Shown piece by piece: positions 1 through 42,915 of a stretch of DNA of 42,915 nt. A program made the position numbers and the translations under genes. This DNA is from a virus. Its lineage: Duplodnaviria; Heunggongvirae; Uroviricota; Caudoviricetes. Positions within the stretch are counted from its first letter, which is position 1, and every line of letters starts with the position of its first letter. The notes under the pieces are model-generated. The model searched no databases, had not been told where the DNA came from, and saw only the letters and a program-made list of their open reading frames with translations. The stretch is taken from the IMG/VR virus record IMGVR_UViG_2579779116_000016, positions 1 to 42,915 of that record; one strand, given 5' to 3'.

Positions 1-1158
1 ATGCTCACCGTTAAGCAGATTGAAGCAGCAAAGCCGAAAGAAAAACCATACCGCCTACTCGATGGTAATGGCCTGTACCTTTATGTCCCTGTGTCAGGGA
101 AAAAGGTATGGCAGCTTCGCTACAAGATTGACGGTAAGGAGAAAATCCTGACCGTCGGAAAATATCCGCTTATGACTTTGCAGGAAGCAAGGGATAAAGC
201 ATGGACCGCGAGGAAAGACATCTCGGTTGGCATCGATCCGGTAAAGGCGAAAAAGGCTTCGTCTAACAACAATTCCTTTAGTGCGATTTACAAGGAATGG
301 TACGAGCACAAGAAGCAAGTCTGGTCAGTAGGCTATGCAACTGAACTTGCCAAAATGTTTGATGACGACATTTTACCCATCATCGGCGGTCTTGAGATTC
401 AGGATATTGAGCCGATGCAACTGTTGGAAGTAATCCGCAGATTTGAAGATCGCGGTGCAATGGAGCGAGCCAACAAAGCACGCAGAAGATGCGGCGAGGT
501 TTTCCGTTACGCTATTGTCACCGGAAGGGCTAAATATAACCCGGCACCTGACCTTGCAGACGCCATGAAAGGATACCGCAAGAAGAACTTCCCGTTTCTT
601 CCAGCAGACCAGATCCCTGCATTCAACAAAGCACTGGCAACATTTTCAGGAAGTATCGTATCGCTCATTGCGACCAAAGTTTTACGCTACACAGCCCTAA
701 GAACGAAAGAGCTTCGTTCCATGCTATGGAAGAACGTCGATTTTGAAAACAGGATTATCACCATCGACGCCAGTGTGATGAAGGGACGCAAAATTCATGT
801 GGTCCCGATGTCGGACCAGGTGGTTGAACTTCTCACTACGCTAAGCTCCATCACTAAACCAGTATCAGAGTTTGTTTTTGCCGGGCGCAACGATAAGAAG
901 AAGCCAATCTGCGAGAACGCGGTATTGCTTGTGATCAAACAAATCGGCTATGAGGGTCTGGAAAGCGGTCACGGATTCAGGCATGAATTCAGCACGATTA
1001 TGAACGAGCACGAATGGCCCGCTGATGCTATTGAAGTGCAACTGGCACATGCCAACGGCGGATCTGTGCGCGGGATTTACAACCATGCTCAGTATCTCGA
1101 TAAGCGCAGAGAAATGATGCAATGGTGGGCGGACTGGCTTGATGAAAAGGTGGAGTGA
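1..1158 (+). CDS. intS: Tyrosine integrase, P4-type, argW-specific (IntS-like)
   Basis: 385-aa ORF starting with ATG at base 1; translation matches my recollection of E. coli IntS of KplE1/CPS-53; position at prophage end next to tRNA-derived att. Confidence 0.88.
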   Translation: MLTVKQIEAAKPKEKPYRLLDGNGLYLYVPVSGKKVWQLRYKIDGKEKILTVGKYPLMTLQEARDKAWTARKDISVGIDPVKAKKASSNNNSFSAIYKEWYEHKKQVWSVGYATELAKMFDDDILPIIGGLEIQDIEPMQLLEVIRRFEDRGAMERANKARRRCGEVFRYAIVTGRAKYNPAPDLADAMKGYRKKNFPFLPADQIPAFNKALATFSGSIVSLIATKVLRYTALRTKELRSMLWKNVDFENRIITIDASVMKGRKIHVVPMSDQVVELLTTLSSITKPVSEFVFAGRNDKKKPICENAVLLVIKQIGYEGLESGHGFRHEFSTIMNEHEWPADAIEVQLAHANGGSVRGIYNHAQYLDKRREMMQWWADWLDEKVE

Positions 1159-1168
1159 TCCACCTTAG

Positions 1169-1618
1169 CTATCGAATGACACAAAGCCTTGAAATCCAGT
1201 GCAAAGCTTTTGGTACCTTGGTTTTGTCTAACGTCAAAGGGCAATCATCAAACTCACCTGTACGCGCATCGTTGATGATGTAGGTGATCACGCCAAACAC
1301 TGGCCGTGATGTATCCGACCCATCGTCTTTCAGCGGTAATGGCTCTCTTCTCCCATTTTCAGGGTTTTCCAGATACGGCTGCGGATGTGTCCTGTAGCGC
1401 ATAATCCTGAACTCACCATCAATAGCGCACACCAATAGAGAACCGTCTTTCGGTGTCAGCGACGAGTCGACGATAAGCATTGCACCTTTCATGATGCCAG
1501 CGCGCAGGTATGTAGAGCCCGCTATCATCATGTACGTAGCCGCCGGATGCGCGATTAGACGCTTGTCGAGCGATATGCGCTCCTCTACGTAATCTTGTGC
1601 TGGACTCGGGAATCCCAT
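1169..1618 (-). CDS. UmuD'-like protein (S24 peptidase/LexA C-terminal fold) beginning at the position of the UmuD' N-terminus; catalytic Ser/Lys apparently substituted
   Basis: 149-aa ORF with ATG and GGAGG RBS; N-terminus GFPSPAQDYVEERI...HPAATY...LIVDS...DGEF...VFGV aligns with UmuD from its Cys24-Gly25 cleavage site onward; positions of UmuD Ser60 and Lys97 appear to be Thr and Met/Arg by eye alignment; LexA box immediately upstream. Confidence 0.6.
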   Translation of the reverse strand: MGFPSPAQDYVEERISLDKRLIAHPAATYMMIAGSTYLRAGIMKGAMLIVDSSLTPKDGSLLVCAIDGEFRIMRYRTHPQPYLENPENGRREPLPLKDDGSDTSRPVFGVITYIINDARTGEFDDCPLTLDKTKVPKALHWISRLCVIR

Positions 1619-1635
1619 AACTCACCTCCGATAGT

Positions 1636-1655
1636 TACTGTATATGCATACAGTA
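1636..1655. promoter_or_regulatory. LexA (SOS) box overlapping the promoter of the UmuD'-like gene
   Basis: Perfect CTGT-N8-ACAG palindrome TACTGTATATGCATACAGTA, 18-37 nt upstream of the minus-strand start codon; candidate -35 TTGATC and -10 TAATAC just upstream on the minus strand. Confidence 0.7.
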
Positions 1656-1743
1656 TTATTGATCGGTGATGTCGATCAAGTGCTGTCTCATTTGATGTCT
1701 AGATGCTAGTATTTATGGCATTGAAAATTACAAGGAATTTGTT

Positions 1744-2406
1744 ATGAAAATTAGCAAGGGTTTGTTGGTGGCTGTGTTATGCGTTGTTGGATTGGCGTTA
1801 ACTTTCTTTATTAGAAGGGAGTATTTATCTAGCGAGAAACAAAACAAAATAAACAACTTCCAATCAGTGATGATGGACTTCAAAGACATGAACCTTGACC
1901 AGGCTGATGGTGACTATATTGTTTTTGGTGACTCTTTGATTCAGGGGATGAGCCATTATATTCTTGGCGTTAAATACGTCAACATGGGTGTTGGTGGGTA
2001 TACAGCATCGCAAATCACACAGTTAATTACATCTTCAAGCTTAGAGAAATATAAGAAAGTGCTCATTGAAGGTGGTGTTAATGATGCTCTTAGTCAATTA
2101 ACAGCAGAGCAGATAGGAAGGAAGATGAATGAAGCAATGGACGCAGCCCATGGAAAGGAGATCGTTCTTATTCAGATTCTACCATTGCTTGAATCTGCCA
2201 GGAAAGATTTCAAGAGAGTAAATGATAAAATACGTACCATCAATGCAATAACATCAAAACATTGCAAATCTATGCCTAAATGCTCTGTTGTTGATGTTCC
2301 AGAAGACTTTTTTAATGCTCCTAATGATTTTTATATGCCTGATGGAGTTCATCTTAGAAGTTATGGTTACCATGCATGGGCAAATCACATCAAACTTGCA
2401 CTATAG
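1744..2406 (+). CDS. SGNH/GDSL-family hydrolase with N-terminal membrane anchor (cargo gene in the lysogenic-conversion slot between int and tailspike)
   Basis: 220-aa ORF, AT-rich; N-terminal hydrophobic segment LLVAVLCVVGLALTFFI; GDSL block IVFGDSLIQG about 20 residues after the anchor; AAGGAA RBS. Confidence 0.7.
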   Translation: MKISKGLLVAVLCVVGLALTFFIRREYLSSEKQNKINNFQSVMMDFKDMNLDQADGDYIVFGDSLIQGMSHYILGVKYVNMGVGGYTASQITQLITSSSLEKYKKVLIEGGVNDALSQLTAEQIGRKMNEAMDAAHGKEIVLIQILPLLESARKDFKRVNDKIRTINAITSKHCKSMPKCSVVDVPEDFFNAPNDFYMPDGVHLRSYGYHAWANHIKLAL

Positions 2407-2410
2407 GTTA

Positions 2411-2430
2411 TGTGGGCCGTCAGGCCCACA
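2411..2430. terminator. Bidirectional intrinsic terminator hairpin between convergent SGNH gene and tailspike
   Basis: TGTGGGCC-GTCA-GGCCCACA perfect 8-bp stem, flanked by A/T-rich runs, located between the two convergent stop codons. Confidence 0.6.
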
Positions 2431-2433
2431 ATT

Positions 2434-4650
2434 TTATTGTATGTTTGTTATCTCTCCTGATACCATTGCTTTTATTGTCTGCCCGCCAGCTGGCTCTCCT
2501 TTGAGTACGAATCCCACCCTGCTAGTGTTTGAACCAAAAAGAAGATCTGCCCCTTTAGTTTGGTCGTAGAAAGTGTATGCATTGACGGTCCTCACCACTT
2601 GATCTGATGTTGTCACCCCAATTAATGATGTTTGACCATCCCTCTTAAGAAGTCCAGATAGTCCTGTAGATCTGCGCAAAGCGGCTGATATAGATATTGC
2701 GTAACCATCATATCCTGAAGGGGTTGATAGTTGAGCAAATCTTAGGAATTCAATACTTTGACCAGCTGCAGCAGTTGCATAGAGTCCATTGAAAATGAAT
2801 TTAGTAAATGATTGTCCACTTACGGTGGTGTCATAGCCTCTCTCGCAGGATAACGATTTAAACGCATATGTTGCATTTAGGAGTATTGTATTTTGTGATC
2901 TGGTAAGATTGTTTATCTTCATTGAAGGGAATTTCGACATATCTAGAATTCCATTTATCGATCCATTTCTGTCTGCTATGTCTATCTTTGTTTGTGTGTC
3001 TGTGTAATTGTTCTCAATGGTAAAAGATGAGAAAACACTAGGGTTGTCAATTTGATGGAATGTTTGACCAAAGTAATTACCGGAAATTGTGAGAGATTCT
3101 GGCTGGTTGTAGATGTATAGCTTGCTCTTTTCTACGTACATCCCAGTTACGCTTACGCCCTTGCAGTTTCCTATCTGTATTTCTCCGGACTCTACAGTGG
3201 AGTTGGTCAGGCTGATTCCCCATGTGTCAACGTAGACATCCTTCCCTGACTCGTGAGCATAGATAAGAGCGCTATCAAGTGTTAGCGTGTTTCCTGATAT
3301 TCCTGTTATTAACTTCGCATCAAGTCCCGCGTTTCCCTGAATCTCTATTATGTCCCACTTTAAAAAACCAGAAGCGCTTGCAACTGTTATCGAGTTGGCA
3401 CCTGCGGCAACATCTCTGGAAAGCGTCGTCTTTGGTGCATTGATGTTTATCGCTGCGGATCCAGATTGTCCGCTAGCTTGCAGGTAGCATCCCCCATGGA
3501 GTTTCACGGAGTTACCCCTCACTCTTACACCATTGAGGGTTCTTACTGAGCCGTTGATGGTTCCTGCAGTTTTCCCTGTGAACTCACCAACGATGCAGCA
3601 GATATCGACATCTGAAGATCGATGATTTACTGACTTGAAATCCCAGTGTCCATAAAACGCGTTAAGTACAACCCTGTCAGCGGCTAATGCCCCACGGGTT
3701 GAGACGCCGCCATCAATTGTAAATCCATCAACAATCTGGTCATGGTGAAGGCGGTCTCTCGATCTATCTCTTGGGTCAATGATTATATGGTGCATTGAGA
3801 TATCAGAAGATGTTGAGTTGAGGACTGTGCCGTCCTGACCAGCTCCAGACCACCTAAATCCTCTCTTGTCTACATCGAGCGTGAAACCTCCTATGCTGTA
3901 AACTCCGGCAGGGAAAGAAAGGCTCCTCATGTTTGCCTGCGCACGAGCAACACGGTTCCCCTCATCAACAGCTGCGACGTTTTCTACATCAGTGCCGCCA
4001 AACTCGAATGACGCATAGTTCATGTCAGGGAAACATACCAGATTGGCGTATTTACCTGCGGGCAACGTCAGGCTAAAAGTATTCAGATCCTGATTGGAGG
4101 AAATAACCCATTCTGATACGTTTTTTACTCCTTTCCCGTTCACGTACGTTCTGACGTGCATTCCATCTGGTACGCCACTAAAGTCTGTTTCCAGTAACTG
4201 TGTTACAGTTTCTATAGTGTAAATACGTCGAGACAAGGCGTTAGCAACGGTAGTGTCTAATGGGTCACCAACAAGAATTGATCCTGTACTCTCTCCGAGT
4301 CTTTGCTCAAGGCGATCAGGGTCATACTTCAGCACATTAGGAAAATAGAACTGCTGTGCACCATACGCATCATAAACAGCCATAGAATGGCCTTGCACAG
4401 TTACGAATTTGGCAATCTGTCCGTTATATACAGGATATCCAGCAGCGTTAATAATAATTGGTTGCGAAACAGGAACGTGAGAACCGTCTTCGTTCTCCAC
4501 ATAAACCTGAATCTGGTTTTCAGGATTTACAGGGTCAGTGTCAATTTTTCCGATATAAATTTTACCATTGGCTACGGCTTTAAAAGAACGCGCCATAGTG
4601 AAGAGTTGCGAAGGCATCGATACGATCACATTGGCTGTAATGTCTGTCAT
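2434..4650 (-). CDS. Tailspike protein: P22-type N-terminal head-binding domain fused to a distinct receptor-binding beta-helix domain
   Basis: 738-aa ORF; first ~110 residues ([11 protein letters not shown]...[33 protein letters not shown]...[12 protein letters not shown]...VLKYDPD) closely resemble the P22 gp9 head-binding domain; remainder is Gly/Ser/Asn-rich repeat typical of beta-helix tailspikes. Confidence 0.9.
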
Positions 4651-4817
4651 TTAATTTGCTCCAGATACAAGGAATCGCCGCAGCATGGCTACGGTGAGTT
4701 TTTTGTGATAAAACAACTTTTTCGGAAGTTATTTTGTTCGCTTTTCGACCTACACTTTTTATGTAGGTCTCTCCTTCAAGCTCATTGCCTAAGCGTGGCT
4801 GCGGTGAATTTTGGGCA

Positions 4818-4841
4818 TAAAAAAACCCAGCCGAAGCTGGG
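4818..4841 (-). terminator. Intrinsic terminator downstream of ant
   Basis: On minus strand CCCAGC-UUCG-GCUGGG followed by a U-run (forward strand A-run 4818-4825 then hairpin 4826-4841). Confidence 0.55.
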
Positions 4842-4860
4842 TCGTTGCGTTGGTTATCTG

Positions 4861-5796
4861 TCAGTAATTATGTACTGAAGGAGGTAATTCTTTATTCTTA
4901 AGTCTCATCCATGCGGAAAGATTCGTTGGTCCGTCTGGCTCATTAATATCAACATCTCGTGTGTGATTGATTAAAACGTCTCTCGCCATTCCGATAACAT
5001 ACGAGAACTCATGACCGTAGTCGTAGCATCTGCCTGAATAGTTCGATTGAATTTGTTTTAGCGCCGGATACAGTTCGCGGAATAATGCCTGTGAGCGGTT
5101 GGCATAATCCCATAACCATACAAGGCTGTTTGCTTCTTTTGCAGAAAGCTCGTTTGCTTTCTTCTCTTGTTTGCCGATTAACTCGCCTTCAAGCGGAACG
5201 CGAGCTGCAAGTGACAGAGCTTCGGTAAACTGCTCATCGCTGATTTCTTTGTATGAACACCCAAAATGAGATTTCAGTGACGACCACATGGTAATCATTG
5301 CCTTCGCCTGTTTTTCTTTTGGCAGAGACTGACCGCGACTCATGACGAGTTGTTTAATGGCTTCCTGCTGTTCAGTGGTGATTTTACCCGGCAACGCCTT
5401 TTTAGCTTTGCGTGGGTTAACTACATGGCCTTTAGTCCAGTAGTCATGCAGCACGCTAAAGCATTCCTCCTGGTACTGAATCAGTTTATCACGGATGTCA
5501 GCACGAACTTTCTCAGGGTTGATGCTGAACAGCCATCCATTTAACTTCTTCAAAGGAAGGCAGAGTAGCTTACGAAGCTTCCCATCAGCGGCAACCATGT
5601 TCATATGAACACAGTTGAATTTGCTAATCTGCTTCATGAGTTTTGTTTGCTGCGTTGACCAGCTCATTCCAAGGTTTTCAACGATTGGCTTCATCGCAAC
5701 GTATGCAACTCCGGCAGCCATGGCGGTGATAATTTGCTGACCGTTGAATGGTACGTAAGAGGTGTTCACTGCTTCTAAAATTGCTATACTATTCAT
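4861..5796 (-). CDS. ant: Antirepressor Ant (P22 immI type)
   Basis: ORF track gives 4861..5862 from a TTG; ATG at 5796 with GGAGA RBS gives [21 protein letters not shown]..., matching my recollection of the P22 Ant N-terminus; sits downstream of arc as in P22. Confidence 0.85.
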
Positions 5797-5864
5797 GTTG
5801 GTTTTTCTCCACGGATTTACTGACAACCGAAGCCCTGACTGTTCCCGCAGTTGGGGCTTCAACT

Positions 5865-6026
5865 TTACGCGCCAATGCGCCCTTCCCTCTTAAAGCTTTC
5901 CATTACTCTCTGATAAATCTCAGAGTTAACAGACCGACCATTCTCTTCCGCCACCTTGCGTACCAAATCTAATACTTCTTTAGGCCACCGCAAATTGAAC
6001 TGCGGCATCTTGCTCATTCCTTTCAT
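5865..6026 (-). CDS. arc: Arc repressor (ribbon-helix-helix)
   Basis: 53-aa product [53 protein letters not shown], essentially P22 Arc; the track ORF is an upstream in-frame extension. Confidence 0.95.
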
Positions 6027-6040
6027 ATTCACCTCACAAT

Positions 6041-6061
6041 ATAGGTCCACCGTGGACCTAT
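6041..6061. promoter_or_regulatory. Mnt operator (Omnt)-like perfect palindrome in the arc/mnt divergent promoter region
   Basis: ATAGGTCCACCGTGGACCTAT is a perfect odd-centred palindrome between arc and mnt. Confidence 0.6.
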
Positions 6062-6068
6062 TGAGAAT

Positions 6069-6089
6069 ATAGTAGAGTGCTTCTATCAT
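6069..6089. promoter_or_regulatory. Arc operator (Oarc)-like partially symmetric site
   Basis: ATAGTAGAGTGCTTCTATCAT between Omnt and mnt; resembles the P22 arc operator by recollection. Confidence 0.5.
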
Positions 6090-6116
6090 GTCAATACACT
6101 AACTTGGAGTGATGGC

Positions 6117-6368
6117 ATGGCTAGAGATGATCCGCACTTTAACTTCCGTATGCCTATGGAAGTAAGGGAGAAATTAAAATTCAGGGCGGAGGCGAATGGG
6201 AGATCAATGAACTCCGAGTTGTTACAAATCGTCCAAGATGCTCTATCAAAACCATCGCCTGTGACTGGATATCGTGACGATGCAGAACGACTCGCTGATG
6301 AGCAGTCAGATCTTGTTAAGAAGATGGTGTTTGATACGCTGAAGGATTTGTACAAAAAAACCACCTGA
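6117..6368 (+). CDS. mnt: Mnt repressor (maintenance of lysogeny, ribbon-helix-helix)
   Basis: 83-aa product MARDDPHFNFRMPMEVREKLKFRAEANGRSMNSELLQIVQDAL..., essentially P22 Mnt. Confidence 0.95.
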   Translation: MARDDPHFNFRMPMEVREKLKFRAEANGRSMNSELLQIVQDALSKPSPVTGYRDDAERLADEQSDLVKKMVFDTLKDLYKKTT

Positions 6369-6467
6369 CGGTGAGTTAATTTTTGCATTTACCTGGGCCA
6401 TATTGACTAATTATAAAATGAGATCAATATTTAATCGCCCAATAACTGGTGTATGTTGAGGTATATC

Positions 6468-6647
6468 ATGGCGAAAAAACCAGGTGAAAACACAGGAAAA
6501 AACGGCGGAATATACCAAGAAGTTGGCCCACGCGGCGGTAAGAAAGACAATTTTGCCACCGTCAAGGACAACGAAAGGCTTCCACCAACAACAAAGCCAG
6601 GTCATGGCTGGGTATTGGATAAGCGAACTCCAGACAGCAAAAAGTAA
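6468..6647 (+). CDS. Small basic Gly/Lys-rich protein (59 aa), immI-adjacent, function unknown
   Basis: ATG at 6468 inside track ORF 6453..6647; product MAKKPGENTGKNGGIYQEVGPRGGKK...PPTTKPGHGWVLDKRTPDSKK; P22 has a 59-codon ORF at this position by recollection. Confidence 0.55.
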   Translation: MAKKPGENTGKNGGIYQEVGPRGGKKDNFATVKDNERLPPTTKPGHGWVLDKRTPDSKK

Positions 6648-6660
6648 TAATCAAGCCGGG

Positions 6661-7026
6661 TCACTCCGGCTTTTTGATATGTCGCTCGCAGAACTCAACA
6701 AGCCTGCTCATTAAGTAGCAGTAAGTCTCGTTGGCTCTTCCTGGTTCAACATCAACACCTACCCTTGAGCAGATATCGAATGCCATGTGAGCGCACTCAT
6801 GGGCAATAGTAGATAGTTTGCCATTGAACACGCCTATCACATGCAAAACACCATTCTCGCTACTCATTGTATGAGACGCTCCGTTGGCGTCCGAGTCATG
6901 CACGTCAACGCCAAGTTTTTGATGCAGGCGTTGCCATTCTGGAAAGTCTCTACAAAACACAATTGTACCGCTCTCAAAGAGCGGTACGAGCATCTTTGGT
7001 ACGTTTCCAATGTTAACTTTTTTCAT
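6661..7026 (-). CDS. Small HExxH zinc-metallopeptidase-like protein (ImmA/IrrE, DUF955-like motif)
   Basis: 121-aa ORF with ATG; motif KLSTIAHECAHMAFD resembles the (F)T(I/L)AHE(L/C)(G/A)H signature of ImmA/IrrE peptidases, with Glu residues 14 and 20 positions after the second His. Confidence 0.5.
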   Translation of the reverse strand: MKKVNIGNVPKMLVPLFESGTIVFCRDFPEWQRLHQKLGVDVHDSDANGASHTMSSENGVLHVIGVFNGKLSTIAHECAHMAFDICSRVGVDVEPGRANETYCYLMSRLVEFCERHIKKPE

Positions 7027-7060
7027 GGTATCCTGCGCAAAACTAAGGAGAGTTAATTAT

Positions 7061-7546
7061 ATGAAAAAATCACTGTTAATTATCCCGCTTCTGCTGGCTG
7101 GGTGCGCAAAAGTAAGCGACTATCAGGCAAGTTGCGAGCAACGCTATCCAAAGCTTAGCGATATGGCTAATTGCCTTGATGCCAGCTTGAAGAACGACTC
7201 TCGCATGGCATCAGCACCAACACCTAAGCTGTATGTCCTTGCTGCGAAGATGCTCGGGCAAGGTGTCGATGAAGGCAAGATAAGTGACACACAGGCAAGA
7301 CTTGAACTTCAGAATCTTTATGTTCAATTACAAAGCCAAGAACAAGCACAACAAATAGCACAAAGCCAAGCATTCCAGCAGGCTTTATTGAATTATCAGG
7401 CTGTAAACACAATGCAAGCGATCGAGCAAAAAGCGCGCCAGCCTGTTATAACTCAACCTTACCCAACACGCGTTGACACATATACAAACTGCAATTCAGG
7501 ATTTGGAAACACGGTAACATGCAACAGTAGCAGTAATATCAGATAG
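7061..7546 (+). CDS. Lipoprotein with Gln-rich coiled-coil region (cargo in the sieA slot); candidate superinfection-exclusion factor
   Basis: ATG at 7061 with AAGGAG RBS; signal peptide and lipobox MKKSLLIIPLLLAGC; Q-rich segment QLQSQEQAQQIAQSQAFQQALLNYQ; C-terminal Cys/Asn/Ser-rich tail. Confidence 0.65.
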   Translation: MKKSLLIIPLLLAGCAKVSDYQASCEQRYPKLSDMANCLDASLKNDSRMASAPTPKLYVLAAKMLGQGVDEGKISDTQARLELQNLYVQLQSQEQAQQIAQSQAFQQALLNYQAVNTMQAIEQKARQPVITQPYPTRVDTYTNCNSGFGNTVTCNSSSNIR

Positions 7547-7559
7547 TTATATCTTATTT

Positions 7560-9407
7560 TTATTGCTGTTCTGCTGTAATTTGGCTTGAAAGTATAGGGC
7601 GTATCGCATTTGCAGCATTATTTAGCGCTCTTTCATAGGCTGGTGTTCCTGCTTTGGTGTTTGCCAAACGTAAGAGAGCATTCCTTGCTGCTTTTGACTC
7701 ATACAAGCGCATCATTGCACCGAAACCAGCCTCAAGCCCCATTGATACGCCAAGAGTCGCAGTTGCGCCAATCGTCCTTATCCTGTTGGCTTGCGATTGC
7801 CCCGTCTGTGTTACCACATTTGCGGTGTCTGACCTTGCTGTTTGCTGTAGAACTTCATGAAGAGCATCAAGCTCTTTCATGTGCTTTCCAGAAAAAATAG
7901 TGTTGTAAATTTCACCGCCTGACTGAGATTTCAGCTTATTAACTTCAGTGATGAACTTGGCTGGAGAGTCACCGGACTTTTCCGCTATTTTGCTGACGTA
8001 AGCCGCACGCATAGCATCTTTTCCTTTATCATCCAATGCGCTCCAGATTCGTTTCACGTCAGATGGTTTTCTGCTTAATACAACGGCATTTATAAGTTCA
8101 GGACTGGCTTCACTACTTGCCTTATTGAGCTTGTTAGCAATGTTTTTATTAAGCACCTTATTATAAACGTTTGCATAATCGGAATTTGCTTTAAGGTATT
8201 TTGCTGCGTCTGAAGCCCCGAGGTTTTTAGCAACTGCGTTACGAAGGTCTTTTGACATTGCATTCTCTACCATATTGGTAGCTGCTTTTGCCTGGTTAGG
8301 GAAGACCATAGCATCTCCCTGAACATTAGATCTAAATGCCGTTCTGTGCTGACGCAGGAGATCAAACGTAACATCCAAATCAGTTGCAGGGTTTGCTAAT
8401 TCTTCACGTAGGTTACGCAAGGATGTAAGCAGGCTTTGATTGGCTGAAGTACCAAGCCGTTCCTGTCTTGCGATCGCTGTATTCAGAGCATTCATGGTAT
8501 TTGTAGTATCAACTGCGGCATTACCCATTTTATTGGTGACGTCATTGATAACAGCGCCAGCAGCATCCTTCCGCCCCCTTAACGTGGTGGTCAGAGATTT
8601 CACCACATCATCAGGGTTGTACTCACCAAAACGGTCAAAATAATTACTTACCAGCTTACTACGCGTTGCATATTGCTCAGCTCGCTTTGAGCCTGTCCCG
8701 AGCAAAGCCCCCTCGGCATCCTGAGTAATGCCACGAGTGAAAGCATTTTTCGGCGTGATAACATCAGATGTCATTGGTGTCACGCCCATCGATTCTGATG
8801 TGGCAATTTTCTTCGCCACTTCTGGCGCAATATCACCTTTTATAGCCGTTATTCCACGCCCTATTCCCTTTGCTGCTGCGGAAAGAACACCCTGAGCGGC
8901 AAGGTTAACTCCGGCATTTTTAGCTGCATTTTGTGCGAAATCGCCTTTCTGATTTGCGGCCTCTGCCAGTGATCCAATAGCCATGCTTCCTGCCGTTCCA
9001 ACGCCTGGAACTAAATACCCGCCAATTGTTTCTCCAACTTGAGCGTAGGGGTCTGTCGGTCTGTCTACTGGACGATAAACATCATCCAAAACTTTTGGCC
9101 CACCAAGCCCCTGACTGATTGCATTAATCAGACTTGCGCCACCCTGCAATACGTCAAATGGTATGTTTACCAGACCACGACCAGCCTGTTCTGCAATTTG
9201 CCCTGCACTTTGACCACCAGTGAGCCAATCGCCAGCTTGTTGCATCAATGATGGGTCTTCCCGTGTTGGTGCATTATTGGCCTGATTAACTGTTTGTTGC
9301 TGAACAGCCTGACCAGCAAAATACTCATCAATGGCGGTGCCAATATCTTCGGTGCTCGTACCATCAGGAAAGGTAAATGTCTTACCGTTTGCAGTTACTT
9401 TCATCAT
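7560..9407 (-). CDS. Ejection (internal virion) protein, P22 gp16 equivalent
   Basis: 615-aa ORF, Ala/Gly/Gln-rich; size and position immediately after the gp20 equivalent match P22 gene 16. Confidence 0.85.
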
Positions 9408-10810
9408 TCCACCGTAAATTGAATGCCTGATTTTGAGGTATATGATCCAACCTGATTCCGTGGTTCTCCTGAAGGTGTCGAATCTTGTGCTGGCGCTGCG
9501 TCAGTATTCATTGACATATACCGCTTAACGGCACTCCCCAATGATTCACCTTTTTTAACATCCAACCCCAATATCTGACCGCCATTACGCGATTGTCCAG
9601 GGTTGCCATTCGCGCTCATCCACTCGGCTTTAAACTCATTAAACTGCGCGTTTCGTCGCTCAAGGTTTGCCATTGCATCAAGCCATCTTGCGACCGTCTC
9701 AGGGTTATCCATGTCAGTTGGCGCACCCTGTCGAACGATCTCAACGTCTTTATCCGTTGCTGGGCCGGGAGGTAGGAATTTAAGAACCTGACTGTTAACA
9801 AGGGCATTTTGGCGAATGCGCAAATCACGCAATGTTGTATCGCTTCCGGTAAGTTTTGCGAACATGTTCTGTGCGTTACCGAACAAACCTGTCGTTGGTT
9901 TTTCTGCTCTGAACTGTTGAGCAAGCGCACTCATAGAATTGGCTGAGTTTGATGATGCTGTAGCATTGTTTACAGCCGTCTCGATGCCTTTTTCCATGTT
10001 TACTGACAGCTTAGGTGCTTCGCTAATCAACTGCTGAGCCTTTTCCTGCGCTTGCTGCATCTTAAACCCGAACTCTTGCTGATCCAGAGCCAAGCGTTGT
10101 GCTGCGATATTGTGCCCAGTCATTGCTGACTGATAGGAAAGGTTTTGCCCTCTCGCCTGAAGTGCTTCTCCAGCCTGATTGCTGCGGATTGTCTCTGCCA
10201 GCCTGCCTCGGTCAATTTCACGACCAGCCATCTTGTCCTGAACATTGAAGTAATCAATCGGACCAAGAGCAGCCATCCCAAGGTGATCAACAAACTCACC
10301 AAATCCTGAAGGGTTCTGCTGATACATCTGAGCAACGCTGTTAGGGTCAACACCGACGCGAGTCAGTTCCTTGGCGTTGTTTTGCAGCCATGATTGCATT
10401 GCTTCTGGAGACGATGACGCAAGGCGTGCGCCAGCCGCTAAGGTGCCGATAGAATTACGCTGATCTTCATCAATGAATCCCATGCCTTTACGAACGGATT
10501 CAATCTGGTCTGGATATTGAGTAGCCAACTGACGCAAAGCACCGCGATCACCAGACGCATAAGCATTAGCGTACGCCTGCTGAAATTCTTTCTGCCGCTG
10601 AGCCTGCTTTTCCTGCTGAAACACCCCCGCAATACCTGAAAGGCCTTGCAAAGCAGTCAGCCCAACATTGTTAGCGCCTGAACGCTCAATATCATTGTTC
10701 TGCCTGATAAGCTGAAGCGTATTGCCGATGTCATTTACGCTCGGAGCGTTTGAGTTGACGCCGCCGATACCAGCCAACAATCCGCCGTTTGTTCCTTGCC
10801 AAGTAGCCAT
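9404..10810 (-). CDS. Ejection protein, P22 gp20 equivalent
   Basis: 468-aa ORF; size and synteny with P22 gene 20 (7-20-16 ejection protein block). Confidence 0.85.
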
Positions 10811-10819
10811 GATTACCCC

Positions 10820-11512
10820 TTAAAACAACGAGCCAAGCAATCCGATACCAGCACCAATGCCAGCGCCCCAAGGCGTTGATGTTCCCAAAAGGCTGGCAAG
10901 ACCTGCACCGGCAATCGCACCAGACGTGCCACCGCTAATTGCAGTCTGAAGACTTGATGGTTTATTGGCATTAGCAGCGGCAAGTGCTGCGCTTTGCTGT
11001 GCAATGCTGCTCATGTTGTTGGCGTATGTCTGCCCAGCGTTTGCCTGACCTTGCAGCGCACCAAGCCCAACGTTTGCCAGATTGTTGTAATTGCTCATCT
11101 GGTTTGATAACCAAGACTGACCGAGTGTCGGCGCGATCGTAGCCAGTTGATTGCTTGTGGCTGTCGAACCAAGTCCACCCGTCGCCTCCGCAGCAGTAAG
11201 ACTCTGGTAACGAGCCTGACCTGCAAGGTCTTTATACTGCTGAGAGTTGTAATACTGATTAAGTGCCTGCCCCTGACCTTCTAGACTGGAAAGGTTCTGA
11301 AGCTGGTTAACATACTGCTCCGCAAGAGGCGTGAACGGAGCAAGGTTTTTCATGATCGTCTGCCACTGCTGATTTTGCAGGTCTGCGGCATACTTCTGAG
11401 CTTCTGCTGCATACTTTGCGCTTTTATCAGAGCTGCCACCTTTCCCGCCTTTTTCAGGGCAATAAGGTTCCTCGCCGCGCAGTTTTCTGCCCAGCTTAAA
11501 TGCATATAACAT
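10820..11512 (-). CDS. Ejection protein, P22 gp7 equivalent
   Basis: 230-aa ORF with Gly/Ala/Ser-rich C-terminus; size and position match P22 gene 7. Confidence 0.8.
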   Translation of the reverse strand: MLYAFKLGRKLRGEEPYCPEKGGKGGSSDKSAKYAAEAQKYAADLQNQQWQTIMKNLAPFTPLAEQYVNQLQNLSSLEGQGQALNQYYNSQQYKDLAGQARYQSLTAAEATGGLGSTATSNQLATIAPTLGQSWLSNQMSNYNNLANVGLGALQGQANAGQTYANNMSSIAQQSAALAAANANKPSSLQTAISGGTSGAIAGAGLASLLGTSTPWGAGIGAGIGLLGSLF

Positions 11513-11514
11513 GG

Positions 11515-11970
11515 CTATCTCCCGTGATTCAGGAAGTCGATTAGTTCTTCGCGTGTTGCGCTGTAAAACGTCACGTCATCCACGCCTTTGAAGTATTTCT
11601 TGATGGTTCCTACACGATTAAGGCCAATCATTGCGCAGTACATCTGACCGTGGCGGAATTTGCGTGCAGCGAACGATGTGACGCACTGAACGGTGGTGTT
11701 AGTCAGAATGTATCGCCAGAACGCCAGCCCGATTTCCTTGCTGAATCCACGAACCTCTGGCAGGTACATGGCGTGGCAATCGAAGGTCAGCGGCTGAATC
11801 TCCTGATAGTAAACAATGCCGCCAAACTGCCCGTGCACGTTCACCTCAAAGTAACGGCATTCAGGTTTGTAGTCGTATCCATCACCGTTGTTGCTACCAG
11901 CGATAATGTCAGGGTGATTTCCGACTGCTTCGATCAGGTCGATGTTTCGCGTTGGTTTGAACTGAATCAT
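11515..11970 (-). CDS. Head/tail-associated protein, P22 gp14 equivalent
   Basis: About 151 aa; ATG at 11970 (track ORF begins at GTG 11973); position between tail needle and gp7 equivalents. Confidence 0.65.
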   Translation of the reverse strand: MIQFKPTRNIDLIEAVGNHPDIIAGSNNGDGYDYKPECRYFEVNVHGQFGGIVYYQEIQPLTFDCHAMYLPEVRGFSKEIGLAFWRYILTNTTVQCVTSFAARKFRHGQMYCAMIGLNRVGTIKKYFKGVDDVTFYSATREELIDFLNHGR

Positions 11971-12818
11971 CACTGCTCCGCGATTATCTTGATGGTTGTG
12001 GCAGTAAACGCCGCACCATTTGACTGAATGGTTAACGTGCTGCCATTTGTGGCAAGAAAGCCGTCTTTATCCACGCTGAAGAACGTAGCTAACAGGATGT
12101 TATCGGTTGTTGTCGCCGCATTACGACTGCTCACAAGTGTGTCAGGAACAGAGCCGGAAAAGGTTAGTTGCATTGATCTGTTGGCGGTTCCGCTGGGCCA
12201 CGTCCCGACAATCGACAGCTTGAAGAACAAGGTTTTGTTCTCGTTGAACACAACCATCTTGTTGTTAACGGTGTCGAAGAATGGTGCCAACGAGCCGGAT
12301 GACGGCGTGAGCGTTTTCAGCAGGCTAACAAGGTTAGTCGGCGCTGTCGGGATGGTTACAGATACGCCAGAGTAAACAACCTCTGACTTCTTGCGAGTAG
12401 TGGCATACTCAAGAGCATCGATGCGCGTTTCATGGTCTGAAAGCGTGTTTTGAATGGCGGCAACTTCATCCGTCAGGTAATCAATATCGTTTTCTGCTGT
12501 CGTTAATCGTGAATCAAGGCCGACTATCGCCGCTTCTGCGTTAGTGATCCTTGTTTCGTGGTCCTGTATCTTCGCTTCAGCCGATGCCAGTCGAATTTCG
12601 TGATCGACCAGAATCACATCCTGCTCATCGTTCCTGACTTGTGCGTCATAAGCGCCCTGCCCGGCTTCGTTGGCCTTGTTCGCCACGTTACCAACATCAG
12701 TACCCTGTGCGATAACGTACAACAGATATGACTGCGAGAAGATATTGCGTGGAAGGACTGATGTATCGAGCCGCGTAGCCTGCACAATAACAGGGGTATT
12801 GAGATTCGAATCCGCCAT
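11970..12818 (-). CDS. Tail needle (P22 gp26-like N-terminus) with extended C-terminal domain
   Basis: 282 aa; N-terminus [43 protein letters not shown]...[18 protein letters not shown] matches P22 gp26; heptad-rich middle; C-terminal ~100 aa extra relative to my recollection of P22 gp26 (Sf6-type knob). Confidence 0.85.
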
Positions 12819-14236
12819 TACTCAATCCTTATCTGGCAGCCAGACAAAGTGACAGGTGACTTCGTGATAACGCGCAATTTGAAGCCAATGTTTTTCCTGA
12901 TGCGCCCTACTTTCTTCCACAAAACGCGTTTGTCGTAAACGAACGGTTCATTCTGCTCAATCATCTGCTCACGACCGTAATTGATGCCGTCAGTGGTTGC
13001 AGAGAGGAACAGGCGGTCGGCGTACTGAGCTACGCCAGTGGATGATTCCACCTCCAGATCGAAGCATCTGGCGTTATCCGCTTTGAACAGTGGAGTAAAC
13101 AACAGGTGTTCCTGTTGAAGCCCATACTGGCTGCTGATATCGAACTGCAATTTGCCGGTAACCGATTCCAGCTTATCGCCGCACGTTATCTGATTGCCTT
13201 CGTAAATGAAGTCGATAGCGCGGTACACATCGTCATACAAGCCAGTTTTCAACACACACCATTGCGGACCATTGGCGCTTGAAGATGCGTCGTACACGAG
13301 GACGTGACGCGGAAGATGGATAATCAGCAATTCATGAGCATCAAACCGCAGCGATTCCATCACACCATCAGCCAGTTCATCAGCAGTGTAGGAGCGGAGG
13401 ATTTTCTCAATGCTCGCGCTGGCGATTGGTGACACCTGACCGGAGCCGATGATATACACAGACGGCGCACCCGTTGCCGGATTGCTGATGAACGCATGCG
13501 AATCAGCAAACGGCGTTTTGCAGTAAGTCCCGGCGATGCCTTTTTGCACCATCAGTGATGGCTGTGCGACATACAAAGCAGCACCAACGGTGGTTGCGCC
13601 AGTCAGGGAGAAATATTCAATAGTCGATGAACCAAAGCAGACGATGAAGTCTCGCCATGTCCCGATACCGATGATGCCGTCCGGCTGAGACTCGGCACGA
13701 TATTGTGCGCTGTAACGGTCAGGATGCGATTCGTCTTCAAGGTCAGTGATAAACCATGAATCAGTGCCGTCTTTTGACCACGCATAACGCCCACGTAAGC
13801 GCGTAATGTCGCGAACTGAACCTAACTCATACTGAGTGAATCCACTGTCTGTAGGCCAGTTTGAGACGGTTTTAACCGTGCCATCATAGCGATACTCGAC
13901 CAGTTGACCATTAACGCCTACCGCCTGTGATGTCCGACCATGCGCCATTGATACACGACCACTTCCGGCAACGTCACCGACTTCACTTTCTCCTTTGTAC
14001 AGCTTGCCACCACACACACGATAAACAGCACTCTGCGCCATGTTGTACTCGACGCCGCGAGATACACCGTTCACATCAGAGCGTTTGGCAATGCCCGGGA
14101 ATGAGCGAATATATCCGCTGCTGTTGAGTATTTCTTTGGGCGTAGCCAGCATATTCACTGGCAGATAGTCGATATAATCGGCGTTTCGGAAGTCTTTGCC
14201 GACACCTTTCATAAGCGGAAGTTGCTGAATCGGCAT
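12818..14236 (-). CDS. Tail accessory / head-completion protein, P22 gp10 equivalent
   Basis: 472-aa ORF; size and synteny (between gp4 and gp26 equivalents). Confidence 0.85.
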
Positions 14237-14245
14237 TTATTCACC

Positions 14246-14707
14246 TCACGTACTCGGATCATCTTTCTCGATGTAAAACCGATTCCACGTAAACGCGCTT
14301 TTGTTACCACTACCGCGAGGCATGTCATTTCGCCGCTCAAGTGGTGGTATTTTGGTTAAAGCGATACAGATTGTTTGATATGCACTGTCAGCAGCGGTAA
14401 GGAGAGCGTCTGACGGCTGAATGACGTTATCCATGCACACTTGCACAGCGAGTTTCAAAGCGACGCCATCATTTGCCCATGCAGGGATACCTGAATCATC
14501 GTCAGGTAACGGCATGATGCCGTTTTCTGTATCAGCAAACTGATACCCAAGCTCGATACCTTTCGCCTGCCATGCTGCCATCATGTCTTCGAGGTCATTA
14601 ATGGCATCTTCAATTGCCTGAGGGTCGGCATCTGTCAACGTGGCATTGGAATACAGCCCGGCTTTTCGTAAAGCCTTAAGAACGAGATCACCCTTCGTTT
14701 TCGCCAT
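14246..14707 (-). CDS. Tail accessory protein, P22 gp4 equivalent
   Basis: 153 aa; N-terminus KTKGDLV.KALRK.G...ATLTD..PQ...DA..DLE.MMA.W resembles P22 gp4. Confidence 0.85.
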   Translation of the reverse strand: MAKTKGDLVLKALRKAGLYSNATLTDADPQAIEDAINDLEDMMAAWQAKGIELGYQFADTENGIMPLPDDDSGIPAWANDGVALKLAVQVCMDNVIQPSDALLTAADSAYQTICIALTKIPPLERRNDMPRGSGNKSAFTWNRFYIEKDDPST

Positions 14708-14876
14708 CTTCTTCCGCCTTAGCCACTTTTTGCTTCGTTGCGGTTTCTTCAGGAGTTTTTACCCAGCCTTTTTTCAGGTGAGATTTAACTTCTTCGTCAT
14801 CAACAATGATGTAATCGACAGCAAACTGACCACAGGTGATCATGTTGCCAGGCTTATAGAGCATTGTTCGTGCCAT
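14688..14876 (-). CDS. Small conserved ORF between coat and gp4 genes
   Basis: ATG at 14876 with GGGAGA RBS (track ORF 14688..14915 is an extension); 62 aa; P22 has a small ORF at this position. Confidence 0.5.
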   Translation of the reverse strand: MARTMLYKPGNMITCGQFAVDYIIVDDEEVKSHLKKGWVKTPEETATKQKVAKAEEDGENEG

Positions 14877-14917
14877 TGTCTTCTCCCAATAAAAATGGGG
14901 CCGAAGCCCCACCAAAA

Positions 14918-16171
14918 TTACTGCCCGGCAATAACGATGCCCGTATATTCAGGAACAAGTACAGAGCAACCGTACAGAGTGGTGAAACGAGCAGTGGTTA
15001 CACCTTTGATGTGGTCGAAGGCGTAAGACATGATCAGCGTAGCGCCCTGCTCGGTGGTTGCTGTCATTACCTGTGGACCCTGACCAGTCGGGAACGCCAG
15101 TTTGCCGTACATCAGCTCAACAGAACCATCAGCCCAGAACAGGTTAGCAGGTGCTGCGTTCTTGTTGAGAATGGTGATTGCTGCTGATGCTGCCGGCTTG
15201 GCATCGACGTTTGCATATGGACGACTCGCAACATCGGCATTTTCAACAGGGAGAATCTTTGGAGAGATTGTTACGGTAGTTCCGCTAACAGCCAGAACAC
15301 GGAATACCTGCGGTTGCCCGGTGGTATCTTTTGTGATCTGGTGTACGGAATTCACACCGGCAATGGTGAACGCATCACCAACCTGCAAGCCAGATGCAGA
15401 TACCGTAATAGTCCCCTGTCGGTTATCAACTGGCATACCATTTGAATCTTTCGCTTCAACCTTGTGTTCAGGTTGGCCTGATACTGTCAAGGATTCAGCG
15501 CTTCCTTTCGGTAATCGACCAGAAATATCGGTCTTGTAGCTATCAAAGGAAGCAACCGGAGGGATCTGCGCTTTTTCGTATGCTGTCAGGGTTGCGCCCT
15601 GAGCATAGGCACGGTGACCAAGCTCGCCTGCAAGATCTTTGTAGTTGAAGGGGTTCCAGAAAGAGCGACGGTTGATGCCCTGAGGTACACCAATCGCCGT
15701 CATGGTGGCATCAATGCCTGCCGCACAGTTCCACAAATCACGGCCCTGTGTACCTGTGGTTGAGTCAGCCATCGTGATCACGTTAGTAGCACGCTGCGTG
15801 ACCATGGAAATCAGGTCAGAGTCAATCTGTGCAGCAAGGCGCATACCTGCGGCGCGACCAGCTTCAGTTTTATGTTCCGGGTCACGCATTTCACGCGCAT
15901 CCAGAGTGTACAGAATGTTTTTCGGCTCCTTGAACACAGAAGGAACAAGGCGCTGAACCAGTGCTGTTGGCGTTTTGCTGCTGAGGTCGAGGCCTTCCTC
16001 AATATTCATGTGGTAATGCTGCGGACGATACAGAACATCACCTGCTCGCTGCATTGCTGTATCACCGGGACGGAATTTTTTAGCGTTACGGGAAACTACG
16101 CAGGCGGCCTCAAAGCCTTCAACGTAGTTTTCGAACATGATTTCAAGGTCTTTTGCTAATTGGTTAGCCAT
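14918..16171 (-). CDS. Major capsid (coat) protein
   Basis: 417-aa ORF directly downstream of scaffold gene; size and position match the P22/Sf6 coat protein. Confidence 0.88.
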   Translation of the reverse strand: MANQLAKDLEIMFENYVEGFEAACVVSRNAKKFRPGDTAMQRAGDVLYRPQHYHMNIEEGLDLSSKTPTALVQRLVPSVFKEPKNILYTLDAREMRDPEHKTEAGRAAGMRLAAQIDSDLISMVTQRATNVITMADSTTGTQGRDLWNCAAGIDATMTAIGVPQGINRRSFWNPFNYKDLAGELGHRAYAQGATLTAYEKAQIPPVASFDSYKTDISGRLPKGSAESLTVSGQPEHKVEAKDSNGMPVDNRQGTITVSASGLQVGDAFTIAGVNSVHQITKDTTGQPQVFRVLAVSGTTVTISPKILPVENADVASRPYANVDAKPAASAAITILNKNAAPANLFWADGSVELMYGKLAFPTGQGPQVMTATTEQGATLIMSYAFDHIKGVTTARFTTLYGCSVLVPEYTGIVIAGQ

Positions 16172-16189
16172 GCTTAATGCTCCGATAGG

Positions 16190-17083
16190 TTATTTTTTTG
16201 CCTTTTTAGCGGCGAAATACGGCGTCCAGTCACCAGTTTCCAGCGCCTTGGCTTTCAGTTTGTCGAGGTTATTGATTACTGCGCCGTTGCTCCCCTTAAC
16301 TGTCGGGGTTGTGGCTGCCGTGGTTTTTGCTTTTGGCATGATTCTGGCCTTAGATTCGATACGTTCCAGCAGACGACCAATTGCTACGGGGTTGGTAGCT
16401 TCTGCCAGTTGCTTGCGCAGTTCAGCGTTGCGACCAAGCGCCAGAACAACGATTTCCGGCTTCTCTGACTCAAACAGGATCGCGTTTTGTGTCTCGATGG
16501 GGATTTCCTCGAGTACGGCCTGTTCTGCTTCCTGATAGCCAGGAACCTTGAGAGCCTTAACACGTTGCTGATATTTGGATAATCGCTCTTGATAAGCAGC
16601 CTGAAGCTCCTGCTCCTTCTGCTTGCGAGCCATCTCCTGTTGCTGGTACTTTCCGTTATCCTCTGCCCACTTAGCCATGCGTTGCTGATAGATTTCTTCA
16701 TCGAAACCGATGTCCTCATCATCCAGTTTTGGCATTCGCGGTGGTTGAGTGATTACCGGCTGCTGCTCGACGGGTTTCTGAGACTGACGCATCAGCTCTT
16801 TCAGCTCGCGATCTTTCTCTTTAATCGTCTTGCGCAGGTGTTTTACCAGTCCATGCTCTGCGCTATCTTCGCTGGTTGGCGAATCCAGCTTTTCGTCACC
16901 AAAGTAGAATTCCTGTTCTGATTCGTCGTCATCAGTTTCAGTAGCTTCCCCTGCATCATTGCCGGAGGACTCACTGCCATCTTCTGTTTCGACTTCTTCA
17001 GCCAGTTCGACATCATCAGGAATCTGCTCTGACGCGTCGGTTTCGATTTCAACTTCTGGTGTGTTTTCTGCCATCTGGTCCAT
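16190..17083 (-). CDS. Scaffolding protein
   Basis: 297-aa highly acidic, helical, Glu/Lys/Gln-rich protein between portal and coat genes. Confidence 0.85.
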   Translation of the reverse strand: MDQMAENTPEVEIETDASEQIPDDVELAEEVETEDGSESSGNDAGEATETDDDESEQEFYFGDEKLDSPTSEDSAEHGLVKHLRKTIKEKDRELKELMRQSQKPVEQQPVITQPPRMPKLDDEDIGFDEEIYQQRMAKWAEDNGKYQQQEMARKQKEQELQAAYQERLSKYQQRVKALKVPGYQEAEQAVLEEIPIETQNAILFESEKPEIVVLALGRNAELRKQLAEATNPVAIGRLLERIESKARIMPKAKTTAATTPTVKGSNGAVINNLDKLKAKALETGDWTPYFAAKKAKK

Positions 17084-17173
17084 TTGTTACCCCTGTTTAC
17101 TCGATGTTCAGCCCATCGGAAGGCAATAGGGTGCCAGGCCTCATAAAGACAGCCATTGCACGTTATGGGTTAA

Positions 17174-19372
17174 TTACTGCTGTGGTTGTTGCTGAGTTGA
17201 TTTTTGCAGGATGCTGTTGATGTCCATGCGCTGCGCATGACCCTGTGCCTGACTTTTCAGGACAAGCTCTGCATCAGCACGGGCATTGTCTCCTTGCTGT
17301 TGCTGGAACTGTCCGAGCAGTTTCAGAGCCTCGCGGATATCAGATTTCTGCTGGCTATCGGCAGATGCGAGTATTTTCACAACATTTGCCGCTGCAACCT
17401 GAGCATCAGTCTGTGCCTGGAATGCTTTAACCTGAATGGCTGCCTGTTCGTTCTGCGCTTTCTGCAATTCAGCCTGACCAGCAAGAAGCTGACCTTGCGC
17501 TGCAACCATAGCCGGATCTGGCTGACTGGCCTGTTGTTGTTTCGCCTGTTCAACCATCTGCTGTTCTTCAGGCGTTCTCGGCTTGATAACGCCAGACAGA
17601 AGCAACTGATTGCGGTTGTATTCTTTAAGGTCGTCCATCCCTTCGCCGTCCATATTGTCGAGAATCATCGACGATACAAGGTCATGCTTCGGCGTTCCTG
17701 GCGGGATAAGTGCCAGCATGGAAAGTAACGACTTAACCGTTGCATCACGGCGAGTAGCGAACGACTGACCGACATCGACAGTCACTTCATAGTTACCCTG
17801 CGAAAGGTCGTTAAGCGCGATAACCTGCCCTGTCTGACGGTCAACCACTTCACCAGTCATCAGCGCCACGTCATCGCTGCCGTCCTCATTAACGATGCGC
17901 ATTGGCGTATCGCTGCCATAGACTTCACGAGCCATAGAAAGCCACACGACGCCAGCACGGCGCATGGATTTAGCCATGTTGTCCATGTAGATATAGGACT
18001 GCGTGTCCATCCGGTTAAAGATGCTATCAACGGTATCGGTAGCGACGTTGCTCGGCATGTTCTCAAGCTGCGACGCACCTGTAATTTGCTGAATAGCCGT
18101 TCCGGTGTACTGCAATAGCCCGGCAAGAGCAGGAGGCATTTGTGTCGGAGGTGTCCAGCCAGCAACCTGAGCCTCTGAAATGACCGTTCCGTTTTTGTCC
18201 TTCTTGCTGGTCATGGGAAGAACTGCAGGTCTTTTCTTATTCCTCTCTGCCCAGTGATTCATTAATGGGCCGGGAATGAAATCAACATCCACGATAGGAA
18301 TGCCATCACCGCCAGCCTGAGTAGCGTTATCTGCAATCATGGAAACCATCAGGTTCTCAAGACGCTGTGCATCCATCGCTTTTGCTGCGTGGCCTTCGAT
18401 TCGCTCCTGATTATCAACAAATGAGCGACGCCCATATACCGGGATGAGAGGAATATGTTCACCCGGAATACGCTTCGGTTCTTCCAGCCATTCAGCGCCA
18501 GACAGAAGACCGCAATAAACTCTGCGTTTCTTCACTGTCCTCTCACCGATCAGCTCGAATGCACCATCGGTTAGCTCGTCAACAATATCTTTGATTTGCT
18601 CTTCATCATAGATTGCCGTTTCTCCGCTAACAGGGTTACGCCATGCTGTGAGCTTCACCTTCTCTATGCGAACTTCGTAGTAGCGTCCAACATAGATGGC
18701 ATCAGGCGTTGACCAGTCATATTGAGTGCCAGTGTCATCACGAGAAAGGCTTGCCGCGATGGAATCAGGGTATTCAGCCTCGAACGCTTTAGGCGTCATG
18801 GAGAACATTTCCATAGCCCACATAGCATCAGAGCGGTCATATTGCTTGCTGTCCTGATCGAAGAAGACGCATGTCGCTGGGTCGTAAACAGGAAGAAGGC
18901 TGATGCGGCGCTGCTCGTTACTCGGATCCATTTCATCTTCGTAATCGGCACACATGCGGAAACAACCGAATCCGCCCGTTACAGCATCATCAAATGCGTT
19001 ATCACACGCTTCGCCACCGGATGTTTCCTGATAGTCAGCGCGGAATTTGCCGTTCATCTTTTCGGCTAACGCTTCCGATGCCTTATCGTCCTTCGGCCTG
19101 AATTTAACGCTGATGCGATTCTGTCGATACTCGCCAATGATGCGATCACATTCACGGGAAATCTTATTCAGTTCAAAACGCGGATAATGCTCAAACCTGC
19201 CTTCATCAAATGAGTAACCCGCGTTTGTGCTGCCTTCCCACTGTGCGCCGGATACCCGGACGAAACGTTGAGCCTCAATAATCTGCTCACGCATATCCTG
19301 CGTTGCTGACCAGGCATTATCAAAGTTGCACAGCACCTTGCGATGCCAGTCAGTCATCTTTTTTTCTGCCAT
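17174..19372 (-). CDS. Portal protein
   Basis: 732-aa ORF immediately downstream of terminase large subunit; Gln-rich C-terminal barrel-like tail as in the P22 portal. Confidence 0.9.
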   Translation of the reverse strand: MAEKKMTDWHRKVLCNFDNAWSATQDMREQIIEAQRFVRVSGAQWEGSTNAGYSFDEGRFEHYPRFELNKISRECDRIIGEYRQNRISVKFRPKDDKASEALAEKMNGKFRADYQETSGGEACDNAFDDAVTGGFGCFRMCADYEDEMDPSNEQRRISLLPVYDPATCVFFDQDSKQYDRSDAMWAMEMFSMTPKAFEAEYPDSIAASLSRDDTGTQYDWSTPDAIYVGRYYEVRIEKVKLTAWRNPVSGETAIYDEEQIKDIVDELTDGAFELIGERTVKKRRVYCGLLSGAEWLEEPKRIPGEHIPLIPVYGRRSFVDNQERIEGHAAKAMDAQRLENLMVSMIADNATQAGGDGIPIVDVDFIPGPLMNHWAERNKKRPAVLPMTSKKDKNGTVISEAQVAGWTPPTQMPPALAGLLQYTGTAIQQITGASQLENMPSNVATDTVDSIFNRMDTQSYIYMDNMAKSMRRAGVVWLSMAREVYGSDTPMRIVNEDGSDDVALMTGEVVDRQTGQVIALNDLSQGNYEVTVDVGQSFATRRDATVKSLLSMLALIPPGTPKHDLVSSMILDNMDGEGMDDLKEYNRNQLLLSGVIKPRTPEEQQMVEQAKQQQASQPDPAMVAAQGQLLAGQAELQKAQNEQAAIQVKAFQAQTDAQVAAANVVKILASADSQQKSDIREALKLLGQFQQQQGDNARADAELVLKSQAQGHAQRMDINSILQKSTQQQPQQ

Positions 19373-19373
19373 A

Positions 19374-20789
19374 TCAACCTACACCACAAGGAATTGAGTA
19401 ACTGGAATAGTCGGGTTGCGCAGCCGACTCCGGGCAATGCATACACATCATCAGCGCATCAGCCAGGTTAGGAGATGGAATACCGAGCTTCTGCTTCATT
19501 TCGACCTTAGTCATAAGCTCCAGCTTCCCGTTATTATTGAATTTGCGCTGAATCTGCGTCAGTTCTGCAAACAGCTTCTCCAGCATCTTCTCGCCTATCG
19601 CTTCTTTGTCGAAACTCAGCATGTCGTCGGGGTCTGCATACTCACCGTGGACAACCGCCCGATATGTCAGATACAGCCTGTCAGCCAGCGCGTAATAGAA
19701 TTGCGCTCGCTTATTGCGGAACACATCGCCAATAGTGCGAACGTTGTCGCCCTGTACGACTTCATCAGCCCATGCTCCGGCCTGATACGGTGCATCTTCA
19801 TCGAATGGCGATTCGCTGCCCTTGAACATCGTGGCGGTGATTTTCTTACCGGAGAATGCTTCCGTTGTCTGTCTGCGCAGCCCCGCACCAACACCATCAC
19901 CATCCCACAAATAGTGGTCAGCGCCGTCTTTAATAGCCAGCGAAGTTGCCCAGTCAGCACCTTCATTGATGTCCATCAGCAGACCTTCGGCAATGCGCTT
20001 AACTACCGAACCGTGACGCGATGCATAACCTTTAGCATCTGGCCCTGTATCTGATGGGTCATGCGCAGAGACAACAGCGCCTTTCGCTTTCCATCCGAGT
20101 TTCTTGTGCGCATCGGTTGCGGCTTCAAGCCATTCACGTTTGATGATTGCCATATCACTTGCGCTTACTGGCTCACCAAGCCAGATGTGACGATATAGTG
20201 TCGGATTTCTGCGTTTGCACTCTTCCATCTCCAGACGGAGAACTTCAGGAAAGTGCGGGTTGTCGGTGTAGTTCACTGTCAGCAGGCAAATATCATCAGG
20301 AGGATTTACGACGAATCGCTGATAGGTATCGTCGAGGATGTTCTTAGGGTTAAAGCTCACCCATATTTCTGAAAACGGCTTGCGGATGGTTGGTATCAGG
20401 ATATCCCATGATTCCTTCGTTACCGCTTCCGCTTCTTCCACCCAGCAGATATCAATGCCTTCGAGCGATTTAATCTTCGTAGGGTTGTTTTTGATGCCGT
20501 AGAACATGAATTCAGCATTCGTTCCGAGATGACGAATCATTGAACGCTGAATTTCAAACTCAGCCGAATACCCTTCCCGCTCGATGGTGTCTTCAAGCAA
20601 CCGGATTACCGAATCGCTGATACTGTTTTGCAGTTCACGAGCGCAGAGAATACGCACAGGCTGCCGACGCGCCGCTTCAACAAGCAGCCTCGCAATTGCC
20701 CATGATTTGCCGCTACCTCGACCGCCTTTGGCGACTTTGTAGCGATGCGCCTCAATGAACGGTTCAAAGATAGGATTAATCGAGGTCAT
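19374..20789 (-). CDS. Terminase large subunit
   Basis: 471 aa; Walker A KVAKGGRGSGKSWA near the N-terminus; C-terminal nuclease-like region; overlaps terS stop. Confidence 0.93.
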   Translation of the reverse strand: MTSINPIFEPFIEAHRYKVAKGGRGSGKSWAIARLLVEAARRQPVRILCARELQNSISDSVIRLLEDTIEREGYSAEFEIQRSMIRHLGTNAEFMFYGIKNNPTKIKSLEGIDICWVEEAEAVTKESWDILIPTIRKPFSEIWVSFNPKNILDDTYQRFVVNPPDDICLLTVNYTDNPHFPEVLRLEMEECKRRNPTLYRHIWLGEPVSASDMAIIKREWLEAATDAHKKLGWKAKGAVVSAHDPSDTGPDAKGYASRHGSVVKRIAEGLLMDINEGADWATSLAIKDGADHYLWDGDGVGAGLRRQTTEAFSGKKITATMFKGSESPFDEDAPYQAGAWADEVVQGDNVRTIGDVFRNKRAQFYYALADRLYLTYRAVVHGEYADPDDMLSFDKEAIGEKMLEKLFAELTQIQRKFNNNGKLELMTKVEMKQKLGIPSPNLADALMMCMHCPESAAQPDYSSYSIPCGVG

Positions 20790-21214
20790 TTTCCGAATAG
20801 AGTGCTCATCGGTGATGTTTCAATCTGAATTGCGCCGCCGTCCTTACCGACAAGCTCGTTAGTTACCTTGTCGCCATACTTACGGGGATTCATTCGGGCC
20901 AGCGCCCATTTGCGGGTATCAACGCGAAGTCTTGCCTTTGCCACCTCAGCAGCATCTGGAATCGCAGTGTCAGCAATTTCGAATATCTCTTCGAAAATAG
21001 AATCAGCTCGTGCCTCAGTTGCCTTCGCGTACTTGTCGCGAAAATCCTCATGCTTTGCCAACCAGCGGAAAACAGTGGACTTATCCGGCATACCAGGACG
21101 CTTACATACTTTCAGCAAACTTTCGCCAGAAGAAAGCAACGAGCAGATATCGTCAGCCACCTCCGGCATATAATCAGAGGGGCGACCAGCTTTTGGTTCA
21201 GTCGCCATATTCAT
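20786..21214 (-). CDS. Terminase small subunit (Sf6-type)
   Basis: 142 aa; position directly upstream of terL with overlapping stop/start; N-terminal HTH-like segment. Confidence 0.8.
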   Translation of the reverse strand: MNMATEPKAGRPSDYMPEVADDICSLLSSGESLLKVCKRPGMPDKSTVFRWLAKHEDFRDKYAKATEARADSIFEEIFEIADTAIPDAAEVAKARLRVDTRKWALARMNPRKYGDKVTNELVGKDGGAIQIETSPMSTLFGK

Positions 21215-21231
21215 CTCACTTAATCGTTATT

Positions 21232-21411
21232 TCAGGCTGAGGACTCTTTCGCGCTTTCAATCAGTGACTGCTTCAGCAATTCGAGTGTGCCAATCGCCTC
21301 GCATAAACTGATTTCACCATCGTAATCATGGATGACGCTTTCCAGCCGCTCATATAGCTCTTGAGTAATTGGGAATTTCTTCTCCTTACCAAGATCAACG
21401 ACGCTTGTCAT
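21232..21411 (-). CDS. Small hypothetical protein (59 aa)
   Basis: ATG at 21411, TGA at 21232-21234, translated by hand as MTSVVDLGKEKKFPITQELYERLESVIHDYDGEISLCEAIGTLELLKQSLIESAKESSA; below the ORF-track size cutoff. Confidence 0.4.
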   Translation of the reverse strand: MTSVVDLGKEKKFPITQELYERLESVIHDYDGEISLCEAIGTLELLKQSLIESAKESSA

Positions 21412-21420
21412 AGAGGATTC

Positions 21421-21708
21421 CTATAATTTTGAATATCCAGACTCAAATACCTCAGCAGGAGAATATGATTCATATCCATCCTCATAGACAACGTAATAGC
21501 CTCCAGACATTGGTCGGTGCTTACAGATATATTCCGCGCTAACATCAAATGCTGCGTATTTCTTATCATCCGGATGAATAATTGCTCCATAACTAGAAGA
21601 GCCAGTCTTACCAGACTGATCTGGGTTTGGCTTATGTTCTATAGAGCCAATCTTCAGGGCGCGAACTTTTTTGTGGCACTGGTATCTCGGCATTTCTTGT
21701 TCAGTCAT
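21421..21708 (-). CDS. Hypothetical protein (95 aa)
   Basis: ORF tightly packed between neighbours (3-bp gap to the upstream 80-aa ORF); no family assigned. Confidence 0.5.
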   Translation of the reverse strand: MTEQEMPRYQCHKKVRALKIGSIEHKPNPDQSGKTGSSSYGAIIHPDDKKYAAFDVSAEYICKHRPMSGGYYVVYEDGYESYSPAEVFESGYSKL

Positions 21709-21711
21709 CTC

Positions 21712-21954
21712 TTACACTCCGGTAGTGAACAGGTCTAACGCTTCCTTCGATTTACGCACCGCTTCGATAGTGCGGGTCGTGATATCTGAATTAGCGCCGC
21801 CTGACTGGAAGTGAATTTTGAATAGCTCAAGCTTCAGCTCGTCAGTGCCAATGAATTGAAATGCTTCCTCTGCGGCTGCGTTCTGGTTCATGACCAGCTT
21901 GTAAATCTCTAACTGGAATTTCTGTTCTTCAGTCATGGGAATAATCTCTGCCAT
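21712..21954 (-). CDS. Hypothetical protein (80 aa)
   Basis: ORF in the lysis-terminase interval; P22 carries an 80-codon ORF at the same position by recollection. Confidence 0.5.
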   Translation of the reverse strand: MAEIIPMTEEQKFQLEIYKLVMNQNAAAEEAFQFIGTDELKLELFKIHFQSGGANSDITTRTIEAVRKSKEALDLFTTGV

Positions 21955-22201
21955 TGTTGGCTCCGTTTATCCGTTAAAAGGGATATCAGTTAAGTTATCC
22001 CGTGTAGGGTATAAGCCATTGTCGAGACCACTCATTGAATGGTCTCTGCAATAACCGATGTCTTTCCATCAGTCCGCCACCACAAAGAATCTTTTTTGCC
22101 ATAAGGCTGGAGGTTCATCTTTCAGTGGCTGCCAGTGTTATTTCCCCACTTACTGGCTTGGGTTGTTTCGCTGTACTGCCGTTAATTAGTGAGTCCGGGG
22201 A

Positions 22202-22687
22202 TTATTTCAGTTCGTTACCAGGCATTTCTTTTAGCTCTTTCAAATGACAACGATTGAGGCTAAACCACTCCCCGTGCGACCTATAGTTGTAATATTTTTG
22301 GTGCAATTTGGTTTCAAGCTCTCTATCGGCCGGAATCTTTGCAATTAGATTTAGCTTCCCACCACTCATGCGAGATATCTCTGAAATTCGTTTATTAACC
22401 CTGCGACTAAACCCTATTTTTGTTAGCCCACTATCTTCAGCATGCAGAACGTACACATATGATTTTTGCGAAGCACTGGGTGCGACTTTGTTGTAATTAA
22501 TCATGTCAAACATGAAGCCTTGCTTTAGCAAAGTTTCAAAAAAGATAGAATTAACACACCCATTCCTTCTCAGCTCTGCACTTAGCTTGTCAATTTCCTC
22601 TATGATGTCGCCAGACCCCTTTCCACTTATAAGAAAATCTTGGTACATGCGACCAATTCTTGAGGTAATTTCAACAAAGTTATTCAT
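22202..22687 (-). CDS. T5orf172 (GIY-YIG-like) domain protein, cargo gene between lysis and packaging modules
   Basis: 161 aa, AT-rich; C-terminal half YVYVLHAEDSGLTKIGFSRRVNKRISEI...KLNLIAKIPADRELETKLHQKYYNYRSHGEWFSLN matches the YVY-L..KIG.S/T..R...L...E..LH...R..GEWF pattern of the T5orf172/MUG113 domain. Confidence 0.6.
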   Translation of the reverse strand: MNNFVEITSRIGRMYQDFLISGKGSGDIIEEIDKLSAELRRNGCVNSIFFETLLKQGFMFDMINYNKVAPSASQKSYVYVLHAEDSGLTKIGFSRRVNKRISEISRMSGGKLNLIAKIPADRELETKLHQKYYNYRSHGEWFSLNRCHLKELKEMPGNELK

Positions 22688-22833
22688 AGCGTTTACCTTT
22701 TAGAAAGATGAGCCTGTTCGCACAGAAAAGCCGTCCCCGAGATGGTCGCCACCATATACGGCAATTCTCAGGCTCAGCTTTCTGAAAGACTCGGGATTGT
22801 TACGCGCTGCGATGCGCGGTTTACTGCAGATGT

Positions 22834-22857
22834 AAAAAAGCCCCGCAAATGCGAGGC
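22834..22857 (-). terminator. Intrinsic terminator-like hairpin downstream of Rz
   Basis: Minus-strand RNA GCCUCGCA-UU-UGCGGGGC followed by UUUUUU. Confidence 0.45.
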
Positions 22858-23031
22858 TAAATCCTGGTATTTGTAATGACTGGCTCTTATCTCAACGCAG
22901 CCCCTTACCGCGCGCCAGATACTCAATATCAAGCATCAGCAATGAGATGTTTAATCTGGATTCACTCCAGAAGTGATCATCACCCTGTCTACAGAGCCAG
23001 ATGTGAAGGATGATGAGTAAAATTATCGCTA

Positions 23032-23469
23032 TCATCGAAGGCATTGCGTCCTGATGTATTCCTGCAGGTAGTTAACCTGCGCGGTTATCCTGTCGATTCC
23101 ACTTCTGAGACGGTAATAATTGAGTTCAGCATCTGCTGTAAGTCCTGGGTTTTCTCCATCGCCCATGCCGCTGGCTCCGGTCGTTGACTTTGCACAGGTG
23201 GCGGCGACTTGCAGGCGCTTACGCCCAGCAGAAACATCAGCACGGAGACTTTCGATAGTCGCGTTAGCATCAGCAAGCTCCTTTGTGTATCTGGCGTCGA
23301 GTTCTGCTACATCACGTTGACGCTTCTGCATGTCAGCGATTGTGGATGTGGCCTTATCGCGCTGCTCTTTGTAGGTCATGGCGTTATCACGGTAATGATT
23401 AACAGCCCATGACAGGCTGACGATGATGCAGATAACCAGAGCGGAGATAATCGCGGTGACTCTGCTCAT
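23032..23469 (-). CDS. Rz: Spanin, inner-membrane subunit Rz
   Basis: 145 aa; N-terminal [32 protein letters not shown], coiled coil; close to lambda Rz. Confidence 0.9.
23085..23276 (-). CDS. Rz1: Spanin, outer-membrane lipoprotein subunit Rz1 (embedded in Rz, +1 frame)
   Basis: Embedded ORF with lipobox LLGVSAC followed by Pro-rich segment [16 protein letters not shown], as in lambda Rz1; exact start uncertain (first or third Met). Confidence 0.8.
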
Positions 23470-23942
23470 ACCTCAATCTCTCTGACCGTTCCGCCAGCTT
23501 CTTTGAATTTTGCAATCAGGCTGTCAACCTTATGCTCGAACTGACCGTAACCAGCCCCCGGCAGTGAAGCCCAGATATTGCTGCAACGGTCGATTGCCTG
23601 ACGGATATCACCGCGATCAATCATCGGTAAAGCGCCACGCTCTTTAATCTGCTGCAATGCCACTGCGTCCTGGCTTTTCGGAGAGAAGTCTTTCAGACCA
23701 AGCTGCTTACGGTAGGCATCCCACCAACGGGAAAGAAGCTGATAGCGACCGGCTGCTGTTGATTTGAGTTTTGGGTTTAGCGTGACAAGTTTGCGAGGGT
23801 GATCGGAGTAATCAGTGAATAGCTCTCCGCCTACAATGACGTCATAACCATGATTTCTGGTTTTCTGACGTCCGTTATCAGTTCCCTCTGACCACGCCAG
23901 CATATCGAGGAACGCCTTACGTTGATTATTGATTTCCACCAT
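23466..23942 (-). CDS. R: Endolysin, lambda R-type lytic transglycosylase
   Basis: 158 aa, [51 protein letters not shown]..., near-identical to lambda R by recollection. Confidence 0.95.
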
Positions 23943-24249
23943 CTTCTACTCCGGCTTTTTTAGCAGCGAAGCGTTTGATAAGCGAACCAATCGAATCAGT
24001 GCCGATGTAGCCGATGAACACGCTCGTTATATAAGCGAGATTGCTACTTAGTCCGGCGAAGTCGAGAAGGTCACGAATGAACCAGGCGATAATGGCGCAC
24101 ATCGTTGCGTCGATTACTGTTTTTGTAAACGCACCGCCATTATATCTGCCGCGAAGGTACGCCATTGCAAACGCAAGGATTGCCCCGATGCCTTGTTCCT
24201 TTGCCGCGAGAATGGCGGCTAACAGGTCATGTTTTTCTGGCATCTTCAT
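23926..24249 (-). CDS. S: Holin, lambda S-type with dual-start (MKM) motif
   Basis: 107 aa [39 protein letters not shown]..., near-identical to lambda S107; two in-frame ATGs separated by a Lys codon. Confidence 0.95.
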
Positions 24250-24845
24250 GTCTTACCCCCAATAAGGGGATTTGCTCTATTTAATTAGGAATAAGGTCGA
24301 TTACTGATAGAACAAATCCAGGCTACTGTGTTTAGTAATCAGATTTGTTCGTGACCGATATGCACGGGCAAAACGGCAGGAGGTTGTTAGCGCAACCTCA
24401 TGCCGCCCGCTTTCACGAAGATCATGTGTAGAAGGCCGCAGCGTAACTATCACTGATGAATTCAGGATAGCCAGTGGCTACGGCTCAGTTTGGGTTGTGG
24501 CGGTCGGTGCTGAACTCCGACTTAATGACGATAGGCGTGTACCGACGCCTCGTTTTACTTCCTCCGCTTTCACGGCTTCACCCTAGACCAGCTTTACGAA
24601 ATCCTCGTAAACCTAACCGCGGCAGATATGACCGGCACGGTGTGCCATATCACGGACCGGCGGGTGTCTCGTTCACCTGATTAACGCATCAGCCTGCGTA
24701 TTCACCACAACGATAAGAGTACTGCGCGGCACCTTTCACCAATTCCGCGAGGTCTGCGGGTTCAATGCTCTTACCTGTTGTGCAAACAAAAAAGCCACCG
24801 TTGCAACTTAAGAGTCACTAACGGCAGCTTACCTTCTAATTATGG
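24250..24845 (-). promoter_or_regulatory. Late regulatory region between Q and S (pR', qut, tR'-equivalent leader)
   Basis: About 600-bp non-coding interval between Q and S; the S-proximal ~200 bp match my recollection of the lambda sequence upstream of S. Confidence 0.5.
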
Positions 24846-25364
24846 CTAAATGGATAATTGCATGTCAAGGCTTTTAACAGCAACATGCTTAACTTTCTCA
24901 ACACGTTTACGCATTTTGAAAGCATTTTGCATTGGCTGGTACAAAACAAATAACGACGCTTTCAGGATGTCGTCAATTTCGTTTCTACAGGTTGCCAGTG
25001 AAGGTTTTCTCCATCCCTCGCCACCACGTCCACACATCTTGCGTGGCTTTGCAGTCGCGTGATAGTAGGATGCAATTGCTCGCTTAGATGAACCATGAGC
25101 GTAGTAGCTGAGGAGGATGCCAAAGGCTTTCTTGTCAATGTACATGACGGAATCGACGACCTGAGAAATCAACATTCCATCATCATCATTACACATTGGC
25201 CTTGTCATAACTCTTCCCGGCTCTACGCTCTCCATGAACTTCGCTATTACGCTGCTCATGCGCTTTTCCAGACGACCTGAATAAACCCATGCGCCCCACA
25301 GTTCAAGCCAGCCATTCAGCCACTCGTGCTGTTCTTTGGTGAGGTTTAGTTCTCTTATGCTCAT
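24846..25364 (-). CDS. Q: Late-gene antiterminator Q (phage 21/82-like family, not lambda Q)
   Basis: 172 aa in the Q position between ninH and S; motifs LELWGAWVYSG and MCNDDDGMLISQVVD resemble phage 21-type Q by recollection. Confidence 0.7.
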   Translation of the reverse strand: MSIRELNLTKEQHEWLNGWLELWGAWVYSGRLEKRMSSVIAKFMESVEPGRVMTRPMCNDDDGMLISQVVDSVMYIDKKAFGILLSYYAHGSSKRAIASYYHATAKPRKMCGRGGEGWRKPSLATCRNEIDDILKASLFVLYQPMQNAFKMRKRVEKVKHVAVKSLDMQLSI

Positions 25365-25549
25365 CGCCTTCCCCTTTTGCCCTGTTTGACCATCAGGACG
25401 CCGTTAACTATTACGTGACGCTCGCCTTTGCTGTCTCGGTTGTACTTGAGCACTGTTCCTCTTGCGCAGGAAAGCATCCTCGCCACTTCGGTCTGATTGC
25501 CTCGTGTCTGGATAAGAAGCTCTGGTATCGTTTGAATTGTGGCGTTCAT
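25361..25549 (-). CDS. ninH: NinH-like protein
   Basis: 62 aa; GNQTEVAR.L.C.RGTV.KY...K...H.IVN.VLMV matches lambda NinH. Confidence 0.8.
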   Translation of the reverse strand: MNATIQTIPELLIQTRGNQTEVARMLSCARGTVLKYNRDSKGERHVIVNGVLMVKQGKRGRR

Positions 25550-25908
25550 ACGTTCTCCAGTTCGGTGATTTTTATTCCAAGCCGTCCGCCTGGTACTTTC
25601 ACACCACGAATTACGCGAATGTCATCGAATTGCTCGTCGTCTTCCGCAAATCCGGCGTGGATAAGGGAGTCGAGTAAACCTTTCAGGATGTTGTCGAGGT
25701 CGCGGCGGCGGGAGTCTGGAACGTCTGCGATGACTTTGATACGGAGTCGTGATTTGGTGAAAATGTCTAACTTGAGTTGGCGGATGATTTGCTGAACGTC
25801 TTTTCGGTATTTCTGGCCTTTATCGCTGATGTAGTATTGGCTTCCCCGTCTTCGCCAGTAGGTGTTCACCGACGGCGGGTATGGAAGCACAAACTGATAT
25901 TCGTTCAT
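25546..25908 (-). CDS. rusA: Holliday-junction resolvase RusA
   Basis: 120 aa; PPS.N.YWR...DLDN..K...D.L..AGF..DD.Q..D.RV..G...GGRL.I.I.E matches RusA family. Confidence 0.85.
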   Translation of the reverse strand: MNEYQFVLPYPPSVNTYWRRRGSQYYISDKGQKYRKDVQQIIRQLKLDIFTKSRLRIKVIADVPDSRRRDLDNILKGLLDSLIHAGFAEDDEQFDDIRVIRGVKVPGGRLGIKITELENV

Positions 25909-26195
25909 GGCTTAATCTTCCCCTCCTTCAGCAGTATCGCCTGCGTCCTGATCACGCCTTCGAGGTGGTAAAGTCTGGCGTCTTTGTTGTCGAGAATCAT
26001 TGTGCGTCGGTCGATTTCATCGTGACACGCGCTACAAGCCCATGCGCCGATCAGGTCGTCAGGCTTCATTCCAGTTCCGCAAATTCCAGCCATCCGGTAA
26101 TGTGCCAGAACTGTAGTTTCAGGATTACCATTGCATACGCCGTAAATACGTACCTGGCATTCTCTGCCGCGCGCTTCTTTGCGTAGGTTAACCAT
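25905..26195 (-). CDS. DUF1364-family protein (YbcO-like, putative nuclease of the nin region)
   Basis: 96 aa; RGRECQVRI.GVCNGNPET.VLAH.R..G.CGTG.KP.DL....ACSACHDEIDRR resembles DLP12 YbcO. Confidence 0.7.
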   Translation of the reverse strand: MVNLRKEARGRECQVRIYGVCNGNPETTVLAHYRMAGICGTGMKPDDLIGAWACSACHDEIDRRTMILDNKDARLYHLEGVIRTQAILLKEGKIKP

Positions 26196-26917
26196 TAAGC
26201 AGCCTCTCCTGTTACTTTCAGCATTCCGTTATCGAGCAGCTTTCTGGTCAGCCACTGTTGGCCACGTCCGGTGATTTTTGTAGTGAACGATATCTGTATT
26301 CCGTGATTTGTGTTGACCGCTGTTTCTTTCACTGTGAAATAGCCGCGATCCATATATTCCTGCATTGGCACATTGCGCCGGGAGCCTGAAGCAATAAGGA
26401 TTTTGTGATCGCGCATCCACGCAAACAGTTTGTTTGGACCAATACCAACAACCTTTGCAAAGTTTCCAATCAAAATTCCGCTGGCCTCGCCAACGCGATC
26501 GGCAAACTCAACTTTAGGTGCGGCAATTGCGAGCTGGTTTTCCAGCTGCATTTTCTGCTCAGCAAGATCAGCAGCAAGGCGCAACGCTTCTGGTAGCGTT
26601 TTGGGGATATTAACCGCAGATTCTTCAAGCTCTCGCCAGCGGTCAACAAGGCGAGCCGTGAACTCTGGCGACAACTGGGCTACAACGACAATACTGTCTC
26701 GCTTTCCTTGTTCGCCTTCGAATACATACACACAAAAACTTTGATTTAAGCCTAACCCATTGATTCTTCCACAATCCTCAATTTGAGGAAGCCGAATAAC
26801 ACCATTTTTAGCCAGCGTTTCGATGGTACGTTTCACATTGTCATGACGCTTACCAACCAACTCAGCGATTTCAATGCTTGTCATTTTGATGGCATTGCCA
26901 TTTATTAACTCATTCAT
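26195..26917 (-). CDS. Rha/Roi-family phage regulatory protein (DNA-binding N-domain plus antirepressor-like C-domain)
   Basis: 240-aa ORF in the nin region; N-terminal MTSIEIAELVGKRHDNVKRTIETL DNA-binding-like segment; family call from recollection of HK022 Roi-like proteins. Confidence 0.6.
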   Translation of the reverse strand: MNELINGNAIKMTSIEIAELVGKRHDNVKRTIETLAKNGVIRLPQIEDCGRINGLGLNQSFCVYVFEGEQGKRDSIVVVAQLSPEFTARLVDRWRELEESAVNIPKTLPEALRLAADLAEQKMQLENQLAIAAPKVEFADRVGEASGILIGNFAKVVGIGPNKLFAWMRDHKILIASGSRRNVPMQEYMDRGYFTVKETAVNTNHGIQISFTTKITGRGQQWLTRKLLDNGMLKVTGEAA

Positions 26918-26970
26918 CGTCTTCTTCCTCGTACATTGAGCTATTCGGATCGCTCATCAGTTCTGCGCAG

Positions 26971-27477
26971 TTATGGTCTGCCATGGTTTTCATGAAAACC
27001 CAGTTCTTTTTCTGCCCTCTTCCTTTCTGCAATAGCGTCAATGATGCTAGCAAATATTCCAAGATATTTGGTGCGCCCATCTACGCATATATTCGCAATC
27101 CACTTACATCTCTCTTTATTGAAATATACTCCAGTCACTCCTGACGAATTGGTTATTTTTCTCTTTTGGTTCTGTGCATTCTGTTGGTGTGTTACCAATC
27201 GAAGATTAGATAGCCTATTATCTGACCTTACTCCATTTATATGATCAATTTTATACCCTAATGGAATCTCACCATTATTTATCATCCATATAACGTGGTG
27301 AGCATAAGTAATTACACCATCGATAGTTAACATCCTATAACCATCACTCCTAATGTAACCAGCAACACTGCCAACCTTAACATTATTAGAAGGAGACACT
27401 TTCCATCTAAGTACACCTAAAACATCATCATATGATAATTTATTTCTTAATTCGTCTATGTTGCTTATATTTCTCAT
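26971..27477 (-). CDS. HNH homing-endonuclease-like protein with AP2-type DNA-binding domain
   Basis: 168 aa, AT-rich; HHVIWMINNGEIPLGYKIDHINGVRSDNRLSNLR..THQQN (HNH core) followed by GV.GVY.NKE..KW.A.I...G..K.LG.F (AP2-like); overlaps ninF 3' end. Confidence 0.7.
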   Translation of the reverse strand: MRNISNIDELRNKLSYDDVLGVLRWKVSPSNNVKVGSVAGYIRSDGYRMLTIDGVITYAHHVIWMINNGEIPLGYKIDHINGVRSDNRLSNLRLVTHQQNAQNQKRKITNSSGVTGVYFNKERCKWIANICVDGRTKYLGIFASIIDAIAERKRAEKELGFHENHGRP

Positions 27478-27625
27478 TATGTTCCACCATATTTAAGCAT
27501 TCATATATACAACGCTCACACACGTGAACTTCCAGCACATGCAGCTTCTGACCGCAGTTAGCGCACGTTAAAGCCCGCTCGACGCTTTCTTTCTGGTATT
27601 GAAGAGATTGGGATGGACTAAGCAT
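27440..27625 (-). CDS. ninF: NinF-like protein
   Basis: Internal ATG giving [37 protein letters not shown]..., matches lambda NinF N-terminus; track ORF is an upstream extension. Confidence 0.75.
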   Translation of the reverse strand: MLSPSQSLQYQKESVERALTCANCGQKLHVLEVHVCERCIYECLNMVEHNEKYKQHRRIKK

Positions 27626-28025
27626 GGCTTTCACCATTAAAAAGTCGCTTGTAAGCATCAATGTCTCGTTTTGCTTCACCAAGCTTTCGTCTTAATTCCA
27701 TGTTTTCTGATTCAAGTTTTTCCATGTCTTGTTGGTATCGATCGCGGTGTTCTTTCCATGCTTTTCGATACGCCTTCATGTATGTCGTATTGGCCTTTCT
27801 CTTTGCCTGACGAACTGCGTGGTGGTTTTCCACAAACCAGTCAGGGTCGTTAAATGCTGCTCTGGCGCATGTATACCAATAATTTGTTGCCTCCCTGTTT
27901 AGCCATAAAATACTGATAAATGGCAACTGGATAGACACCATTTTTCGTTGAGACTCTTTCTCGCCAAACATGTGCCCTTTTTTGATGCTAAGGCCAAATC
28001 CAGGTTGAATTAAAAGCATTGTCAT
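27618..28025 (-). CDS. Hypothetical nin-region protein with C-terminal coiled coil
   Basis: 135 aa from ATG at 28025 (ATGA overlap with ninE stop); C-terminal heptad-like [31 protein letters not shown]. Confidence 0.45.
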
Positions 28026-28198
28026 TTCCTCGCACGATGTCTTAGCCACCGGATATCCCACAGGTGAGCCGTGTAATTGAAGGTTTTTACGTCAGATTCT
28101 TTTGGGATTGGCTTGCGTTTATTTCTGGAGCGTTTCGTTGGAAGGTATTTGCAGTTTTCGCAGATGATGTCGGTGAAACTTCGTCGCTGTCGCCTCAT
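28022..28198 (-). CDS. ninE: NinE-like protein
   Basis: 58 aa [58 protein letters not shown], lambda NinE-like. Confidence 0.8.
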
Positions 28199-28722
28199 GC
28201 CGCCCTCCTGACGCCCTGCCCGATCGCCATCAATGCCGCTTTGGATACGGTAGTAAACATCCGTCGAGGACTGATGAACGGTCGCCAAATCAGCAGCATG
28301 GAGCCTTTGCTGTTTCCCTTCTTCTCCAGCCCTGTCGATGGTTCGATAAAATTAATCCGTCCATCAGTGATAATGCGAACTTCGTCGACACTCTCCAGAG
28401 CCTTGCTGAACCATCCGACTGACATATCCTCTGGCACAAGCATAACTACCGTCTGTCGCTGTTGTATGCACTGCTCAGCGGCTTTTTCCACCCACGGCCT
28501 GATATTGCTGTACGGTGGGTTATTCCAGATTGCACCGTGGCTTATCCACTCAGAATTTAGCGCGTCGTCGGCCTCAGTTAGCCAGTGAGCACACAGAGCA
28601 TTTTTGTCGCTCGCTGCCGAATCCAGCCAGAATCCAAACTCAATATCCAGTGCATCAAAAAGCCAAAGCGGCGTTTGCCAGCAGTCCTTGTCGTGTGCTG
28701 GCGTATTTGATTTGATAGTCAT
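28195..28722 (-). CDS. Orphan phage DNA N6-adenine methyltransferase (Dam-like)
   Basis: About 175 aa from internal ATG ([22 protein letters not shown]...); NPPY motif (IWNNPPYS); no adjacent restriction endonuclease gene. Confidence 0.7.
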
Positions 28723-29159
28723 GCAGCCCGATCTCCCCATCGCGCTTTCCATTCGAGAGCCAGTCGCGCTTCGTCTGACCACTTAACGCCACGCTCTGTA
28801 CCGAATGCCTGTATAAGCTCTAATAGCTCCGCAAATTCGCCTACACGCATCCTGCTGGTTGACTGGCCTATTACCACAAAGCCATTCCCGGCAAGGTTAG
28901 GAACAACATCCTGCTGCTTTAATGCTGCGGTAAACACACACTTCCAGCTTTCTGCATCCAGCCAGCGACCATGCCATTCAACCTGACGAGAGACGTCACC
29001 AAGGCAAGCCCAAAGCTTTCGATTCTGGTCTAAGCTGCGGTTGCGTTCCTGAATGGTTACTACGATTGGTTTGGTTGGGTCTGGAAGAATTTGCTGTACT
29101 GCGTGAATAGCGTTTTGCTGATGTGCTGGAGATCGAATTTCAAAGGTTAGTTTTTTCAT
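28719..29159 (-). CDS. ninB: NinB (Orf-family recombination mediator)
   Basis: 146 aa MKKLTFEIRSPAHQQNAIHAVQQILPDPTKPIVVTIQERNRSLDQNRKLWA..., lambda NinB-like. Confidence 0.9.
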   Translation of the reverse strand: MKKLTFEIRSPAHQQNAIHAVQQILPDPTKPIVVTIQERNRSLDQNRKLWACLGDVSRQVEWHGRWLDAESWKCVFTAALKQQDVVPNLAGNGFVVIGQSTSRMRVGEFAELLELIQAFGTERGVKWSDEARLALEWKARWGDRAA

Positions 29160-29232
29160 GACTTCCCTCTCCCCCAAATAAAAAGGCCTGCGATTATCAG
29201 CAGGCCTGTTATTAACTCAGTGATGTAGATGG

Positions 29233-29523
29233 TCATTGCCTTACCTCCATAAGCGCCCTATTAATAAACGCCGTCATTGGATTTGCACATCCCCACCCCG
29301 TACCATCTGGATTTCTTTTAATTGGCTCCTTCTTCACTTTGCGCTTTGCATAAATAACCGTCTTCCACTTACGCTCAACAACACTCAAATGCCCTTGTTT
29401 CACCATATGCCTTGCTGCTTGAGCGATTCTGTTATTTGGTATTCCGGTGATCAGAGCTAATTCATGTGGGGAGAATTGTTCATGAGTTTTCAGATATTCC
29501 AGGATGATTTCTTTTCCAGTCAC
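29233..29523 (-). CDS. ren: Ren-like protein
   Basis: 96 aa, GTG start; MTGKE.I..YL.TH..F....A.TG......QAA..M...G.L resembles lambda Ren. Confidence 0.65.
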   Translation of the reverse strand: MTGKEIILEYLKTHEQFSPHELALITGIPNNRIAQAARHMVKQGHLSVVERKWKTVIYAKRKVKKEPIKRNPDGTGWGCANPMTAFINRALMEVRQ

Positions 29524-30413
29524 GATCTGCTCCTGTAACTATCCCATGTAAACGCAAGAGTGCACCCGCCGCCATCATTCATCCTGTCAATAACACGCTC
29601 ACCAATGAATGCCGAAAGTTCATCTTTGCTCTGATTACTAATCAGGATTGTTGGCTTCATGTATTCATATCTGGTATTGATAATTTCGAACATGATTAGC
29701 TTTTCAGCATCACTGCCGAACTGCACGCCAACCTCATCGATTATTAACAAGTCAGGATGCGTAAATTGCCTAATGACTTCTTCTTCAGTTCTGGTTGCGG
29801 CCTTAGACCATGTTGATTTGTACTCTCTGGCAATTTTCAACGCAGTGGTAAATATCACAGAGCTTTGATGCTCGATAATGGCGTGCCTAGCGATAGCCAG
29901 TGCAAGGTGGTTCTTTCCAGTTCCAGGCTTACCACACATGACCAGTCCACCACCTTTTTGAAGGCGTTCAGGCCACTTACTGGCATATGCCTGGCATACC
30001 TTAAGAACTCGCTTTGCATCATCGTTAACAGGCTCATAATTCTGAAGAGTGCAATTTTTGAACCTCTCTGGAATATTGAGAGAATTCAACAAGTATTCAA
30101 TTTTTGATTGTCTTGCTCTTTGTTCTGCCTGCTCACATTCAATCTCTTTCTTACGAATTTTCTCCTCAAGGCACTGTGGGCACTCAGATTTACTTGAAGT
30201 AATTCTTTTTCCTGAGATGGTCAGATATTTCTCATAGGAAGTATATTTACCGTGTTTCTCGCACTCTTCCACTGTGCTGGTAACTGACATTCCATCTGAT
30301 GCTGATCCAATTTTGCTAAACTCAAGTTTCTGTTTCAGATCAGAAATGTCATTGATTTTTGAGTCTACAAGTTGCCTTTGCAGTGCCAGATTGTAACCAT
30401 TTGTCGTATTCAT
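29520..30413 (-). CDS. Replication helicase loader, DnaC/IstB-like AAA+ ATPase (occupies the lambda P position)
   Basis: Walker A GKPGTGKNHLALAIA and Walker B LLIIDEVG; ATG at 30413 has an AGGAG RBS (track ORF starts at an upstream ATG 30431 that overlaps O). Confidence 0.85.
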   Translation of the reverse strand: MNTTNGYNLALQRQLVDSKINDISDLKQKLEFSKIGSASDGMSVTSTVEECEKHGKYTSYEKYLTISGKRITSSKSECPQCLEEKIRKKEIECEQAEQRARQSKIEYLLNSLNIPERFKNCTLQNYEPVNDDAKRVLKVCQAYASKWPERLQKGGGLVMCGKPGTGKNHLALAIARHAIIEHQSSVIFTTALKIAREYKSTWSKAATRTEEEVIRQFTHPDLLIIDEVGVQFGSDAEKLIMFEIINTRYEYMKPTILISNQSKDELSAFIGERVIDRMNDGGGCTLAFTWDSYRSRS

Positions 30414-30415
30414 AT

Positions 30416-31261
30416 TCACTCCTGCGCCCATGAAGGCATTTCAGTTTGCCCGTAATCTTTGGCGGCAAAGTTTTCCTGCATAGCTCGATGCTGCGGCCTC
30501 GGTTGAGATTTCCCCTTTGGAGTCTTGGGCTCAAAAATCCCCTGCCAACCACTGGCGATGCTCTGGTTTATAATTTCTTCAGGTGTATATCCCTTCTCCA
30601 GACTTCTGCTTAGAACGTTGATAGCCTGAGTGACACTTTGCTTAGACTTGATCGACTTACCTATCTCCTTGCGATAGGTAACCCACGACAACCATGTTTC
30701 TGCTGATAACCAATCAGGCAACTCTGTTTCTAGCGGGTCGAACTTCTGAGAAACTTTTTTGGGGGATATAGGGGGGTTATTAATATTTTCTTTTGTCTTT
30801 AAAGAATGTCTTTTGTGTGTCTCTAACTTCGAGACATTGAGTGTCTCTAATTTGGAGACATTTTTTGTCTCTAACTTCGAGACAAAGTTGCTAACTTGGA
30901 GACACTTGCTGAATTGCCACGCAGATACCTCCCTGTTTACACCGATTTTATTTCCATCCATAAACAGGCAATTCATTGAAATCAGTTCTTTTTTAGCCTT
31001 GTTAACATTCTGCCTTGACAGTCCTGTTAACTGAGCAATTTGCTCATCGGCTATTCGATCTGTTTTCTTATTGAAGCCATATGTTTTCCGGACGTAGGCC
31101 AGCATAACTTTCAACTGGCGAGCGGTTAAATCGGCACTTGCGATAGCTTCCAGCAGCTCGTTAGCGAATCTGGTGTAACCATCATCGATATCAGCCACTC
31201 TTAGCTCCTGTTCGGCAAAGTTACCTCTGCCGAAGTTGAGTATTTTTGCTGTATTTGTCAT
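30416..31261 (-). CDS. O: Replication initiator, lambda O-like N-terminal domain, with internal origin iterons
   Basis: 281 aa; N-terminus MTNTAKILNFGRGNFAEQELRVADIDDGY...LTARQ.KV.LA..RKTYG.NK..DRI.D.Q matches lambda O; iterons lie inside the coding sequence. Confidence 0.85.
   Translation of the reverse strand: MTNTAKILNFGRGNFAEQELRVADIDDGYTRFANELLEAIASADLTARQLKVMLAYVRKTYGFNKKTDRIADEQIAQLTGLSRQNVNKAKKELISMNCLFMDGNKIGVNREVSAWQFSKCLQVSNFVSKLETKNVSKLETLNVSKLETHKRHSLKTKENINNPPISPKKVSQKFDPLETELPDWLSAETWLSWVTYRKEIGKSIKSKQSVTQAINVLSRSLEKGYTPEEIINQSIASGWQGIFEPKTPKGKSQPRPQHRAMQENFAAKDYGQTEMPSWAQE
30818..30904. repeat. Replication origin iterons: four ~19-bp inverted-repeat units (TGTCTC-N7-GAGACA) at 24-bp spacing, followed by an AT-rich stretch
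   Basis: Units at about 30818, 30842, 30866 and 30888; adjacent AT-rich segment 30781-30815; located within the O-like gene as in ori-lambda but with a different iteron sequence. Confidence 0.75.
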
Positions 31262-31293
31262 AATGACTCCTGTGGATTGATCCAGTAATTCCC

Positions 31294-31587
31294 TCAGAAT
31301 TCCATTTGTATTTGTTCAGAACGCTCGGTTGCCGCCGGGCGTTTTTTATTGGTGAGAATCGAAGCAACTTGTCGTGCCAATCGAGCCATATCGTCGTCAA
31401 CGACGCCCCATTCAAGAACAGCAAGCAGCATTGAGAACTTTGGAATCCAGTCCCTCTTCCACCTGCTGATCTGCGACTTATCAACTCCCACAGCTTCCGC
31501 TGTCTTCTCAGTTCCAAGCATTGCGATTTTGTTAAGCAACGCACTCTCGATTCGTAGAGCCTCGTTGCGTTTGTTTGCACGAACCAT
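31294..31587 (-). CDS. cII: CII transcriptional activator
   Basis: 97 aa MVRANKRNEALRIESALLNKIAMLGTEKTAEAVGVDKSQISRWKRDWIPKF..., lambda CII. Confidence 0.95.
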   Translation of the reverse strand: MVRANKRNEALRIESALLNKIAMLGTEKTAEAVGVDKSQISRWKRDWIPKFSMLLAVLEWGVVDDDMARLARQVASILTNKKRPAATERSEQIQMEF

Positions 31588-31705
31588 ATGTAAGTATTTC
31601 CTTAGATAACAATTGATTGAATGCATGCAAATAAATGCATACACCATAAGTGTGGTTTAATTTGATGCCCTTTTTCAGGGCTGGGATGTGTAAGAGCGGG
31701 GTTAT

Positions 31706-31915
<210 letters not shown>

Positions 31916-31932
31916 TTAGTACATGCAACTAT

Positions 31933-31996
31933 TATCACCGCTAGAGGTAAAATAGTCAACACGCACGGTGTTAGATATTTATCCCTTGCGGTGATA
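31933..31996. promoter_or_regulatory. Right operator oR1-oR2-oR3 with PR/PRM
   Basis: TATCACCGCTAGAGGTA (31933-31949), CAACACGCACGGTGTTA (31957-31973), TATCCCTTGCGGTGATA (31980-31996); lambda operator half-sites between cro and cI. Confidence 0.85.
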
Positions 31997-32003
31997 GATT
32001 TAA

Positions 32004-32720
<717 letters not shown>

Positions 32721-32806
32721 GTCTGCAGCAAGAGACTTTATACGCATCTAGATGTAGGAAATAAAAAAGAAGATCCCTACAATAAAAATAAGGAAATCAT
32801 TAAGAT

Positions 32807-33712
32807 ATGTCGATTAACAGCAATAGCGAATCCCTGCATCAAATGCAGCTTTTCCCTGTAGTAGAGGTTGTTTCTGATGATATTCCTATGGGCGTTCTCA
32901 ATGATGGAACTCCTTACCTAACTCTCTACGGTCTCGCAAAGTTATGCGGCATTGATGACACGCCACTGAGGGTGTTCACATCAAACTGGAACACAGAGAA
33001 AAACAAACCCAGAGGTCAAAAAGTAGCTGCGTATTTAGCTGAGAAAGGGTTTCATAACGTCGAAAAGCTATACACTCGCGTTATAAATAGCTCAAACGTG
33101 GAAACTCATGCTTATCCTGACTATGTTTGCATGGCTATCCTCCGTTACTACGCTCTAGATGCCACCAATTTTGATAGGTCAGTCGCAATAGGTAATTTTG
33201 TTCGCTTGGCTGAGTACACGCTTAAGCGAATGATTTATGAAAAGTCAAATTACAACCCAAATGCTTCAATAGATATCTCATTCGAGAACTATAGAGCAAG
33301 GATTAAACTAAACGATCAGATACCGACAACTCATTTTGCAGTATTCAGAGAGATAGCTGACATTGCCATGAACCTGATCGGAGGAGGATTCCCAATGGAT
33401 GACACCACATCTTTGGATGGAAGTGTTGGAATTCACTGGGGAAAGTATTGGACAGCTAATAGGCTATCTGAGAAATTCGGGGAAAGGGTGCAGTACCAAC
33501 ATCTATTCCCCGAAAATTACAGGCAGTCAGCTGCAAATAAGCATATAACAGCTTGGATTTATCCTATTGAGGCACTTGGCGTGTTCAGAAAATGGCTACA
33601 CGATAATTACGCAATGGAAAAACTGCCAAATTACCTTGGGAACAAAAAGATTAGTAACGCCTCCGAGCTATTAGAGTCGATAAAAAAACCAGCACTCCCA
33701 AATAAGCATTGA
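32807..33712 (+). CDS. Uncharacterised 301-aa protein occupying the rexA/rexB slot downstream of cI; candidate lysogen-expressed exclusion/defence gene
   Basis: AT-rich ORF 87 bp after cI stop, followed by an intrinsic terminator and oL/pL; N-terminal ~120 aa weakly resemble a Bro-N-type domain (DG.PY...LAKLCGI...), C-terminal half unassigned. Confidence 0.7.
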   Translation: MSINSNSESLHQMQLFPVVEVVSDDIPMGVLNDGTPYLTLYGLAKLCGIDDTPLRVFTSNWNTEKNKPRGQKVAAYLAEKGFHNVEKLYTRVINSSNVETHAYPDYVCMAILRYYALDATNFDRSVAIGNFVRLAEYTLKRMIYEKSNYNPNASIDISFENYRARIKLNDQIPTTHFAVFREIADIAMNLIGGGFPMDDTTSLDGSVGIHWGKYWTANRLSEKFGERVQYQHLFPENYRQSAANKHITAWIYPIEALGVFRKWLHDNYAMEKLPNYLGNKKISNASELLESIKKPALPNKH

Positions 33713-33724
33713 TCTCTACCACAA

Positions 33725-33750
33725 CCCGGCATCTGCGCCGGGTTTTCTTT
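33725..33750 (+). terminator. Intrinsic terminator downstream of the rex-slot gene (timm-equivalent)
   Basis: CCCGGC-ATCTGC-GCCGGG followed by TTTTCTTT. Confidence 0.6.
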
Positions 33751-33904
33751 GCCTAACCCACCACCCAAAAAAAACACATAACCAATTGTATTTATTTTAA
33801 AATTAATAGATACAACTCACTATACATCGCAATTCAGATCTCTCGATCACCTCCCAAGCCACACAACCCTGCAAAAAATAAATCCATATAAAAAACATAC
33901 AGAT

Positions 33905-33967
33905 AACCATCTGCGGTGATAAATTATCTCTGGCGGTGTTGACATAAATACCACTGGCGGTGATACT
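33905..33967. promoter_or_regulatory. Left operator oL3-oL2-oL1 and pL promoter
   Basis: AACCATCTGCGGTGATA, TATCTCTGGCGGTGTTG, TACCACTGGCGGTGATA with TTGACA (33939-33944) and GATACT (33962-33967); lambda-type. Confidence 0.85.
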
Positions 33968-34006
33968 AAACACATCAGCAGGACGCACTAACCACCATGA
34001 AGGTGA

Positions 34007-34037
34007 TGCTCTTAAAAATTAAGCCCTGAAGAAGGGC
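34007..34037 (+). promoter_or_regulatory. nutL (boxA and boxB hairpin GCCCTGAAGAAGGGC)
   Basis: boxA-like GCTCTTA followed by the lambda boxB stem-loop at 34023-34037. Confidence 0.7.
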
Positions 34038-34220
34038 AGCATTCAAAGCAGAAGGCTTTGGGGTGTGGTGAAGCTCAACGGCGAGCTAGGGAATAGTTTT
34101 GCGGTGAAGATTCTAGACAACTAACCGCAGGATGCGCGTAACCCAATCGGCAGCGCACCGATGGAAGCTGGTTCGACTCCAGCCACCACACCACCAAAGC
34201 TAACTGACAGGAGAATCCAG

Positions 34221-34553
34221 ATGGATGCACAAACACGCCGCCGCGAACGTCGCGCAGAGAAACAGGCTCAATGGAAAGCAGCAAATCCCCTGTTGGTTGG
34301 GGTAAGCGCAAAGCCAGTTAACCGCCCTATTCTCTCGCTGAATCGCAAACCGAAATCACGAGTAGAAAGCGCACTGAATCCGATAGACCTTACGGTGCTG
34401 GCTGAATACCACGAACAGATTGAAAGCAACCTGCAGCGTATTGAGCGCAAGAATCAGCGCACATGGTACAGCAAGCCACGCAGTGAAATGGGTGTGACTT
34501 GTGTTGGTCGCCAGAAAATGAAATTAGGCAGCAAACCACTGTATGAGGGGTGA
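34221..34553 (+). CDS. N: Antiterminator N
   Basis: Internal ATG giving MDAQTRRRERRAEKQAQWKAANPLLVGVSAKPVNRPILSLNRKPKSRVESALNPIDL..., lambda N; C-terminal ~20 aa diverge. Confidence 0.9.
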   Translation: MDAQTRRRERRAEKQAQWKAANPLLVGVSAKPVNRPILSLNRKPKSRVESALNPIDLTVLAEYHEQIESNLQRIERKNQRTWYSKPRSEMGVTCVGRQKMKLGSKPLYEG

Positions 34554-34556
34554 TAT

Positions 34557-34922
34557 ATGGAAGAACAAGCAAACAAGATTCTCGTAGAACTACTGCAAAA
34601 AGCCAGCAATGGAATAGACGCGGCTGTTTCATTTAGCCAGGCACAGATTCCTGATGTCATCCATCAGCTTTTGATGTGGCACGCCGTATCATCAGCTGGA
34701 ATTCAGGCTATCTGTGTATTGGTGATTATAGCGTGTGTTTATCTGATGATTTTTGCATGGAATAAAGGAGATGATGCAGATATTGTTATTTTATCACTAC
34801 TTGTCACATCAGGAATAGCGATTACTTCTATTGTTGTTTTCTTCAATTATTTCGACTGGCTGAAAATTTGGCTTGCTCCAAAACTTTACCTTATCGAATA
34901 TGCAGCATCATTGGTTAAGTAA
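34557..34922 (+). CDS. Small two-TM membrane protein immediately downstream of N (ral/sieB slot)
   Basis: 121 aa; hydrophobic segments AGIQAICVLVIIACVYLMIFAW and IVILSLLVTSGIAITSIVVFF; starts 4 bp after N stop. Confidence 0.6.
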   Translation: MEEQANKILVELLQKASNGIDAAVSFSQAQIPDVIHQLLMWHAVSSAGIQAICVLVIIACVYLMIFAWNKGDDADIVILSLLVTSGIAITSIVVFFNYFDWLKIWLAPKLYLIEYAASLVK

Positions 34923-35110
34923 TTTCAGGACGCATAGTCGGCCTTTATTTTTGGCACAAACAACAGAATAAACACTGCACTGTGTATTCATTCCAACGAG
35001 TGAATACACGGAGCAATGTCGCTCGTAACTAAACAGGAGCCGACTTGTTCTGATTATTGGAAATCTTCTTTGCCCTCCAGTGTGAGGGCAATTTTTTTGA
35101 CGGAGGATAT

Positions 35111-35422
35111 ATGAAATTACGTGTCTGGCATATCCCGCAAGTACCTATGAAACCGTTCATTGTAGAAGTGGCAAGTGTTGAAGAGGGTGTTCGCCTGATG
35201 GACGCACTGGCTGATTATGACGCCTTTCAGTATGACAACAACATCAAGCCTGATTACTGCAATGCTAACGGCCTTGAGATGTGGGATGAGAGCCTTACCG
35301 ATGAAGATTTATCAGAGATGGGGCTTACTGATCGCTGGGTGGATTGGTACAGCGAATGCCAATGTTACGACGACCCACGTAAATATCTCGAAAGCCTGAA
35401 AGAAGAAACATCAGCCGCCTAA
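35111..35422 (+). CDS. Small acidic protein (about 103 aa), pL operon
   Basis: ATG at 35111 with GGAGG RBS; 23 Asp/Glu versus 9 Lys/Arg by count; no family assigned. Confidence 0.5.
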   Translation: MKLRVWHIPQVPMKPFIVEVASVEEGVRLMDALADYDAFQYDNNIKPDYCNANGLEMWDESLTDEDLSEMGLTDRWVDWYSECQCYDDPRKYLESLKEETSAA

Positions 35423-35497
35423 GCGCGGCTTTACCGCATACCAATAACGCTTCACTCGAGGCGTTTTCGTTATGCAATCAAACAGAAGGAGCATCCT

Positions 35498-35668
35498 ATG
35501 CAACAGTTCGCTATTGCAGGGGCGGCATCGGTTCGCCCTTTCAACCCGATTTTATCGGTACAGCATTCACGAAAAAATATTTTAACCGGAGCAGACTTTA
35601 AACAACCAAGAATGAAAAGTTTGCTCGAAAAGCTTTGGGATATTTTGAAACAACAAGGCCGTCCATGA
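35498..35668 (+). CDS. CIII-like small protein (candidate FtsH inhibitor)
   Basis: 56-aa ORF with AGGAG RBS, MQQFAIAG...SLLEKLWDILKQQGRP, resembling lambda CIII (MQYAIAG...SLLERI...LIDILNQPG); below ORF-track cutoff. Confidence 0.5.
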   Translation: MQQFAIAGAASVRPFNPILSVQHSRKNILTGADFKQPRMKSLLEKLWDILKQQGRP

Positions 35669-35835
35669 GTTTTACAGATAACTGGTCAGACGAAGAATTC
35701 ATTCGTCAGATGAAAGAATTAATCGGTAACGAAGGAGATATTCATGTCACTTGCAACCACAGTGAAGGAGAGCAAGTTACAGAGGCGCATGTACACGCAG
35801 CAGGCGTTAATGTATCGCCAGAAGGGAGATCGTGA
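35665..35835 (+). CDS. Small hypothetical protein in the kil position
   Basis: ATGA overlap with preceding stop; 56 aa MSFTDNWSDEEFIRQMKELIGNEGDIHVTCNHSEGEQ... Confidence 0.35.
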   Translation: MSFTDNWSDEEFIRQMKELIGNEGDIHVTCNHSEGEQVTEAHVHAAGVNVSPEGRS

Positions 35836-35922
35836 AGGTGTTCGCGTATTTTTGAATGCGGCAAAGACTGAAGTATTAAATCAGCGTTATTTCCTTGGGC
35901 CGTGTCCATTCTGAGGTGAATT

Positions 35923-36630
35923 ATGGATTTGAACAAATTCGATGAGCCATTCAGCCCTGAAGATATCGAATGGCGAATACAGCAAAGCGGTAAAACACGC
36001 GATGGCAAGGTGTGGGCTATGGTGCTGGCTTATGTCACGAACCGGGCAATCATGAAGCGCCTGGACGATGTTTGCGGCAAAGCAGGATGGCGCAATGAAT
36101 ACCGCGATATTCCCAACAACGGCGGAGTTGAATGCGGCATATCAATAAAGATTGATTCCGAATGGGTAACCAAATGGGATGCTGCTGAAAACACGCAGGT
36201 AGAAGCCGTCAAAGGCGGTCGTTCCGGTGCAATGAAGCGCGCTGCCGTTCAGTGGGGAATCGGTCGGTATCTGTATAACCTTGAGGAAGGTTTTGCACAA
36301 ACATCTCTCGATAAAAAGCAGGGATGGCACAGGGCAAAACTCAAGGATGGAACAGGATTTTACTGGCTCCCTCCATCGCTGCCGGGATGGGCAATCCCAG
36401 CATCAGATAACAAACCATCACCAGAAAATACCAACCAGAAATCTCCATCGGTTGACTGCGAACAAATCCTGAAAGACTTCAGCGATTATGCGTCAACAGA
36501 AACTGACAAGAAAAAACTCATCGAGCGTTATCAGCGTGACTGGCAATTAATGGCTGGCAACGAGGAGGCGCAGGCTAAATGCGTTCAGGTAATGAACATC
36601 AGAGTTAACGAACTAAAACAGGCGGCATAA
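35923..36630 (+). CDS. Single-strand annealing recombinase, Rad52-like
   Basis: 235 aa; GWRNEY...GISIKIDSEWVTKWDAAE.TQVEA.KGG.S.AMKRAAVQWGIGRYLY pattern; located upstream of ssb and exonuclease genes. Confidence 0.6.
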   Translation: MDLNKFDEPFSPEDIEWRIQQSGKTRDGKVWAMVLAYVTNRAIMKRLDDVCGKAGWRNEYRDIPNNGGVECGISIKIDSEWVTKWDAAENTQVEAVKGGRSGAMKRAAVQWGIGRYLYNLEEGFAQTSLDKKQGWHRAKLKDGTGFYWLPPSLPGWAIPASDNKPSPENTNQKSPSVDCEQILKDFSDYASTETDKKKLIERYQRDWQLMAGNEEAQAKCVQVMNIRVNELKQAA

Positions 36631-37146
36631 ATGGCAAGCAGAGGCGTAAATAAGGTGATCATTATTGGTCGCCTTGGGCATGATCCAGAAATCAGATATT
36701 CACCATCAGGAACGGCATTTGCAAACCTTACCGTTGCTACGTCAGAACAATGGCGTGATAAGAAAACTGGAGAGCAAAAGGAGCAGACGGAGTGGCACCG
36801 CGTGGTAATGAGCGGGAAACTGGCAGAAATTGCCAGCGAATATCTGCGAAAAGGCTCTGAGGTTTATCTTGAAGGCAAATTGCGGACAAGAAAATGGCAG
36901 GATCAAAGCGGACAGGATCGGTTCACTACCGAAGTCATCGTGGGCGTTGGTGGAACCATGCAAATGCTTGGTGGCAAGCAAGGAGGCAATGAACAGTCTT
37001 CACCTCAGCGAAATAATGGTCAGCAACAAAGACAGCAACCTCAGCAGCAGGGAAATCACAGCGAACCACCTATGGATTTTGACGACGATATCCCCTTTGC
37101 ACCAGTAACTCTCCCCTTCCCTCGTCACGCTATTCACGCAATTTAA
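36631..37146 (+). CDS. ssb: Single-stranded DNA-binding protein
   Basis: 171 aa; OB-fold N-terminus [44 protein letters not shown]...EWHRVV; Gly/Gln-rich linker; acidic tail DFDDDIPF. Confidence 0.9.
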
Positions 37147-37154
37147 GGACTTAC

Positions 37155-37703
37155 ATGAATCACTTGATGGTTGACCTTGAAACAATGGGCAACGGGCCAT
37201 ACGCGCCAGTTATTTCTATTGGGGCGGTATTCTTTGACCCGAATACCGGAGAAACAGGAGAAGAGTTCTCGGTAAATATCTCGCTTGAATCATCAATGCG
37301 ATATCGAGCGCGTCCTGACGCTTCAACGATTTTATGGTGGCTGGAACAGAGTGAAGAAGCCAGAAAATCGCTAACCAGCAACACTCAGGAGCTTTCAACG
37401 GCTCTTTCATGGTTATCTGAATTCATCATAAAGAACGCTAACCACAAATTCGTTCAGGTTTGGGGGAATGGAGCATCATTTGACTGCGTTATTCTCCGCA
37501 ACAGTTATTCGCTGACAGGGCAGCCAGTTCCGTGGCAGTGGTGGAATGACCGCGACGTAAGAACAATCGTCGAACTTGGGAAGGTAATAGGATTCGACCC
37601 TAAGCGAGATATGCCATTCAAAGGAACTCGCCACAACGCGCTTGATGATGCCATTCACCAAGCCAAATACGTTTCAGCGATCTGGAAAAAGTTAGCTAAA
37701 TAA
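37155..37703 (+). CDS. DEDD-type 3'-5' exonuclease
   Basis: 182 aa; N-terminal MVDLETMG (Asp-x-Glu) and C-terminal HNALDDA motifs typical of DnaQ-like exonucleases. Confidence 0.65.
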   Translation: MNHLMVDLETMGNGPYAPVISIGAVFFDPNTGETGEEFSVNISLESSMRYRARPDASTILWWLEQSEEARKSLTSNTQELSTALSWLSEFIIKNANHKFVQVWGNGASFDCVILRNSYSLTGQPVPWQWWNDRDVRTIVELGKVIGFDPKRDMPFKGTRHNALDDAIHQAKYVSAIWKKLAK

Positions 37704-37719
37704 TCAACAGGAGAAAACC

Positions 37720-38013
37720 ATGCCAGCGCCTCTGTATGGTGCGGATGACGCGCGCCGCTGTTCCGGCAATTCCGTATCGGAGGTGCTGGATAAATTCAGA
37801 AAAAACTACGACCTGATAATGTCGCTACCGCAGGAAACGAAAGAGGAAAAGGAATTTCGCCATTGTATATGGCTTGCAGAGAAAGAAGAACTCGAGCGAA
37901 TTTACCAGACATCAATCCGACCATTCCGCAAAGCCACATATACCCACTTCCCTGAAATTGACCCGCGCCTGCGTAATTATCGATCACGCTATGGCGCTAT
38001 CAGTAATGACTGA
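37720..38013 (+). CDS. Hypothetical early-left protein (97 aa)
   Basis: ORF in the tightly packed pL operon; no family assigned. Confidence 0.45.
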   Translation: MPAPLYGADDARRCSGNSVSEVLDKFRKNYDLIMSLPQETKEEKEFRHCIWLAEKEELERIYQTSIRPFRKATYTHFPEIDPRLRNYRSRYGAISND

Positions 38014-38023
38014 GGAATTAACA

Positions 38024-38314
38024 ATGAAAACAATGAAGCTAAACATCGACCTCGGAAAATACGTTATTACCGGAACCAAACACGATCTGATTCTTAGCGA
38101 AAGAGGAATTATCAAAGAAGGCGAGAATGCAGGGAAAGAAACACTAAGCCGTATCGGTTATTACAGCAAGTTTGAGCATCTGGTTAAAGAGTTATGCAAC
38201 CGTGAAATTCTGTTATCTCAGGCGCGGACGCTACAGGATATTCAGCAGCATATCGAAGCTTTAGGTATGTCACTTAGCATGGCTATTGACCAGTTCGTGG
38301 AGAGTAAATCATGA
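38024..38314 (+). CDS. Hypothetical early-left protein (96 aa)
   Basis: ATG at 38024 with GAGGAA RBS; track ORF is an upstream extension. Confidence 0.45.
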
Positions 38315-38475
38315 GAGGACTTGCATACAATCCCGGCATTCTTCCGGCAGAAATGATTATTCGCCAACGCGTAAAGCCAATGCCATCGAGAGAGGAATTG
38401 CTTAAGAGAAAGAGTTTCGGTTCTGTTAATGACAACAAATATCTGAATGCGATGTGGCGGAGTGGTAAGAAATGA
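38311..38475 (+). CDS. Small hypothetical protein (54 aa)
   Basis: ATGA start/stop overlaps on both sides (translationally coupled); hand translation [54 protein letters not shown]. Confidence 0.35.
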
Positions 38476-38981
38476 AACAAATGTCACTAATTGAGATGGA
38501 TGGTTTTCTGAAAGGTAAATGCATCCCACGAGATTTAAAGGTTAACGAAACAAACGCTGAATATCTGGTTCGTAAATTTGCTGAAGCGGAGGCCAAGTGC
38601 GCGGCGCTGGCAGCGGAGAATGCGATGTTGAAGCAACGGACACAGCAACTTATCGACATCATTAGTAATACTGACAATGACTACTGCATGTGTGGTTCTG
38701 CTATGAAAGACCACGTGCACAGCGGATGTGGTTATCCTACTGGCATGTTCGATTATTACTACAACCAGTGGCTGGAGTCAGATAACAAAACCCCAGCCAC
38801 CGATGCTTTCCTGGCTGAAGTACGGGCGCAGGGCGTGGAGATGCTGGCAAAAAATCATCAGAGTATCGTCAATGCACTTAAGGGAGATTCTTTATTTTCT
38901 GATGGTGAATACCGACATGCAGCTATTGTTTCCGCAGCTGTATATTTCGCTGCAGAGCTTCGCAAAGGAGGCTGTCAGTGA
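38472..38981 (+). CDS. Hypothetical early-left protein (169 aa)
   Basis: ORF with N-terminal coiled-coil-like segment and Cys/His cluster [18 protein letters not shown]. Confidence 0.5.
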
Positions 38982-39217
38982 GCGGAAAAAGAATGACTAA
39001 CAGAGAGCTTGTCGATGCCGTGGTTGACAGAATTGCTGATTTAGAAGCTAAACAGCCATCGCCAGTAGTGCCGGAAGGACTGGTTCAAGCAGTGCGCTTC
39101 TATGAGCAGGTAAAACGTGAGAATCCGCCAGCCGAAACCGGAGCATGGAAAGACGATGTTGACTGGGTGCTCAAAGAGGCTTGTCAGGTTGTAAACACTG
39201 GCATCAAAGGAGAGTGA
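38978..39217 (+). CDS. Hypothetical early-left protein (79 aa)
   Basis: ORF with overlapping start/stop in operon. Confidence 0.45.
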   Translation: MSGKRMTNRELVDAVVDRIADLEAKQPSPVVPEGLVQAVRFYEQVKRENPPAETGAWKDDVDWVLKEACQVVNTGIKGE

Positions 39218-39218
39218 T

Positions 39219-39734
39219 ATGGCGCTAACACACCGCGAACTCTGTCAGATTGCGTACAAGTTCCTTAAGCGCAACGGGTTCAAGGTTTGCTTTCATGACC
39301 GCTTTATAGCTGTAACCAGTACCGGAGAACAGCCAGATGCTATGGGATTCAGAAATTCAGCATCATGCTTGATAGAGGCGAAGTGTTCTCGTGCTGACTT
39401 GTTGGCAGATAGAAAAAAGCGTTTCCGTAAAAATCCGTCTCTTGGAATGGGCGACTGGCGATTCTTTATTAGTGAGCCGGGAATTATTTCAATTGAGGAT
39501 TTACCACCTGGCTGGGGATTACTTCACGTTGTTAACGGAAGAGTACGGAAAGTACATGGGTGGCCCAGGGGTAATTGCTGTTGGGGTAATCCTGACGATA
39601 AGCCATTTACTGGAAATAAGCAGGTTGAATGCGATTACATGTTATCTGCATTAAGGCGCATGGAGTTGAGAGGGCACCTTAATGAAATATATGACGGTGT
39701 AATTGTTAATAAGAAAGAAGGAAACGCGGCATGA
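39219..39734 (+). CDS. PD-(D/E)xK nuclease-fold protein (VRR-NUC-like)
   Basis: 171 aa; QPDAMGF...CLIEAKCS arrangement consistent with a PD-x(n)-ExK active site. Confidence 0.5.
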   Translation: MALTHRELCQIAYKFLKRNGFKVCFHDRFIAVTSTGEQPDAMGFRNSASCLIEAKCSRADLLADRKKRFRKNPSLGMGDWRFFISEPGIISIEDLPPGWGLLHVVNGRVRKVHGWPRGNCCWGNPDDKPFTGNKQVECDYMLSALRRMELRGHLNEIYDGVIVNKKEGNAA

Positions 39735-40126
39735 TCACTATTACCAAAGAGCGACTACTGACAATCAAGCAGTGGCGCGAAACATACGGACCTGGTAGCA
39801 ACGTTGTACTGCCAGCAGAAGAAGCGGAAGAACTGGCGCGGATTGCACTGGCATCACTGGAAGCAGATCCAGTTGCTTATATTTTCAAACATCCGGCCGG
39901 GAAATTATTCTGGGCTTTAACGGATGAAAGCAATAAAGAGCAAGCTGACGTTATTCCTGTTTATGCCGCCCCTCCAGTACCAGTAGTACCTGCTGCATTA
40001 CCTGAGAACGACGATGAGGACGGGCAGGACATTGATTATCTTGAGCCATCTGAAGTTTACGCGCTTGGGCGAACAGCTGGCTGGAACGCCTGCCGTGCTG
40101 CCATGCTTAAGGGAGATAAATCATGA
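39731..40126 (+). CDS. Hypothetical early-left protein (131 aa)
   Basis: ORF with Pro/Ala-rich linker and acidic stretch; operon context. Confidence 0.45.
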   Translation: MITITKERLLTIKQWRETYGPGSNVVLPAEEAEELARIALASLEADPVAYIFKHPAGKLFWALTDESNKEQADVIPVYAAPPVPVVPAALPENDDEDGQDIDYLEPSEVYALGRTAGWNACRAAMLKGDKS

Positions 40127-40530
40127 TTAATCGTACCAAGCTGGAGCACATCCTCGAATATGCCAGACAGCAGAAGCGCTTTGGTCAGCATTGCAAAATT
40201 CCGCCAGGAGATATGGTTGAAATCGTGGAGATTGCCATGCGCAAGGCTGGCAACCCTCCGGTAACTCCGGATGGTTGGATAAGCTGTAGTGAGCGAATGC
40301 CTGTAATTGGCGAGCTAAATTGGAGAACTAGTTTTCCTTTACTGGTTACGTGTGAGATCGGCGTTATACCAGCTTATTACGGTTTTGTGAGAGTTAATGG
40401 GAATAAGCATTATGGTTTTATGGAGAGTCTTAAATATGGAGATGATAGCGGCAACCATCCCCAAACTAATGAATATGACCTGATTAGCAATGTCACACAC
40501 TGGATGCCGCTACCAGAGCCTCCACTTTGA
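40123..40530 (+). CDS. DUF551-like protein
   Basis: 135 aa ending ...VTHWMPLPEPPL, the W-x-PLPEPP C-terminal hallmark I associate with DUF551 prophage proteins. Confidence 0.55.
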   Translation: MINRTKLEHILEYARQQKRFGQHCKIPPGDMVEIVEIAMRKAGNPPVTPDGWISCSERMPVIGELNWRTSFPLLVTCEIGVIPAYYGFVRVNGNKHYGFMESLKYGDDSGNHPQTNEYDLISNVTHWMPLPEPPL

Positions 40531-40626
40531 AAGCGAAGCTTATACATATCTTTTACATCAGCAATCTATTGTTAATCTCCAATCAATGTTATGTTGTCAT
40601 CTCACTCATGCTTTGGAGGTAGTGAT

Positions 40627-40806
40627 ATGTCTTGTCCAAAATGCGGTTCTGGAAATATTGCAAAAGAAAAAACAATGCGTGGATGGTCTGATGATTATGT
40701 GTGCTGCGATTGCGGATACAACGACTCTAAAGACGCATTTGGAGAGCGTGGTAAAAACGATTTTGTCAAAATTAATAAAGAACGCGAAGGCAACGAAAAA
40801 AGCTAA
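40627..40806 (+). CDS. Small zinc-ribbon protein (59 aa)
   Basis: ATG with GGAGG RBS; CPKCGSG...CCDCGY four-Cys pattern. Confidence 0.5.
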   Translation: MSCPKCGSGNIAKEKTMRGWSDDYVCCDCGYNDSKDAFGERGKNDFVKINKEREGNEKS

Positions 40807-40871
40807 TTTATTTATTCATATATGAAAACAATGTAACCAATATTCGAATTGAAGAACTGAAAGAACACCAA

Positions 40872-40893
40872 GCCGCCTGATGGCGGTTTTTTC
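40872..40893 (+). terminator. Intrinsic terminator at the end of the pL operon
   Basis: GCCGCC-TGAT-GGCGG followed by TTTTTTCTT. Confidence 0.6.
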
Positions 40894-40902
40894 TTGCCTG
40901 AT

Positions 40903-40918
40903 TTGCAGGTTCGATTCC
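40903..40918 (+). other. argW-derived segment (T-stem/T-loop portion TTGCAGGTTCGATTCC) upstream of the excisionase gene
   Basis: 16-nt match to the T-arm of tRNA-Arg(CCU) argW as I recall it; tRNA homology stops after GATTCC. Confidence 0.55.
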
Positions 40919-40937
40919 CTATTCGGAGATAGCACTC

Positions 40938-41138
40938 ATGCAACACGAACTACAACCTGATTCACTGGTTGATTTGAAATTCATCATGGCTGATACTGGC
41001 TTCGGTAAGACATTCATCTATGACAGGATTAAGTCCGGCGACCTGCCAAAAGCCAAAGTTATCCACGGACGCGCAAGATGGTTATATCGTGACCACTGTG
41101 AATTCAAAAATAAGCTCTTAAGCCGCGCCAATGGGTAA
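40938..41138 (+). CDS. torI: Excisionase / recombination directionality factor, TorI-like (AlpA-type winged helix)
   Basis: 66 aa MQHELQPDSLVDLKFIMADTGFGKTFIYDRIKSGDLPKAKVIHGRARWLYRDHCEF...; matches my recollection of TorI; located at the prophage end opposite int. Confidence 0.85.
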   Translation: MQHELQPDSLVDLKFIMADTGFGKTFIYDRIKSGDLPKAKVIHGRARWLYRDHCEFKNKLLSRANG

Positions 41139-41211
41139 AATAGCGGGTAAAATATTTCTCACATCTAAAAAACACCATTCTAATCAACCCCCTGCCTCTT
41201 CAAGTAGATGT

Positions 41212-41226
41212 CTGCAGGGGACACCA
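41212..41226 (+). other. Candidate attR core: direct repeat of the argW 3' terminus (CTGCAGGGGACACCA)
   Basis: 15-nt match to the last nucleotides of argW including CCA, same orientation as int; inverted-repeat context CCCCTGC...GCAGGGG. Confidence 0.6.
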
Positions 41227-41667
41227 GATACCCTTCAAACGAAATCTACCTTCACCCCGTAAAAGATGGGTTTGGCAGCACACTTGCCTTATATCTACTC
41301 ATTTTTACTGCAACAGGTTGAAATCTCAGCACTGTCAGAAAGCGCTGATGACTAAACAGCCCTGGGCCGGGCGATGTAACCATCACACAGAATCCTGATA
41401 GCGAAATATGGCGTGACTCGATACTTCACTCCGCAATGCATTCCTTGATGAATTCGCAGGACCGTGATACACGGGACAGGTCACTGAATGACGACAATGT
41501 CCTGGAAATCAGCGAACCGCGCATCTGAAGTACATTTGAGCGACTGTACCAGAACATGAATGAGGCGTTTGGATTAGGCGATTATTAGCAGGGCTAAGCA
41601 TTTTACTATTATTATTTTCCGGTTGAGGGATATAGAGCTATCGACAACAACCGGAAAAAGTTTACGT

Positions 41668-42915
41668 CTATATTGCTGAAGGTACAGGCGTTTCCATAAC
41701 TATTTGCTCGCGTTTTTTACTCAAGAAGAAAATGCCAAATAGCAACATCAGGCAGACAATACCCGAAATTGCGAAGAAAACTGTCTGGTAGCCTGCGTGG
41801 TCAAAGAGTATCCCAGTCGGCGTTGAAAGCAGCACAATCCCAAGCGAACTGGCAATTTGAAAACCAATCAGAAAGATCGTCGACGACAGGCGCTTATCAA
41901 AGTTTGCCACGCTGTATTTGAAGACGGATATGACACAAAGTGGAACCTCAATGGCATGTAACAACTTCACTAATGAAATAATCCAGGGGTTAACGAACAG
42001 CGCGCAGGAAAGGATACGCAACGCCATAATCACAACTCCGATAAGTAATGCATTTTTTGGCCCTACCCGATTCACAAAGAAAGGAATAATCGCCATGCAC
42101 AGCGCTTCGAGTACCACCTGGAATGAGTTGAGATAACCATACAGGCGCGTTCCTACATCGTGTGATTCGAATAAACCTGCATAAAAGACAGGAAAAAGTT
42201 GTTGATCAAAAATGTTATAGAAAGACCACGTCCCCACAATAAATATGACGAAAACCCAGAAGTTTCGATCCTTGAAAACTGCGATAAAATCCTCTTTTTT
42301 TACCCCTCCCGCATCTGCCGCTACGCACTGGTGATCCTTATCTTTAAAACGCATGTTGATCATCATAAATACAGCGCCAAATAGCGAGACCAACCAGAAG
42401 TTGATATGGGGACTGATACTAAAAAATATGCCGGCAAAGAACGCGCCAATAGCATAGCCAAAAGATCCCCAGGCGCGCGCTGTTCCATATTCGAAATGAA
42501 AATTTCGCGCCATTTTTTCGGTGAAGCTATCAAGCAAACCGCATCCCGCCAGATACCCCAAGCCAAAAAATAGCGCCCCCAGAATTAGACCTACAGAAAA
42601 ATTGCTTTGCAGTAACGGTTCATAAACGTAAATCATAAACGGTCCGGTCAAGACCAGGATGAAACTCATACACCAGATGAGCGGTTTCTTCAGACCGAGT
42701 TTATCCTGAACGATGCCGTAGAACATCATAAATAGAATGCTGGTAAACTGGTTGACCGAATAAAGTGTACCTAATTCCGTCCCTGTCAACCCTAGATGTC
42801 CTTTCAGCCAAATAGCGTATAACGACCACCACAGCGACCAGGAAATAAAAAAGAGAAATGAGTAACTGGATGCAAAACGATAGTACGCATTTCTGAATGG
42901 AATATTCAGTGCCAT
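41668..42915 (-). CDS. cscB: LacY-family sugar:H+ symporter, sucrose permease CscB-like (host gene flanking the prophage)
   Basis: 415-aa 12-TM ORF; translation matches my recollection of E. coli CscB; start codon at the last base of the window. Confidence 0.85.
   Translation of the reverse strand: MALNIPFRNAYYRFASSYSFLFFISWSLWWSLYAIWLKGHLGLTGTELGTLYSVNQFTSILFMMFYGIVQDKLGLKKPLIWCMSFILVLTGPFMIYVYEPLLQSNFSVGLILGALFFGLGYLAGCGLLDSFTEKMARNFHFEYGTARAWGSFGYAIGAFFAGIFFSISPHINFWLVSLFGAVFMMINMRFKDKDHQCVAADAGGVKKEDFIAVFKDRNFWVFVIFIVGTWSFYNIFDQQLFPVFYAGLFESHDVGTRLYGYLNSFQVVLEALCMAIIPFFVNRVGPKNALLIGVVIMALRILSCALFVNPWIISLVKLLHAIEVPLCVISVFKYSVANFDKRLSSTIFLIGFQIASSLGIVLLSTPTGILFDHAGYQTVFFAISGIVCLMLLFGIFFLSKKREQIVMETPVPSAI

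Follow-up and report, generated by a model that had tools for sequence, protein, structure and literature searches.

Organization of the locus

The DNA analyzed here (hereafter the window, 42,915 nucleotides in all) is a P22-like prophage of E. coli located at the tRNA-Arg gene argW. Over the first 2.5 kb it shares 99.8% identity with APEC_AN-25, with the order argW, intS, humD, SGNH hydrolase gene and tailspike gene, and its virion genes match those of CUS-3, Sf101 and their relatives. The gene of interest occupies a 149-aa open reading frame on the minus strand (1169..1618, with the ATG at 1618). It is convergent with the integrase gene and divergent from the SGNH hydrolase gene; the integrase flanks it on one side and the O-antigen/tailspike region on the other. 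A tRNA scan of the window returned no tRNA genes, and an Rfam scan of positions 1–3000 (E≤1) returned no matches. Details of the locus are given in Table 1.

Table 1. Features of the humD locus: position in the window, strand and basis of assignment
Feature	Position	Strand	Basis
Read-through tail, codons 131–149, with TAG stop (1169–1171)	1169..1228	-	Non-coding int–humD spacer in relatives
Codon 130, TTA (Leu), where relatives stop (TGA in SRY149; TAA in HK639 and P1)	1229..1231	-	3′-end DNA alignment
HumD-homologous coding region, codons 1–129 (Met1-Gly2-Phe-Pro-Ser-Pro ... Cys126-Pro127-Leu128-Thr129)	1232..1618	-	NCBIfam HumD equivalog; Pfam Peptidase_S24
Shine-Dalgarno GGAGG, 6 nt 5′ of the ATG, followed by an in-frame TGA (1624–1622)	1625..1629	-	Read from sequence
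LexA operator TACTGTATATGCATACAGTA	1636..1655	.	18/20 consensus positions; perfect CTGT-N8-ACAG core
Probable promoter: −35-like TTGATC (1679–1674), 18-nt spacer, −10-like TACTGT (1655–1650)	1650..1679	-	Conservation

A HumD-family protein that begins at the UmuD cleavage site

Against the NCBIfam equivalog model for HumD family translesion DNA polymerases (NF051876) the predicted protein scores 212.2 bits, with a cut-off of 120, and the match pairs residues 1–128 with positions 1–128 of the 129 in the profile. Scores for the neighboring models fall short of their thresholds: 94.5 bits for the UmuD subfamily (NF007621, cut-off 110) and 38 bits for the LexA equivalog (cut-off 111). Peptidase_S24 is the only domain recognized by Pfam, the same scan of the protein detecting no helix-turn-helix (HTH) domain; PHROGs assigns the protein as UmuD-like, and RefSeq labels the locus HumD family, as a pseudogene. 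Judged by these profiles the gene is an ordinary member of the phage HumD family, a kind of gene already known and annotated.

Structure prediction points the same way. The AlphaFold (AF2) model, built on 42 homologues, has a core predicted with pLDDT 84–91 over residues 21–90, and the best PDB matches returned for it by Foldseek are UmuD′ (1umu, 1ay9) and UmuD in complex with RecA (8gmt); for the two UmuD′ entries the predicted fold gives target-normalised TM-scores of 0.76–0.77 (0.76 for 1umu).

The protein starts where UmuD is cut. BLASTP aligns residues 2–119 with residues 25–139 of K-12 UmuD (40% identity, 1e-29), so that Gly2 falls on Gly25, the residue that follows the RecA-stimulated cleavage point; the sequence of UmuD′ 1umu is also matched (HMMER, E = 1e-22). 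Because an in-frame TGA stands two codons 5′ of the ATG, an N-terminal arm cannot be encoded. The sequence ‘cggaggtg’ is kept 5′ of most humD relatives, and exactly one residue, a methionine, precedes the Gly25-equivalent glycine in 115 of 123 aligned sequences (the 120 closest protein clusters together with the window protein, UmuD and P1 HumD). A preliminary description of this DNA, made from the sequence alone, had seen here an alignment with UmuD that begins at the cleavage site, and had proposed a pre-activated UmuD′-like protein lacking the arm; the alignments, the HumD model and the predicted fold all bear this out.

A LexA operator within a probable umuDC-like promoter

That description had also placed a LexA box 18–37 bp upstream of the gene, and the box is indeed there: it occupies nucleotides 18–37 counted from the A of the ATG, which leaves a gap of 17 nt to the start codon. 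It is the sole such site in the 42.9 kb of the window, and 100 shuffles of the sequence gave none. Among 80 related loci from IMG/VR a perfect CTGT-N8-ACAG is present 14–17 nt before the ATG in 61, and the P1 record carries an annotated LexA site 19 nt 5′ of humD.

The accompanying suggestion that the box overlaps a plausible promoter stands less squarely. A simple sigma-70 consensus scan found no promoter in 1619–1743, the TTGATC/TACTGT pair falling under its threshold. The layout is nonetheless conserved: TTGAxx precedes TACTGT by 17–18 nt in 47 of the 54 different upstream regions that have a box, and in 46 it reads TTGATC. The −10-like hexamer coincides with the first half of the LexA box, and the control region of E. 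coli umuDC has the same design (TTGATC-N17-TACTGTATATAAAAACAGTA). Conservation therefore suggests that this is probably an SOS promoter of the umuDC type, with its −10 element inside the operator; LexA bound there should block RNA polymerase. That humD keeps the promoter/operator layout of umuDC points to descent from a umuDC operon.

Several further features of these control regions are of note. The TTGATC of the −35 element and a second GATC in the spacer (1661–1679) are Dam methylation sites, and two or more GATC sequences lie within 30 nt of the box in 25 of the 54 regions; methylation-sensitive expression of humD is possible. In three loci (L013, L066, L073) other sequence stands in place of the left half of the LexA box, a sign that recombination has joined two sequences within the operator, and four others (L045, L052, L055, L062) carry two tandem imperfect boxes. 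A subgroup of genes that are 54–56% identical (L077–L084) sits directly behind an upstream ORF and has no box.

Loss of the Ser-Lys dyad in arm-less proteins

Three alignment methods (HMMER, BLASTP and MAFFT) agree in placing Thr36 at the position of UmuD Ser60 and Met73 at that of Lys97, and it is on this agreement that the assignment of the dyad positions rests. The substitution of both catalytic residues that had been suspected from the sequence is thereby upheld; an intact dyad and a cleavable N-terminal region had been named as the features that would speak against the proposal, and the window protein has neither.

The substitutions belong to a wider pattern. Among the 123 aligned sequences only seven retain both Ser and Lys (UmuD and P1 HumD included), and the commonest combinations are Thr/Met (52), Thr/Lys (52) and Thr/Arg (6). 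When the family is reduced to representatives at 50% identity, 50 of 52 proteins whose N-terminal arm has 15 residues or more keep Ser and Lys, whereas of those that start at the Gly25 position only 4 of 40 do so: the serine site is occupied by T, A, D, H, G and others, and the lysine site by R, C, V, L, M or Q. Dyad loss appears, from this survey, to be a family trend among arm-less forms, in line with the earlier proposal that self-cleavage is no longer needed. Pairwise comparison of the window gene with seven relatives gives dN/dS of 0.04–0.09; such low values alongside decay of the dyad indicate that the fold is strongly constrained and the catalytic residues are not. Mutagenesis by UmuD′ reportedly does not require Ser60, and loss of the dyad is therefore expected of a protein that stands in for UmuD′. 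The arm-less proteins can be read as a natural experiment, one that confirms a UmuD′-type function with no need for catalysis.

A lost stop codon

The length of 149 aa given in the preliminary description proves, on comparison with relatives, not to be native. Almost every one of the 120 closest protein clusters has 129 aa and ends in GEFDDCPVM. Where the genes of SRY149, HK639 and P1 finish CCG GTG ATG TGA/TAA, the window gene reads CCT TTG ACG TTA: Val128-Met129-stop has become Leu-Thr-Leu, after which translation would continue for 19 further residues (20 extra in all), so that in place of the GEFDDCPV(M/I)-stop of the HumD family the protein has GEFDDCPLT plus 20 residues. The last four codons hold a cluster of four to five substitutions relative to relatives. 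In SRY149 the block that encodes the tail lies between genes, and in K-12 CPS-53 it comes after intS; all seven codon differences from SRY149 within the tail are non-synonymous, and AlphaFold predicts the tail at pLDDT 34–43 with no secondary structure. From these alignments we take the 149-aa length to be an aberration brought about by loss of the stop codon; the altered tail and length are a defect of this allele and not a sign of other ancestry.

The allele is found in exactly this form in only one of 5426 complete E. coli genomes, and among the matches listed by the protein search there was no 149-aa protein, the closest listed being 129-aa proteins at 90–91% identity. Two other accounts of the extra length were considered and rejected. 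An open reading frame that crosses attP does not explain the extension: the prophage has its attL upstream of int, at argW, the chromosome carries int and humD without a break between them, and what has changed is simply the stop codon, by substitution. Nor do tblastn matches of 147–148 residues represent conserved extensions, since the alignment to vB_Ecl_MII_001 crosses a normal stop after 129 codons and that to BTP1 lies in an unannotated degraded copy.

Residues 121–129 (1232–1258 in the DNA), which correspond to the tail GEFDDCPVM, have no counterpart in E. coli UmuD; 79 of about 100 close homologues carry the motif, the model gives it low confidence, and it is the part that is damaged in the window allele. 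A comparable read-through is found in a 163-aa protein from an ENA metagenome (P0057). This HumD is 73% identical, belongs to a different subclade, and also has a stop replaced by Leu, followed by the same flank (PVM-L-DRNGTHKALH...), which suggests that at the same codon the stop was lost independently.

The alternative that weighs most is that the window copy is a pseudogene in decay, what is left of a HumD cassette, its protein inactivated or destabilised by stop loss and altered tail. PGAP flags the gene as a pseudogene with ‘missing C-terminus’; the clustered substitutions at the 3′ end, the change of the two C-terminal residues of a motif that is nearly invariant in relatives, and the occurrence of the allele in a single genome all fit such a view, as does the fact that remnants or frameshifted copies of HumD are common beside integrases (BTP1, Stx phages, mEp234, Sf101). 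Against decay, the 129 homologous codons contain neither frameshift nor internal stop, and Shine-Dalgarno sequence, promoter and operator are intact; moreover a short tail that is predicted to be disordered need not disturb the fold, and a similar read-through exists in at least one other lineage (P0057). We regard the pseudogene as a possibility to be taken seriously, though the less probable one. That the window allele still works, with a floppy tail, is the outcome toward which we lean, by a modest degree.

Comparison with known systems

P1 HumD has been described as an already activated, shorter UmuD of phage P1 (PMC7092418), and the GenBank record of P1 states that it ‘functionally complements E. 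coli UmuD′’, with a LexA site annotated for lxr/humD. The window protein resembles it in starting with MGFPSPA at the UmuD cleavage site, in 64% identity over 128 residues, in the HumD-specific C-terminal tail as far as DDCP, in the LexA box 17–19 nt before the ATG and in having no adjacent umuC. The two differ in three respects. P1 HumD keeps Ser and Lys where the window protein has Thr36 and Met73; it is of 129 aa where the window allele has been lengthened by stop loss; and its gene is carried by a plasmid prophage and shares its box with the divergent lxr, whereas the window gene lies between int and the SGNH hydrolase gene.

Closer relatives are found among argW and other lambdoid prophages. 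The ‘UmuD’ of HK639 is 93.8% identical and likewise has Thr/Met at the dyad positions, and the HumD gene of the SRY149 argW prophage is 91% identical at the DNA level, its product having Thr/Leu. In these and other such prophages the operator, the promoter and the position convergent with int are as in the window; the difference is that the HK639 and SRY149 genes are intact and still end in a stop codon (TGA or TAA) after 129 codons. With the HK639-type HumD we group the HumD of Enterobacter prophages, N15 gp26 and phiKO2 Gp23 (the last two named in record annotations).

E. coli UmuD/UmuD′ (1umu, 1ay9, 8gmt) shares the 40% identity noted above, the same fold, and the TTGATC-N17/18-TACTGT arrangement of the umuDC promoter/operator. 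It differs in the 24-residue arm, the Cys-Gly site, the Ser-Lys dyad and the umuC operon, all of which are absent from the window gene, and it lacks the additional C-terminal tail. With LexA, lambda CI and P22 C2 the likeness is confined to the S24 catalytic-domain fold, the window protein being without DNA-binding domain, cleavage site or dyad.

The likely role of HumD

No umuC-like partner had been noticed in the preliminary description, and none came to light: tblastn with K-12 UmuC found only chance matches in the window (best E = 0.37), and Pfam scans of the large window ORFs found no Y-family polymerase domain. The host, in contrast to the phage, almost always supplies one, umuC being present in 5423 of the 5426 complete E. 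coli genomes.

The reading we favor is that this HumD-family gene is an SOS-induced surrogate of UmuD′ for the host UmuC, and an accessory gene of a P22-like argW prophage; we put its probability at about 0.8. With the probable −10 region set within a LexA operator close to consensus, humD should be silent in the lysogen, kept so by LexA, and switched on by DNA damage. Once damage had removed LexA, HumD would be produced from the outset as the post-cleavage (UmuD′) form. Neither self-cleavage stimulated by RecA nor the Ser-Lys dyad would be needed, and the dyad has drifted to Thr36/Met73. By homology with P1 HumD, a HumD dimer would then bind host UmuC to give an active Pol V-like translesion polymerase, and the slow RecA-dependent step from UmuD to UmuD′ would be bypassed.

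In these functional statements – binding by LexA, partnership with UmuC and benefit to phage or host – we argue by analogy with P1 HumD, a protein 64% identical that itself keeps Ser and Lys. P1 HumD, for which the family was described in 1999 (McLenigan et al., J Bacteriol 181:7005), reportedly acts positively in SOS mutagenesis; UmuC-dependent substitution for UmuD′ is something that we take to be established for P1 HumD alone. Of the three roles put forward in the preliminary description (modulator of host translesion synthesis, UmuD mimic, cleavage-incompetent S24 decoy) it is the stand-in for UmuD′ that has a precedent, in P1; membership in a HumD family already described had been overlooked.

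A different role has been considered for the loss of the dyad: HumD as an S24 decoy or inhibitor, dead as a catalyst, which binds RecA* or host UmuD/UmuD′ and damps cleavage of UmuD, LexA or repressor, or which titrates UmuC. Heterodimers are known among UmuD-like proteins, and both dyad residues have gone while selection has stayed strong; in addition the N-terminus GFPSPAxDYVE, corresponding to the cleavage-site region of UmuD, hardly varies. The loss of the dyad is, however, expected of a UmuD′ surrogate as well, and P1 HumD, according to its annotation and reportedly in McLenigan et al. (1999), acts positively in SOS mutagenesis. PADLOC defence models gave no match, and there is no detectable similarity between HumD and the prophage's own HTH+S24 repressor (32007–32720). 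We consider an inhibitory role improbable.

Equally improbable, in our judgment, is a function that goes beyond surrogacy for UmuD′, in which a dyad-less, arm-less HumD acts for example as a modulator that binds RecA* filaments or UmuD and so tunes host SOS mutagenesis or repressor cleavage. This reading draws on the loss of the dyad in the face of strong purifying selection, on the near-invariant N-terminus and on the HumD-specific tail; the recurrent read-through of stop to Leu, in the window and in P0057, might then yield a functional variant rather than damage. The remaining candidate, an ordinary cleavable repressor or UmuD-type protein with a mis-called start, could appeal to the Pfam Peptidase_S24 match and to some relatives whose entries have 7–20 extra N-terminal residues, but it is refuted by the in-frame TGA two codons before the ATG, by the absence of HTH and dyad, and by the single Met before the glycine in 115 of the 123 sequences.

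As one more prophage copy of HumD the gene carries little weight by itself. What the present analysis adds is modest: the diagnosis of stop loss, the family-wide decay of the dyad in arm-less forms, and the umuDC-like promoter. A ready-made UmuD′ induced by the SOS response could shorten the delay to error-prone synthesis in lysogens, which bears on damage-induced mutagenesis in pathogenic E. coli.

Flanking sequences and related copies

On the divergent side of humD the SGNH/GDSL hydrolase gene (1744–2406, plus strand) encodes 220 aa with a hydrophobic N-terminus, a putative membrane anchor. The same slot, between int/humD and the tailspike gene, is filled in SRY149 by an AT3 acyltransferase gene, and in vB_Ecl_MII_001 and BTP1 by gtr genes; the SGNH/GDSL gene probably belongs to the accessory genes that modify the O antigen. 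At the far end of the window (41668–42915, minus strand) is a gene for a LacY-family sugar symporter (Pfam LacY_symp, 644 bits), which is probably chromosomal or cargo DNA beyond the prophage.

Between the stop codon of int and that of humD lies a non-coding block (1159–1234), at least part of which is common to K-12 CPS-53. It contains the palindrome CAAAGCTTTG, a candidate int terminator or Int/Xis site. A query that comprised int and its flank (1–2500) matched about 2400 E. coli genomes, many of them to about 1280–1300, and Stx-converting phages and mEp234 match only 1100–1234.

In the HK640-type phage HK140 (L088, 1860–2006) the final 30 nt of humD are overlapped by an annotated putative attP, with a dinI-like gene close by; many prophage contigs in IMG/VR stop immediately beyond humD. 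The att-proximal end of lambdoid prophages seems to be a place where accessory genes related to the SOS response accumulate. In BTP1 (L087, 1501–1930) the degraded humD is recovered by tblastn as two pieces at 58% identity, between gtrA and int, and a hypothetical ORF is annotated across it on the opposite strand. Finally, several distant matches of 245–300 aa (P0136, P0139, P0150, P0152, P0171, P0174 and others) contain two UmuD-like S24 stretches in tandem.

Follow-up and report, generated by a model that had tools for sequence, protein, structure and literature searches.

In phages P22 and Sf6, gtrABC and oac, respectively, are located near int and the tailspike gene and modify the O-antigen that serves as the phage's own receptor. 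Phages are known to change the O-antigen by glucosylation (Gtr), by acetylation through stand-alone AT3 acetylases (Oac) and by acetylation through fused AT3-SGNH acetylases (OafB). The oxyanion hole of the SGNH domain is atypical in OafA and OafB, and it is typical in OatA of Staphylococcus aureus. The tailspike gp63.1 of the E. coli phage G7C is an esterase that needs an O-acetylated glycan, and many receptor-binding proteins of temperate phages have recently been found to be deacetylases.

Here, we analyze an SGNH gene in a 42,915-nt stretch of Caudoviricetes DNA (IMG/VR record IMGVR_UViG_2579779116_000016, positions 1 to 42,915; in the following referred to as the window). What is new here is an SGNH-only gene that is found in the conversion slot, is kept by selection and travels with the receptor-binding domain of the tailspike; in the literature searched, an SGNH-only conversion gene has not been described.

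An AT-rich gene between integrase and tailspike

The gene extends from 1744 to 2406 on the + strand (stop codon included), starts with ATG and codes for a protein of 220 aa. It is a genuine gene: the reading frame is present in the ORF list, its product matches the Pfam families Lipase_GDSL_2 (2.9e-15) and Lipase_GDSL (2.4e-9), both over the curated cut-offs, and in an E. coli genome of 99.9% identity PGAP annotates it as 'SGNH/GDSL hydrolase family protein'. Moreover, comparison with stand-alone orthologues gave dN/dS values of 0.13-0.29, indicating that the stand-alone copies are under purifying selection.

The DNA is that of a P22-like E. coli prophage, which begins at its argW end with the integrase gene intS (1..1158, +), recognized by its Pfam integrase domains; the gene order in the near-identical genome is yfdC, tRNA-Arg, intS. 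The SGNH gene lies between intS and a tailspike gene (2434-4650, -) whose product has a P22 head-binding domain; the SGNH gene and the tail genes are on opposite strands. The initial annotation had described it as the single gene in this interval; however, the interval contains two genes, the other being a divergent HumD/UmuD-like gene (1169..1618, -; NCBIfam HumD 1.9e-63, Pfam Peptidase_S24), which is considered here for context only.

The promoter region of the SGNH gene had also been described as abutting a LexA box. The box is present upstream of humD (TACTGTATATGCATACAGTA; 1636..1655), is a perfect match and is the window's only site, with 0.01 expected by chance. However, it lies outside the conserved block upstream of the SGNH gene, which begins at ~1678, 22 nt past the box. 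This block (1678..1743, +) moves with the SGNH gene and is kept in the related loci L009, L020 and L031 (relatives are referred to by such numbers throughout). In L020 a different gene lies upstream, the block is retained and there is no LexA box. Because the conserved block starts beyond the box and a relative without the box keeps the block, we assign the LexA box to humD rather than the SGNH gene. The block contains a Shine-Dalgarno sequence, AAGGA (1732-1736, +), and a weaker candidate extended -10 element (TGCTAGTAT; 1704-1712, +), read by eye, that may function as a promoter; when scanned under strict sigma-70 criteria, the region upstream of the SGNH gene gave no promoter. Between the convergent SGNH and tailspike genes, the terminator scan identified a GC-rich hairpin (2411..2430) that is likely a terminator; its stem has 8 pairs, including 6 G-C pairs, and a T-run follows.

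As proposed initially, the gene is AT-rich, with a GC content of 0.376 (37.6%) compared with 0.467 (46.7%) for the window and 0.442-0.504 for the neighbouring genes. It has an upstream block, a ribosome-binding site and a terminator to itself and is an AT-rich prophage moron, i.e. a separate transcription unit of atypical base composition near int and the tailspike gene. Its assignment to a conversion slot is borne out by sister prophages, which have glycan-modifying genes at this site, i.e. an AT3 acyltransferase (L003-L008) and an AT3-SGNH fusion (E. coli SRY149), with another SGNH protein in phage 683R2.

Architecture of the anchored SGNH protein

The AlphaFold2 model of the 220-aa protein (mean pLDDT 84.7) has a three-layer alpha/beta/alpha flavodoxin-like fold, and fold prediction thus supports the SGNH assignment made in the initial annotation. 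At E<=1e-3, Foldseek returned 81 matches in the PDB, of which the best 50 are SGNH enzymes with TM scores up to 0.73. The top matches are SGNH acetyl-esterases at TM ~0.7, with PAF acetylhydrolase (PAF-AH) Ib and a Phocaeicola sialic acid esterase first. Similarly, a family profile compared with PDB sequences detected the Bacteroides sialate O-acetylesterase 6njc at 8e-17 as well as PAF acetylhydrolases. PatB scored 0.22 against this profile, which is below significance, and OafB was absent both from the PDB sequence matches and from the 50 best PDB fold matches. In Pfam the 220-aa protein matches PF13472 and PF00657 and does not match PF19040.

The catalytic apparatus is intact, with all four SGNH blocks present on the + strand: (i) block I, G62-D63-S64 (1927..1935, codons ggt gac tct), includes the nucleophile Ser64 and is invariant in 27-28 relatives, (ii) block II, N80-M-G-V-G-G85 (1981..1998), was identified by alignment and includes the oxyanion-hole glycine, with N80, G82, G84 and G85 invariant in 28 aligned relatives and the stretch V79-G85 wholly invariant in the 27-sequence family alignment, (iii) block III, G110-G-V-N113-D114 (2071..2085), includes the oxyanion-hole asparagine, with G110, G111, N113 and D114 invariant, and (iv) block V, D200-G-V-H203 (2341..2352), includes the acid and the base of the triad, with D200, G201 and H203 invariant. 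As judged from the superfamily motifs (GDS, G, GxND, DxxH), the oxyanion hole is canonical, unlike the atypical one in OafA and OafB. The family alignment also revealed an invariant cysteine pair, C174 and C180 (2263..2283, +); the corresponding C...NC pattern recurs in the consensus of distant relatives, and the location of the two residues outside the membrane segment suggests that they form a periplasmic disulfide.

The N-terminal membrane anchor, also part of the initial annotation, was confirmed by hydropathy. Residues 5-23 (KGLLVAVLCVVGLALTFFI; 1756..1812, +) are the sole hydrophobic segment of the protein (mean Kyte-Doolittle 2.45 over 19 residues), which is shared by all full-length relatives. 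The anchor is followed by a conserved juxtamembrane linker (residues 24-57; 1813..1914, +) that includes the motif FQSVMMDFKxMNxxQADGD and in which F46, K47, N50, Q53, D55 and G56 are invariant and F39, Q40 and M43 nearly invariant across clades of 35-40% identity. In the AlphaFold2 model the linker is part of one long helix (residues 5-53). In a fused homologue of 595 aa, the region that joins AT3 to SGNH aligns with anchor and linker. Because the anchor is equivalent to the extra helix after the AT3 domain in this fusion, we infer an N-in, C-out topology, in which the window protein would be a type II membrane protein with a short cytoplasmic N-terminus, one transmembrane helix, the linker helix and a periplasmic SGNH domain. 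By position, the linker may be the counterpart of the structured SGNH extension in OafB.

Co-inheritance with the tailspike and kinship with AT3 systems

The tailspike combines a P22-type head-binding domain (4273..4650, -; Pfam Head_binding 7.5e-67, with PDB matches to the N-termini of the P22 and Sf6 tailspikes) with a receptor-binding part (residues ~127-738; 2434..4272, -), and the latter is co-inherited with the SGNH gene. The spikes of L009, L031 and L020 carry three different N-terminal anchors; their receptor-binding parts are 87-94% (L009 and L031, depending on the segment) and 58% (L020) identical to that of the window, and the SGNH genes paired with them are 81% (L009), 92% (L031) and 78% (L020) identical. 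The SGNH clade, then, tracks the receptor-binding class of the tailspike across three tail-anchor types, in line with the link to tailspike specificity proposed in the initial annotation. The SGNH gene and the receptor-binding part of the tailspike move between phages as one cassette, suggesting that the SGNH protein acts on the glycan that the tailspike recognizes. Co-inheritance with the tailspike could also arise from physical linkage alone.

In the enterobacterial contexts examined, the family always adjoins the 3' end of the tailspike or tail-fibre gene cluster and is usually convergent with the spike gene, all contexts that include a spike showing this convergence; this holds on P22-like, lambdoid, T7-like and Mu-like backbones. 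In at least five types of context among relatives (L003, L013/L014, L021, L034, L035), the neighbouring tailspike itself carries a GDSL/SGNH domain, and in the T7-like L041 such a domain is present in the neighbouring tail-fibre gene, suggesting that O-acetyl groups matter to the receptors of these phages. No GDSL domain was found by Pfam in the tailspike of the window. The idea that the moron was copied from the esterase domain of an adjacent tailspike was rejected because BLASTP detected no similarity between the two at E<=0.1.

Alternatively, the protein could be exported and act as an esterase or lipase on a target that has no relation to the tailspike receptor, such as acetylated enterobacterial common antigen, colanic acid, host-derived acetylated nutrient sugars or a lipid ester, and its position would then reflect the usual site of morons. 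Generic annotations of the GDSL/lysophospholipase type would fit this scenario, as would the nearest structures, which include a lipid acetylhydrolase (PAF-AH) in addition to sialate esterases, and the relatives in Aeromonas, which are not adjacent to tail genes. Nevertheless, we consider it unlikely given the adjacency to tail genes in every enterobacterial context examined, on four backbone types, the SGNH clade following the receptor-binding domain class, and the association of the lineage with Wzx and AT3 polysaccharide genes. Peptidoglycan acetyl groups, which had been named as a possible target in the initial annotation, are also an unlikely substrate because E. coli is, to our knowledge, not known to O-acetylate its peptidoglycan.

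The family is small, comprising 12 clusters among 1.84 billion representatives. No match was obtained when species-representative genomes were searched with the family alignment, and a fold search against viral structures found no small anchored homologue, with SGNH folds occurring almost only in large tail proteins. Distant relatives were searched for with a 17-sequence alignment, a 50-sequence alignment being too diverse; their clusters have generic names only. A motif in the transmembrane helix was considered as a marker of AT3 partners and discarded: Y..LHL occurs in distant relatives with and without an adjacent AT3 gene, and it is absent from the phage SGNH family.

An AT3 gene is adjacent or fused to the SGNH gene in several relatives (L003, L014, L021, SRY149, L039). 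In E. coli SRY149, the equivalent slot holds a gene for a 595-aa AT3-SGNH fusion, WP_247190482, the SGNH half of which belongs to the family of the window protein; the fusion is also found in P0175 and L021-L024, and its AT3 half belongs to the class of stand-alone AT3 proteins of ~375 aa. In L003 and L014, the SGNH relative lies downstream of an AT3 gene. Among the closest chromosomal relatives, 9/21 abut an AT3 gene, often beside Wzx, compared with 0 of ~54 more distant SGNH proteins, and in distant chromosomal relatives SGNH and AT3 genes form translationally coupled operons in polysaccharide loci. Because relatives are fused to AT3, adjacent to AT3 or in operons with AT3, their comparison indicates that the window protein belongs to the glycan O-acetylation machinery. 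The stand-alone form with no AT3 nearby is found in the window, L009, L020, L031, L013, L034, L035, L010, L017 and L041; in the window, three AT3 queries gave no match by tblastn, nor did an AT3 HMM at E<=10. Constraint on the SGNH gene is equal in L014, which has a neighbouring AT3-SGNH gene, and L013, which has none (dN/dS 0.08 for both).

The existence of fused relatives raises the question of whether the window gene is the decaying remnant of an AT3-SGNH gene that has lost its AT3 part and its function, and the L003 cassette provides an example of decay, with a 92-aa N-terminal AT3 fragment just 5' of the SGNH gene. We consider this scenario highly improbable for the window gene: the stand-alone copies have the low dN/dS values given above and all of their catalytic residues are intact, and the gene has a conserved upstream block and a ribosome-binding site of its own. 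A recent in-frame deletion of AT3 from a fused gene was likewise rejected since the upstream regions of the fused gene and the window gene are not homologous; it is also disfavoured by the sharing of the window's upstream block among relatives with different upstream genes. Moreover, fusions are rare and their AT3 half is of the stand-alone class, so that the fusion looks like the derived state.

The same data bear on the direction of the reaction, and the window protein may not be an esterase but the transferase component of an O-acetyltransferase. In this scenario, it would be a trans-acting transferase module that docks on an AT3 protein of the host, e.g. WecH, which acetylates the enterobacterial common antigen, or a different stand-alone AT3, takes over the acetyl group brought across the membrane by this partner and acetylates a new position of the O-antigen; the phage would thus bring about serotype conversion by supplying the half that determines acceptor specificity. 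We regard this as a serious but rather doubtful possibility. It is in agreement with the fusion in the identical slot in SRY149 and L021-L024 and with the class of its AT3 half, implying that AT3 proteins of this class can work with this SGNH, as well as with the coupled operons and the frequency of AT3 neighbours among close chromosomal relatives. The architecture of an N-terminal anchor followed by SGNH is that of known partners of membrane acyltransferases such as PatB and DltD, the linker is invariant and the equivalent region of OafB sets acceptor specificity, and according to a review stand-alone AT3 enzymes might have a 'missing' SGNH. However, AT3 is absent from the window and from the vicinity of most phage-borne copies, the movement of the cassette among E. 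coli, Enterobacter, Lelliottia and Aeromonas argues against one specific host partner, the literature searched contains no experimentally demonstrated trans-acting AT3/SGNH pair, and no characterised SGNH transferase is as close to the protein in sequence and fold as esterases are.

Proposed function and relation to known systems

Combining the architecture of the protein with the distribution of its relatives, we suggest that the window protein probably alters the O-acetylation state of the glycan receptor of the tailspike, in one direction or the other. Our best explanation, which we put forward tentatively and prefer over acetylation via a host AT3, is that the anchored SGNH protein de-O-acetylates this glycan as an orphan enzyme. 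By descent, it would be the exported catalytic module of AT3+SGNH systems for glycan O-acetylation. Because the prophage has no AT3 to deliver acetyl groups from cytoplasmic acetyl-CoA, the reverse half-reaction appears most likely: at the outer face of the inner membrane, Ser64 would accept the acetyl group from an O-acetylated sugar, probably of the O-antigen, and water would release it. In the lysogen, the receptor glycan would lose its O-acetyl groups, with a change of serotype, and related tailspikes would be predicted to bind it less well.

De-O-acetylation is favoured because (i) fold and sequence are closest to acetyl-esterases, (ii) the oxyanion hole is canonical, unlike that of OafA and OafB, (iii) the window lacks AT3 and the stand-alone form recurs without AT3 and is under purifying selection there, and (iv) the SGNH clade and the receptor-binding class are co-inherited across tail-anchor types. 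In addition, the acyltransferase upstream in L014 already has its own SGNH domain and, therefore, would not need the small SGNH protein as a partner. Three observations argue against de-O-acetylation. First, the family is tied to acetyl transfer by AT3 fusions at the equivalent position and by AT3 neighbours. Second, the window's own tailspike has no esterase domain. Third, the O41-type O-antigen cluster of the near-identical host contains no recognisable acetyltransferase, so that there may be no acetyl group to remove. Sequence motifs are common to esterases and transferases, and canonical motifs do not exclude a transferase, because OatA of S. aureus has a typical oxyanion hole. Consequently, the proposal in the initial annotation of an esterase as a route distinct from the usual transferases holds in that the protein is closest to acetyl-esterases, but its distinctness is not established, as members of the family are fused to or downstream of AT3.

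If acetyl groups are removed, this would be a new biochemical route to receptor masking and would complement the deacetylase activity of many temperate-phage receptor-binding proteins. It is conceivable, although we would not count on it, that the window encodes the first O-antigen deacetylase of lysogenic conversion, an AT3-less SGNH module that erases the O-acetyl groups needed by the co-inherited tailspike, in a reader-plus-eraser cassette swapped across unrelated tail architectures. If, on the other hand, acetyl groups are added via a host AT3, stand-alone AT3 proteins would be re-targetable by a separately encoded SGNH; this would bear on the question of the 'missing' SGNH partner in the AT3 literature, and the chromosomal SGNH+AT3 operons point in that direction too. 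In either case, the gene has a practical bearing on serotyping, O-antigen vaccines and the prediction of phage host range.

Among described systems, OafA of Salmonella and OafB of prophage BTP1 share with the window protein a periplasmic SGNH domain with a Ser-Asp-His triad, a transmembrane tether, a structured linker and cysteine pairs, assuming the predicted topology; in addition, OafB is prophage-borne and modifies the O-antigen. As in proteins of the OafA/OafB/OatA type, an extra transmembrane helix and a linker would place the SGNH domain outside the cytoplasm. The window protein, with 220 aa and one transmembrane helix, lacks their N-terminal 10-helix AT3 domain (PF01757), and, unlike OafA and OafB, it has no PF19040-type SGNH and its blocks II and III are canonical. 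It also differs from the split SGNH+AT3 pairs proposed from gene context in that AT3 is neither adjacent nor fused in the window, whereas its relatives have one. In PatA/PatB (with the esterase Ape1), DltB/DltD and AlgI/AlgJ/AlgX, a polytopic acyl carrier is combined with a separate, N-terminally anchored SGNH-type protein for the final transfer, and operons of the PatA/PatB type can encode an SGNH esterase too; in these systems, however, the carriers are MBOAT and not AT3 proteins and the targets are peptidoglycan, teichoic acid and alginate.

PAF acetylhydrolase Ib and the sialate O-acetylesterases 6njc and 7pzg, all acetyl-specific esterases, are the best profile and fold matches and have the same four catalytic blocks. 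Unlike the window protein, from which they differ in having an identity of only 16-20%, they are soluble or secreted proteins with neither anchor nor conserved linker, and they are not phage-borne and have no link to AT3 or tail genes. Esterase tailspikes such as G7C gp63.1 and the SGNH receptor-binding proteins of Klebsiella prophages are phage SGNH proteins that de-O-acetylate a receptor glycan, and relatives of the window gene directly adjoin genes for spikes with such domains. As parts of the virion, however, these tailspikes act from outside at infection, whereas the window protein is small, predicted to be anchored in the inner membrane and encoded by an opposite-strand moron. Finally, P22 gtrABC and Sf6 oac encode glucosyltransferases or a stand-alone AT3 acetyltransferase, unlike the window gene, which nevertheless lies in an equivalent neighbourhood and would follow the same receptor-modifying logic.

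The SGNH gene, its protein and its expression signals

The window begins with the integrase gene intS (1-1158, + strand), followed by a HumD/UmuD-like gene (1169-1618, - strand), the AT-rich SGNH ORF of 220 aa (1744-2406, + strand; GC 0.376 versus 0.467 for the window) and, convergent with it, the gene for a 738-aa tailspike with a P22 head-binding domain (2434-4650, - strand). The remainder is a complete P22-like prophage with ant/arc, ejection proteins, a portal and terminase region, a CI-like repressor and a Rad52-type recombinase, and the far end is a host LacY-family gene. Of 5426 complete E. coli genomes, one (strain APEC_AN-25) has a 99.9%-identical stretch, with the gene order yfdC, tRNA-Arg, intS, humD, 'SGNH/GDSL hydrolase family protein', tailspike. 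A 178-aa ORF without a Pfam match (7010-7546, + strand) separates the ant/arc region from the ejection-protein genes; in related prophages a SieA-family exclusion gene holds this position.

The window protein passes the Pfam cut-offs for Lipase_GDSL_2 (2.9e-15) and Lipase_GDSL (2.4e-9). The GDS, GGxND and DGxH motifs, N80/G82/G84/G85 of block II and cysteines C174 and C180 are invariant in 27-28 relatives, as is much of the linker motif FQSVMMDFKxMNxxQADGD. In the AlphaFold2 model (mean pLDDT 84.7) residues 5-53 form a long N-terminal helix ahead of an alpha/beta core; the model's top PDB fold matches are PAF acetylhydrolase Ib and a Phocaeicola sialic acid esterase (TM ~0.7), with the OatA transferase domain at rank 46. 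A profile search of PDB sequences agrees with the fold search (sialate O-acetylesterase 6njc, 8e-17; PatB, 0.22). By catalytic motifs and predicted fold, the window protein is a member of the SGNH superfamily, and together with hydropathy and the Pfam matches these data confirm the anchored SGNH gene that the initial annotation had placed in the int-tailspike interval. Residues 5-23 are the sole hydrophobic segment, and every full-length relative has one such segment. Charge bias leaves the topology of this clade unfixed; two features, homology of the segment to the additional helix that follows AT3 in a fused relative and the invariant cysteine pair, lead us to infer that the protein is N-in, C-out, its SGNH domain being periplasmic.

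The only LexA box in the window, TACTGTATATGCATACAGTA at 1636-1655 (0.01 expected by chance), is perfect and lies 18 nt 5' of the start codon of the HumD/UmuD-like gene (gene and box, 1169-1655). The ~66 nt 5' of the SGNH start codon (1678-1743) are kept in L009 (Enterobacter cancerogenus), L031 and the viral contig L020 (L-numbers denote loci or contigs with relatives of the gene). Since L020 keeps this block with a KilA-N gene in place of humD and no LexA box, the box belongs to humD. The initial annotation had the SGNH promoter region abutting the LexA box of the divergent gene; the box lies outside the SGNH upstream block. With its own conserved upstream block and a GC-rich hairpin 3' of its stop codon (2411-2430), the SGNH gene has the anatomy of an independent moron. 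Over residues 1-128 the HumD/UmuD-like ORF (149 aa) matches the HumD profile, which is 129 residues long, and ~20 extra aa take it to the intS end; in the near-identical genome PGAP flags it as a pseudogene that is incomplete. Several contexts have, 5' of the SGNH gene, a divergent SOS-type gene accompanied by a LexA-box-like palindrome, the gene being HumD/S24-like in the window and L009 and a pair of small ORFs (79 aa plus 102-106 aa) in L013 and L031; L020 lacks this pairing. Antisense within the SGNH gene is a near-consensus sigma-70-like site (1955-1982, - strand; TTGACG, 16-nt spacer, TATAAT; 11/12 matches), which may be a chance match in AT-rich DNA.

Co-inheritance with the tailspike receptor-binding domain

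An HMM search, exhaustive over 1.84 billion representative proteins, returned just 12 clusters at E<=1e-30. The 50,697 sequenced phage genomes almost entirely lack the family, and it is rare among complete E. coli genomes. In all enterobacterial contexts examined, the SGNH gene adjoins tailspike or tail-fibre genes; whenever there is a spike, the gene is convergent with the spike's 3' end. The phage backbones are unrelated to each other: (i) P22-like (window, L003-L008, L009), (ii) prophages in which a spike with a Tail_spike_N (PF18668) anchor lies next to NlpC/P60-type tail genes (L013-L016, L021, L029, L031, L035), (iii) spikes with a T7-type fibre N-terminus or T7-like phages (L020, L034, L041), and (iv) a Mu-like myovirus (L010-L012). 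Aeromonas relatives are prophage-borne, yet away from tail genes.

A second anchored SGNH-like protein of 289-291 aa is encoded directly upstream of the family gene (L010:7099-7968, L035:5104-5979) in Lelliottia-type and other prophages; the L010 copy, in which Asn replaces the block V His, may be inactive. In the Lederbergvirus vB_EcoP-683R2 (L002) a different SGNH gene of 30% identity occupies the same int-tailspike slot (2127-2663); the start annotated for it probably lies too far 3', given that ~60 nt of in-frame upstream sequence resembles a signal peptide (MFLLSIPFFSFA).

The SGNH clade tracks the class of the receptor-binding domain (RBD). The N-terminal tail anchors vary inside each class. 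RBD and SGNH identities are 58-94% and 72-92% in class A (window, L009, L031, L020), 91% and 72% in class B (L003, L021), and 80-86% and 71-77% in class C (L013, L014, L035), with L034 as the single exception. The overall Spearman correlation is 0.68, over pairs that are non-independent. Physical linkage accounts for some of this pattern, but the pair has repeatedly been exchanged as a single block, which suggests that RBD and SGNH gene are a functional cassette.

Among the stand-alone copies (window, L009, L020) dN/dS is 0.13-0.29, comparable to the 0.09 of the neighbouring tailspike. Between L013 and L014 it is 0.08, and selection is of the same strength whether or not an AT3 gene lies next to the copy. 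As judged from these ratios, the SGNH gene appears functional on its own, and that it is a non-functional remnant is highly improbable.

Association with AT3 acyltransferases

In viral contigs L021-L024 and, at argW, in E. coli SRY149 the humD-tailspike slot is filled by a 595-aa protein (L021:542-2329; SRY149, L038:7671-9458) in which an AT3 domain (PF01757, residues 11-345) is joined by one more transmembrane helix, the linker motif of the family and an SGNH domain that shares 72% identity with clade B and 44% with the window protein. This fusion looks recent, re-creating an OafA-like architecture, because its AT3 half most resembles hundreds of ~375-aa stand-alone AT3 proteins and just two clusters are fused. 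The commonest E. coli variant (P0011, L003-L008) has, upstream of its SGNH gene, both a gene for AT3 alone and an AT3 remnant of 92 aa; in L003 (7638-7916) this remnant is an N-terminal fragment of an OafA-like AT3 gene between the AT3-only and SGNH genes, which indicates turnover of acetylation genes in the slot. A complete OafA-like AT3-SGNH (PF19040) gene precedes the family gene in L014-L016 and L029. A Neptunomonas gene for an anchored relative of 233 aa shares 4 bp with an AT3 gene, beside pyruvyl-transferase and Wzx genes. Among 80 loci fetched using a profile of distant relatives, an AT3 gene lies within 32 bp, usually on the same strand, in 9 of the 21 closest, three of which have Wzx directly upstream; none of the ~54 more distant loci has AT3.

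On the strength of these five associations (the fusion, the AT3 class, the P0011 variant, the L014-type arrangement and the distant loci), the lineage of the window protein appears to belong to periplasmic glycan O-acetylation systems. In chromosomal polysaccharide loci from marine and soil bacteria (L039/L040, 6001-7712; L044, L049-L051, L056, L059 and L075) an anchored SGNH gene is directly followed or overlapped by an AT3-only gene, in some cases right behind Wzx; such a split arrangement is relevant to the question of a 'missing SGNH' raised for stand-alone AT3 enzymes.

Direction of the reaction and known systems

Since a membrane acyltransferase and an already acetylated glycan are the only acetyl donors in the periplasm, an orphan SGNH protein either hydrolyses acetyl esters or borrows a host AT3. 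No AT3 was found in the window by tblastn or HMM at E<=10, the majority of phage-borne copies are without one, and the acyltransferase next to the L014 copy already includes an SGNH domain of its own. The window protein groups with esterases in sequence and fold and has a canonical oxyanion hole; canonical motifs are compatible with transfer, as in S. aureus OatA. An O-acetyltransferase working through a host AT3 is a possibility to which we give about one chance in three.

The adjacent tailspike has a GDSL/SGNH domain in at least five related context types (L003:8722-10959, with GDS, GTNEG and DDIH motifs readable by eye; L013:7699-9945; L021:2361-4634; L034:6588-9086; L035:6706-8952), as does the tail-fibre gene beside the T7-like L041 relative (2438-4408). 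Because esterase spikes of this kind are documented to require an O-acetylated glycan, receptor erasure by a lysogen-encoded deacetylase is an attractive idea. The window's own tailspike has no GDSL/SGNH domain, and the O41-type O-antigen cluster of the near-identical host has no recognisable acetyltransferase. An exported esterase with an unrelated target seems unlikely. Our tentative preference, short of an even chance, is an orphan de-O-acetylase acting on the receptor glycan of the tailspike. Irrespective of direction, the window protein probably changes the O-acetylation state of that glycan. The initial annotation, which contrasted an esterase with the usual acetyltransferases, was too simple for a family linked to AT3, and its interpretation is partly supported. 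As a separate observation, in APEC_AN-25, whose O-antigen cluster is of the O41 family, an ISVsa5-family transposase interrupts wzzB, the gene for O-antigen chain length (L037:27780-30095).

No SGNH-only conversion gene turned up in the literature searches; a study of Kapi1, likewise a phage located at argW, obtained no result when it tested an acyltransferase-like gene of this slot, and a 2026 Klebsiella study mentions SGNH proteins next to receptor-binding proteins just in passing. Most of the value lies in three testable leads: the orphan SGNH protein, the RBD-plus-modifier cassette and the split SGNH+AT3 operons. Lacking an AT3 domain and an SGNH domain of PF19040 type, the window protein is not a member of the fused AT3-SGNH family, and its canonical oxyanion hole is unlike that of OafA/OafB; it is homologous to the exported half of one fusion, the 595-aa protein. 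It resembles PatB, DltD and AlgJ as an anchored SGNH protein able to partner a membrane acyltransferase, and G7C gp63.1 in possible chemistry, though not in location or sequence. The window gene probably falls within phage O-acetylation-based receptor modification.

Follow-up and report, generated by a model that had tools for sequence, protein, structure and literature searches.

The tailspike of a P22-like prophage joins a conserved head-binding anchor to a mosaic body of the AV101 TSP4 family, a probable O-antigen depolymerase most likely directed at Escherichia coli O41

The DNA analysed here, a stretch of 42,915 nucleotides referred to below as the window, carries, integrated at argW, what appears to be an intact prophage of the P22-like (CUS-3-like) kind. 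The backbone is CUS-3-like, with 95.6% identity over 63% of window positions 7000-31000. The left end of the prophage is marked by an ORF for an IntS-type integrase (1-1158, plus strand) beside the argW tRNA site; the integrase is annotated as intS beside tRNA-Arg in the E. coli genome APEC_AN-25, and Pfam integrase domains are recognised in locus L005. The next ORF encodes a UmuD-like S24 peptidase (1169-1618, minus strand; Pfam PF00717), has no umuC alongside, and has a counterpart in APEC_AN-25 that is annotated as a truncated HumD pseudogene. A membrane-anchored SGNH/GDSL hydrolase of 220 aa (1744-2406, plus strand; PF13472, E 2.9e-15) occupies the lysogenic-conversion slot. It is convergent with the tailspike gene, a single ORF with an ATG start encoding 738 aa plus the stop codon (2434-4650, minus strand), and between the two lies a GC-rich hairpin (2411-2430), with an 8-bp stem containing 6 GC pairs and a subsequent T-run, which is likely a terminator. 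On the other side of the tailspike gene, a terminator-like hairpin (4824-4843, minus strand) separates it from ant, and the immI region (ant, arc and mnt; 4861-6368; Pfam P22_AR_N/C, Arc and Repressor_Mnt) lies directly upstream of the spike. The tail hub (11970-14707, minus strand) comprises gp4-like and gp10-like proteins and a needle with an Sf6-type knob (Pfam P22_Tail-4, Phage_stabilise and Phage_tail_NK). The portal and ejection proteins of the gp7, gp20 and gp16 types are also encoded, and the sets of tail hub and ejection genes are complete. An ORF for a LacY-family sugar symporter (41668-42915, minus strand) runs off the end of the window and is probably host DNA past the right end of the prophage.

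The initial annotation had described this ORF as a chimeric tailspike of 738 aa, whose first ~110 residues are close to the particle-binding domain of P22 gp9 and whose remaining ~620 residues are unrelated in sequence to the P22 body. The length and start are as claimed. The head-binding (particle-attachment) domain, residues 1-113 (4312-4650, minus strand), is covered by the full profile of Head_binding (PF09008, E 7.5e-67), and 84 of 111 residues (76%) are identical to P22. The likeness to P22 therefore holds, but the anchor is nearer to Sf6 (103/112 residues, 92%) and to CUS-3 (92.7%). Past residue 113, no Pfam or NCBIfam match rises above threshold. Among PDB sequences, Sf6 gp14, P22 gp9 and related chains match residues 1-118 only, the P22 chains being confined to residues 1-114; the HK620 match is limited to residues 1-128 and that of CUS-3 to residues 1-124, so that a comparison with HK620, Sf6 and CUS-3 leaves only the N-terminus, up to residue 128, in common. 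A profile of 41 family members retrieved anchor domains only from the PDB, with no solved sequence matching the body, and homology to the beta-helix of P22 gp9 (residues ~125-666) is absent from PDB, family-profile and Pfam searches alike, in agreement with the proposed unrelatedness of the two bodies. The DNA of the head-binding domain was found in 1,130 of 5,426 complete E. coli genomes, and in all but one of these the similarity ends at nucleotides 335-360 of the gene, directly 3' of a conserved KYDPD motif (residues 107-111). At the level of sequence, the junction of anchor and body is thus sharp, far beyond chance, which upholds the idea of a chimera with an exchanged module; the body is not one block, being itself mosaic, as described below. 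An identical protein was already present in GenBank (EZG32405.1 / WP_050442468.1), under no more than the generic annotation 'phage head-binding domain-containing protein'. The 'colanic acid degradation' label of phrog_8280 (PHROG) was discarded as evidence, since it rests on a match confined to residues 1-133. In other E. coli prophage spikes (P0049-P0051, P0059 and P0063), this head-binding domain is joined to a body of the GDSL esterase or SASA (PF03629) kind; these spikes are of the deacetylase type and not of the depolymerase type.

A monomer model of the protein was built with AlphaFold2 (AF2) from an alignment of 41 sequences. The pLDDT is mostly above 90 for residues ~140-738; modelling of the N-terminal domain is poor, and the mixture of anchors in the alignment is the probable cause. 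In the model, the body is formed by a right-handed parallel beta-helix, the fold for which the initial annotation had proposed a structure prediction. A linker and a small N-terminal beta domain (residues 116-215; 4006-4305, minus strand; strands at 144-211) precede the helix, which extends over residues 216-600 (2851-4005, minus strand), opens with a capping helix at residues 221-237, continues as a long series of three-strand rungs from residue 243 to ~600 and is presumed to bear the catalytic and receptor-binding groove. The protein ends in a C-terminal beta-sandwich domain (residues 601-738; 2437-2850, minus strand) with long antiparallel strands at 599-737. With its Head_binding anchor, beta-helix body and P22-like genome context, it has the make-up of a P22-type tailspike. 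A small beta module of ~70 residues (~405-472; 3235-3438, minus strand) is inserted in the beta-helix, with strands 420-458 lying between rungs. Giant proteins of 2,700-4,460 aa (P0178, P0179 and P0190) contain 10-14 tandem copies that match it. The Pfam search gave only a sub-threshold match of this module to K1-lyase_Rider (PF24149; E 0.0014, 19.4 bits vs a cutoff of 27), a hint of weak resemblance to the Rider domain of the Klebsiella K1 lyase.

Identities computed segment by segment from the family alignment, with 40 aligned homologs, show that the likeness to a given relative changes along the protein. Two E. coli prophage spikes (P0004 and P0005) are 97-98% identical over residues 1-115, 98-100% over 116-215 and 71-76% over 216-313, and then fall to 30-50% over 314-600 and 41-59% over 601-738; the DNA match of the P0004 locus (87%) reaches only to residue ~313. 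P0002, the 81% homolog, has 76% over the anchor, 89-93% over residues 116-215, 95% over 216-313, 92%, 90% and then, past residue 500, 77% over 314-600, and 57% over 601-738. P0007 and P0008, the latter from Lelliottia amnigena, have an unrelated PF18668 anchor in place of residues 1-115, are 24-54% identical over 116-215, and reach 79-81% over 216-313, 75-82% over 314-600 and 54-58% over 601-738. Residues 116-215 are 74-94% identical to those of spikes of 830-860 aa (P0010-P0012, P0014 and P0016), with lower identity elsewhere. Residues 216-313 form the best-conserved segment across the family, and in the C-terminal domain (601-738) none of the 40 aligned homologs exceeds 59% identity. Base composition also varies along the gene, with a GC content of 0.49-0.52 for residues 216-400 and 0.35 for 501-600, and a GC3 of 0.31 for the last domain (601-738). 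Judged by the breaks in identity near residues 215, 313, 500 and 600, the body is itself mosaic. Recombination has shaped the gene repeatedly, with these four breaks in the body and one more after KYDPD. The helix segments in residues 314-600 form subtypes, with ~80-90% identity within and ~38-56% outside, as would be expected if this segment carries the fine specificity. In comparison with the 81% homolog, residues 116-500 are 89-95% identical in protein and 73-87% in DNA, and this excess of protein over DNA identity points to purifying selection.

The body is also found outside P22-like lineages. A tblastn search of 50,697 phage records recovered it in Gamaleyavirus PD205 (48% body identity), in Agtrevirus AV101, phage Ro121c4YLVW and Kuttervirus LPST94 (~40%), in Kayfunavirus ST31 (37%) and in a Vibrio phage (31%), and in no P22-like phage among these records. 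In a collection of 5.8 billion proteins, ~44 proteins carry the same body, on anchors of the Head_binding type, of the PF18668 (Tail_spike_N) type, or on unrecognised N-termini of 230-260 residues; the carriers include Gamaleyavirus, Ackermannviridae, Kayfunavirus and Lelliottia prophages. When 1.84 billion representatives were scanned exhaustively with HMMER, only 17 clusters were recovered at E <= 1e-30, and the family is small. Its sole member with experimental data is TSP4 of AV101 (WJJ54146.1), which is 40% identical to residues 162-737 (576 residues; E 2e-129) and retains all the invariant residues that were checked as columns of the 41-sequence alignment. The purified AV101 TSP4 produces translucent zones on O159 strains only and reduces the plating of AV101 by ~5 logs (PMC10791037). 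The receptors of the ST31, Ro121c4YLVW and PD205 homologs were stated to be unknown in the same paper (PMC10791037), and a literature search found neither a published O41-specific tailspike nor a specificity for the ST31, Ro121c4YLVW or PD205 spikes. The body belongs to an AV101 TSP4-type family, probably with a different specificity.

By analogy with the AV101 TSP4 phenotype, and in view of the conserved acidic residues, a receptor-destroying activity on a host polysaccharide may be attributed to this body. From one rung to the next, equivalent strands carry invariant residues (R326, K383, T408, T485/E487 and Y505/E507), and D349 and R376, according to the alignment and the AF2 model, lie on strands neighbouring the series R326/K383/T408/E487/E507. 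E487 and E507, 20 residues apart, occupy corresponding strands of adjacent rungs and should consequently stand side by side on one sheet. In the model, these two invariant acids are the best candidates for a catalytic pair, with D349 as an alternative candidate residue. An endoglycosidase is the most likely activity; we consider it doubtful, without dismissing it, that the body is instead a polysaccharide lyase acting by beta-elimination at a uronic acid and not a glycoside hydrolase. At the level of fold only, with 10-11% identity, the body resembles TSP2 of CBA120 (PDB 6w4q and 5w6p) and gp49 of the Acinetobacter phage Fri1 (6c72), which have other substrates and other catalytic residues.

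In every near-identical case examined, the spike travels with its convergent neighbour. The window is 100% identical to JDFV01000024.1 (GCA_000622265.1) across its first 9.5 kb, and the APEC_AN-25 prophage has only positions 1-4665 in common with it (99.5%), from the integrase to the start of the spike, being unrelated at the DNA level upstream of this match. The spike ORF is intact in at least six assemblies with different backbones and is 99.5-100% conserved in several of them. Carriers of a near-identical gene include GCA_000622265.1, GCA_045011215.1, GCA_036914975.1 and the assembly with MGH5621250.1; other carriers have ejection proteins of different lengths, and all those examined retain the 220-aa SGNH and the S24 gene after the spike. 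In a contig from SRR35645304 (L023), the spike-SGNH-S24 cassette lies beside hut (histidine-utilisation) genes and not beside argW, with no adjacent integrase, which indicates integration at another site and possibly in another host genus; the cluster member from this hut-adjacent cassette (P0123) is labelled Enterobacter cancerogenus. The P0002 locus is collinear over spike, spacer and SGNH in a single 2.9-kb alignment. The SGNH gene adjoins the spike in both the 81% and the 66% homologs, and its identity declines along with that of the spike, from 61% beside the former to 38% beside the latter. The spike and this membrane-anchored hydrolase are inherited together as a cassette.

The hydrolase has one N-terminal hydrophobic (membrane) helix and the SGNH catalytic blocks I, II, III and V (GDSL-62, GVGG-82, GGVND-110 and DGVH-200), and belongs to a small family of 27 clusters. 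In the same slot, between spike and integrase, a fused AT3-SGNH acyltransferase is found beside the 60% homolog and the Lelliottia homolog, and the slot is empty beside the 47% homolog. The SGNH catalytic blocks and the position are thus common to AT3-SGNH O-acetyltransferases, from which the present gene differs in standing alone, without AT3: a tblastn search of the whole window for AT3 (PF01757) at E <= 10 returned noise only, the sole ORF with multiple transmembrane segments being the LacY-type symporter. In related prophages (loci L016-L018), AT3 fills the slot of the UmuD-like ORF, and it accompanies relatives of the SGNH gene in other argW prophages. The commonest E. coli relative of the SGNH protein (P0230) lies between a standalone AT3 and a spike with a different body, an arrangement that is a split version of the fused O-acetyltransferases; its neighbour also refutes the notion that the SGNH family is exclusive to this body family. 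Other relatives occur in Mu-like and Aeromonas prophages, and a single comparison with the SGNH domain of the Lelliottia AT3-SGNH fusion gave no detectable similarity. The gene may therefore encode a lone esterase or a transferase that uses a host AT3, or be a leftover. The reading we favour is that it would modify the acetylation of the receptor of its own spike in the lysogen, probably the same polysaccharide that the spike recognises. An SGNH homolog is also paired with a 289-aa protein bearing a faint GDSL signature (L019/L020, 4099-5681; L014, 5503-7066); this pair lies beside Mu-like baseplate and tail-fibre genes in Lelliottia, also adjoins the 81% spike homolog, and may be a two-gene module.

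The serogroup of the host can be read in one case. The full tailspike gene is present in one of the 5,426 complete E. coli genomes, that of APEC_AN-25 (99.7% identity), and a distant blastn search with the body found no further carrier among them. The O-antigen cluster of APEC_AN-25 has wzx and wzy of the O41 family, together with gmd, fcl, manC and manB. As the O41 wzy is found in 4 of the 5,426 genomes, the probability that a random carrier would be O41 is ~7e-4. Since a temperate phage must adsorb to the host that it lysogenises, O41 is the best candidate receptor, and the tailspike most likely targets the E. coli O41 O-antigen, on the strength of one lysogen of known serogroup. The uncommon disaccharide alpha-L-Fuc-(1->3)-D-GlcNAc and the wfeY gene are shared by a few serogroups, among them O36, O41, O156, O159 and O168 (PMC10606467), and this shared chemistry of O41 and O159 fits the 40% homology to an O159 enzyme. 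The wfeY-type gene of APEC_AN-25 (L004, 24628-25374) was found in 19 of the 5,426 genomes; its allele has no match in the other three O41 genomes and is 100% identical in four genomes outside the four with O41 wzy. The cluster may be a recombinant whose 5' half is of O41 and whose 3' half is foreign. In the same genome, the chain-length regulator gene wzzB is split by an IS4-like ISVsa5 (L004, 17780-20095), which might change the length of the O-antigen and hence the susceptibility to phages.

Taken as a whole, we regard it as probable that this is the tailspike of an intact P22-like prophage, that its beta-helix body of the TSP4 family is an O-antigen depolymerase, most likely for O41 and likely an endoglycosidase, and that it forms a cassette with the SGNH gene. 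By analogy with P22 and Sf6, the head-binding domain would attach trimers of the tailspike to the gp4/gp10 tail hub, and the body would bind and cleave the host O-antigen so that the virion may reach the outer membrane. A more speculative extension, which we hold only tentatively, is that AV101 TSP4-type bodies are tuned to Fuc-(1->3)-GlcNAc O-antigens, that the spike is an O41 depolymerase of the endo-fucosidase type, and that the lone SGNH protein, the obligate partner of the spike, which would have lost an AT3 or never had one, alters the receptor of the lysogen and blocks superinfection, either acting alone as a periplasmic O-antigen de-O-acetylase or borrowing a host AT3. If this were true, the block would affect phages with the same spike, and a de-O-acetylase would bring about lysogenic conversion by removing a modification and not by adding one.

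A capsule (K antigen) or some other exopolysaccharide, as for the K1 endosialidase of CUS-3, is an unlikely target of the spike in place of an O-antigen. Such a target would suit the CUS-3-like backbone, CUS-3 having a capsule-specific spike on the same head-binding domain, and the weak likeness of the inserted module to the Rider domain of a capsule lyase; moreover, the pairing of a spike with an acetyl-modification gene is known for capsules too (neuO in CUS-3), and so would also be compatible with it. Against this, the only characterised member of the family correlates with the O159 O-antigen, and the one complete genome that carries the gene is of a rare O serogroup whose chemistry is related to that of O159. 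Less likely still is that the specificity is O159, as for AV101 TSP4, with the O41 carrier being incidental. The two bodies are indeed homologous throughout and have the checked invariant residues in common, and the AV101 authors expect homologs to have common receptors (PMC10791037), but the identity is only 40%, the 314-600 segment is divided into the subtypes described above (~80-90% within and ~38-56% outside), and the host that a temperate phage lysogenises is normally one to which it can adsorb, in this case O41. Finally, a decaying remnant without current function in a defective prophage is most improbable, for while the UmuD-like gene nearby has an annotation as truncated and AT3, the usual partner of the SGNH gene, is missing, the tailspike ORF is uninterrupted over its 738 codons, with 99.5-100% conservation in several assemblies that have different backbones, the full set of structural genes is present, and the comparison with the 81% homolog indicates purifying selection.

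The preferred reading, an O-antigen depolymerase on a P22-type anchor, can be placed among known systems. As in P22 gp9 and Sf6 gp14, the gene follows immI near the integrase and encodes the same head-binding domain (76% and 92%, respectively), a right-handed beta-helix and a C-terminal domain, presumably with O-antigen cleavage as the analogous function; the body has no sequence homology to the endorhamnosidase body of P22 gp9. AV101 TSP4 has the homologous receptor-binding body with the checked invariant residues in common, but has its own 500-residue N-terminal anchor in a branched spike complex of a virulent Ackermannviridae myovirus, differs in 60% of the body residues, and its likely serogroup is O159 as against O41 here. 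CUS-3, the closest sequenced phage in backbone, shares the head-binding domain, its body is likewise exchanged, and a 'boundary sequence' is annotated where the two meet, at the same point as here; that body, an endosialidase acting on the K1 capsule, is unrelated in sequence. The plan of an anchor with an exchangeable depolymerase is thus already known from the spikes of P22, Sf6, HK620 and CUS-3, and modular spike swapping is well documented, including serogroup-specific spikes of E. coli (PMC10408124).

Nothing in these findings overturns current understanding. Their interest lies in the sub-domain mosaicism, in a plausible O41 assignment that is tied to O159 by glycan chemistry, and in the orphan SGNH partner. 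Tailspike bodies determine the host range of phages and serve both as antibacterial enzymes and as probes for particular serotypes; for the rare O41 serogroup, this tailspike is a candidate reagent. It also offers a second entry, from a temperate phage, into a beta-helix family of which a single member has been tested and none has a solved structure. These data are an example of tailspike genes recombining below the scale of whole domains, and of a spike able to move together with a surface-modification gene, as a single cassette, from one phage backbone to another and possibly from one host genus to another.

Follow-up and report, generated by a model that had tools for sequence, protein, structure and literature searches.

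Positions 4861-6368 of the 42,915-nt stretch of viral DNA analysed here (the window) hold ant, the sar RNA, arc, the operators Omnt and Oarc, the promoters Pant and Pmnt, and mnt in the arrangement of phage P22, as read from the sequence and its ORFs. The antirepressor gene ant (4861..5796, minus strand; 311 aa) was recognised by Pfam, by PHROG 245 and by alignment with P22 Ant. The mechanically generated ORF list has it start farther upstream, at a TTG (5862); the P22-equivalent ATG lies at 5796. On the 3' side of ant, a terminator scan found an intrinsic terminator with a GC stem and a following T run (4824..4843, minus strand), and P22 has an annotated ant terminator in the same relative position. 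The gene arc (5865..6026, minus strand) immediately precedes ant. It is the first gene of the Pant operon and encodes the 53-aa Arc repressor (Pfam Arc, E=4e-30); 51 of the 53 residues (96%) are identical to P22 Arc. The sar antisense RNA (5797..5864, plus strand) is an additional element, absent from the initial annotation. It matches Rfam RF00262 over the full length (1-68) with 95.6 bits against a gathering score of 43, and is antisense to the stretch between arc and ant and to the ribosome-binding site of ant. Three substitutions separate this copy from the sar of P22. A 90-bp divergent control region lies between arc and mnt (6117..6368, plus strand; Pfam Arc and Repressor_Mnt). The 83-aa Mnt repressor consists of a ribbon-helix-helix N-terminal domain and the Mnt C-terminal (tetramerisation) domain, and is identical to P22 Mnt in 81 of 83 positions (98%). 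It is followed by a homologue of P22 orf59a, a gene of unknown function co-transcribed with mnt (6468..6647, plus strand; BK000583 alignment, PHROG 3202), and by a terminator at 6653-6672 detected by the terminator scan.

Both operators are embedded in the overlapping, divergent promoters, at positions that coincide with the P22 annotation. Pant, which drives arc and ant (6066..6094, minus strand; TTGACA-17-TATATT), scored 11 of 12 matches in the promoter scan, and Pmnt (6061..6089, plus strand; TTGAGA-17-TATCAT) scored 10 of 12. They coincide with the annotated arc/ant and mnt promoters of P22, respectively, and are identical to them in sequence. The Mnt operator Omnt (6041..6061) overlaps the start region of Pant and is a perfect 21-bp palindrome, ATAGGTCCAC-C-GTGGACCTAT, with a 17-bp core at 6043-6059. 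No other perfect 10+1+10 palindrome exists in the 42.9-kb window, where about 0.04 would be expected, and the core occurs once even if three mismatches are allowed (0.05 expected). This core is identical in P22. The edge base 6042, however, is T in the window and C in P22 (alignment A1, column 283), so that the window Omnt is perfect over 21 bp whereas the symmetry of the P22 site is imperfect outside the 17-bp core. The 21-bp Arc operator Oarc (6069..6089) lies between the -35 and -10 elements of Pant and covers the -10 element of Pmnt. It is an exact and unique match to ATGATAGAAGCACTCTACTAT, agrees with the annotated P22 arc operator in 21 of 21 positions, and is found once in the window against 0.01 expected. 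Thus, all elements named in the initial annotation (mnt, arc and ant with Omnt and Oarc) are present, at the positions given there, according to Pfam and the P22 alignment. The palindrome that it described as perfect is indeed so, and the site that it called 'Oarc-like' is the complete P22 operator.

The annotated record BK000583 served as the P22 reference. Window positions 5760-6480, aligned with this record, show a mean column identity of 99% across the 720-bp control region. The module region as a whole finds matches in P22-like Salmonella phages over 88% of 2 kb, in two pieces and with 91.6% identity. The cis elements and regulators of the P22 circuit are present, almost unchanged. The antirepressor itself has diverged further. 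It contains both Pfam domains of this family (P22_AR_N, E=5e-45; P22_AR_C, E=3e-29) and matches PHROG 245, 'anti-repressor Ant', with E=5e-97, and is 68% identical to P22 Ant (311 versus 300 aa). The N-terminal ~125 and the C-terminal ~115 residues are conserved, whereas the central ~70 residues (~125-195) have been replaced. Many E. coli genomes contain this mosaic allele, with 97-99% conservation. A second and unrelated gene of an 'antirepressor' family is located in the nin region (26195-26917, minus strand). Its 240-aa product has Phage_pRha and KilAC (ANT) domains, and it is annotated as 'phage antirepressor KilAC domain-containing protein' in related prophages.

The primary immunity region, immC, is situated at 31.3-32.7 kb of the window. 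It comprises a lambda-type cII (31294..31587, minus strand), whose product is 99% identical to lambda CII in a tblastn comparison; lambda cro (31706..31906, minus strand; Pfam Cro), identical to lambda Cro in 66 of 66 residues; the operators OR1 (31933-31949), OR2 (31957-31973) and OR3 (31980-31996), located by alignment to the annotated lambda operators; and lambda cI (32007..32720, plus strand; Pfam HTH_3 and Peptidase_S24). The 237-aa CI, the presumed target of Ant, shares 234 of 237 residues with lambda CI, the changes being T3A, K70N and K135I. OR1-OR3 are conserved relative to lambda save for one C-to-T exchange at 31941 in OR1 (TATCACCGCTAGAGGTA against TATCACCGCCAGAGGTA). The best DNA match of immC is the wild lambda-immunity phage CL707 (99.1%). 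By organism name, none of the 60 phage records listed as matching immC, which include all those covering at least 80%, appears to be a P22-like phage. Judged by these sequence comparisons, immC is true lambda immunity and not merely a lambda-like repressor region. With 234 of 237 identical residues and an S24 peptidase domain in CI, the prophage should be SOS-inducible without Ant, like P22. The rexA-rexB arrangement of the lambda reference is absent downstream of the window cI. Since rex is not part of immunity specificity, this replacement leaves the assignment to lambda immunity unaffected. The initial annotation had placed an intact P22-type immI region beside lambda cI/cro, and the identities of CI and Cro on the one hand and of Arc and Mnt on the other bear this out.

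The gene immediately downstream of cI (32807-33712, plus strand) encodes a 301-aa BstA-family abortive-infection defence protein (PADLOC BstA, E=7.7e-106; PHROG 6287, 'BstA abortive infection system'). It has no Pfam match, and near-identical RefSeq copies are named 'BstA C-terminal domain-containing protein'. The same cI-bstA cassette occurs in strain ECO3183 (locus L004), where the argW prophage is not P22-like and has genes for a contractile tail (baseplate).

The element that carries both immunity regions is a P22-like prophage of E. coli integrated at argW. Its late genes give nucleotide matches of 94-96% to CUS-3, phiv205-1, Sf101 and Sf6. These matches, together with the Head_binding tailspike, identify a morphogenetic module of the P22 type (that of Lederbergvirus-type temperate podoviruses), which comprises portal, coat, gp4/gp10 and injection proteins besides a tailspike that bears the head-binding domain. 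The control module sits in the late operon between a gene-16-type injection gene and the tailspike gene. A 615-aa ORF at 7560-9407 is the counterpart of what is called 'DNA transfer/injection protein' in related prophages, and the tailspike gene at 2434-4650 is recognised by the Pfam Head_binding domain (P22 head-binding domain). An IntS-type integrase gene marks the start of the window and a host gene for a LacY-family transporter its end, and related prophages are located between argW/intS and that transporter gene. No tRNA or att site was found in the window. A search of 5,426 complete E. coli genomes did not find the whole element (at most 73% of either half covered), and neither did a search of phage records (at most 58%).

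Several accessory genes were observed in this prophage. Between intS and the tailspike gene, a 149-aa Peptidase_S24/UmuD-like ORF (1169-1618, minus strand) starts with MGFPSPAQDYVEERISLD and for this reason looks like a pre-cleaved UmuD' without the N-terminal arm. Just upstream of it lies a perfect LexA (SOS) box, TACTGTATATGCATACAGTA, at 1636-1655. The ORF and the box suggest an accessory gene of the HumD type that is under SOS control and belongs to the prophage as a moron. The gene at 1744-2406 (plus strand) encodes a 220-aa GDSL-lipase/acylhydrolase-family protein with a hydrophobic N-terminus. It occupies the lysogenic-conversion position by the tailspike gene, where related prophages have acyltransferases, and its product may modify O-antigen. 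Between the lysis and packaging genes, a 161-aa protein with a T5orf172/MUG113 (GIY-YIG-like) domain is encoded at 22202-22687 (minus strand), a position with other genes in related prophages.

The distribution of the two immunity regions was assessed from sampled loci and does not represent an exhaustive count, the module and immC being about 25 kb apart. The immI segment is covered to at least 80% in 99 of the 5,426 complete E. coli genomes. For 13 immI-bearing E. coli prophages immC was fetched and the repressors were compared with the window CI. Beside an immI type of 97-98% nucleotide identity, five repressor types occur, with the following relation to the window CI: lambda (n=1, ETEC1749), ~70% identity (n=2), 43% (n=4), 34% (n=4) and 32% (n=2). 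Thus, the Ant allele travels with many repressors. Conversely, eight P22-like argW prophages with lambda immunity were compared, namely the window and seven relatives from E. coli genomes (ETEC1749, 13KWH46, GPEC79-13-647, L3Cip3, MB1159, GPEC874 and 2012C-4431), which share with the window the intS/argW site, P22-like late genes and lambda cII-cro-cI. The mnt-arc-ant module is found in five of the eight: the window, ETEC1749, 13KWH46, GPEC79-13-647 and L3Cip3. Apart from the window, only ETEC1749 was found to combine lambda immunity with this immI allele. Its ant (NZ_CP122712.1, L015 3001-3937) is split by a 1-bp insertion into ORFs of 57 and 245 aa, and this frameshift may be real decay or a sequencing error. 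13KWH46, GPEC79-13-647 and L3Cip3 have a full-length ant, whose product is 79% identical to that of the window, and other Arc/Mnt alleles. Two prophages (MB1159 and GPEC874) have mnt only, and one (2012C-4431) lacks the module. This variability matches the picture drawn in PMC2629481: no other part of the P22-like late operon is as fluid as the 'ant moron', of which sixteen genomes contain ten types. Some ant genes are degraded, and the ant moron may affect tailspike transcription, according to the same paper. The pairing of a P22-type immI with lambda immunity is an ordinary lambdoid mosaic and not unusual.

Two explanations of this distribution were considered and given up or weakened. An adaptation of the Ant allele to lambda CI was rejected, as the same allele (97-98% nucleotide identity) occurs beside four non-lambda repressor types. 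An incompatibility of Ant with lambda immunity, which would lead to loss of ant, is suggested by ETEC1749, MB1159, GPEC874 and 2012C-4431, but is weakened by the full-length ant genes in 13KWH46, GPEC79-13-647 and L3Cip3, which also have lambda immunity. As a separate observation, E. coli strain 41 (NZ_CP076285.1, L002 31800-43400) contains a prophage remnant at the lambda attachment site (ybhC/ybhB). It still has the injection genes, a tailspike gene and an intact immI, whose Ant shares 99% identity with that of the window. Of the early region nothing is left, and any primary repressor has gone with it. Its mnt-arc-ant module is an orphan.

The initial annotation had raised the question of which repressor Ant targets in this prophage, on the premise that P22 Ant acts on P22 C2 and not on lambda CI. 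The structural part of this interpretation stands, whereas the premise of the puzzle does not: as cited in PMC3121763 and PMC3064807, Susskind and Botstein (1975, J Mol Biol 98:413) found that P22 Ant inactivates lambda repressor, and these citing statements name the repressors of L, lambda and 21 as Ant targets besides C2. P22 C2 and the window CI align only over CI residues 104-230, with 47% identity. As the likeness is confined to these residues, the shared C-terminal domain is the simplest common target. Ant is also reported to shield C2 from RecA-dependent cleavage (PMC11016777). From this report and the C2-CI alignment, the likely contact site of Ant on CI would be the conserved C-terminal S24 domain or the hinge. 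The occurrence of the same Ant allele beside five repressor types fits a broad-specificity antirepressor.

Taken together, the window carries a genuine and apparently intact P22-type immI region ('ant moron') in a P22-like prophage with lambda immunity, and this prophage would probably have a two-part immunity consisting of CI and Mnt. The lambda immC allele was presumably acquired by the mosaic exchange that is usual among lambdoid phages. By homology to P22, Mnt expressed from Pmnt in the lysogen would bind Omnt over the start of Pant and keep arc and ant silent. Upon infection, also by homology to P22, Pant would fire briefly until Arc, bound to Oarc inside Pant/Pmnt, shuts off both promoters, and the sar RNA would pair with the ant leader and block ant translation, as its counterpart does in P22. 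Ant would be made upon loss of Mnt, or when a superinfecting phage carries an ant that the resident Mnt fails to silence, and would inactivate the repressor by non-covalent binding. In this prophage the mosaic Ant would act on the resident lambda CI, and the outcome would be a P22-style immunity for a phage with lambda specificity. Some observations count against this explanation. Ant is dispensable for P22 induction and for lytic or lysogenic growth (PMC3121763), a homologous Ant in the Stx phage phi24B failed to relieve immunity (PMC3064807), and in ETEC1749, which combines the same immI allele with lambda immunity, ant is frameshifted. In addition, the replaced central segment and the 68% overall identity to P22 Ant count against reading an activity on CI from the sequence.

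Other explanations differ in whether the module is functional at all and in what Ant would act on. That palindromes and small ORFs merely resemble immI by chance or constitute a dead relic is hardly conceivable. Only the general caveat that a sequence does not by itself demonstrate expression speaks for it, and this explanation is ruled out by the low number of palindromes expected, the complete match of Oarc and the near-identity of the control region to P22; in addition, all ORFs are intact and the Rfam and Pfam scores lie far above threshold. It is also rather improbable that the mosaic Ant has lost its action on lambda-type CI and that the moron persists through regulatory side effects, such as an influence on the lysogenisation frequency or on read-through of the late operon into the tailspike gene. 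The replacement of the central third of Ant would be in line with such a loss, as would the fluidity of the ant moron, its degraded ant genes and its possible effect on tailspike transcription (PMC2629481), the modulation of lysogeny frequency by immI in P22 (PMC11016777), the frameshift in ETEC1749, and the presence of mnt only, or of no module, in two and one lambda-immunity relatives, respectively. However, the ant ORF of the window is full length and both domains score strongly, the allele is conserved to 97-99% in many E. coli genomes, and the two operators, two promoters, sar and the terminators are exactly or almost exactly conserved. The conservation of these control elements argues for continued selection to keep an Ant that is active and potentially harmful under tight control.

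Alternatively, the module may be functional, with Ant acting mainly in trans on heteroimmune resident prophages and any effect on its own CI being incidental. In polylysogens, such an Ant would couple the induction of prophages or hijack it; during infection, it would clear the way. This explanation has a real but clearly lesser chance of being correct. This is the very role that PMC3121763 proposes for P22 Ant, whose broad specificity the paper also points out. Consistently, the allele is found beside five repressor types and thus does not co-vary with the resident repressor. Several lambdoid prophages are common per E. coli genome, and the median genome has two places that match the halves of the window. 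However, a role in trans does not exclude the two-part immunity favoured here, and with lambda CI among the Ant targets reported in the citing statements mentioned above, an action of Ant on its own prophage would be hard to avoid.

The window adds one more case of lambdoid mosaicism, in which a well-understood secondary immunity module moves without being tied to the module of the primary repressor. In practice it is of modest value: the two best-characterised regulatory systems of phage biology, lambda CI/Cro and P22 Mnt/Arc/Ant, are combined in one natural phage, and this pairing could lend itself to work on antirepressor specificity and on cross-talk among E. coli prophages. The cited statements on Ant targets provide an answer for P22 Ant and not for the mosaic allele. 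There is a slim chance that the replaced central segment shifts the repressor range of this Ant relative to that of P22. If so, the prophage would be a natural and genetically tractable system, with lambda CI plus P22 Mnt/Arc control, which would serve to map the features by which an antirepressor of broad spectrum recognises S24 repressors of the LexA family, and to test whether Ant links the induction of lambdoid prophages that share an E. coli host. In the 1970s, 'P22 imm-lambda' hybrids were reportedly constructed in the laboratory; they are not used as evidence here.

The P22 immI region mnt-arc-sar-ant, reportedly described by Sauer and colleagues in 1983, agrees with the window in gene order, in orientation and in its position between injection and tailspike genes. 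P22 and the window also have in common the sar RNA, an orf59a-type gene and the two terminators. At the position of P22 sieA, however, the window has an unrelated predicted lipoprotein and a 121-aa ORF. The latter (6661-7026, minus strand; PHROG 1365) contains an HExxH motif (HECAH), and the former (7058-7546, plus strand; 162 aa, PHROG 6067) has a lipoprotein signal (LLAGC). Either could be a candidate for superinfection exclusion or defence. Host and primary repressor set the window, with E. coli and lambda CI, apart from P22 with C2.

Lambda itself carries rexA-rexB downstream of cI, where the window has the BstA-family gene, and its virion genes are unlike those of the window, which are P22/Sf6-like. 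Wild imm-lambda phages such as CL707, HK97 and HK544 have the lambda cII-cro-OR-cI region in common with the window. A related combination exists in epsilon34, a P22-like phage of Salmonella, where a functional-looking immI lies beside a non-P22 repressor (PMC2629481). This repressor is 58% identical to the window CI and has another N-terminal domain and operator specificity, and hence does not represent lambda immunity. Epsilon34 is nevertheless a precedent for immI in the company of a repressor with a lambda-like C-terminal domain (PMC2629481).

Follow-up and report, generated by a model that had tools for sequence, protein, structure and literature searches.

What occupies the place where phage P22 carries its exclusion gene sieA? 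The window analysed here is a 42,915-nucleotide stretch of DNA from an E. coli P22-like prophage (Caudoviricetes). Between the immunity I gene mnt and the ejection-protein gene 16 it has three genes, for a small basic protein, a small protein with an HExxH motif and a lipoprotein. In the original prediction these were a three-gene cargo cluster that takes the place of sieA, with the last two possibly forming a two-component module. On balance, the interval on the immI flank of P22 is probably mosaic, with three units that assort independently instead of one module. The features involved are listed in Table 1.

Table 1 Features of the interval between mnt and gene 16, in window coordinates.
Feature	Position	Strand	Basis
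mnt (immI maintenance repressor)	6117..6368	+	ORF; P22 annotation mapped via 97.8% match
orf59a (= P22 orf59a = HK620 'HkcD')	6468..6647	+	phrog_3202; annotated in P22
Hairpin AAGCCGG-GTCACT-CCGGCTT plus T-run	6653..6675	+	terminator scan; P22 'mnt terminator'
hkcC, 121 aa	6661..7026	-	phrog_1365; intact in P22; named in HK620
HExxH codons (H76-E77-C78-A79-H80)	6787..6801	-	read from sequence; predicted helix 71-88
E100 codon, candidate third metal ligand	6727..6729	-	conserved in 122/123 relatives
PsieA promoter	6996..7026	+	identity with P22 feature 13861-13891
Shine-Dalgarno AAGGAG, common to P22 sieA	7045..7050	+	alignment with P22
Cassette gene, 161-aa lipoprotein (phrog_6067)	7061..7546	+	sequence, profile matches
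gene 16 (ejection/DNA-transfer protein), right slot border	7560..9407	-	ORF; P22 annotation

Positions 6000-7054 of the window match P22 (BK000583) at 97.8% identity, and the megablast match ends at 7054. This means that P22 holds orf59a, and also an intact copy of the 121-aa ORF. The P22 copy differs by one amino acid and has no annotation in BK000583 or NC_002371. In HK620 and UAB_Phi20 the ORF is called hkcC, which is the name used here. The hkcC/hkcD genes of HK620 and orf64/orf65 of SE1Spa are the same as the pair in the window, at 98-99% amino acid identity, and have been entered as 'unknown' since 2000-2001. A three-gene cargo unit in the sieA slot is ruled out by this, since orf59a and hkcC belong to P22 itself. 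The lipoprotein gene alone replaces sieA. Its left junction lies at about 7051-7054, where P22 homology stops just past the Shine-Dalgarno sequence, both in the alignment and in megablast.

Judged from the sequence, all three ORFs are genuine coding genes at the coordinates given in Table 1. Several particulars of the original prediction hold up as well: the 59-aa protein is indeed basic (13 K/R against 7 D/E), the 121-aa ORF contains TIAHECAHMAFD, and the divergent start codons of hkcC and the lipoprotein gene have exactly 34 nucleotides between them (7027-7060). Compared to P22, hkcC has 6 synonymous differences and 1 nonsynonymous one (dN/dS 0.04), and orf59a has 3 and 1 (dN/dS 0.09). Against distant homologues, synonymous sites are saturated for both genes at a pN of 0.11-0.40, or 0.24-0.40 for hkcC. 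Neither Pfam nor NCBIfam had a significant match for any of the three proteins, and no PADLOC-DB 2.0 family matched any of them at E <= 1.

The sieA slot is best seen in comparison. It was surveyed in 80 IMG/VR prophages that have hkcC at 98-100% identity. The gene in the slot starts 26-35 nucleotides from the hkcC ATG, and in nearly all prophages this distance is 31 or 35. At least 12 unrelated alternative genes fill the slot, nearly all of them for membrane or secreted proteins. The lipoprotein, present in 17 prophages, is the most frequent of these alternative envelope proteins. A 129-aa secreted protein is found in 12 and SieA in 11, and the further occupants include several transmembrane or signal-peptide proteins. 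By tblastn over the 80 loci, SieA and lipoprotein matches form mutually exclusive sets.

The lipoprotein gene has all the marks of a slot gene. It lies 31-35 nucleotides from the hkcC ATG, behind PsieA and the Shine-Dalgarno sequence, and it is convergent with gene 16. PsieA itself overlaps the first 10 codons of hkcC, on the opposite strand. Its columns in the alignment (57-87) are identical in the window and P22, and the promoter was assigned from the P22 annotation by this identity. A simple sigma-70 consensus promoter scan of the window does not pick it up.

P22 SieA blocks DNA delivery via the ejection proteins, and the gene 16 product is of the class that it targets (Leavitt et al. 2024, PMC10883804). 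The corresponding interval of the BTP1 prophage, between gene 16 and the tailspike gene, makes an exclusion RNA called STnc6030 (PMC7067206).

SieA and the lipoprotein share slot, promoter, Shine-Dalgarno sequence and convergence with gene 16, and both are envelope proteins. The sieA gene is expressed from the prophage. Since the lipoprotein gene inherits PsieA and the Shine-Dalgarno sequence, the same most likely goes for it. The two proteins are of different kinds, however. SieA is a polytopic inner-membrane protein, while the lipoprotein has the sorting signal of outer-membrane lipoproteins, and its periplasmic domains are predicted to be helical.

The lipoprotein gene had been described as having a strong ribosome binding site, a lipobox and a Gln-rich coiled coil. 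The sequence has AAGGAG, the lipobox LLAG/C and a Gln-rich helix. The N-terminus reads MKKSLLIIPLLLAG/C, with a basic n-region, a hydrophobic h-region and the lipobox, as in bacterial lipoproteins that are substrates of Lgt and LspA. The Cys15 codon is at 7103-7105. Across 46 aligned sequences (45 homologues and the window protein), Cys15, Ala16, Cys25, Cys38 and Cys154 are invariant, and Gly14 is kept in at least 90%. The homologues fall in 90 clusters.

In E. coli, a lipoprotein without Asp at position +2 after the lipid-modified Cys is sorted to the outer membrane. Here, position +2 is the invariant Ala (CAKVSDYQ). By this rule, the lipoprotein is predicted to end up in the outer membrane, on its periplasmic face. 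The protein has a helical domain at residues 18-96 or so, followed by the Gln-rich helix and a Cys-containing tail. Its AF2 model is of moderate confidence, with a pLDDT of 62 for the whole chain that rises to about 80 over residues 20-95. A profile search of the PDB returned coiled-coil-like noise alone.

Lipoproteins that keep phages out are not new. Cor of lambdoid and T1-like phages and Llp of T5 are outer-membrane lipoproteins that block FhuA-dependent phages, and both had been offered as models. Like the slot lipoprotein, these are small phage or prophage lipoproteins predicted to be in the outer membrane, facing the periplasm, but the slot lipoprotein is roughly twice as long. By analogy it could act as Cor and Llp do, by inactivating an entry route from the inside. 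The phages that carry the gene presumably depend on O-antigen and ejection proteins, not on FhuA. In profile searches, the slot lipoprotein is unrelated in sequence to SieA, Llp or Cor. The one match to the Cor family (phrog_1119) has E = 0.092 and is confined to the signal peptide (residues 1-29). With SieA, the locus is shared and the sequences are unrelated.

An exclusion role for the lipoprotein is plausible by position, and reasonable to propose because it stands in SieA's exact place and nearly all alternatives in the slot are envelope proteins. The lipoprotein gene is one allele of the slot that P22 fills with sieA. Its product would be exported, lipid-modified at Cys15 and placed in the outer membrane, facing the periplasm. 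There it would most likely shield the lysogen, by hindering P22-like phages in penetrating the envelope or delivering their DNA. This would make it a functional analogue of SieA, and not a homologue.

It is also conceivable that the lipoprotein has nothing to do with phage exclusion, and is a lysogenic-conversion or host fitness factor, involved in Bor/TraT-like serum resistance or in envelope stress. The position in the slot suits this equally well, and the slot also holds assorted secreted proteins. In favour of this, the protein is an outer-membrane-type prophage lipoprotein without homology to any known exclusion protein, and it is carried by 3.4% of complete E. coli genomes, adherent-invasive strain LF82 among them. 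Yet the family is found solely in P22-like prophages, and in 11 out of 11 contexts examined the gene abuts the 3' end of gene 16, tail-to-tail. This convergence is seen in Escherichia, Salmonella, Proteus, Yersinia, Morganella, Tatumella and Klebsiella. In addition, the two characterised products of the interval, SieA and STnc6030, are both exclusion factors. We consider a fitness role somewhat unlikely.

If the lipoprotein gene does provide exclusion, its transcript could do at least part of the work, with RNA from PsieA running antisense into the 3' end of gene 16 in the manner of STnc6030. The lipoprotein stop codon is 13 nucleotides from that of gene 16 and no intrinsic terminator follows it; the nearest weak candidates are more than 300 nucleotides inside gene 16. 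In BTP1, escape from STnc6030 comes with SNPs at the 3' end of the gene-16 homologue (PMC7067206). The protein is nevertheless under clear purifying selection, with lipobox and Cys pattern kept at 51-88% identity across genera, and it accompanies very different gene 16 types. Such an RNA, moreover, would affect near-identical phages only. A contribution from the transcript is quite unlikely.

SieA is the sole slot protein with a mechanism that has been examined. The dozen or more envelope proteins of the slot form a ready list of candidate superinfection-exclusion factors against short-tailed phages. Escape mutants against the other slot proteins could probe different steps in the formation of the trans-envelope channel by ejection proteins.

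The protein on the other side of PsieA, HkcC, was originally described as ImmA/IrrE-like and unusually short. It belongs to phrog_1365 (E = 2e-39), a phage-wide family of 546 clusters in which about 120 aa is the normal length, so the shortness disappears once the protein is put in the family that it really joins. The HExxH motif is not lost among homologues: H76, E77 and H80 are present in 123 of 123 diverse relatives. E100 is kept in 122 of these, Y104 in 118 and N99 in 92.

In the AF2 model of HkcC (pLDDT 89, pTM 0.83), E100 is 20 residues past H80, at the start of helix 100-116. The order of elements is β-β-α-β-β-α(HExxH)-α(E), which fits the zincin order. HkcC has two marks of zincin metallopeptidases, a conserved HExxH on a predicted helix and a conserved candidate for the third ligand. 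It is predicted to be cytoplasmic and has no signal peptide. HkcC would then be a minimal cytoplasmic zinc metallopeptidase, with H76, H80 and E100 as ligands and E77 as the catalytic base.

The relatives of HkcC weakly suggest that this phage-wide family is distantly SprT-like. SprT-like zincins (SprT, Spartan, Wss1-type proteases and the protease domain of ArdC) also have their HExxH on a helix after a small β-sheet. A Foldseek search of BFVD matches HkcC to phage proteins at a TM of up to 0.83, and the named ones are called 'SprT-like' or 'Metalloprotease'; for those named SprT-like, the TM is up to 0.72. The SprT-like Pfam profile (PF10263) matches 25 of 83 HkcC relatives, all below threshold (best E = 1e-4), and it gives no match to HkcC itself. 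Such matches speak for a distant relationship, and not for membership. In SprT and Spartan the third ligand is a His, where HkcC has Glu100 as its candidate. HkcC also lacks their zinc-ribbon or DNA-binding extension, and PDB structure searches recovered no solved SprT-type structure for it. A literature search on SprT-like anti-defence proteins in prophages gave nothing relevant.

A different likeness is in the ligands. Gluzincins combine HExxH with a downstream Glu, and the archaeal minigluzincins among them are only some 105-110 aa long. HkcC follows this thermolysin-type pattern, with a Glu at +20 after the second His, an N-E motif and a minimal size. The likeness is one of motif only, as PDB searches by sequence and structure matched no solved gluzincin or minigluzincin. 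In the PDB, a profile of the wider HkcC family gave weak matches only, to the metallopeptidase myroilysin (E = 9e-4, aligned across the HExxH) and to astacin, and a profile of the hkcC clade gave none. Pfam on HkcC alone returns lantibiotic noise on 'HECAH'. The HkcC family, with some 550 clusters and widespread in phages, has no Pfam model, and none of the solved structures is related to it. It may be among the smallest self-contained zinc-peptidase scaffolds.

ImmA/IrrE proteins share with HkcC the HExxH, the downstream Glu and a location on mobile elements, and they come with a helix-turn-helix repressor as partner. Membership of this group did not survive the profile and fold tests. Peptidase_M78 (PF06114) does not match HkcC at E <= 1, and matches 1 of 83 relatives at E = 0.099. 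BFVD proteins named IrrE match at E = 0.04 with a TM of 0.28-0.41, and the PDB gave no IrrE-like match. The remark that no helix-turn-helix repressor gene is adjacent was right: the neighbours are orf59a and the cassette, and the nearest regulators, mnt and arc, are of the ribbon-helix-helix type. HkcC in ImmA/IrrE is ruled out on these grounds.

The same results bear on the idea that HkcC is an ImmA/IrrE-type anti-repressor protease, one that controls the immI switch by cleaving Mnt, Arc or C2. Its M78-like arrangement of HExxH and Glu, and a location 290 nucleotides from mnt in the immunity I region, would fit that. Next to the absent M78 profile, the weak IrrE matches and the missing partner gene, this is contradicted by where the family occurs. 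Phages without immI, one of them virulent and N4-like, have close and distant HkcC relatives among their tail or lysis genes. An anti-repressor role is very unlikely.

The direction of hkcC is the same as that of the late operon (gene 16) in every setting examined, which includes P22-like prophages, siphovirus prophages and a Xenorhabdus prophage. Because of this, and because upstream there is no room for a conserved promoter of its own, hkcC is probably made late in lytic growth by read-through. A 23-nucleotide palindrome inside hkcC was considered as a conserved element and rejected, as it is restricted to the P22/E. coli lineage.

On the other side of hkcC, orf59a would be expressed very differently. 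According to the P22 annotation, mnt is the upstream gene on the lysogen-expressed Pmnt transcript, and this transcript also covers orf59a. The terminator hairpin behind mnt and orf59a shares bases with the 3' end of hkcC on the opposite strand, from the last codons (KKPE) to the stop codon. Two other loci (L005 and L008) have equivalent hairpins of different sequence between orf59a and hkcC.

The Orf59a protein is rich in Gly, Pro and Lys and matches phrog_3202 at E = 7e-31; its homologues form 108 clusters. Against Pfam YjzC (PF14168) it reaches E = 0.0013 and 19.4 bits over 47 of 55 profile positions, where the cut-off is 25 bits. Its distant relatives do carry PF14168 matches, and in UniRef the homologues of Morganella and Xenorhabdus are called 'YjzC family protein'. 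A tblastn search with Orf59a also reaches YjzC genes of Gram-positive phages. Pairing of YjzC with an HExxH gene in those phages was looked into and dropped, as in Clostridium phage phiCT9441A there is no HExxH neighbour. Small and basic, Orf59a may be YjzC-like, and the lysogen would produce it from the mnt transcript. A literature search for functional work on hkcC, orf59a, orf129 and YjzC gave annotation tables only.

The pairing of hkcC and orf59a is recurrent, and not obligate. Both genes are present in 69 of the 80 close prophages, and in the other 11 a 74-aa membrane protein takes the place of orf59a. A convergent orf59a homologue lies 5-30 nucleotides from hkcC in Klebsiella, Rosenbergiella, Morganella, Xenorhabdus and two metagenomic lineages, and the pairing holds down to 43% HkcC identity. 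Conversely, HkcC-family genes stand without orf59a in ε34, ST64T, L, mEp044 and phCDa, and orf59a stands without hkcC in S. bongori and in compost contigs. A functional interaction between the two products is probable, perhaps that of a peptidase with its substrate or its inhibitor.

This leaves little for the other proposed partnership, that of the lipoprotein and the divergent peptidase-like protein as a two-component exclusion module. The 34-nucleotide spacing and the overlap of PsieA with the 5' end of hkcC do suggest a connection, and a Morganella prophage (L104) has the three genes in the same layout, at about 60% identity. But hkcC is at least 98% identical next to 12 or more unrelated cassettes, SieA in P22 included. 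The lipoprotein in turn does without hkcC in phages Gally and Brookers and in prophages of Yersinia (Y. ruckeri), Tatumella and Klebsiella aerogenes. There are 186 E. coli genomes with the lipoprotein, and just 19 of these have all three genes. The predicted locations do not agree either, with the lipoprotein exported and HkcC lacking a signal peptide. Given that the lipoprotein gene is always tail-to-tail with gene 16 and often without hkcC, the module is rejected as highly improbable: the units assort independently, and the recurrent partner of hkcC is orf59a.

That hkcC might be a chance antisense ORF in the spacer between orf59a and PsieA, never expressed, as its absence from the two P22 records and its overlap with a promoter and a terminator of the other strand could make one think, is ruled out, as far as the sequence can tell, by its substitution pattern against P22 and distant homologues, by the 546 family clusters with invariant putative catalytic residues, by the confident fold prediction and by homologues in unrelated genomic settings.

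A more ambitious reading goes further. It holds that hkcC and orf59a are a 'state-switch' module of two genes, not recognised before and mobile between prophages of the podovirus and siphovirus types, and that each slot protein is a distinct blocker of P22-type DNA delivery. Orf59a, made in the lysogen, would act there, for example as an effector of defence or exclusion, or by modulating the host. HkcC, made only in the lytic phase, would destroy or counteract it, unless the roles are the other way round. Proteolysis would then serve self-immunity, with a logic analogous to BstA/aba or SieB/Esc. The PsieA slot would be a genus-spanning cassette site for at least 12 envelope proteins, the lipoprotein included, each a blocker of its own. 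Taken as a whole, we judge this combination unlikely.

P22 is a textbook phage, and yet hkcC, one of these two conserved genes right by immunity I, is missing from the reference annotation. With hkcC in the late-operon sense and orf59a expressed in the lysogen, the conserved opposition of these two genes is a concrete experimental lead.

The window is an E. coli P22-like prophage, matched by E. coli chromosomes at 99.7-100%. The original prediction saw, at the place of sieA in P22, a cargo cluster of three different genes. This premise is wrong for two of the three, because P22 also has orf59a and an intact hkcC ORF; only the lipoprotein gene stands in for sieA, and the three-gene cluster has to be given up. 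In a megablast search against phage records, P22 itself matches 6000-7054 of the window at 97.8%. Over this stretch the P22 reference (BK000583) lists mnt, orf59a, a 'mnt terminator', a gap of about 320 bp without annotation, the promoter of sieA (PsieA) and sieA. The ORF in that gap differs from the 121-aa protein of the window by one residue. The name hkcC comes from HK620, where the 59-aa gene is HkcD, and the 121-aa gene is also annotated in UAB_Phi20 and SE1Spa. In P22's reference annotation it has been overlooked.

Features of the window in gene order
Feature	Position	Strand	Remark
tailspike	2434-4650	-	738 aa
ant	4861-5862	-	
arc			between ant and mnt
mnt	6117-6368	+	
orf59a	6468-6647	+	59-aa ORF
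hkcC	6661-7026	-	121-aa ORF
palindrome	6965-6987		23 nt, inside hkcC codons 14-21
PsieA	6996-7026		as annotated in P22
lipoprotein gene	7061-7546	+	161-aa ORF
gene 16	7560-9407	-	

The sequence details first reported do hold: the motif TIAHECAHMAFD, the lipobox LLAG↓C, the AAGGAG Shine-Dalgarno, the Gln-rich stretch, and the 34-nt spacing of the divergent start codons. The window is identical to P22 through PsieA and AAGGAG, and divergence starts immediately after. This means that the lipoprotein gene takes the exact place of the sieA coding sequence and follows the expression signals of sieA itself.

Just upstream of PsieA lies a near-perfect palindrome with a 10-bp stem, GTACCGCTCTTTGAGAGCGGTAC. 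P22 has it with one mismatch; it is absent from the Klebsiella, Morganella and metagenomic hkcC homologues, though the VPLFESG motif is encoded in these too. An operator or terminator-like element particular to the P22-type PsieA region is one possible reading, chance another. The tailspike has a P22-type N-terminal head-binding domain and a different receptor-binding part, which points to a different O-antigen specificity from that of P22.

The sieA slot, between hkcC and gene 16, is a well-defined, multi-allelic cassette site. A scan of IMG/VR found hkcC at 98-100% identity in 80 prophage loci, 79 of them with enough upstream sequence. In all 79, an opposite-strand gene starts 26-35 nt from the hkcC ATG (31 or 35 in nearly all). 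This gene is of at least 12 unrelated types, almost all envelope proteins. The window's lipoprotein is the commonest (17 loci), besides a 129-aa signal-peptide protein (12) and SieA (11). Other types are two different N-terminal-transmembrane coiled-coil proteins of 109-113 aa (one the HK620 type), small proteins of 62 and 75 aa with two transmembrane segments, a 149-aa transmembrane protein, signal-peptide proteins of 68 and 99 aa, and one apparently cytoplasmic 140-aa protein. Morganella prophages repeat the alternatives, with the lipoprotein in one (L104) and the 149/155-aa transmembrane type in another (L105).

Of the products of this interval, two have a known function, which in both cases is exclusion. 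SieA acts through the ejection proteins, blocking the delivery of DNA (PMC10883804), and in BTP1 an antisense RNA (STnc6030) from the gene-16/tailspike interval excludes BTP1 (PMC7067206). The lipoprotein is a credible candidate for a further exclusion factor. It matches phrog_6067 (function unknown) end to end and has 90 homologue clusters, all in Enterobacterales. Lipobox Cys15, Ala at +2, Cys25, Cys38 and Cys154 are invariant, a pattern that fits an exported, disulfide-bonded protein; by the +2 rule its destination would be the outer membrane. The AF2 model has a helical domain at 18-96 (pLDDT about 80); the Gln-rich helix is of low confidence, and the tail with its Cys is disordered. A relationship to Cor was rejected, as the phrog_1119 match (E = 0.092) is restricted to the signal peptide.

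In every context examined (phages Gally, 720R6, VSe13 and Brookers; prophages of Yersinia ruckeri, Morganella, Tatumella and Klebsiella aerogenes), the lipoprotein gene runs convergently towards the 3' end of the gene 16 homologue of a P22-like prophage. The type of gene 16 varies widely: its product has 609 to 885 aa, and an SLT domain is present in some and lacking in others. Some of these contexts have hkcC and orf59a, others do not. Among 5,426 complete E. coli genomes, 186 have the lipoprotein gene and only 19 all three genes. The lipoprotein and the peptidase had been proposed as a two-component module; since the two genes occur independently, an obligate module is ruled out.

Two neighbours deserve mention. 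In phage Gally (LF82 prophage), a different 139-aa lipoprotein gene (MKRIIGVVAGAILLSGCATIVGDE..., L003 1964-2383) takes the strand and position of hkcC and orf59a, so two lipoprotein genes flank each other divergently. In a Tatumella P22-like prophage, mnt and the lipoprotein gene are separated by a Rap1a-family gene (PF18602, L114 3104-3442); members of that family are type VI secretion immunity proteins.

Only 13 nt (7547-7559) separate the lipoprotein and gene 16 stop codons, and no intrinsic terminator was found after the lipoprotein gene (7547-7559 and 7560-8300). The PsieA transcript could therefore continue into gene 16 and cover its 3' end as antisense RNA, perhaps with an effect like that of STnc6030 in BTP1; the STnc6030 escape mutations map to that region (PMC7067206).

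Judged by its substitutions, hkcC is a real gene: relative to P22, 6 changes are synonymous and 1 is nonsynonymous, and in comparisons with distant homologues the synonymous sites have reached saturation with pN at 0.24-0.40. The close clade of its product, HkcC, numbers 32 clusters, and the family 546 at E ≤ 1e-3 (profile search, 1.84 billion representatives), nearly all stand-alone and of about 120 aa. Of 145 members checked, 141 have HExxH; the others are truncated or frameshifted, apart from one HKAAH variant. An alignment of 123 sequences shows H76, E77 and H80 in all of them and E100 in 122, with G49, G90, N99 and Y104 nearly invariant. HExxH with a Glu downstream in an N-E motif is the gluzincin ligand pattern, which HkcC shares, its E100 lying in such a motif 20 residues past H80.

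The AF2 model is confident (pLDDT 89, pTM 0.83); its elements follow one another as β-β-α-β-β-α(HExxH)-α(E100). Among predicted viral structures it has 26 matches at E ≤ 1e-3, with TM values reaching 0.83. Every one is a small protein of a phage (Pseudomonas N4-like, Ralstonia, Erwinia, Eggerthella, crAss-like and others); a few carry a name, which is 'SprT-like' or 'Metalloprotease'. The family profile also matches myroilysin (E = 9e-4), the alignment spanning HExxH. An ImmA/IrrE assignment had been suggested for this protein, but scanned member by member with Pfam just 1 of 83 relatives matches M78, against 25 with sub-threshold SprT-like matches. HkcC is best described as a probable minimal zincin, distantly SprT-like, not ImmA/IrrE and very probably catalytic, of a widespread, unclassified phage family. 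Some members are lengthened at the C-terminus (the whole protein has 194 aa in phage mEp044, L015 2501-3085, and 215 aa in 'nenneke' and 'Deimos-Minion'), and BFVD matches include proteins of 150-215 aa. Such extensions could give clues to substrates or partners.

The gene occurs in several settings. Paralogues at 38-40% identity (ε34 gp70, ST64T Orf-129, L Orf129, ST104 orf47) lie between lysis genes and Dec/terminase genes, and in mEp044-type lambdoid phages the gene follows the lysis genes. Homologues at 57-63% lie between tail chaperone and tape-measure genes of siphovirus prophages (Klebsiella oxytoca, Rosenbergiella, a metagenome). In every interpretable case the direction is that of the late operon, in the window that of gene 16. 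No conserved private promoter can be placed upstream of hkcC, because the 31-35 nt there abut the variable cassette; we infer expression by late-operon read-through.

The conserved convergent pair of hkcC and orf59a is one of three points of interest left at the locus. By sequence, the orf59a product looks like a divergent YjzC-family protein, and it is under purifying selection in a substitution comparison. In several lineages a homologue of 59-60 aa is convergent to hkcC, 5-30 nt away: the Klebsiella, Rosenbergiella and metagenomic siphovirus prophages, Morganella P22-like prophages, metagenomic contigs with only 43% HkcC identity (L008, L009), and a Xenorhabdus prophage, with a quite divergent family member after the lysis cassette. 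A hairpin between the genes, with its T-run on the orf59a transcript side, encodes the HkcC C-terminus and stop codon in stem and loop; it is retained across lineages with differing sequences.

From these comparisons orf59a is the recurrent partner of hkcC, by a link that is strong and not obligate. It occurs without hkcC in S. bongori and compost contigs, and many HkcC-family genes have no such partner beside them. In 11 of the 80 close prophages (L019, L020, L057-L060, L073, L076, L083 and L087 are listed) a 74-aa predicted membrane protein (MISAILSVLLASLFIGVVLISPMP...), also convergent with hkcC, replaces it, so this position may be a second small cassette site. Since P22's mnt terminator is annotated after orf59a, orf59a belongs to the lysogenic Pmnt transcript, and the pair sets a gene expressed in the lysogen against one in late sense. 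Speculatively, a peptidase-substrate or peptidase-inhibitor relation of the two products is the most economical hypothesis.

Clostridium phage phiCT9441A has a YjzC-family gene (L101 1486-1653) antisense within its structural (late) block, like orf59a of the enterobacterial prophages; no HExxH neighbour was found at that locus. Immediately beyond orf59a of the 43%-identity pair lies a 212-aa PF18894 'PhageMetallopep' gene (L008 1330-1968, L009 1229-1867), a second metallopeptidase-like gene, unrelated to hkcC.

Follow-up and report, generated by a model that had tools for sequence, protein, structure and literature searches.

The open reading frame on the minus strand at 11970..12818 is almost certainly the gene for a knobbed tail needle of the Sf6/HS1 type, carried by a P22-like Escherichia coli prophage, and its product would work in the way described for its homologues, as a plug of the tail channel with an influence on the kinetics of DNA delivery. 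The assignment is based on sequence identity, on the ligand-contact residues, on the regularity of the heptads and on the gene context in the window, by which we mean the whole stretch of 42,915 nucleotides that was analyzed (IMG/VR record IMGVR_UViG_2579779116_000016). Trimerization, the plug function, release of the needle and a kinetic role would follow by analogy with published work on Sf6, HS1 and P22. The needle gene, its parts and its two neighbors are as follows.

12818..14236, minus strand: gp10 (tail hub) homologue, 472 aa, upstream of the needle gene (ORF list and sequence)
11970..12818, minus strand: complete tail needle gene, 282 codons and TGA (PDB, Pfam and PHROG matches)
12603..12818, minus strand: N-terminal domain, aa 1-72 (identity to Sf6 gp9, HK620 gp26 and P22 gp26)
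12402..12602, minus strand: predicted trimeric coiled-coil shaft, about aa 73-139 (heptad layout)
12444..12609, minus strand: mosaic shaft cassette, gene nt 210-375, aa 71-125 (drop in DNA identity to Sf6)
11973..12401, minus strand: C-terminal knob, aa 140-282 (near-identity to 3RWN and 4K6B; PF16532)
11515..11970, minus strand: gp14 homologue (DUF2824), downstream of the needle gene (PF11039, E 1e-52)

In the ORF list, the minus-strand ORF, whose strand the initial annotation had not given, occupies exactly 11970..12818 and encodes 282 aa between an ATG start and a TGA stop; a plus-strand reading of the same interval was ruled out, as its translation is riddled with stops. The TAA stop of the gp10 homologue overlaps the needle ATG (TAATG), and the needle TGA in turn overlaps the probable ATG of the gp14 homologue (TGATG). 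Genes 8, 9 and 10 of Sf6 have the same overlapping stop/start layout, with an overlap of 1 nt between genes 9 and 10. The gp10 homologue equals Sf6 gene 8, P22 gene 10 and the CUS-3 homologue in both length and position, and the placement of the needle between the gp10 and gp14 homologues reproduces the gene order of Sf6, P22, HK620 and CUS-3. The ORF is homologous to gene 9 of Sf6 and gene 26 of P22.

Database records agree with this assignment. NCBI and UniRef both list an identical protein (0 substitutions), WP_032192593.1, under the name "tail needle knob protein [Escherichia coli]". Pfam family PF16532 (Phage_tail_NK, "Sf6-type phage tail needle knob") was matched at 360.7 bits against a cut-off of 27 (E 1.4e-108), the remaining Pfam matches being sub-threshold coiled-coil noise, and PHROG 1030, "tail needle knob", spans aa 1-282 (E 2e-133). 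A scan of the needle protein against NCBIfam returned no family at E <= 1e-5, but this does not count as evidence against the needle identity because no HMM of that library reaches the threshold. Of 5426 complete E. coli genomes, 896 show some match to the gene, and 315 have a copy, under the same annotation, that spans 80% or more of it. The needle is, then, already known: its exact sequence has been named, its knob has been crystallized at 98% identity, and publications describe the family along with its distribution and mosaicism. The value of the present analysis lies mostly in the correct annotation of what is a textbook Sf6-type knobbed needle.

The N-terminal domain is shared with the needles of Sf6, HK620, P22 and CUS-3. 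In a six-sequence alignment, aa 1-72 are 96% identical to Sf6 gp9, 92% (66/72) to HK620 gp26 and 79% (57/72) to P22 gp26, in agreement with the initial annotation, which had likened the first 60 or so residues to P22 gp26. Residues 3-64 match the chain in PDB entry 8EAP that represents the N-terminus of gp26 (62 residues; E 1e-27), and a phmmer search of all PDB chains aligned aa 1 to about 144 with the P22, HK620 and Sf6 needle chains 4LIN, 5BU5, 2POH and 3C9I (E 1e-45 to 7e-50). By homology, aa 1-72 would be inserted as a plug into the gp10 tail hub and thereby seal the portal channel, as the base of the needle is known to plug the channel (PMC3741392, PMC9728967).

Toward the C-terminus the relationship to the P22-type needles ends. 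P22 gp26, HK620 gp26 and the CUS-3 needle (2POH, 3C9I, 5BU5) have the homologous plug (79-92% over aa 1-72), a trimeric coiled-coil shaft and the same gene position, but they are 233 aa long and carry a tip that is unrelated in sequence to the knob described here; the fold of the P22-type tip likewise differs from that of the knob (Leavitt et al., 2013; PMC3741392). With 282 aa against 233, the present needle exceeds P22 gp26 by 49 residues, close to the 50 or so estimated earlier. Over aa 131-282 its identity to P22 gp26 is 15% (15-19% when the needles of P22, HK620 and CUS-3 are all forced into the alignment), the phmmer matches to chains of the P22 type end at aa 137-153, and neither alignment nor phmmer found a P22-type tip (homologous to P22 gp26 aa 141-233) at the needle C-terminus. 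An ordinary gp26 of the P22 type, colinear with it from end to end and lacking any extra domain, would account for the shared N-terminus and coiled coil and for nothing more; the difference in length, the low identity over aa 131-282 and the matches to PF16532, 3RWN and 4K6B rule out full colinearity and leave that reading with practically no probability. The C-terminal region that the initial annotation had called distinct from P22 is indeed so. Its further proposal of an Sf6-type needle with a knob also held: full colinearity with P22 gp26 is lacking, whereas the alignment with Sf6 gp9 (AAQ12199.1), 282 aa against 282, is free of gaps.

The knob itself is nearly identical to two crystallized domains. 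Residues 131-282 are identical at 149 of 152 positions (about 98%) to the Sf6 gene 9 knob construct 3RWN (E 1.2e-89), and again at 149 of 152 to the HS1 knob 4K6B (E 3.5e-89); the former was crystallized by Bhardwaj et al. (2011) and the latter by Leavitt et al. (2013). With E-values this small, neither these matches nor those to PF16532 and to the needle chains at the N-terminus can be put down to chance. When aa 140-282 are compared with Sf6 gp9, three of the 143 residues differ (S176T, A234S and A270S), a difference of 2.1% that falls within the maximum divergence of 4.9% published for knobs across P22-like phages (PMC3741392). The residues that contact L-glutamate (E146, K200, S248, D250, L255 and K277) are all kept at their Sf6 positions, as is the phosphate-binding triad S231-R232-N233; both lists of residues were taken, in Sf6 numbering, from the same study (PMC3741392). 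From its near-identity to the crystal structures, the knob is predicted to fold as a TNF-like jellyroll. The Sf6 and HS1 knobs are TNF-like jellyroll trimers with three bound L-glutamates (PMC3741392), and cryo-EM of the Sf6 virion places the knob at the tip of the needle (PMC9728967). In composition, Gly, Thr, Ser and Asn together make up 40% of aa 141-282 compared with 24% of aa 1-140. Thr (15.5%) and Ser (12%) are enriched there and Gly (5.6%) and Asn (7%) are unremarkable, so that the earlier description of the C-terminus as rich in all four holds for the first two and not for the others.

Between the plug and the knob lies a shaft of 11 heptads without a stutter, with an aliphatic residue at every fourth position over aa 67-136. 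The published heptad counts are 11 for Sf6 and P22 and 16 for HS1 (PMC3741392). Here the resemblance to Sf6 breaks down: DNA identity between the two needle genes is 90.9% over nt 1-209, falls to 47.6% over nt 210-375 and returns to 95.4% over nt 376-849, and at the protein level aa 73-130 are 38% identical to Sf6 gp9 and 36% to P22 gp26. Both breakpoints of this cassette lie at or beside conserved stretches coding for the motif DHExR[IL], and these repeats may serve as recombination points. The motif occurs three times in this needle and four times in Sf6.

The cassette was ruled out as a novel allele. The same allele, at 95-99% identity, is present in 57-60 of the 5426 complete E. coli genomes (about 1%), and it was also found in one partial phage record, ECO26.1 3-1. 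Among the matches listed in the E. coli genomes, wherever the cassette is full length the surrounding gene carries the annotation "tail needle knob protein"; a single incomplete match, to 54% of the cassette, is in a gene labelled "packaged DNA stabilization protein". Cassette exchange is one way in which needle shafts differ, length being another: in the phage records Gally and vB_EcoP-720R6 the needle gene spans 954 nt (about 317 aa), which is the length of the HS1 needle.

Of the needles compared, that of Sf6 and that of an E. coli prophage stand closest to the present one, in different respects. Sf6 gp9 resembles it in the N-terminal domain (96%), the knob (98%), the count of 11 heptads, the ligand residues and the gene position, but differs in the shaft cassette and in its host, which is Shigella flexneri rather than E. 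coli. WP_257191577.1, from a prophage of E. coli E21845/O/A, is identical at 278 of 282 residues, cassette included, and lies in the same neighborhood; the four differences are T8V, V12I, A120V and T263A, and DNA identity is 96% over the whole gene. Over the shaft cassette, DNA identity to an E. coli prophage copy is 98.8%. The needle of HS1, another E. coli prophage, has the same type of knob on a longer shaft (317 aa and 16 heptads, as against 282 aa and 11 heptads here). More distant homologues of the knob, 34-48% identical over about aa 130-268, occur in large virulent phages of Escherichia, Salmonella, Citrobacter, Dickeya and Aeromonas (e.g., EP75, bering and Aeromonas phage 31), and some coliphages of 42-45 kb also share a knob of the PF16532 type. 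Unlike the present needle, these homologues from phages that are not P22-like have no N-terminal plug domain of the gp26 type and place the knob in another protein context. The glutamate-contact residues are reported to be kept in knob homologues outside the P22-like phages (PMC3741392).

Taken together with the published work, these likenesses suggest how the needle would operate. By homology, it would be a homotrimeric fibre in which the N-terminal domain (some 60-70 residues) plugs the channel of the gp10 hub so that the packaged DNA stays inside the head, the coiled-coil shaft of 11 heptads juts out past the tailspikes, and the knob (about 143 residues), a TNF-like jellyroll, binds three L-glutamates at the subunit interfaces. 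During infection the needle would touch the outer membrane and then be released; its release would open the channel for the DNA and for the ejection proteins, homologues of gp7, gp20 and gp16 that are encoded just downstream, and the ejection proteins would form the conduit for the DNA. In P22, cryo-ET work cited in PMC9400499 has the needle meeting the cell surface early in adsorption.

As for the knob, its most likely part is to adjust how fast the DNA is delivered and not to choose the host, with specificity residing in the tailspike. Changes to the tip slow the release of K+, a measure of DNA-delivery kinetics; this was observed for P22 with hybrid needles on Salmonella, rather than for a phage of E. 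coli (PMC3741392). The initial annotation had instead suggested that the C-terminal domain may influence host range, and in its strongest form this would make the knob a host-specific receptor-binding domain for a component of the Escherichia/Shigella envelope, such as an outer-membrane protein, that helps to set the host range. Several observations are consistent with such a role. Among P22-like phages, knob tips are found only in those of Escherichia and Shigella and in 0 of 48 P22-like phages of Salmonella (PMC3741392), the P22 needle meets the cell surface early in adsorption (cryo-ET cited in PMC9400499), the TNF-like fold is reminiscent of the knobs with which adenovirus and PRD1 bind their receptors (PMC3741392), and the authors of that study allow for a function of the knob that is peculiar to Shigella or E. 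coli (PMC3741392).

However, domain-swap infection assays, which the initial annotation had named as a check, are already published and point the other way. P22 carrying Sf6 codons 69-282 or the HS1 knob showed normal titre, plaques and infectivity on Salmonella; a needle tipped with a foldon still worked, although infectivity was about eightfold lower (0.13); and single and double mutants at the glutamate site were functional and had no phenotype (all PMC3741392). In Sf6 isolates selected by host-range expansion, the mutations lay only in the tailspike, in 34 of 34 cases (PMC9400499). Moreover, the knobs are near-invariant (at most 4.9%, and here 2% from Sf6), unlike a domain that tracks variable receptors. 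Leavitt et al. (2013) considered a role in host specificity unlikely and their data supported one in delivery kinetics (PMC3741392). We therefore regard a receptor-binding knob that helps set host range as unlikely; what speaks for the earlier suggestion is the confinement of the knob, within the P22-like group, to phages of Escherichia and Shigella, and what speaks against it are the domain swaps and the tailspike-only mutants.

Two further possibilities go beyond the kinetic role of the knob favored here. The exchangeable cassette at aa 71-125 could be a functional allele that tunes the stiffness or the release of the needle, and not neutral mosaicism; or the knob, perhaps via its bound L-glutamate, could act as a trigger or secondary-receptor contact specific to Escherichia and Shigella, a role that the published hybrids of P22 on Salmonella would not reveal. 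Even counted jointly, these two are improbable, and neither is prompted by anything odd in the present sequence. The role of the knob and of its glutamate in native infection of E. coli and Shigella is a question for the whole family, and one that this copy does not sharpen.

The needle gene lies within an E. coli prophage of the P22-like kind (Lederbergvirus). The first 25 kb of the window are closest to CUS-3, with 61% covered at 95% identity. On the minus strand the genes run in the order terminase, portal, scaffold, coat, gp4, gp10, needle, gp14 (DUF2824), gp7, gp20 (Inj_translocase) and gp16, followed past gp16 by an antirepressor region and then by a tailspike with a P22 head-binding domain. 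For the terminase large subunit, portal, scaffold, coat, gp4 and gp10 the length is exactly that of the CUS-3 counterpart, whereas gp20 and gp16 differ in length. CUS-3 has a 233-aa needle of the P22 type and this CUS-3-like prophage a knobbed one; because the CUS-3 needle is P22-type, the needle tip is a module that differs between the two, and its presence here illustrates the known shuffling of modules among P22-like phages. The other features of note in the window are listed below.

1169-1618, minus strand: UmuD-like accessory gene, 149 aa, adjoining the integrase
1744-2406, plus strand: GDSL/SGNH-family hydrolase, 220 aa, between integrase and tailspike (PF13472, E 3e-15)
2434-4650, minus strand: tailspike, 738 aa, of which the N-terminal 118 or so are the P22 head-binding domain (PF09008)
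7010-7546, plus strand: 178-aa ORF, adjoining the gp16-position gene
7560-9407, minus strand: ejection protein at the gp16 position, 615 aa (about 719 aa in CUS-3, from a 2160-nt gene)
41668-42915, minus strand: LacY-family oligosaccharide/H+ symporter, 415 aa (PF01306, E 1e-193; TIGR00882)

The prophage is apparently intact, and this bears on whether the needle gene is functional at all. The gene could be a dead remnant in a defective prophage that makes no functional needle: in more than 100 E. coli genomes, what is left of a P22-like phage is a short stretch of a few genes, an Sf6-type needle gene among them (PMC3741392), and the gap between the 896 genomes with some match and the 315 in which most of the gene is covered would fit with such decay. 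Against this, the needle ORF runs its full length without a frameshift, in colinearity with Sf6 gp9, and the late operon is complete, with intact ORFs for the terminase, portal, scaffold, coat, gp4, gp10, gp14, gp7, gp20, gp16 and tailspike. An integrase, which opens the window, an antirepressor and ORFs of the size of lysis genes are present as well. A dead remnant is for these reasons very unlikely, and the gene most probably encodes a functional knobbed needle.

The tailspike is also where the determinant of host range likely lies, namely in its receptor-binding body and not in the needle. That body (about aa 120-738) had no sequence-level match in PDB, Pfam or NCBIfam. Next to the tailspike gene, the hydrolase at 1744-2406 occupies the place where CUS-3 has neuO; in Sf6 this place is taken by its O-antigen acetylase. 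The hydrolase may be a moron that modifies surface polysaccharide or acts as an esterase. Neither the gp16-position protein (7560-9407) nor the 178-aa ORF beside it (7010-7546) matched a family in Pfam or NCBIfam.

At the right end of the window, the LacY-family permease (41668-42915) is presumably part of the host chromosome, and the junction between prophage and host is therefore expected at about 40.8-41.7 kb; a search for a tRNA gene as the integration site found none in the window. In size and family, the permease would fit a sucrose permease of the CscB type. At the opposite end, the UmuD-like protein encoded at 1169-1618 matched the NCBIfam equivalog "HumD family translesion DNA polymerase" at 212 bits against a cut-off of 120 (E 2e-63) and also matched Peptidase_S24.

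Follow-up and report, generated by a model that had tools for sequence, protein, structure and literature searches.

BstA is a prophage-encoded abortive-infection protein that localizes to phage DNA in the course of replication, which it blocks (Owen et al. 2021, PMC8585504). The gene is constitutively expressed in lysogens, and its product is suppressed by cognate aba DNA carried on replicating elements (PMC8585504). Three homologues have been tested, including BstA^Ec from Escherichia coli NCTC10963 (E4V89_RS07420); the experiments established the replication block with BstA^BTP1 and defence with BstA^Ec and BstA^Kp (PMC8585504). A 1,052-bp fragment of NCTC10963 gave P22 both defence and cognate self-immunity, and the homologue list in Table S1 of that study includes a further E. 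coli strain, O178:H19 2012C-4431 (CP024289) (PMC8585504). The self-immunity element is best characterized in BTP1, in which aba is a 63-bp DNA element comprising 29 bp upstream of bstA and the first 34 bp of the gene. Each of the CCCGCC direct repeats at its ends is required: a single G to T change in either one abolishes self-immunity, whether aba is supplied in trans on a promoterless plasmid or lies in the prophage, and the element acts as DNA, not as a transcript or peptide (PMC8585504). The aba elements of the BTP1, Ec and Kp variants provide no cross-protection, aba^Ec was localized only to the whole cloned locus, and a direct interaction between BstA and aba could not be demonstrated (PMC8585504). 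Our literature search found no follow-up paper dissecting aba.

The position of bstA also invites comparison with lambda. In their Discussion, Owen et al. noted that bstA occupies the slot between cI and N that holds rexAB in lambda, an interval described as a mosaic hotspot by Degnan et al. 2007, as cited in PMC8585504. Lambda RexA/RexB and BstA share this slot, from the cI stop codon to the terminator Timm, together with presumed co-transcription with the repressor and an outcome, abortive infection, that protects the lysogen population. The two systems otherwise differ: BstA is one soluble two-domain protein, whereas Rex consists of a sensor and a membrane protein, and BstA targets phage DNA replication, whereas Rex targets membrane potential (PMC8585504). 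In other phages with lambda-type immunity, the slot is filled by hicAB, by an NYN-domain gene or by a pair of hypothetical genes. One of the phages of Degnan et al. 2007, the wild lambdoid CL707 (EF120459), carries an open reading frame, CL70704, which was deposited in 2007 as a "hypothetical protein" of then unknown function.

We analyzed a tailed-phage sequence of 42,915 nucleotides (Caudoviricetes; IMG/VR record IMGVR_UViG_2579779116_000016, positions 1 to 42,915; hereafter, the window), in which a first-pass annotation made from the sequence alone had singled out a 301-codon open reading frame downstream of cI as a candidate for an undescribed single-gene prophage defence or exclusion function. 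The open reading frame, which begins with ATG, lies at 32807-33712 on the plus strand, between a lambda-like cI and a lambda-like series of terminator, oL/pL, nutL and N, just as had been described. The features of the locus, including those that we predict, are as follows.

32007-32720, plus strand: cI repressor of the lambda immunity type (237-aa open reading frame), the presumed source of transcription via pRM.
32721-33722, no strand assigned: bstA-aba cassette in place of lambda rexA-rexB, with breakpoints relative to lambda at 32720/32721 and 33722/33723.
32772-32786, plus strand: predicted aba^Ec repeat copy 1, GATCCCTACAATAAA, 35-21 nt upstream of the ATG.
32790-32799, plus strand: Shine-Dalgarno region, AAGGAAATCA, assigned from the sequence and locus comparison.
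32807-33712, plus strand: bstA coding sequence (301 aa plus stop), BstA^Ec-type allele, assigned from PHROGs, PADLOC, BTP1 BstA and the CP024289 homologue.
32829-32843, plus strand: predicted aba^Ec repeat copy 2, AATCCCTGCATCAAA, inside bstA codons 8-13.
32849-33256, plus strand: N-terminal domain (residues ~15-150), putatively DNA-binding and KilA-N/Bro-N-like, from the AlphaFold model and weak Foldseek matches.
33269-33691, plus strand: C-terminal domain (residues ~155-295), PF26567 BstA_C, from precomputed Pfam annotation of homologues.
33723-33744, plus strand: Timm-type intrinsic terminator ending the cI-bstA transcript, with an 8-bp stem (6 GC pairs) and a T run.
33905-33967, plus strand: oL3-oL2-oL1 operators and pL, from the sequence, a promoter scan and the CL707 annotation.
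34023-34037, plus strand: nutL boxB, from the sequence and the CL707 annotation.
34221-34553, plus strand: N antiterminator (translation beginning MDAQTRRRERRAEKQAQWK...), from the CL707 and RefSeq annotation.

Comparison with lambda by blastn placed the boundaries of the cassette at base resolution. Positions 31350-32720 of the window are 98% identical to lambda, a match that runs to the final base of the cI stop codon. Between 32721 and 33722 there is no homology; it restarts at 33723, where the Timm stem begins, a base that in lambda comes right after the end of rexB. A cassette of 1,002 bp therefore stands exactly at the position of the 1,400-bp rexA-rexB segment, and the claim that the gene "precisely replaces" rexA/rexB holds to the nucleotide. 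The start codon of bstA lies 86 bp past the cI stop codon on the same strand, with no strong terminator between them, and is separated from its Shine-Dalgarno sequence by a rather long 12 nt. The Timm hairpin is common to lambda and is annotated as such in CL707, and pL reads TTGACA-17-GATACT, with the -35 element at 33939 and the -10 element ending at 33967 in a promoter scan. RefSeq names the cI gene LexA family protein; upstream of it, the minus strand encodes cro, cII and an O-like gene. The O-like gene (30416-31261) contains tandem repeats encoding three copies of NVSKLET at 30760-30860, presumably lambdoid ori iterons. The description of the cassette gene as AT-rich applies only mildly: its GC content is ~0.39-0.43 across the open reading frame, as against 0.41-0.49 in cI and 0.52 in N. 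Two minus-strand open reading frames within bstA (42 and 48 aa) found no support.

The leader of N differs from that of lambda. Between 34055 and 34200 on the plus strand, a long outer stem (GCUUUGGGGUGUGGUG...CACCACACCACCAAAGC) is common to the two phages, while the interior is unrelated to lambda and contains a perfect T-arm-like hairpin, GCUGGUUCGACUCCAGC. The RNA is predicted to fold with unusual stability (MFE -62.3 kcal/mol, z = -4.87). We rejected a tRNA at this site: ARAGORN reported none, and Rfam gave only a sub-threshold tmRNA-like match (11 bits, E 0.23). CL707 appears to have the same variant leader.

The first-pass annotation could name no family for the 301-aa protein, and both PHROGs and PADLOC name it BstA. 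The PHROGs match is to phrog_6287, "BstA abortive infection system, replication inhibitor" (E 8e-133), and is full-length, aligning residues 5-301 of the protein with positions 3-304 of the 304-position profile; the PADLOC match has an E value of 7.7e-106. BstA of BTP1, the founding member, is 42% identical to the window protein over 307 columns (BLASTP, E 6e-83) and was also recovered, over 99% of the length, by tblastn of phage genomes. Among 5.8 billion proteins, a search recovered 115 homologues, each with a precomputed PF26567 (BstA_C) domain; they include the 90%-identity cluster that contains the window protein. Neither RexA nor RexB was matched in PHROGs, PADLOC, Pfam or NCBIfam, and the slot holds a single gene, not two.

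These results bear directly on the proposal that the gene represents a new family with an undescribed exclusion function. Speaking for it are scans of the protein against NCBIfam and a copy of Pfam-A that lacks the PF26567 model, neither of which gave a match, and the many database copies of BstA that are still labelled "hypothetical protein." Set against these are the full-length PHROGs and PADLOC matches, the identity to BTP1 BstA, the presence of BstA_C on all homologues and a homologue, identical at 298 of 301 residues, in the dataset of the founding paper. In newer RefSeq annotation, near-identical E. coli copies are labelled "BstA C-terminal domain-containing protein." We regard a new family as scarcely credible. 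The gene is an allele of bstA, a known prophage abortive-infection defence gene described in 2021, and is not novel. The first-pass annotation had itself named a confident match to a characterized exclusion protein as what would overturn its claim of an undescribed function, and the BstA match is of that kind; its functional guess, a single-gene prophage defence behind the repressor in the rexAB slot, was right, as judged from near-identity to a BstA homologue already on record. The placement of the gene was not new either, as the occupation of the rexAB position by bstA had been discussed in PMC8585504 and the layout had been deposited in 2007 with CL707.

An AlphaFold model of the two-domain window protein is confident (mean pLDDT 88), with a disordered, variable N-terminal tail in which residues 1-12 fall below a pLDDT of 50. 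BTP1 BstA residues 32-147 have been assigned as KilA-N(-like) (PMC8585504). Foldseek neighbours of our model in BFVD were weak (E 5e-5 to 0.2) and consisted mostly of antirepressors, "repressor domain" proteins, Bro-N proteins and KilA-N proteins; several were annotated Bro-N at E values of 0.016-0.2, and Pfam gave no Bro-N match. The resemblance of the N terminus to a Bro-N-type domain, already suspected in the earlier reading, thus has weak matches behind it. Foldseek against the PDB returned a best E value of 0.41, with nothing at or below 0.001, and a profile search of PDB sequences gave only a chance match to beta-galactosidase (E 0.75). Since the PDB searches by structure and sequence yielded nothing, the KilA-N assignment draws on the BFVD matches and on PMC8585504. 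Most of the invariant residues of the family fall in the C-terminal domain. We predict from comparative evidence that the variable N-terminal domain binds DNA and recognizes aba, and that the conserved C-terminal domain is the effector.

The character of the BFVD neighbours, together with the location of the gene in the immunity region, could also indicate an antirepressor or transcription regulator of the KilA-N/Bro-N type that has no role in defence. The matches concerned are weak, however, and most likely involve the N-terminal domain only, whereas BstA_C is specific to the family; moreover, expression of BstA^Ec or of either of two other homologues by itself was shown to block phage replication (PMC8585504). 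A purely regulatory role therefore seems to us very improbable.

Among characterized alleles, the closest is BstA^Ec. The window protein differs from the CP024289 homologue by only three substitutions (I93L, R219G and Q231P relative to CP024289), and within the first 150 nt from the cI stop codon, a stretch that includes both predicted repeats, there are two nucleotide substitutions and the repeat hexamers are identical. BstA^Ec and CP024289 are also like the window in lying directly after a lambda-type cI, with flanks that match the cloning primers; CP024289 differs by a small indel in a C/A-rich tract after Timm. The forward primer used by Owen et al. (2021) to clone bstA^Ec maps to 32721-32744 with one mismatch, so that it starts exactly at the cassette boundary; it has no mismatch to CP024289 and does not occur in the other E. 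coli allele group described below. From the primer positions and the near-identity to CP024289, it follows that the 1,052-bp NCTC10963 fragment corresponds to window positions 32721 to ~33775. We infer from the primers and the listed near-identical homologue that the window allele is BstA^Ec, and, by the same near-identity, that it would act in abortive infection by blocking the replication of phage DNA.

BstA^BTP1 is a more distant relative of similar design, a two-domain protein of ~300 aa, identical at 42% of positions from end to end, that likewise follows the repressor in a P22-like prophage and has a repeat pair straddling its start codon. It differs from the window in that BTP1 has an extra small gene between bstA and N, and in its repeat, which is CCCGCCA at a spacing of 56 bp, as compared with ATCCCT at 57 bp in the window. 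RexA/RexB, in contrast, have no sequence relationship to the window protein. Phage CL707 has the same layout: CL70704 encodes a 99% identical protein within the same order of cI, open reading frame, Timm, oL/pL, nutL and N, the whole immunity region being 96.7% identical to that of the window; the difference lies in the label, as CL70704 was entered without a function that can now be named.

Taken together with the published work, these comparisons lead us to conclude with high confidence that the P22-like E. coli prophage, whose immunity region is of the lambda type, carries at this locus a bstA-aba module of the BstA^Ec type for abortive infection and self-immunity. In a lysogen, bstA would most likely be transcribed by read-through from cI via pRM and end at Timm, a reading suggested by the lack of a terminator between the two genes and by the position of Timm after bstA. 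BstA would then be constitutively present. Upon infection by a sensitive phage, it would gather at the replicating phage DNA and block replication, and the cell would die without releasing progeny. When the resident prophage is induced, the cis-acting element aba, overlapping the 5' end of bstA, would suppress the cognate BstA and allow the prophage to replicate; such suppression was shown for BTP1 and, at the level of the whole locus, for bstA^Ec (PMC8585504). The window allele would be expected to behave as BstA^Ec does, its N-terminal domain reading both repeats.

The window itself is a P22-like prophage with CUS-3, phiv205-1, Kapi1 and Sf101 among its relatives. A sar RNA, the antisense RNA of the P22 immI region, is present at 5797-5864 on the plus strand (Rfam RF00262, 95.6 bits); with the immunity genes described above, it indicates that the prophage combines a P22-type immI/virion module with a lambda-type immC. 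Placement of bstA after a repressor, directly or one gene away, recurs in BTP1, in phage S137 and in Klebsiella and Pseudomonas phages, and bstA also follows the repressor on contigs of the Pantoea, Proteus, Xenorhabdus and Citrobacter types. In S137 (1989-2911 of the extracted locus), the homologue is annotated as two open reading frames of 768 and 189 nt and was recovered by tblastn in two pieces, which suggests a frameshift or sequencing error in bstA of phages S107, S135 and S137; the BTP1-type CCCGCCA repeats of the S137 locus are intact.

Within E. coli the cassette is rare, being found in 33 of 5,426 complete genomes. This rarity, and the split homologue of S137, would fit a decaying, non-functional moron left behind by mosaic recombination. 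Against decay, the open reading frame of the window gene is intact, it retains all 28 invariant and all 31 nearly invariant residues of the family, its structure model is confident, and the ribosome-binding site, terminator and both repeat copies are intact. The exact protein, furthermore, occurs on 145 contigs and belongs to a 90%-identity cluster of 206 sequences. We consider decay of the module highly improbable.

The bstA genes of E. coli genomes fall into two allele groups, whose differences are sharply localized. Aligned with a group-2 locus, the window is 95-100% identical in nucleotide sequence through cI (to 32711), drops to 40-55% across 32712-32839, which covers the intergenic region and the first ~11 codons, rises to 68-85% across 32840-33079 in the N-terminal domain, and is ~100% identical from 33080 through the C-terminal domain, Timm and oL. 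At the protein level, 23 of the 25 amino-acid differences between the groups lie in residues 1-87. In one group-2 example (NZ_CP033096.1), the divergent mosaic patch is seen when positions 3830-4200 of the extracted locus are aligned with window 32712-33080. The group-2 repeat pair, GATCtCAGcG and GATCgCAGgG (GATCnCAGnG), is also 57 bp apart. A cognate DNA-protein pair would be expected to diverge in just this way, with the differences limited to the predicted aba and the putative DNA-binding domain, and the pattern suggests exchange of a specificity module made up of aba and the N-terminal domain. The same NZ_CP033096.1 locus, from strain CP53, has an IS5 element (1827-2807) inserted in cro of the bstA prophage, leaving a cro fragment; this prophage is probably locked in lysogeny, with cI-bstA intact.

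The first-pass annotation missed the non-protein half of the module, the aba self-immunity DNA that overlaps the 5' end of bstA. In the window, a candidate for this element is bounded by an imperfect direct repeat with a spacing of 57 bp that straddles the ATG. The two copies lie at -118 and -61 relative to the codon for the invariant residue G29, and the validated aba pair of BTP1 lies at -118 and -62. The exact repeat spans only 6 nt (11 of 14 when extended) and is unremarkable on its own. The window contains three occurrences of a 10-nt core, RATCCCTRCA, where 0.31 would be expected, and two of the three make up this repeat pair; the third, GATCCCTGCA at 612-621 on the plus strand, lies inside the open reading frame at 1-1158, far from the locus, and is probably due to chance. 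Because the 6-nt repeat of the window is weak alone, its weight comes from the pattern across the family.

We examined this pattern in 80 non-redundant bstA loci from phages, E. coli and 80 species-representative genomes, which were tested blind. All loci were anchored on the codon aligned to the invariant G29, and spacings of 20 to 100 bp were scanned. Exact repeats of at least 7 nt were found at 56 bp in 17 loci and at 57 bp in 16, whereas control regions predict 0.7 and 0.8, respectively; spacings of 55 and 58 bp were at background level. After clustering of the proteins at 90% identity, 29 of 73 representatives were positive, carrying 28 distinct repeat sequences, as compared with 14 of 720 controls (P ~2e-30), and the enrichment persisted at 60% identity (7/25 versus 6/246 controls, P ~2e-6). 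The copies occupy fixed positions across loci, approximately -118 to -132 and -61 to -75 from the G29 codon, and about 45% of the loci have no exact repeat of at least 6 nt at the 56/57-bp spacing.

The repeated sequence itself varies from lineage to lineage, and the units recovered fall into the classes AAGGAAATCA(CC/GT), TTGGTCACC, GAGCAnCACC, GATCnCC, CCCGCCA and CCGCGCAC. Most loci of the window lineage share (G/A)ATC(C/T)CT(A/G)CA at both sites, 57 bp apart. Among the eight class-I loci, the copies match at 12-14 of 20 positions in six and at 9-10 of 20 in the Edwardsiella and Citrobacter-type loci, and in Pantoea and Proteus relatives the two copies share little beyond GATC. Some alphaproteobacterial loci have an extra partial copy at +21, which accounts for minor peaks in the spacing distribution at 21 and 36 bp. 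In these loci (L057, L060, L063, L067, L068, L088 and others), the unit AAGGAAATCA(CC/GT) is found ~60-140 nt upstream of the G29 codon; copy 1 is at the same time the Shine-Dalgarno sequence, with a partial copy, AATCA, 21 bp further on and copy 2 at 57 bp. The same decamer serves as a single ribosome-binding element in enterobacterial loci, including the window at 32790-32799.

Several other candidate features were set aside. The GATC in many enterobacterial copies raised the idea of Dam methylation, which we discarded, as the BTP1 aba contains no GATC and copy 2 of the window reads AATC. A third, central copy in the window amounts to only "ATC" at +21 and is not convincing. A hairpin at 32834-32848 (CTGCAT-caa-ATGCAG) that had been flagged as terminator-like lies inside the coding sequence and is conserved only in close relatives; it may be due to chance or form part of copy 2.

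On the strength of the family-wide pattern, we predict that aba^Ec is the ~72-bp segment 32772-32843, bounded by copies of (G/A)ATCCCT(A/G)CA..AAA that lie 57 bp apart. Copy 2 falls essentially in codons of the disordered, non-conserved N-terminal tail, where the DNA would be free to serve as a cis element. More broadly, we lean somewhat toward a model in which aba is a bipartite site throughout the family, tripartite in some lineages (0, +21, +57), with a fixed spacing of 56/57 bp and a locus-specific sequence. In this model, the site would overlap codons of the disordered tail and diversify together with the N-terminal DNA-binding domain, the two forming a specificity module that can be exchanged, and the C-terminal effector would stay constant.

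The pair separated by 56/57 bp could instead be an autoregulatory operator or a translational control site of bstA rather than a self-immunity element. It brackets the ribosome-binding site and start codon, copy 1 of the alphaproteobacterial loci is the Shine-Dalgarno sequence itself, and a DNA-binding protein acting on its own 5' region is the classic layout of autoregulation. In BTP1, however, point changes in the repeats abolish self-immunity, and aba acts as DNA (PMC8585504), so that regulation in place of self-immunity strikes us as unlikely, if worth keeping in view. The two functions are not mutually exclusive, and autoregulation is possible alongside the self-immunity role that we favor for the repeat pair.

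The gene, its family and its position had thus been described before, and the architecture of aba across bstA loci is a modest new extension. For the window, the lead from the first reading is closed, and the "hypothetical protein" label that most database copies bear is corrected. For the family, the comparative result may help with a question left open by Owen et al. (2021), namely how aba works: the constant 56/57-bp spacing, the variable repeats and the mosaic confined to aba and the N-terminal domain point to direct, sequence-specific recognition at two sites. If aba is indeed such a site family-wide, it would become predictable in any bstA locus, including aba^Ec at 32772-32843, and its recognition by BstA would be directly testable.

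Follow-up and report, generated by a model that had tools for sequence, protein, structure and literature searches.

The early-left (pL) operon of phage P22 offers a comparison for the two genes considered here. Its gene order is 24, ral, orf78, orf87, 17, c3, kil, arf, erf; sieB is encoded on the opposite strand, between 24 and ral, and the P22 record annotates a terminator for gene 17 at its 3' end. Genetic evidence defines gene 17 as a counter-exclusion function: the P22 RefSeq record notes that it "allows growth on phage Fels2 lysogen", and a second source describes it as "release of exclusion" (PMC4837284). The identity given for the excluding prophage, Fels-1 or Fels-2, differs between the two sources; in both, gene 17 protects the infecting phage from a resident prophage, which makes it a counter-defence gene.

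Other accessory functions are known from the same region. Ral, a small accessory protein from the pL operon of lambda and P22, modulates type I restriction-modification enzymes and aids the phage against a barrier set by the host. SieB of lambda and P22 is membrane-associated and is encoded in the N-proximal region of lambdoid phages; P22 sieB specifies 192 amino acids and has its own promoter for expression in the lysogen. A further gene of the slot between N and cIII is represented by Sf6 gene 34, CUS-3 ECRS218_0047 and Oslo gp47, whose products belong to PHROG 3054, a family of unknown function. More distant points of comparison are T7 Ocr, ArdA, Ugi and several Acr proteins, which are small, strongly negative DNA mimics, and T4 Imm, a small early inner-membrane protein with two hydrophobic segments that blocks the entry of superinfecting phage DNA.

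The window, which is the whole stretch of 42,915 nucleotides that was analysed (IMG/VR virus record IMGVR_UViG_2579779116_000016), represents a P22-like phage with a lambda immunity region. Its head and tail genes are P22-like, and its pL operon runs on the + strand (Table 1). The pL promoter matched 10/12 in the promoter scan, and the motifs at 34008-34037 are those of lambda nutL. The initial annotation had placed a 121-aa protein with two transmembrane (TM) segments and an acidic protein of about 103 aa, with a net charge of about -14, directly after N in the position of ral and sieB. All of this is borne out. The N36 match and the lambda-type pL and nutL upstream identify the two ORFs as the first two genes after N; the membrane ORF lies as placed and encodes two hydrophobic segments; the product of the acidic gene, read from the ATG at 35111, has the length and charge described; and the region from N to cIII is a variable accessory slot, occupied in P22 and CUS-3 by ral and sieB. 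With 574 homologous protein clusters for the membrane protein and 246 for the acidic protein, both ORFs are real genes. The reading developed below is that the first gene encodes an Sf6 gp34-like member of PHROG 3054 and the second is P22 gene 17, that the two are independent cassettes, and that gene 17 has a counter-defence role; for these claims taken jointly, the probability is put at about 0.7.

Table 1. Coordinates of the early-left operon and of other genes discussed in the text (positions in the window)
Feature	Position	Strand	Evidence or remark
Holin	23926-24249	minus	Part of complete lysis cassette
Endolysin	23466-23942	minus	Lysis cassette
Rz	23032-23469	minus	Lysis cassette
Lambda-like cI repressor	32007-32720		Upstream of pL
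rex-position gene, 301 aa, BstA abortive-infection homolog	32807-33712		Upstream of pL
pL promoter, TTGACA / 17 nt spacer / GATACT, lambda-type operator sequence	33939-33967	+	Promoter scan
nutL boxA-like GCTCTTAA	34008-34015	+	Exact motif position
nutL boxB GCCCTGAAGAAGGGC	34023-34037	+	Exact motif position
Antiterminator N, 110 aa	34221-34553	+	Pfam N36, 1.6e-26; named N in matching phages
121-aa two-TM protein gene (PHROG 3054, Sf6 gp34-like)	34557-34922	+	ORF, hydropathy, phrog_3054 9.7e-47
Weak terminator-like site inside membrane ORF	34651-34667		Terminator scan
Gene 17 leader, 10-bp hairpin GTGTATTCAT...ATGAATACAC	34982-35009	+	
Gene 17 leader, conserved box GAGCAATGTCGCTCGTAAC	35011-35029	+	Directly follows leader hairpin
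Intrinsic-terminator-like hairpin TTGCCCTCCAGTGTGAGGGCAA, then T7	35070-35098	+	Ends 12 nt before gene 17 ATG
P22 gene 17 ortholog, 103 aa	35111-35422	+	PF17420, phrog_1510
Terminator-like hairpin AACGCTTCACTCGAGGCGTT, then TTCGTT	35446-35471	+	Terminator scan; 3' of gene 17
cIII homolog	35498-35668	+	phrog_550 CIII, 1e-22; downstream edge of variable slot

The acidic gene starts with the ATG at 35111; a GGAGG precedes this codon by 5 nt, and the family alignment and the homologs begin at it. A mechanical ORF call (35057-35422) opens instead at a TTG just upstream of the terminator hairpin and reads through the hairpin; this TTG was rejected as the start, being without a usable Shine-Dalgarno (SD) sequence and giving an extension that crosses the terminator hairpin. 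The 103-aa product of the ATG contains 23 D+E and 9 K+R residues and has a net charge of -14 and a pI of 4.1. Residues 1-98 align with positions 1-98 of the 98-position profile of Pfam PF17420, titled "Superinfection exclusion gene product 17", at 7.3e-56 and 186.8 bits (cut-off 25), and the protein also matches phrog_1510. By tblastn it is 88.3% identical to P22 over 103 aa and 100% identical to the copy in an Stx1a-converting phage. With P22 gene 17 it shares the length of 103 aa, the site just upstream of cIII and the 3'-end terminator, and it differs in the gene upstream, since P22 has sieB, ral, orf78 and orf87 between 24 and 17. Judged from its sequence, the acidic protein is already catalogued rather than new: it is the ortholog of a classical gene, P22 gene 17.

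The correspondence extends to the leader. The leader hairpin and the box GAGCAATGTCGCTCGTAAC are identical in the Stx phage PA28 and in E. coli GDSC2239PM. The leader of P22 gene 17 has the same box and the same layout of hairpin, box, terminator and SD, with different hairpin sequences; its terminator-like hairpin with T-run lies at the equivalent position and also differs in sequence. That the layout is kept in P22 while the hairpin sequences differ argues that the structures matter more than the sequences.

The gene 17 product (gp17) carries the label "superinfection exclusion protein" in Pfam, PHROGs, RefSeq and many phage records. Taken literally, the label would have gp17 bar other phages. 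The notes on the founding member in P22 state the opposite, however, and expression in the lysogen is not expected from a gene under pL control with flanking terminators. The family is, moreover, common in virulent phages. A role in excluding other phages is thus highly improbable, and the label misleads: the effect described by the genetics is the opposite one. The virulent carriers include Ackermannviridae (Det7 gene 56) and N4-like Gamaleyaviruses (St11Ph5), and the family also reaches a Bacillus phage. Outside temperate phages the homologs are always found among early or middle genes, which fits a function that serves the infecting phage. In two metagenomic homologs the N-terminus is extended by 50 aa that include a GxxxxGK[ST]-like motif.

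The acidity of gp17 had suggested an anti-restriction DNA mimic to the initial annotation, which also proposed an anti-defence role more generally. A mimic of the Ocr or ArdA type would occupy the groove in which type I or type III restriction enzymes bind DNA, and several observations are consistent with this. Besides the net charge of -14 in 103 aa, acidity is a property of the family as a whole, with net charges from -8 to -17 (median -14) among 48 diverse members. A helix at residues 23-42 has acidic residues at 24, 25, 31, 35, 37 and 42; each of these six positions is acidic in half or more of the 48 members, and three of the six in at least 80%. The gene also lies in the slot that ral occupies in related phages. 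The conserved core of gp17 is nonetheless unlike that of the known mimics. Its invariant positions (V5, P9, Q10, F16, L33, Y36, D37, F39, Q40, K46, D48, Y49, N51, W76 and W79) are mostly aromatic or hydrophobic and include a KPDYxN motif in the loop between the first helix and the third strand, which looks more like a specific binding site than a charge array. No sequence or fold similarity to a known DNA mimic was found for gp17; PF17420 is its sole Pfam match, and it has no match in NCBIfam or PADLOC. A relationship to Ral is not supported either (an hhalign comparison of the gp17 family with P22 Ral gave a probability of 0.04%), and neither of the two window proteins is related to Ral. Furthermore, the P22 phenotype involves a resident prophage and not restriction-modification, and P22 has ral in addition to gene 17. 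Restriction-enzyme mimicry is accordingly quite improbable. Of the earlier proposal, the anti-defence character stands, through orthology with P22 gp17, while the DNA-mimic part retains only the conserved acidity, which allows nucleic-acid mimicry.

Counter-defence by gp17 is better considered as protein binding. The AlphaFold2 model of gp17 (pLDDT 92.9) has the order beta-beta-alpha-beta-alpha-beta-alpha, and its compact fold resembles, and that weakly, only small alpha/beta proteins of the inhibitor or immunity type. A sequence-profile search of the family against the PDB gave nothing, Foldseek against BFVD returned uncharacterised members of its own family only, and the literature searched contained no report of a target or mechanism. 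As a small, very acidic alpha/beta protein, gp17 would be produced early in lytic growth and, by analogy with P22, would permit phage growth that a resident prophage otherwise prevents. The likeliest mechanism has gp17 binding one-to-one to a prophage-encoded exclusion or defence protein and inactivating it. That gp17 acts as such a direct, stoichiometric inhibitor of a defence or exclusion protein is a serious possibility, at somewhat less than even odds.

The relationship between the two genes was assessed from their occurrence elsewhere. In DNA sequence, the membrane gene shares 98.9% identity with that of Salmonella P22-like phages that lack gene 17, and CUS-3 and Oslo also carry the membrane gene without gene 17. 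Conversely, P22 has gene 17 and no membrane gene, and the gene 17 block together with its leader shares about 96% identity with that of Stx phages; in these phages and in E. coli GDSC2239PM, gene 17 follows a different gene of 156 aa (phrog_1636). The junction of the membrane cassette falls exactly at its ribosome-binding site, GGTGATATATG. In a set of 5,426 complete E. coli genomes, gene 17 is present in 135, and this allele of the membrane gene is full-length in 43 and at least partial in 226. The exact two-gene combination of the window was found in no phage record and in no complete E. coli genome. A functional pair of membrane gene and gene 17 was considered and rejected, as each occurs alone in many phages. 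The interval consists of two unrelated accessory genes, each mobile independently of the other.

The arrangement of signals in the operon suggests how the two genes are expressed, although we infer the timing for both from consensus scans alone. In a consensus scan of the + strand from pL to 35671, no further promoter-like site was found. The first strong terminator-like hairpin after pL is the one at 35070-35098, downstream of the membrane gene, so N and the membrane protein should be the sole products of the unmodified pL transcript. The membrane gene would be transcribed together with N and its product made immediately after infection or induction. With terminator-like hairpins on both flanks, expression of gene 17 should need N-modified RNA polymerase, and the genes beyond gene 17 would likewise depend on N. 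The membrane gene lies in the repressor-controlled pL transcript and lacks a separate promoter-like site, so silence in the lysogen is expected; neither accessory gene would be expressed there. From the sequence, the membrane gene looks like an early lytic gene and not like an exclusion gene expressed by the prophage.

A separate observation concerns the N leader. The RNA from about 34060 to 34197 folds as a tRNA-like cloverleaf (z = -3.5) with an acceptor stem, a D arm, a T arm (GGTTCGACTCC) and a conserved variable-arm hairpin; a long arm replaces the anticodon arm. For the copy in the window, ARAGORN called no tRNA and Rfam gave nothing at E <= 0.1, and a looser Rfam scan gave a weak tmRNA match far below the gathering score. 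The Rfam tRNA model does match the copy in Pantoea phage PdC23 (37.4 bits), which has 45 nt in place of the anticodon loop. The element is present in 93 phage records, and in Skate and Akira, the two Skate-like phages examined, it adjoins a true tRNA gene. An exact 22-mer of the element occurs in at least 120 IMG/VR contigs, where the element closely precedes N-like genes or lies 100-230 nt ahead of holins. RNAalifold analysis of 26 diverse copies supported 34 pairs, 12 of them with compensatory changes. The hexamer of the apical loop is palindromic in 67 of 73 unique variants, with five different palindromes represented, and the remaining six variants read UCUGGA, which can still self-pair via G-U. 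The palindromic hexamers and the self-pairing UCUGGA point to self-complementarity at the RNA level, i.e., a kissing-loop dimer. This tRNA-like RNA may be more interesting than the two genes themselves.

The ATG of the membrane gene lies 3 nt past the stop codon of N and is preceded by GAGGGGTGA. The gene has a GC content of 38.5%, as against 46.7% for the window and 51.4% for N, and such AT-richness is typical of an acquired cassette. Its product has a GRAVY value of +0.90 and two hydrophobic segments on the Kyte-Doolittle scale, at approximately residues 43-68 and 76-99. It matches phrog_3054 over its full length (its residues 1-121 align with positions 1-137 of the 137-position profile); Pfam gave no match at E <= 0.1, and NCBIfam gave none either. 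A relative with 52% identity is listed in one source as "Gene 34 protein", after phage Sf6, and the CUS-3 protein matches PHROG 3054 at 8e-52. Like the window gene, the Sf6 gp34-like relatives lie in the N-to-cIII slot of the pL operon, and their N- and C-terminal segments are conserved as in the window protein. They are about 50-55% identical to it and have an inter-TM loop that is 15-30 residues longer. The position within the slot also varies, since the window gene abuts N, whereas the family member follows ral in CUS-3 and sieB in sal4 and Oslo.

Far beyond these relatives, an exhaustive profile search found 4,709 related representatives of 50%-identity clusters at E <= 1e-3, and 1,946 at E <= 1e-10. 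The best-scoring 150 of the 4,709 are 103-184 aa long and nearly all matched over their full length, and exactly two hydrophobic segments are present in 132 of 150 sequences (the window protein and 149 representatives). The family spans temperate and virulent phages of many Proteobacteria. It was found in the genomes of 181 phage records, including those of strictly virulent phages such as phi92-like myoviruses, N4-like Schitoviridae, many Vibrio phages, Pseudomonas phage Bjorn and a Ralstonia jumbo phage. The virulent phages carry it in early or DNA-metabolism (replication/recombination) regions, and across eight phage contexts the gene had no constant neighbour. Searches for a function returned little: each of ten distant members looked up is a "hypothetical protein", 41 members gave no convincing match to any Pfam family, a sequence-profile search of the PDB found no match, and Foldseek against BFVD recovered members of the same family alone, all uncharacterised.

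Conservation within the family is unevenly distributed. The well-conserved parts are approximately the first 42 and the last 22 residues, with a mean top-residue fraction of 0.61 in the N-terminal and 0.76 in the C-terminal segment (consensus WLKIW-APK-YL-EYAA-L-K), versus 0.21-0.31 in the TM helices. The TM helices and the intervening loop vary freely in sequence and length (conservation 0.17-0.31). Conserved termini flanking a variable TM hairpin suggest that the hairpin serves as an anchor and that the termini do the work. The AlphaFold model of the window protein has four helices (pLDDT 69.8), with the conserved termini at low confidence (pLDDT of approximately 50). The positive-inside rule gives mixed signals, namely an acidic N-tail, a basic loop in members with a long loop, and a mildly basic C-tail.

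These properties bear on two roles that the protein's size and two TM segments suggest. One is superinfection exclusion or abortive infection, by a protein that would act either in the lysogen, in the manner of SieB, or, like T4 Imm, early in lytic growth, blocking the DNA entry of a second phage. The initial annotation considered an exclusion factor plausible, and a small inner-membrane protein with two TM segments, encoded where P22 and some Salmonella phages have sieB, is compatible with that role. T4 Imm is likewise a small early membrane protein, and the occurrence of the family in virulent phages would suit an Imm-like early function. The SieB-like version fares poorly. The hhalign comparison of the membrane-family alignment with P22 SieB gave a probability of 0.2%, strictly virulent phages commonly carry the family, and the members in sal4 and Oslo adjoin sieB rather than replacing it. 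Furthermore, while P22 sieB is a longer gene on the opposite strand with a promoter for lysogen expression, the window gene encodes 121 aa on the pL strand, has no promoter-like site and is expected to be repressed in the lysogen. As for Imm, the likeness is a functional analogy only: none of the 41 family members examined matched the Imm Pfam family at a meaningful E-value, and the absence of Pfam matches extends to the exclusion and immunity families of that library. PADLOC returned weak matches to generic "2TM effector" models (E 0.05-0.08) for the window protein, which are at chance level. An exclusion or abortive-infection role is therefore unlikely.

The second role is that of a holin, an antiholin or another lysis-timing factor. 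Two TM helices in a small protein with charged termini are the build of a class II holin. However, the phage has a complete lysis cassette of its own elsewhere (holin, endolysin and Rz, 23032-24249, minus strand), so the 121-aa protein is not expected to be a holin. In addition, just one of the 41 family members reached a Pfam model for holins, with E = 0.15; the gene belongs to the earliest transcript; the copies in virulent phages lie among replication and recombination genes and not among lysis genes; and the TM helices are the least conserved part of the protein, unlike those of holins. A function in lysis is very improbable indeed.

The preferred account of the 121-aa protein is that of an early lytic membrane protein whose termini do the work. 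The protein would sit in the inner membrane, where the TM hairpin would hold the conserved N- and C-terminal helices. Our best guess is that the termini engage a conserved membrane-associated partner during lytic growth, and the outcome could be that the envelope of the infected cell is protected or that a membrane-acting host defence is countered. Any specific role for the membrane protein is doubtful. The broader proposal, that the 121-aa family is a new and very widespread class of immediate-early phage membrane effector that uses its conserved N- and C-terminal helices to target a conserved component of the bacterial inner membrane, is tentative and rather unlikely as it stands.

Gene 17 is among the oldest genetically defined phage counter-defence genes. 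The comparison made here shows its family to be mislabelled as an exclusion protein, uniformly acidic and spread into virulent Ackermannviridae and N4-like phages, and gp17 is a ready candidate for modern anti-defence screens. Neither the gene 17 result nor the membrane-protein result alters the understanding of lambdoid phages, and the finding is mostly ordinary. PHROG 3054 is among the larger phage protein families for which the sources searched gave no Pfam model, named member or reported function, and as the sole gene co-transcribed with N before the first terminator, the membrane gene provides a simple handle for testing. If the family does prove to be a class of immediate-early membrane effector, its members would block the DNA of further phages or disarm membrane-acting abortive-infection systems, the latter somewhat as T4 rII counters Rex.

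The leader ahead of N holds an RNA of tRNA-like architecture, with an acceptor stem, a D arm and a T arm carrying GGTTCGACTCC; the anticodon arm is replaced by a long arm, and a variable-arm hairpin, ATCGG-CAGCGCA-CCGAT, is conserved. The fold of the window copy scores z = -3.5. ARAGORN called no tRNA at this copy, and Rfam returned no match for it at E <= 0.1; a looser Rfam scan gave only a weak, sub-threshold match to tmRNA. For the copy in PdC23, which carries an insertion of 45 nt, the match to the Rfam tRNA model scores 37.4 bits.

Coordinates of the features discussed
Feature	Sequence	Position	Strand	Remarks
BstA abortive-infection homolog	window	32807-33712	+	phrog_6287, 8e-133; PADLOC BstA, 7.7e-106
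tRNA-like RNA	window	34060-34197	+	~135 nt; between nutL and N
Palindromic hexamer of tRNA-like RNA	window	34112-34117	+	
Conserved leader of gene 17 cassette	window	34982-35098	+	
P22 counterpart of gene 17 leader	P22 comparison locus L009	~2227-2373	-	
Two small ORFs	window	35665-35835 and 35744-35914	+	PHROGs 2123 and 1723
Intact 121-aa membrane ORF	phage HK633 (NC_019719) comparison locus L001	2193-2558	+	99.2% identity

Of phage records, 93 carry the same RNA, as do at least 120 contigs in IMG/VR; its place there is ahead of N-like genes or of holins, or next to true tRNA genes. Across 26 copies, compensatory changes were found in 12 of the 34 pairs. The tRNA-like RNA is a conserved element. 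Of 73 variants of the hexamer in its apical loop, 67 are palindromes (ACTAGT, TCTAGA, TCGCGA, GCTAGC or ACCGGT). The other six, all UCUGGA, can also self-pair, through G-U, and this pattern suggests that the RNA forms a kissing-loop dimer.

A second leader precedes gene 17, and consists of a hairpin, the box GAGCAATGTCGCTCGTAAC and a hairpin resembling an intrinsic terminator, which stops 12 nt upstream of the start codon. P22 retains the layout and the box, whereas the hairpin sequences differ. This leader could provide plain N-dependent gating, or else could be a regulatory leader (attenuator). The gene 17 family is named "superinfection exclusion protein" in Pfam, PHROGs and RefSeq, which is the opposite of the phenotype on record for gene 17, namely escape from exclusion. 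The sources conflict on the excluding prophage for P22 gene 17: a note in the P22 record NC_002371 gives Fels-2, whereas PMC4837284 gives Fels-1.

The membrane gene that follows N was missed in the annotation of phage HK633. Two other ORFs were called in its place: gp42 (2382-2558), in frame but truncated, and gp43 (1883-2272), which overlaps the gene in a different frame. Between cIII and the gene for a Rad52-like recombinase, two small ORFs overlap in different frames. Both of the PHROGs that they match are labeled "recombinase"; given that each ORF encodes 56 aa, this label was probably taken over from adjoining genes.

Downstream of cI, the rexAB position is occupied in the window by a gene for a BstA homolog, for which searches of Pfam and NCBIfam gave no match. 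In other E. coli prophages that share cI and N with the window, the content of this slot is quite different, with genes for a Clp-fold serine protease, for a Ser/Thr kinase and for P63C, PIN and KilA-N proteins.
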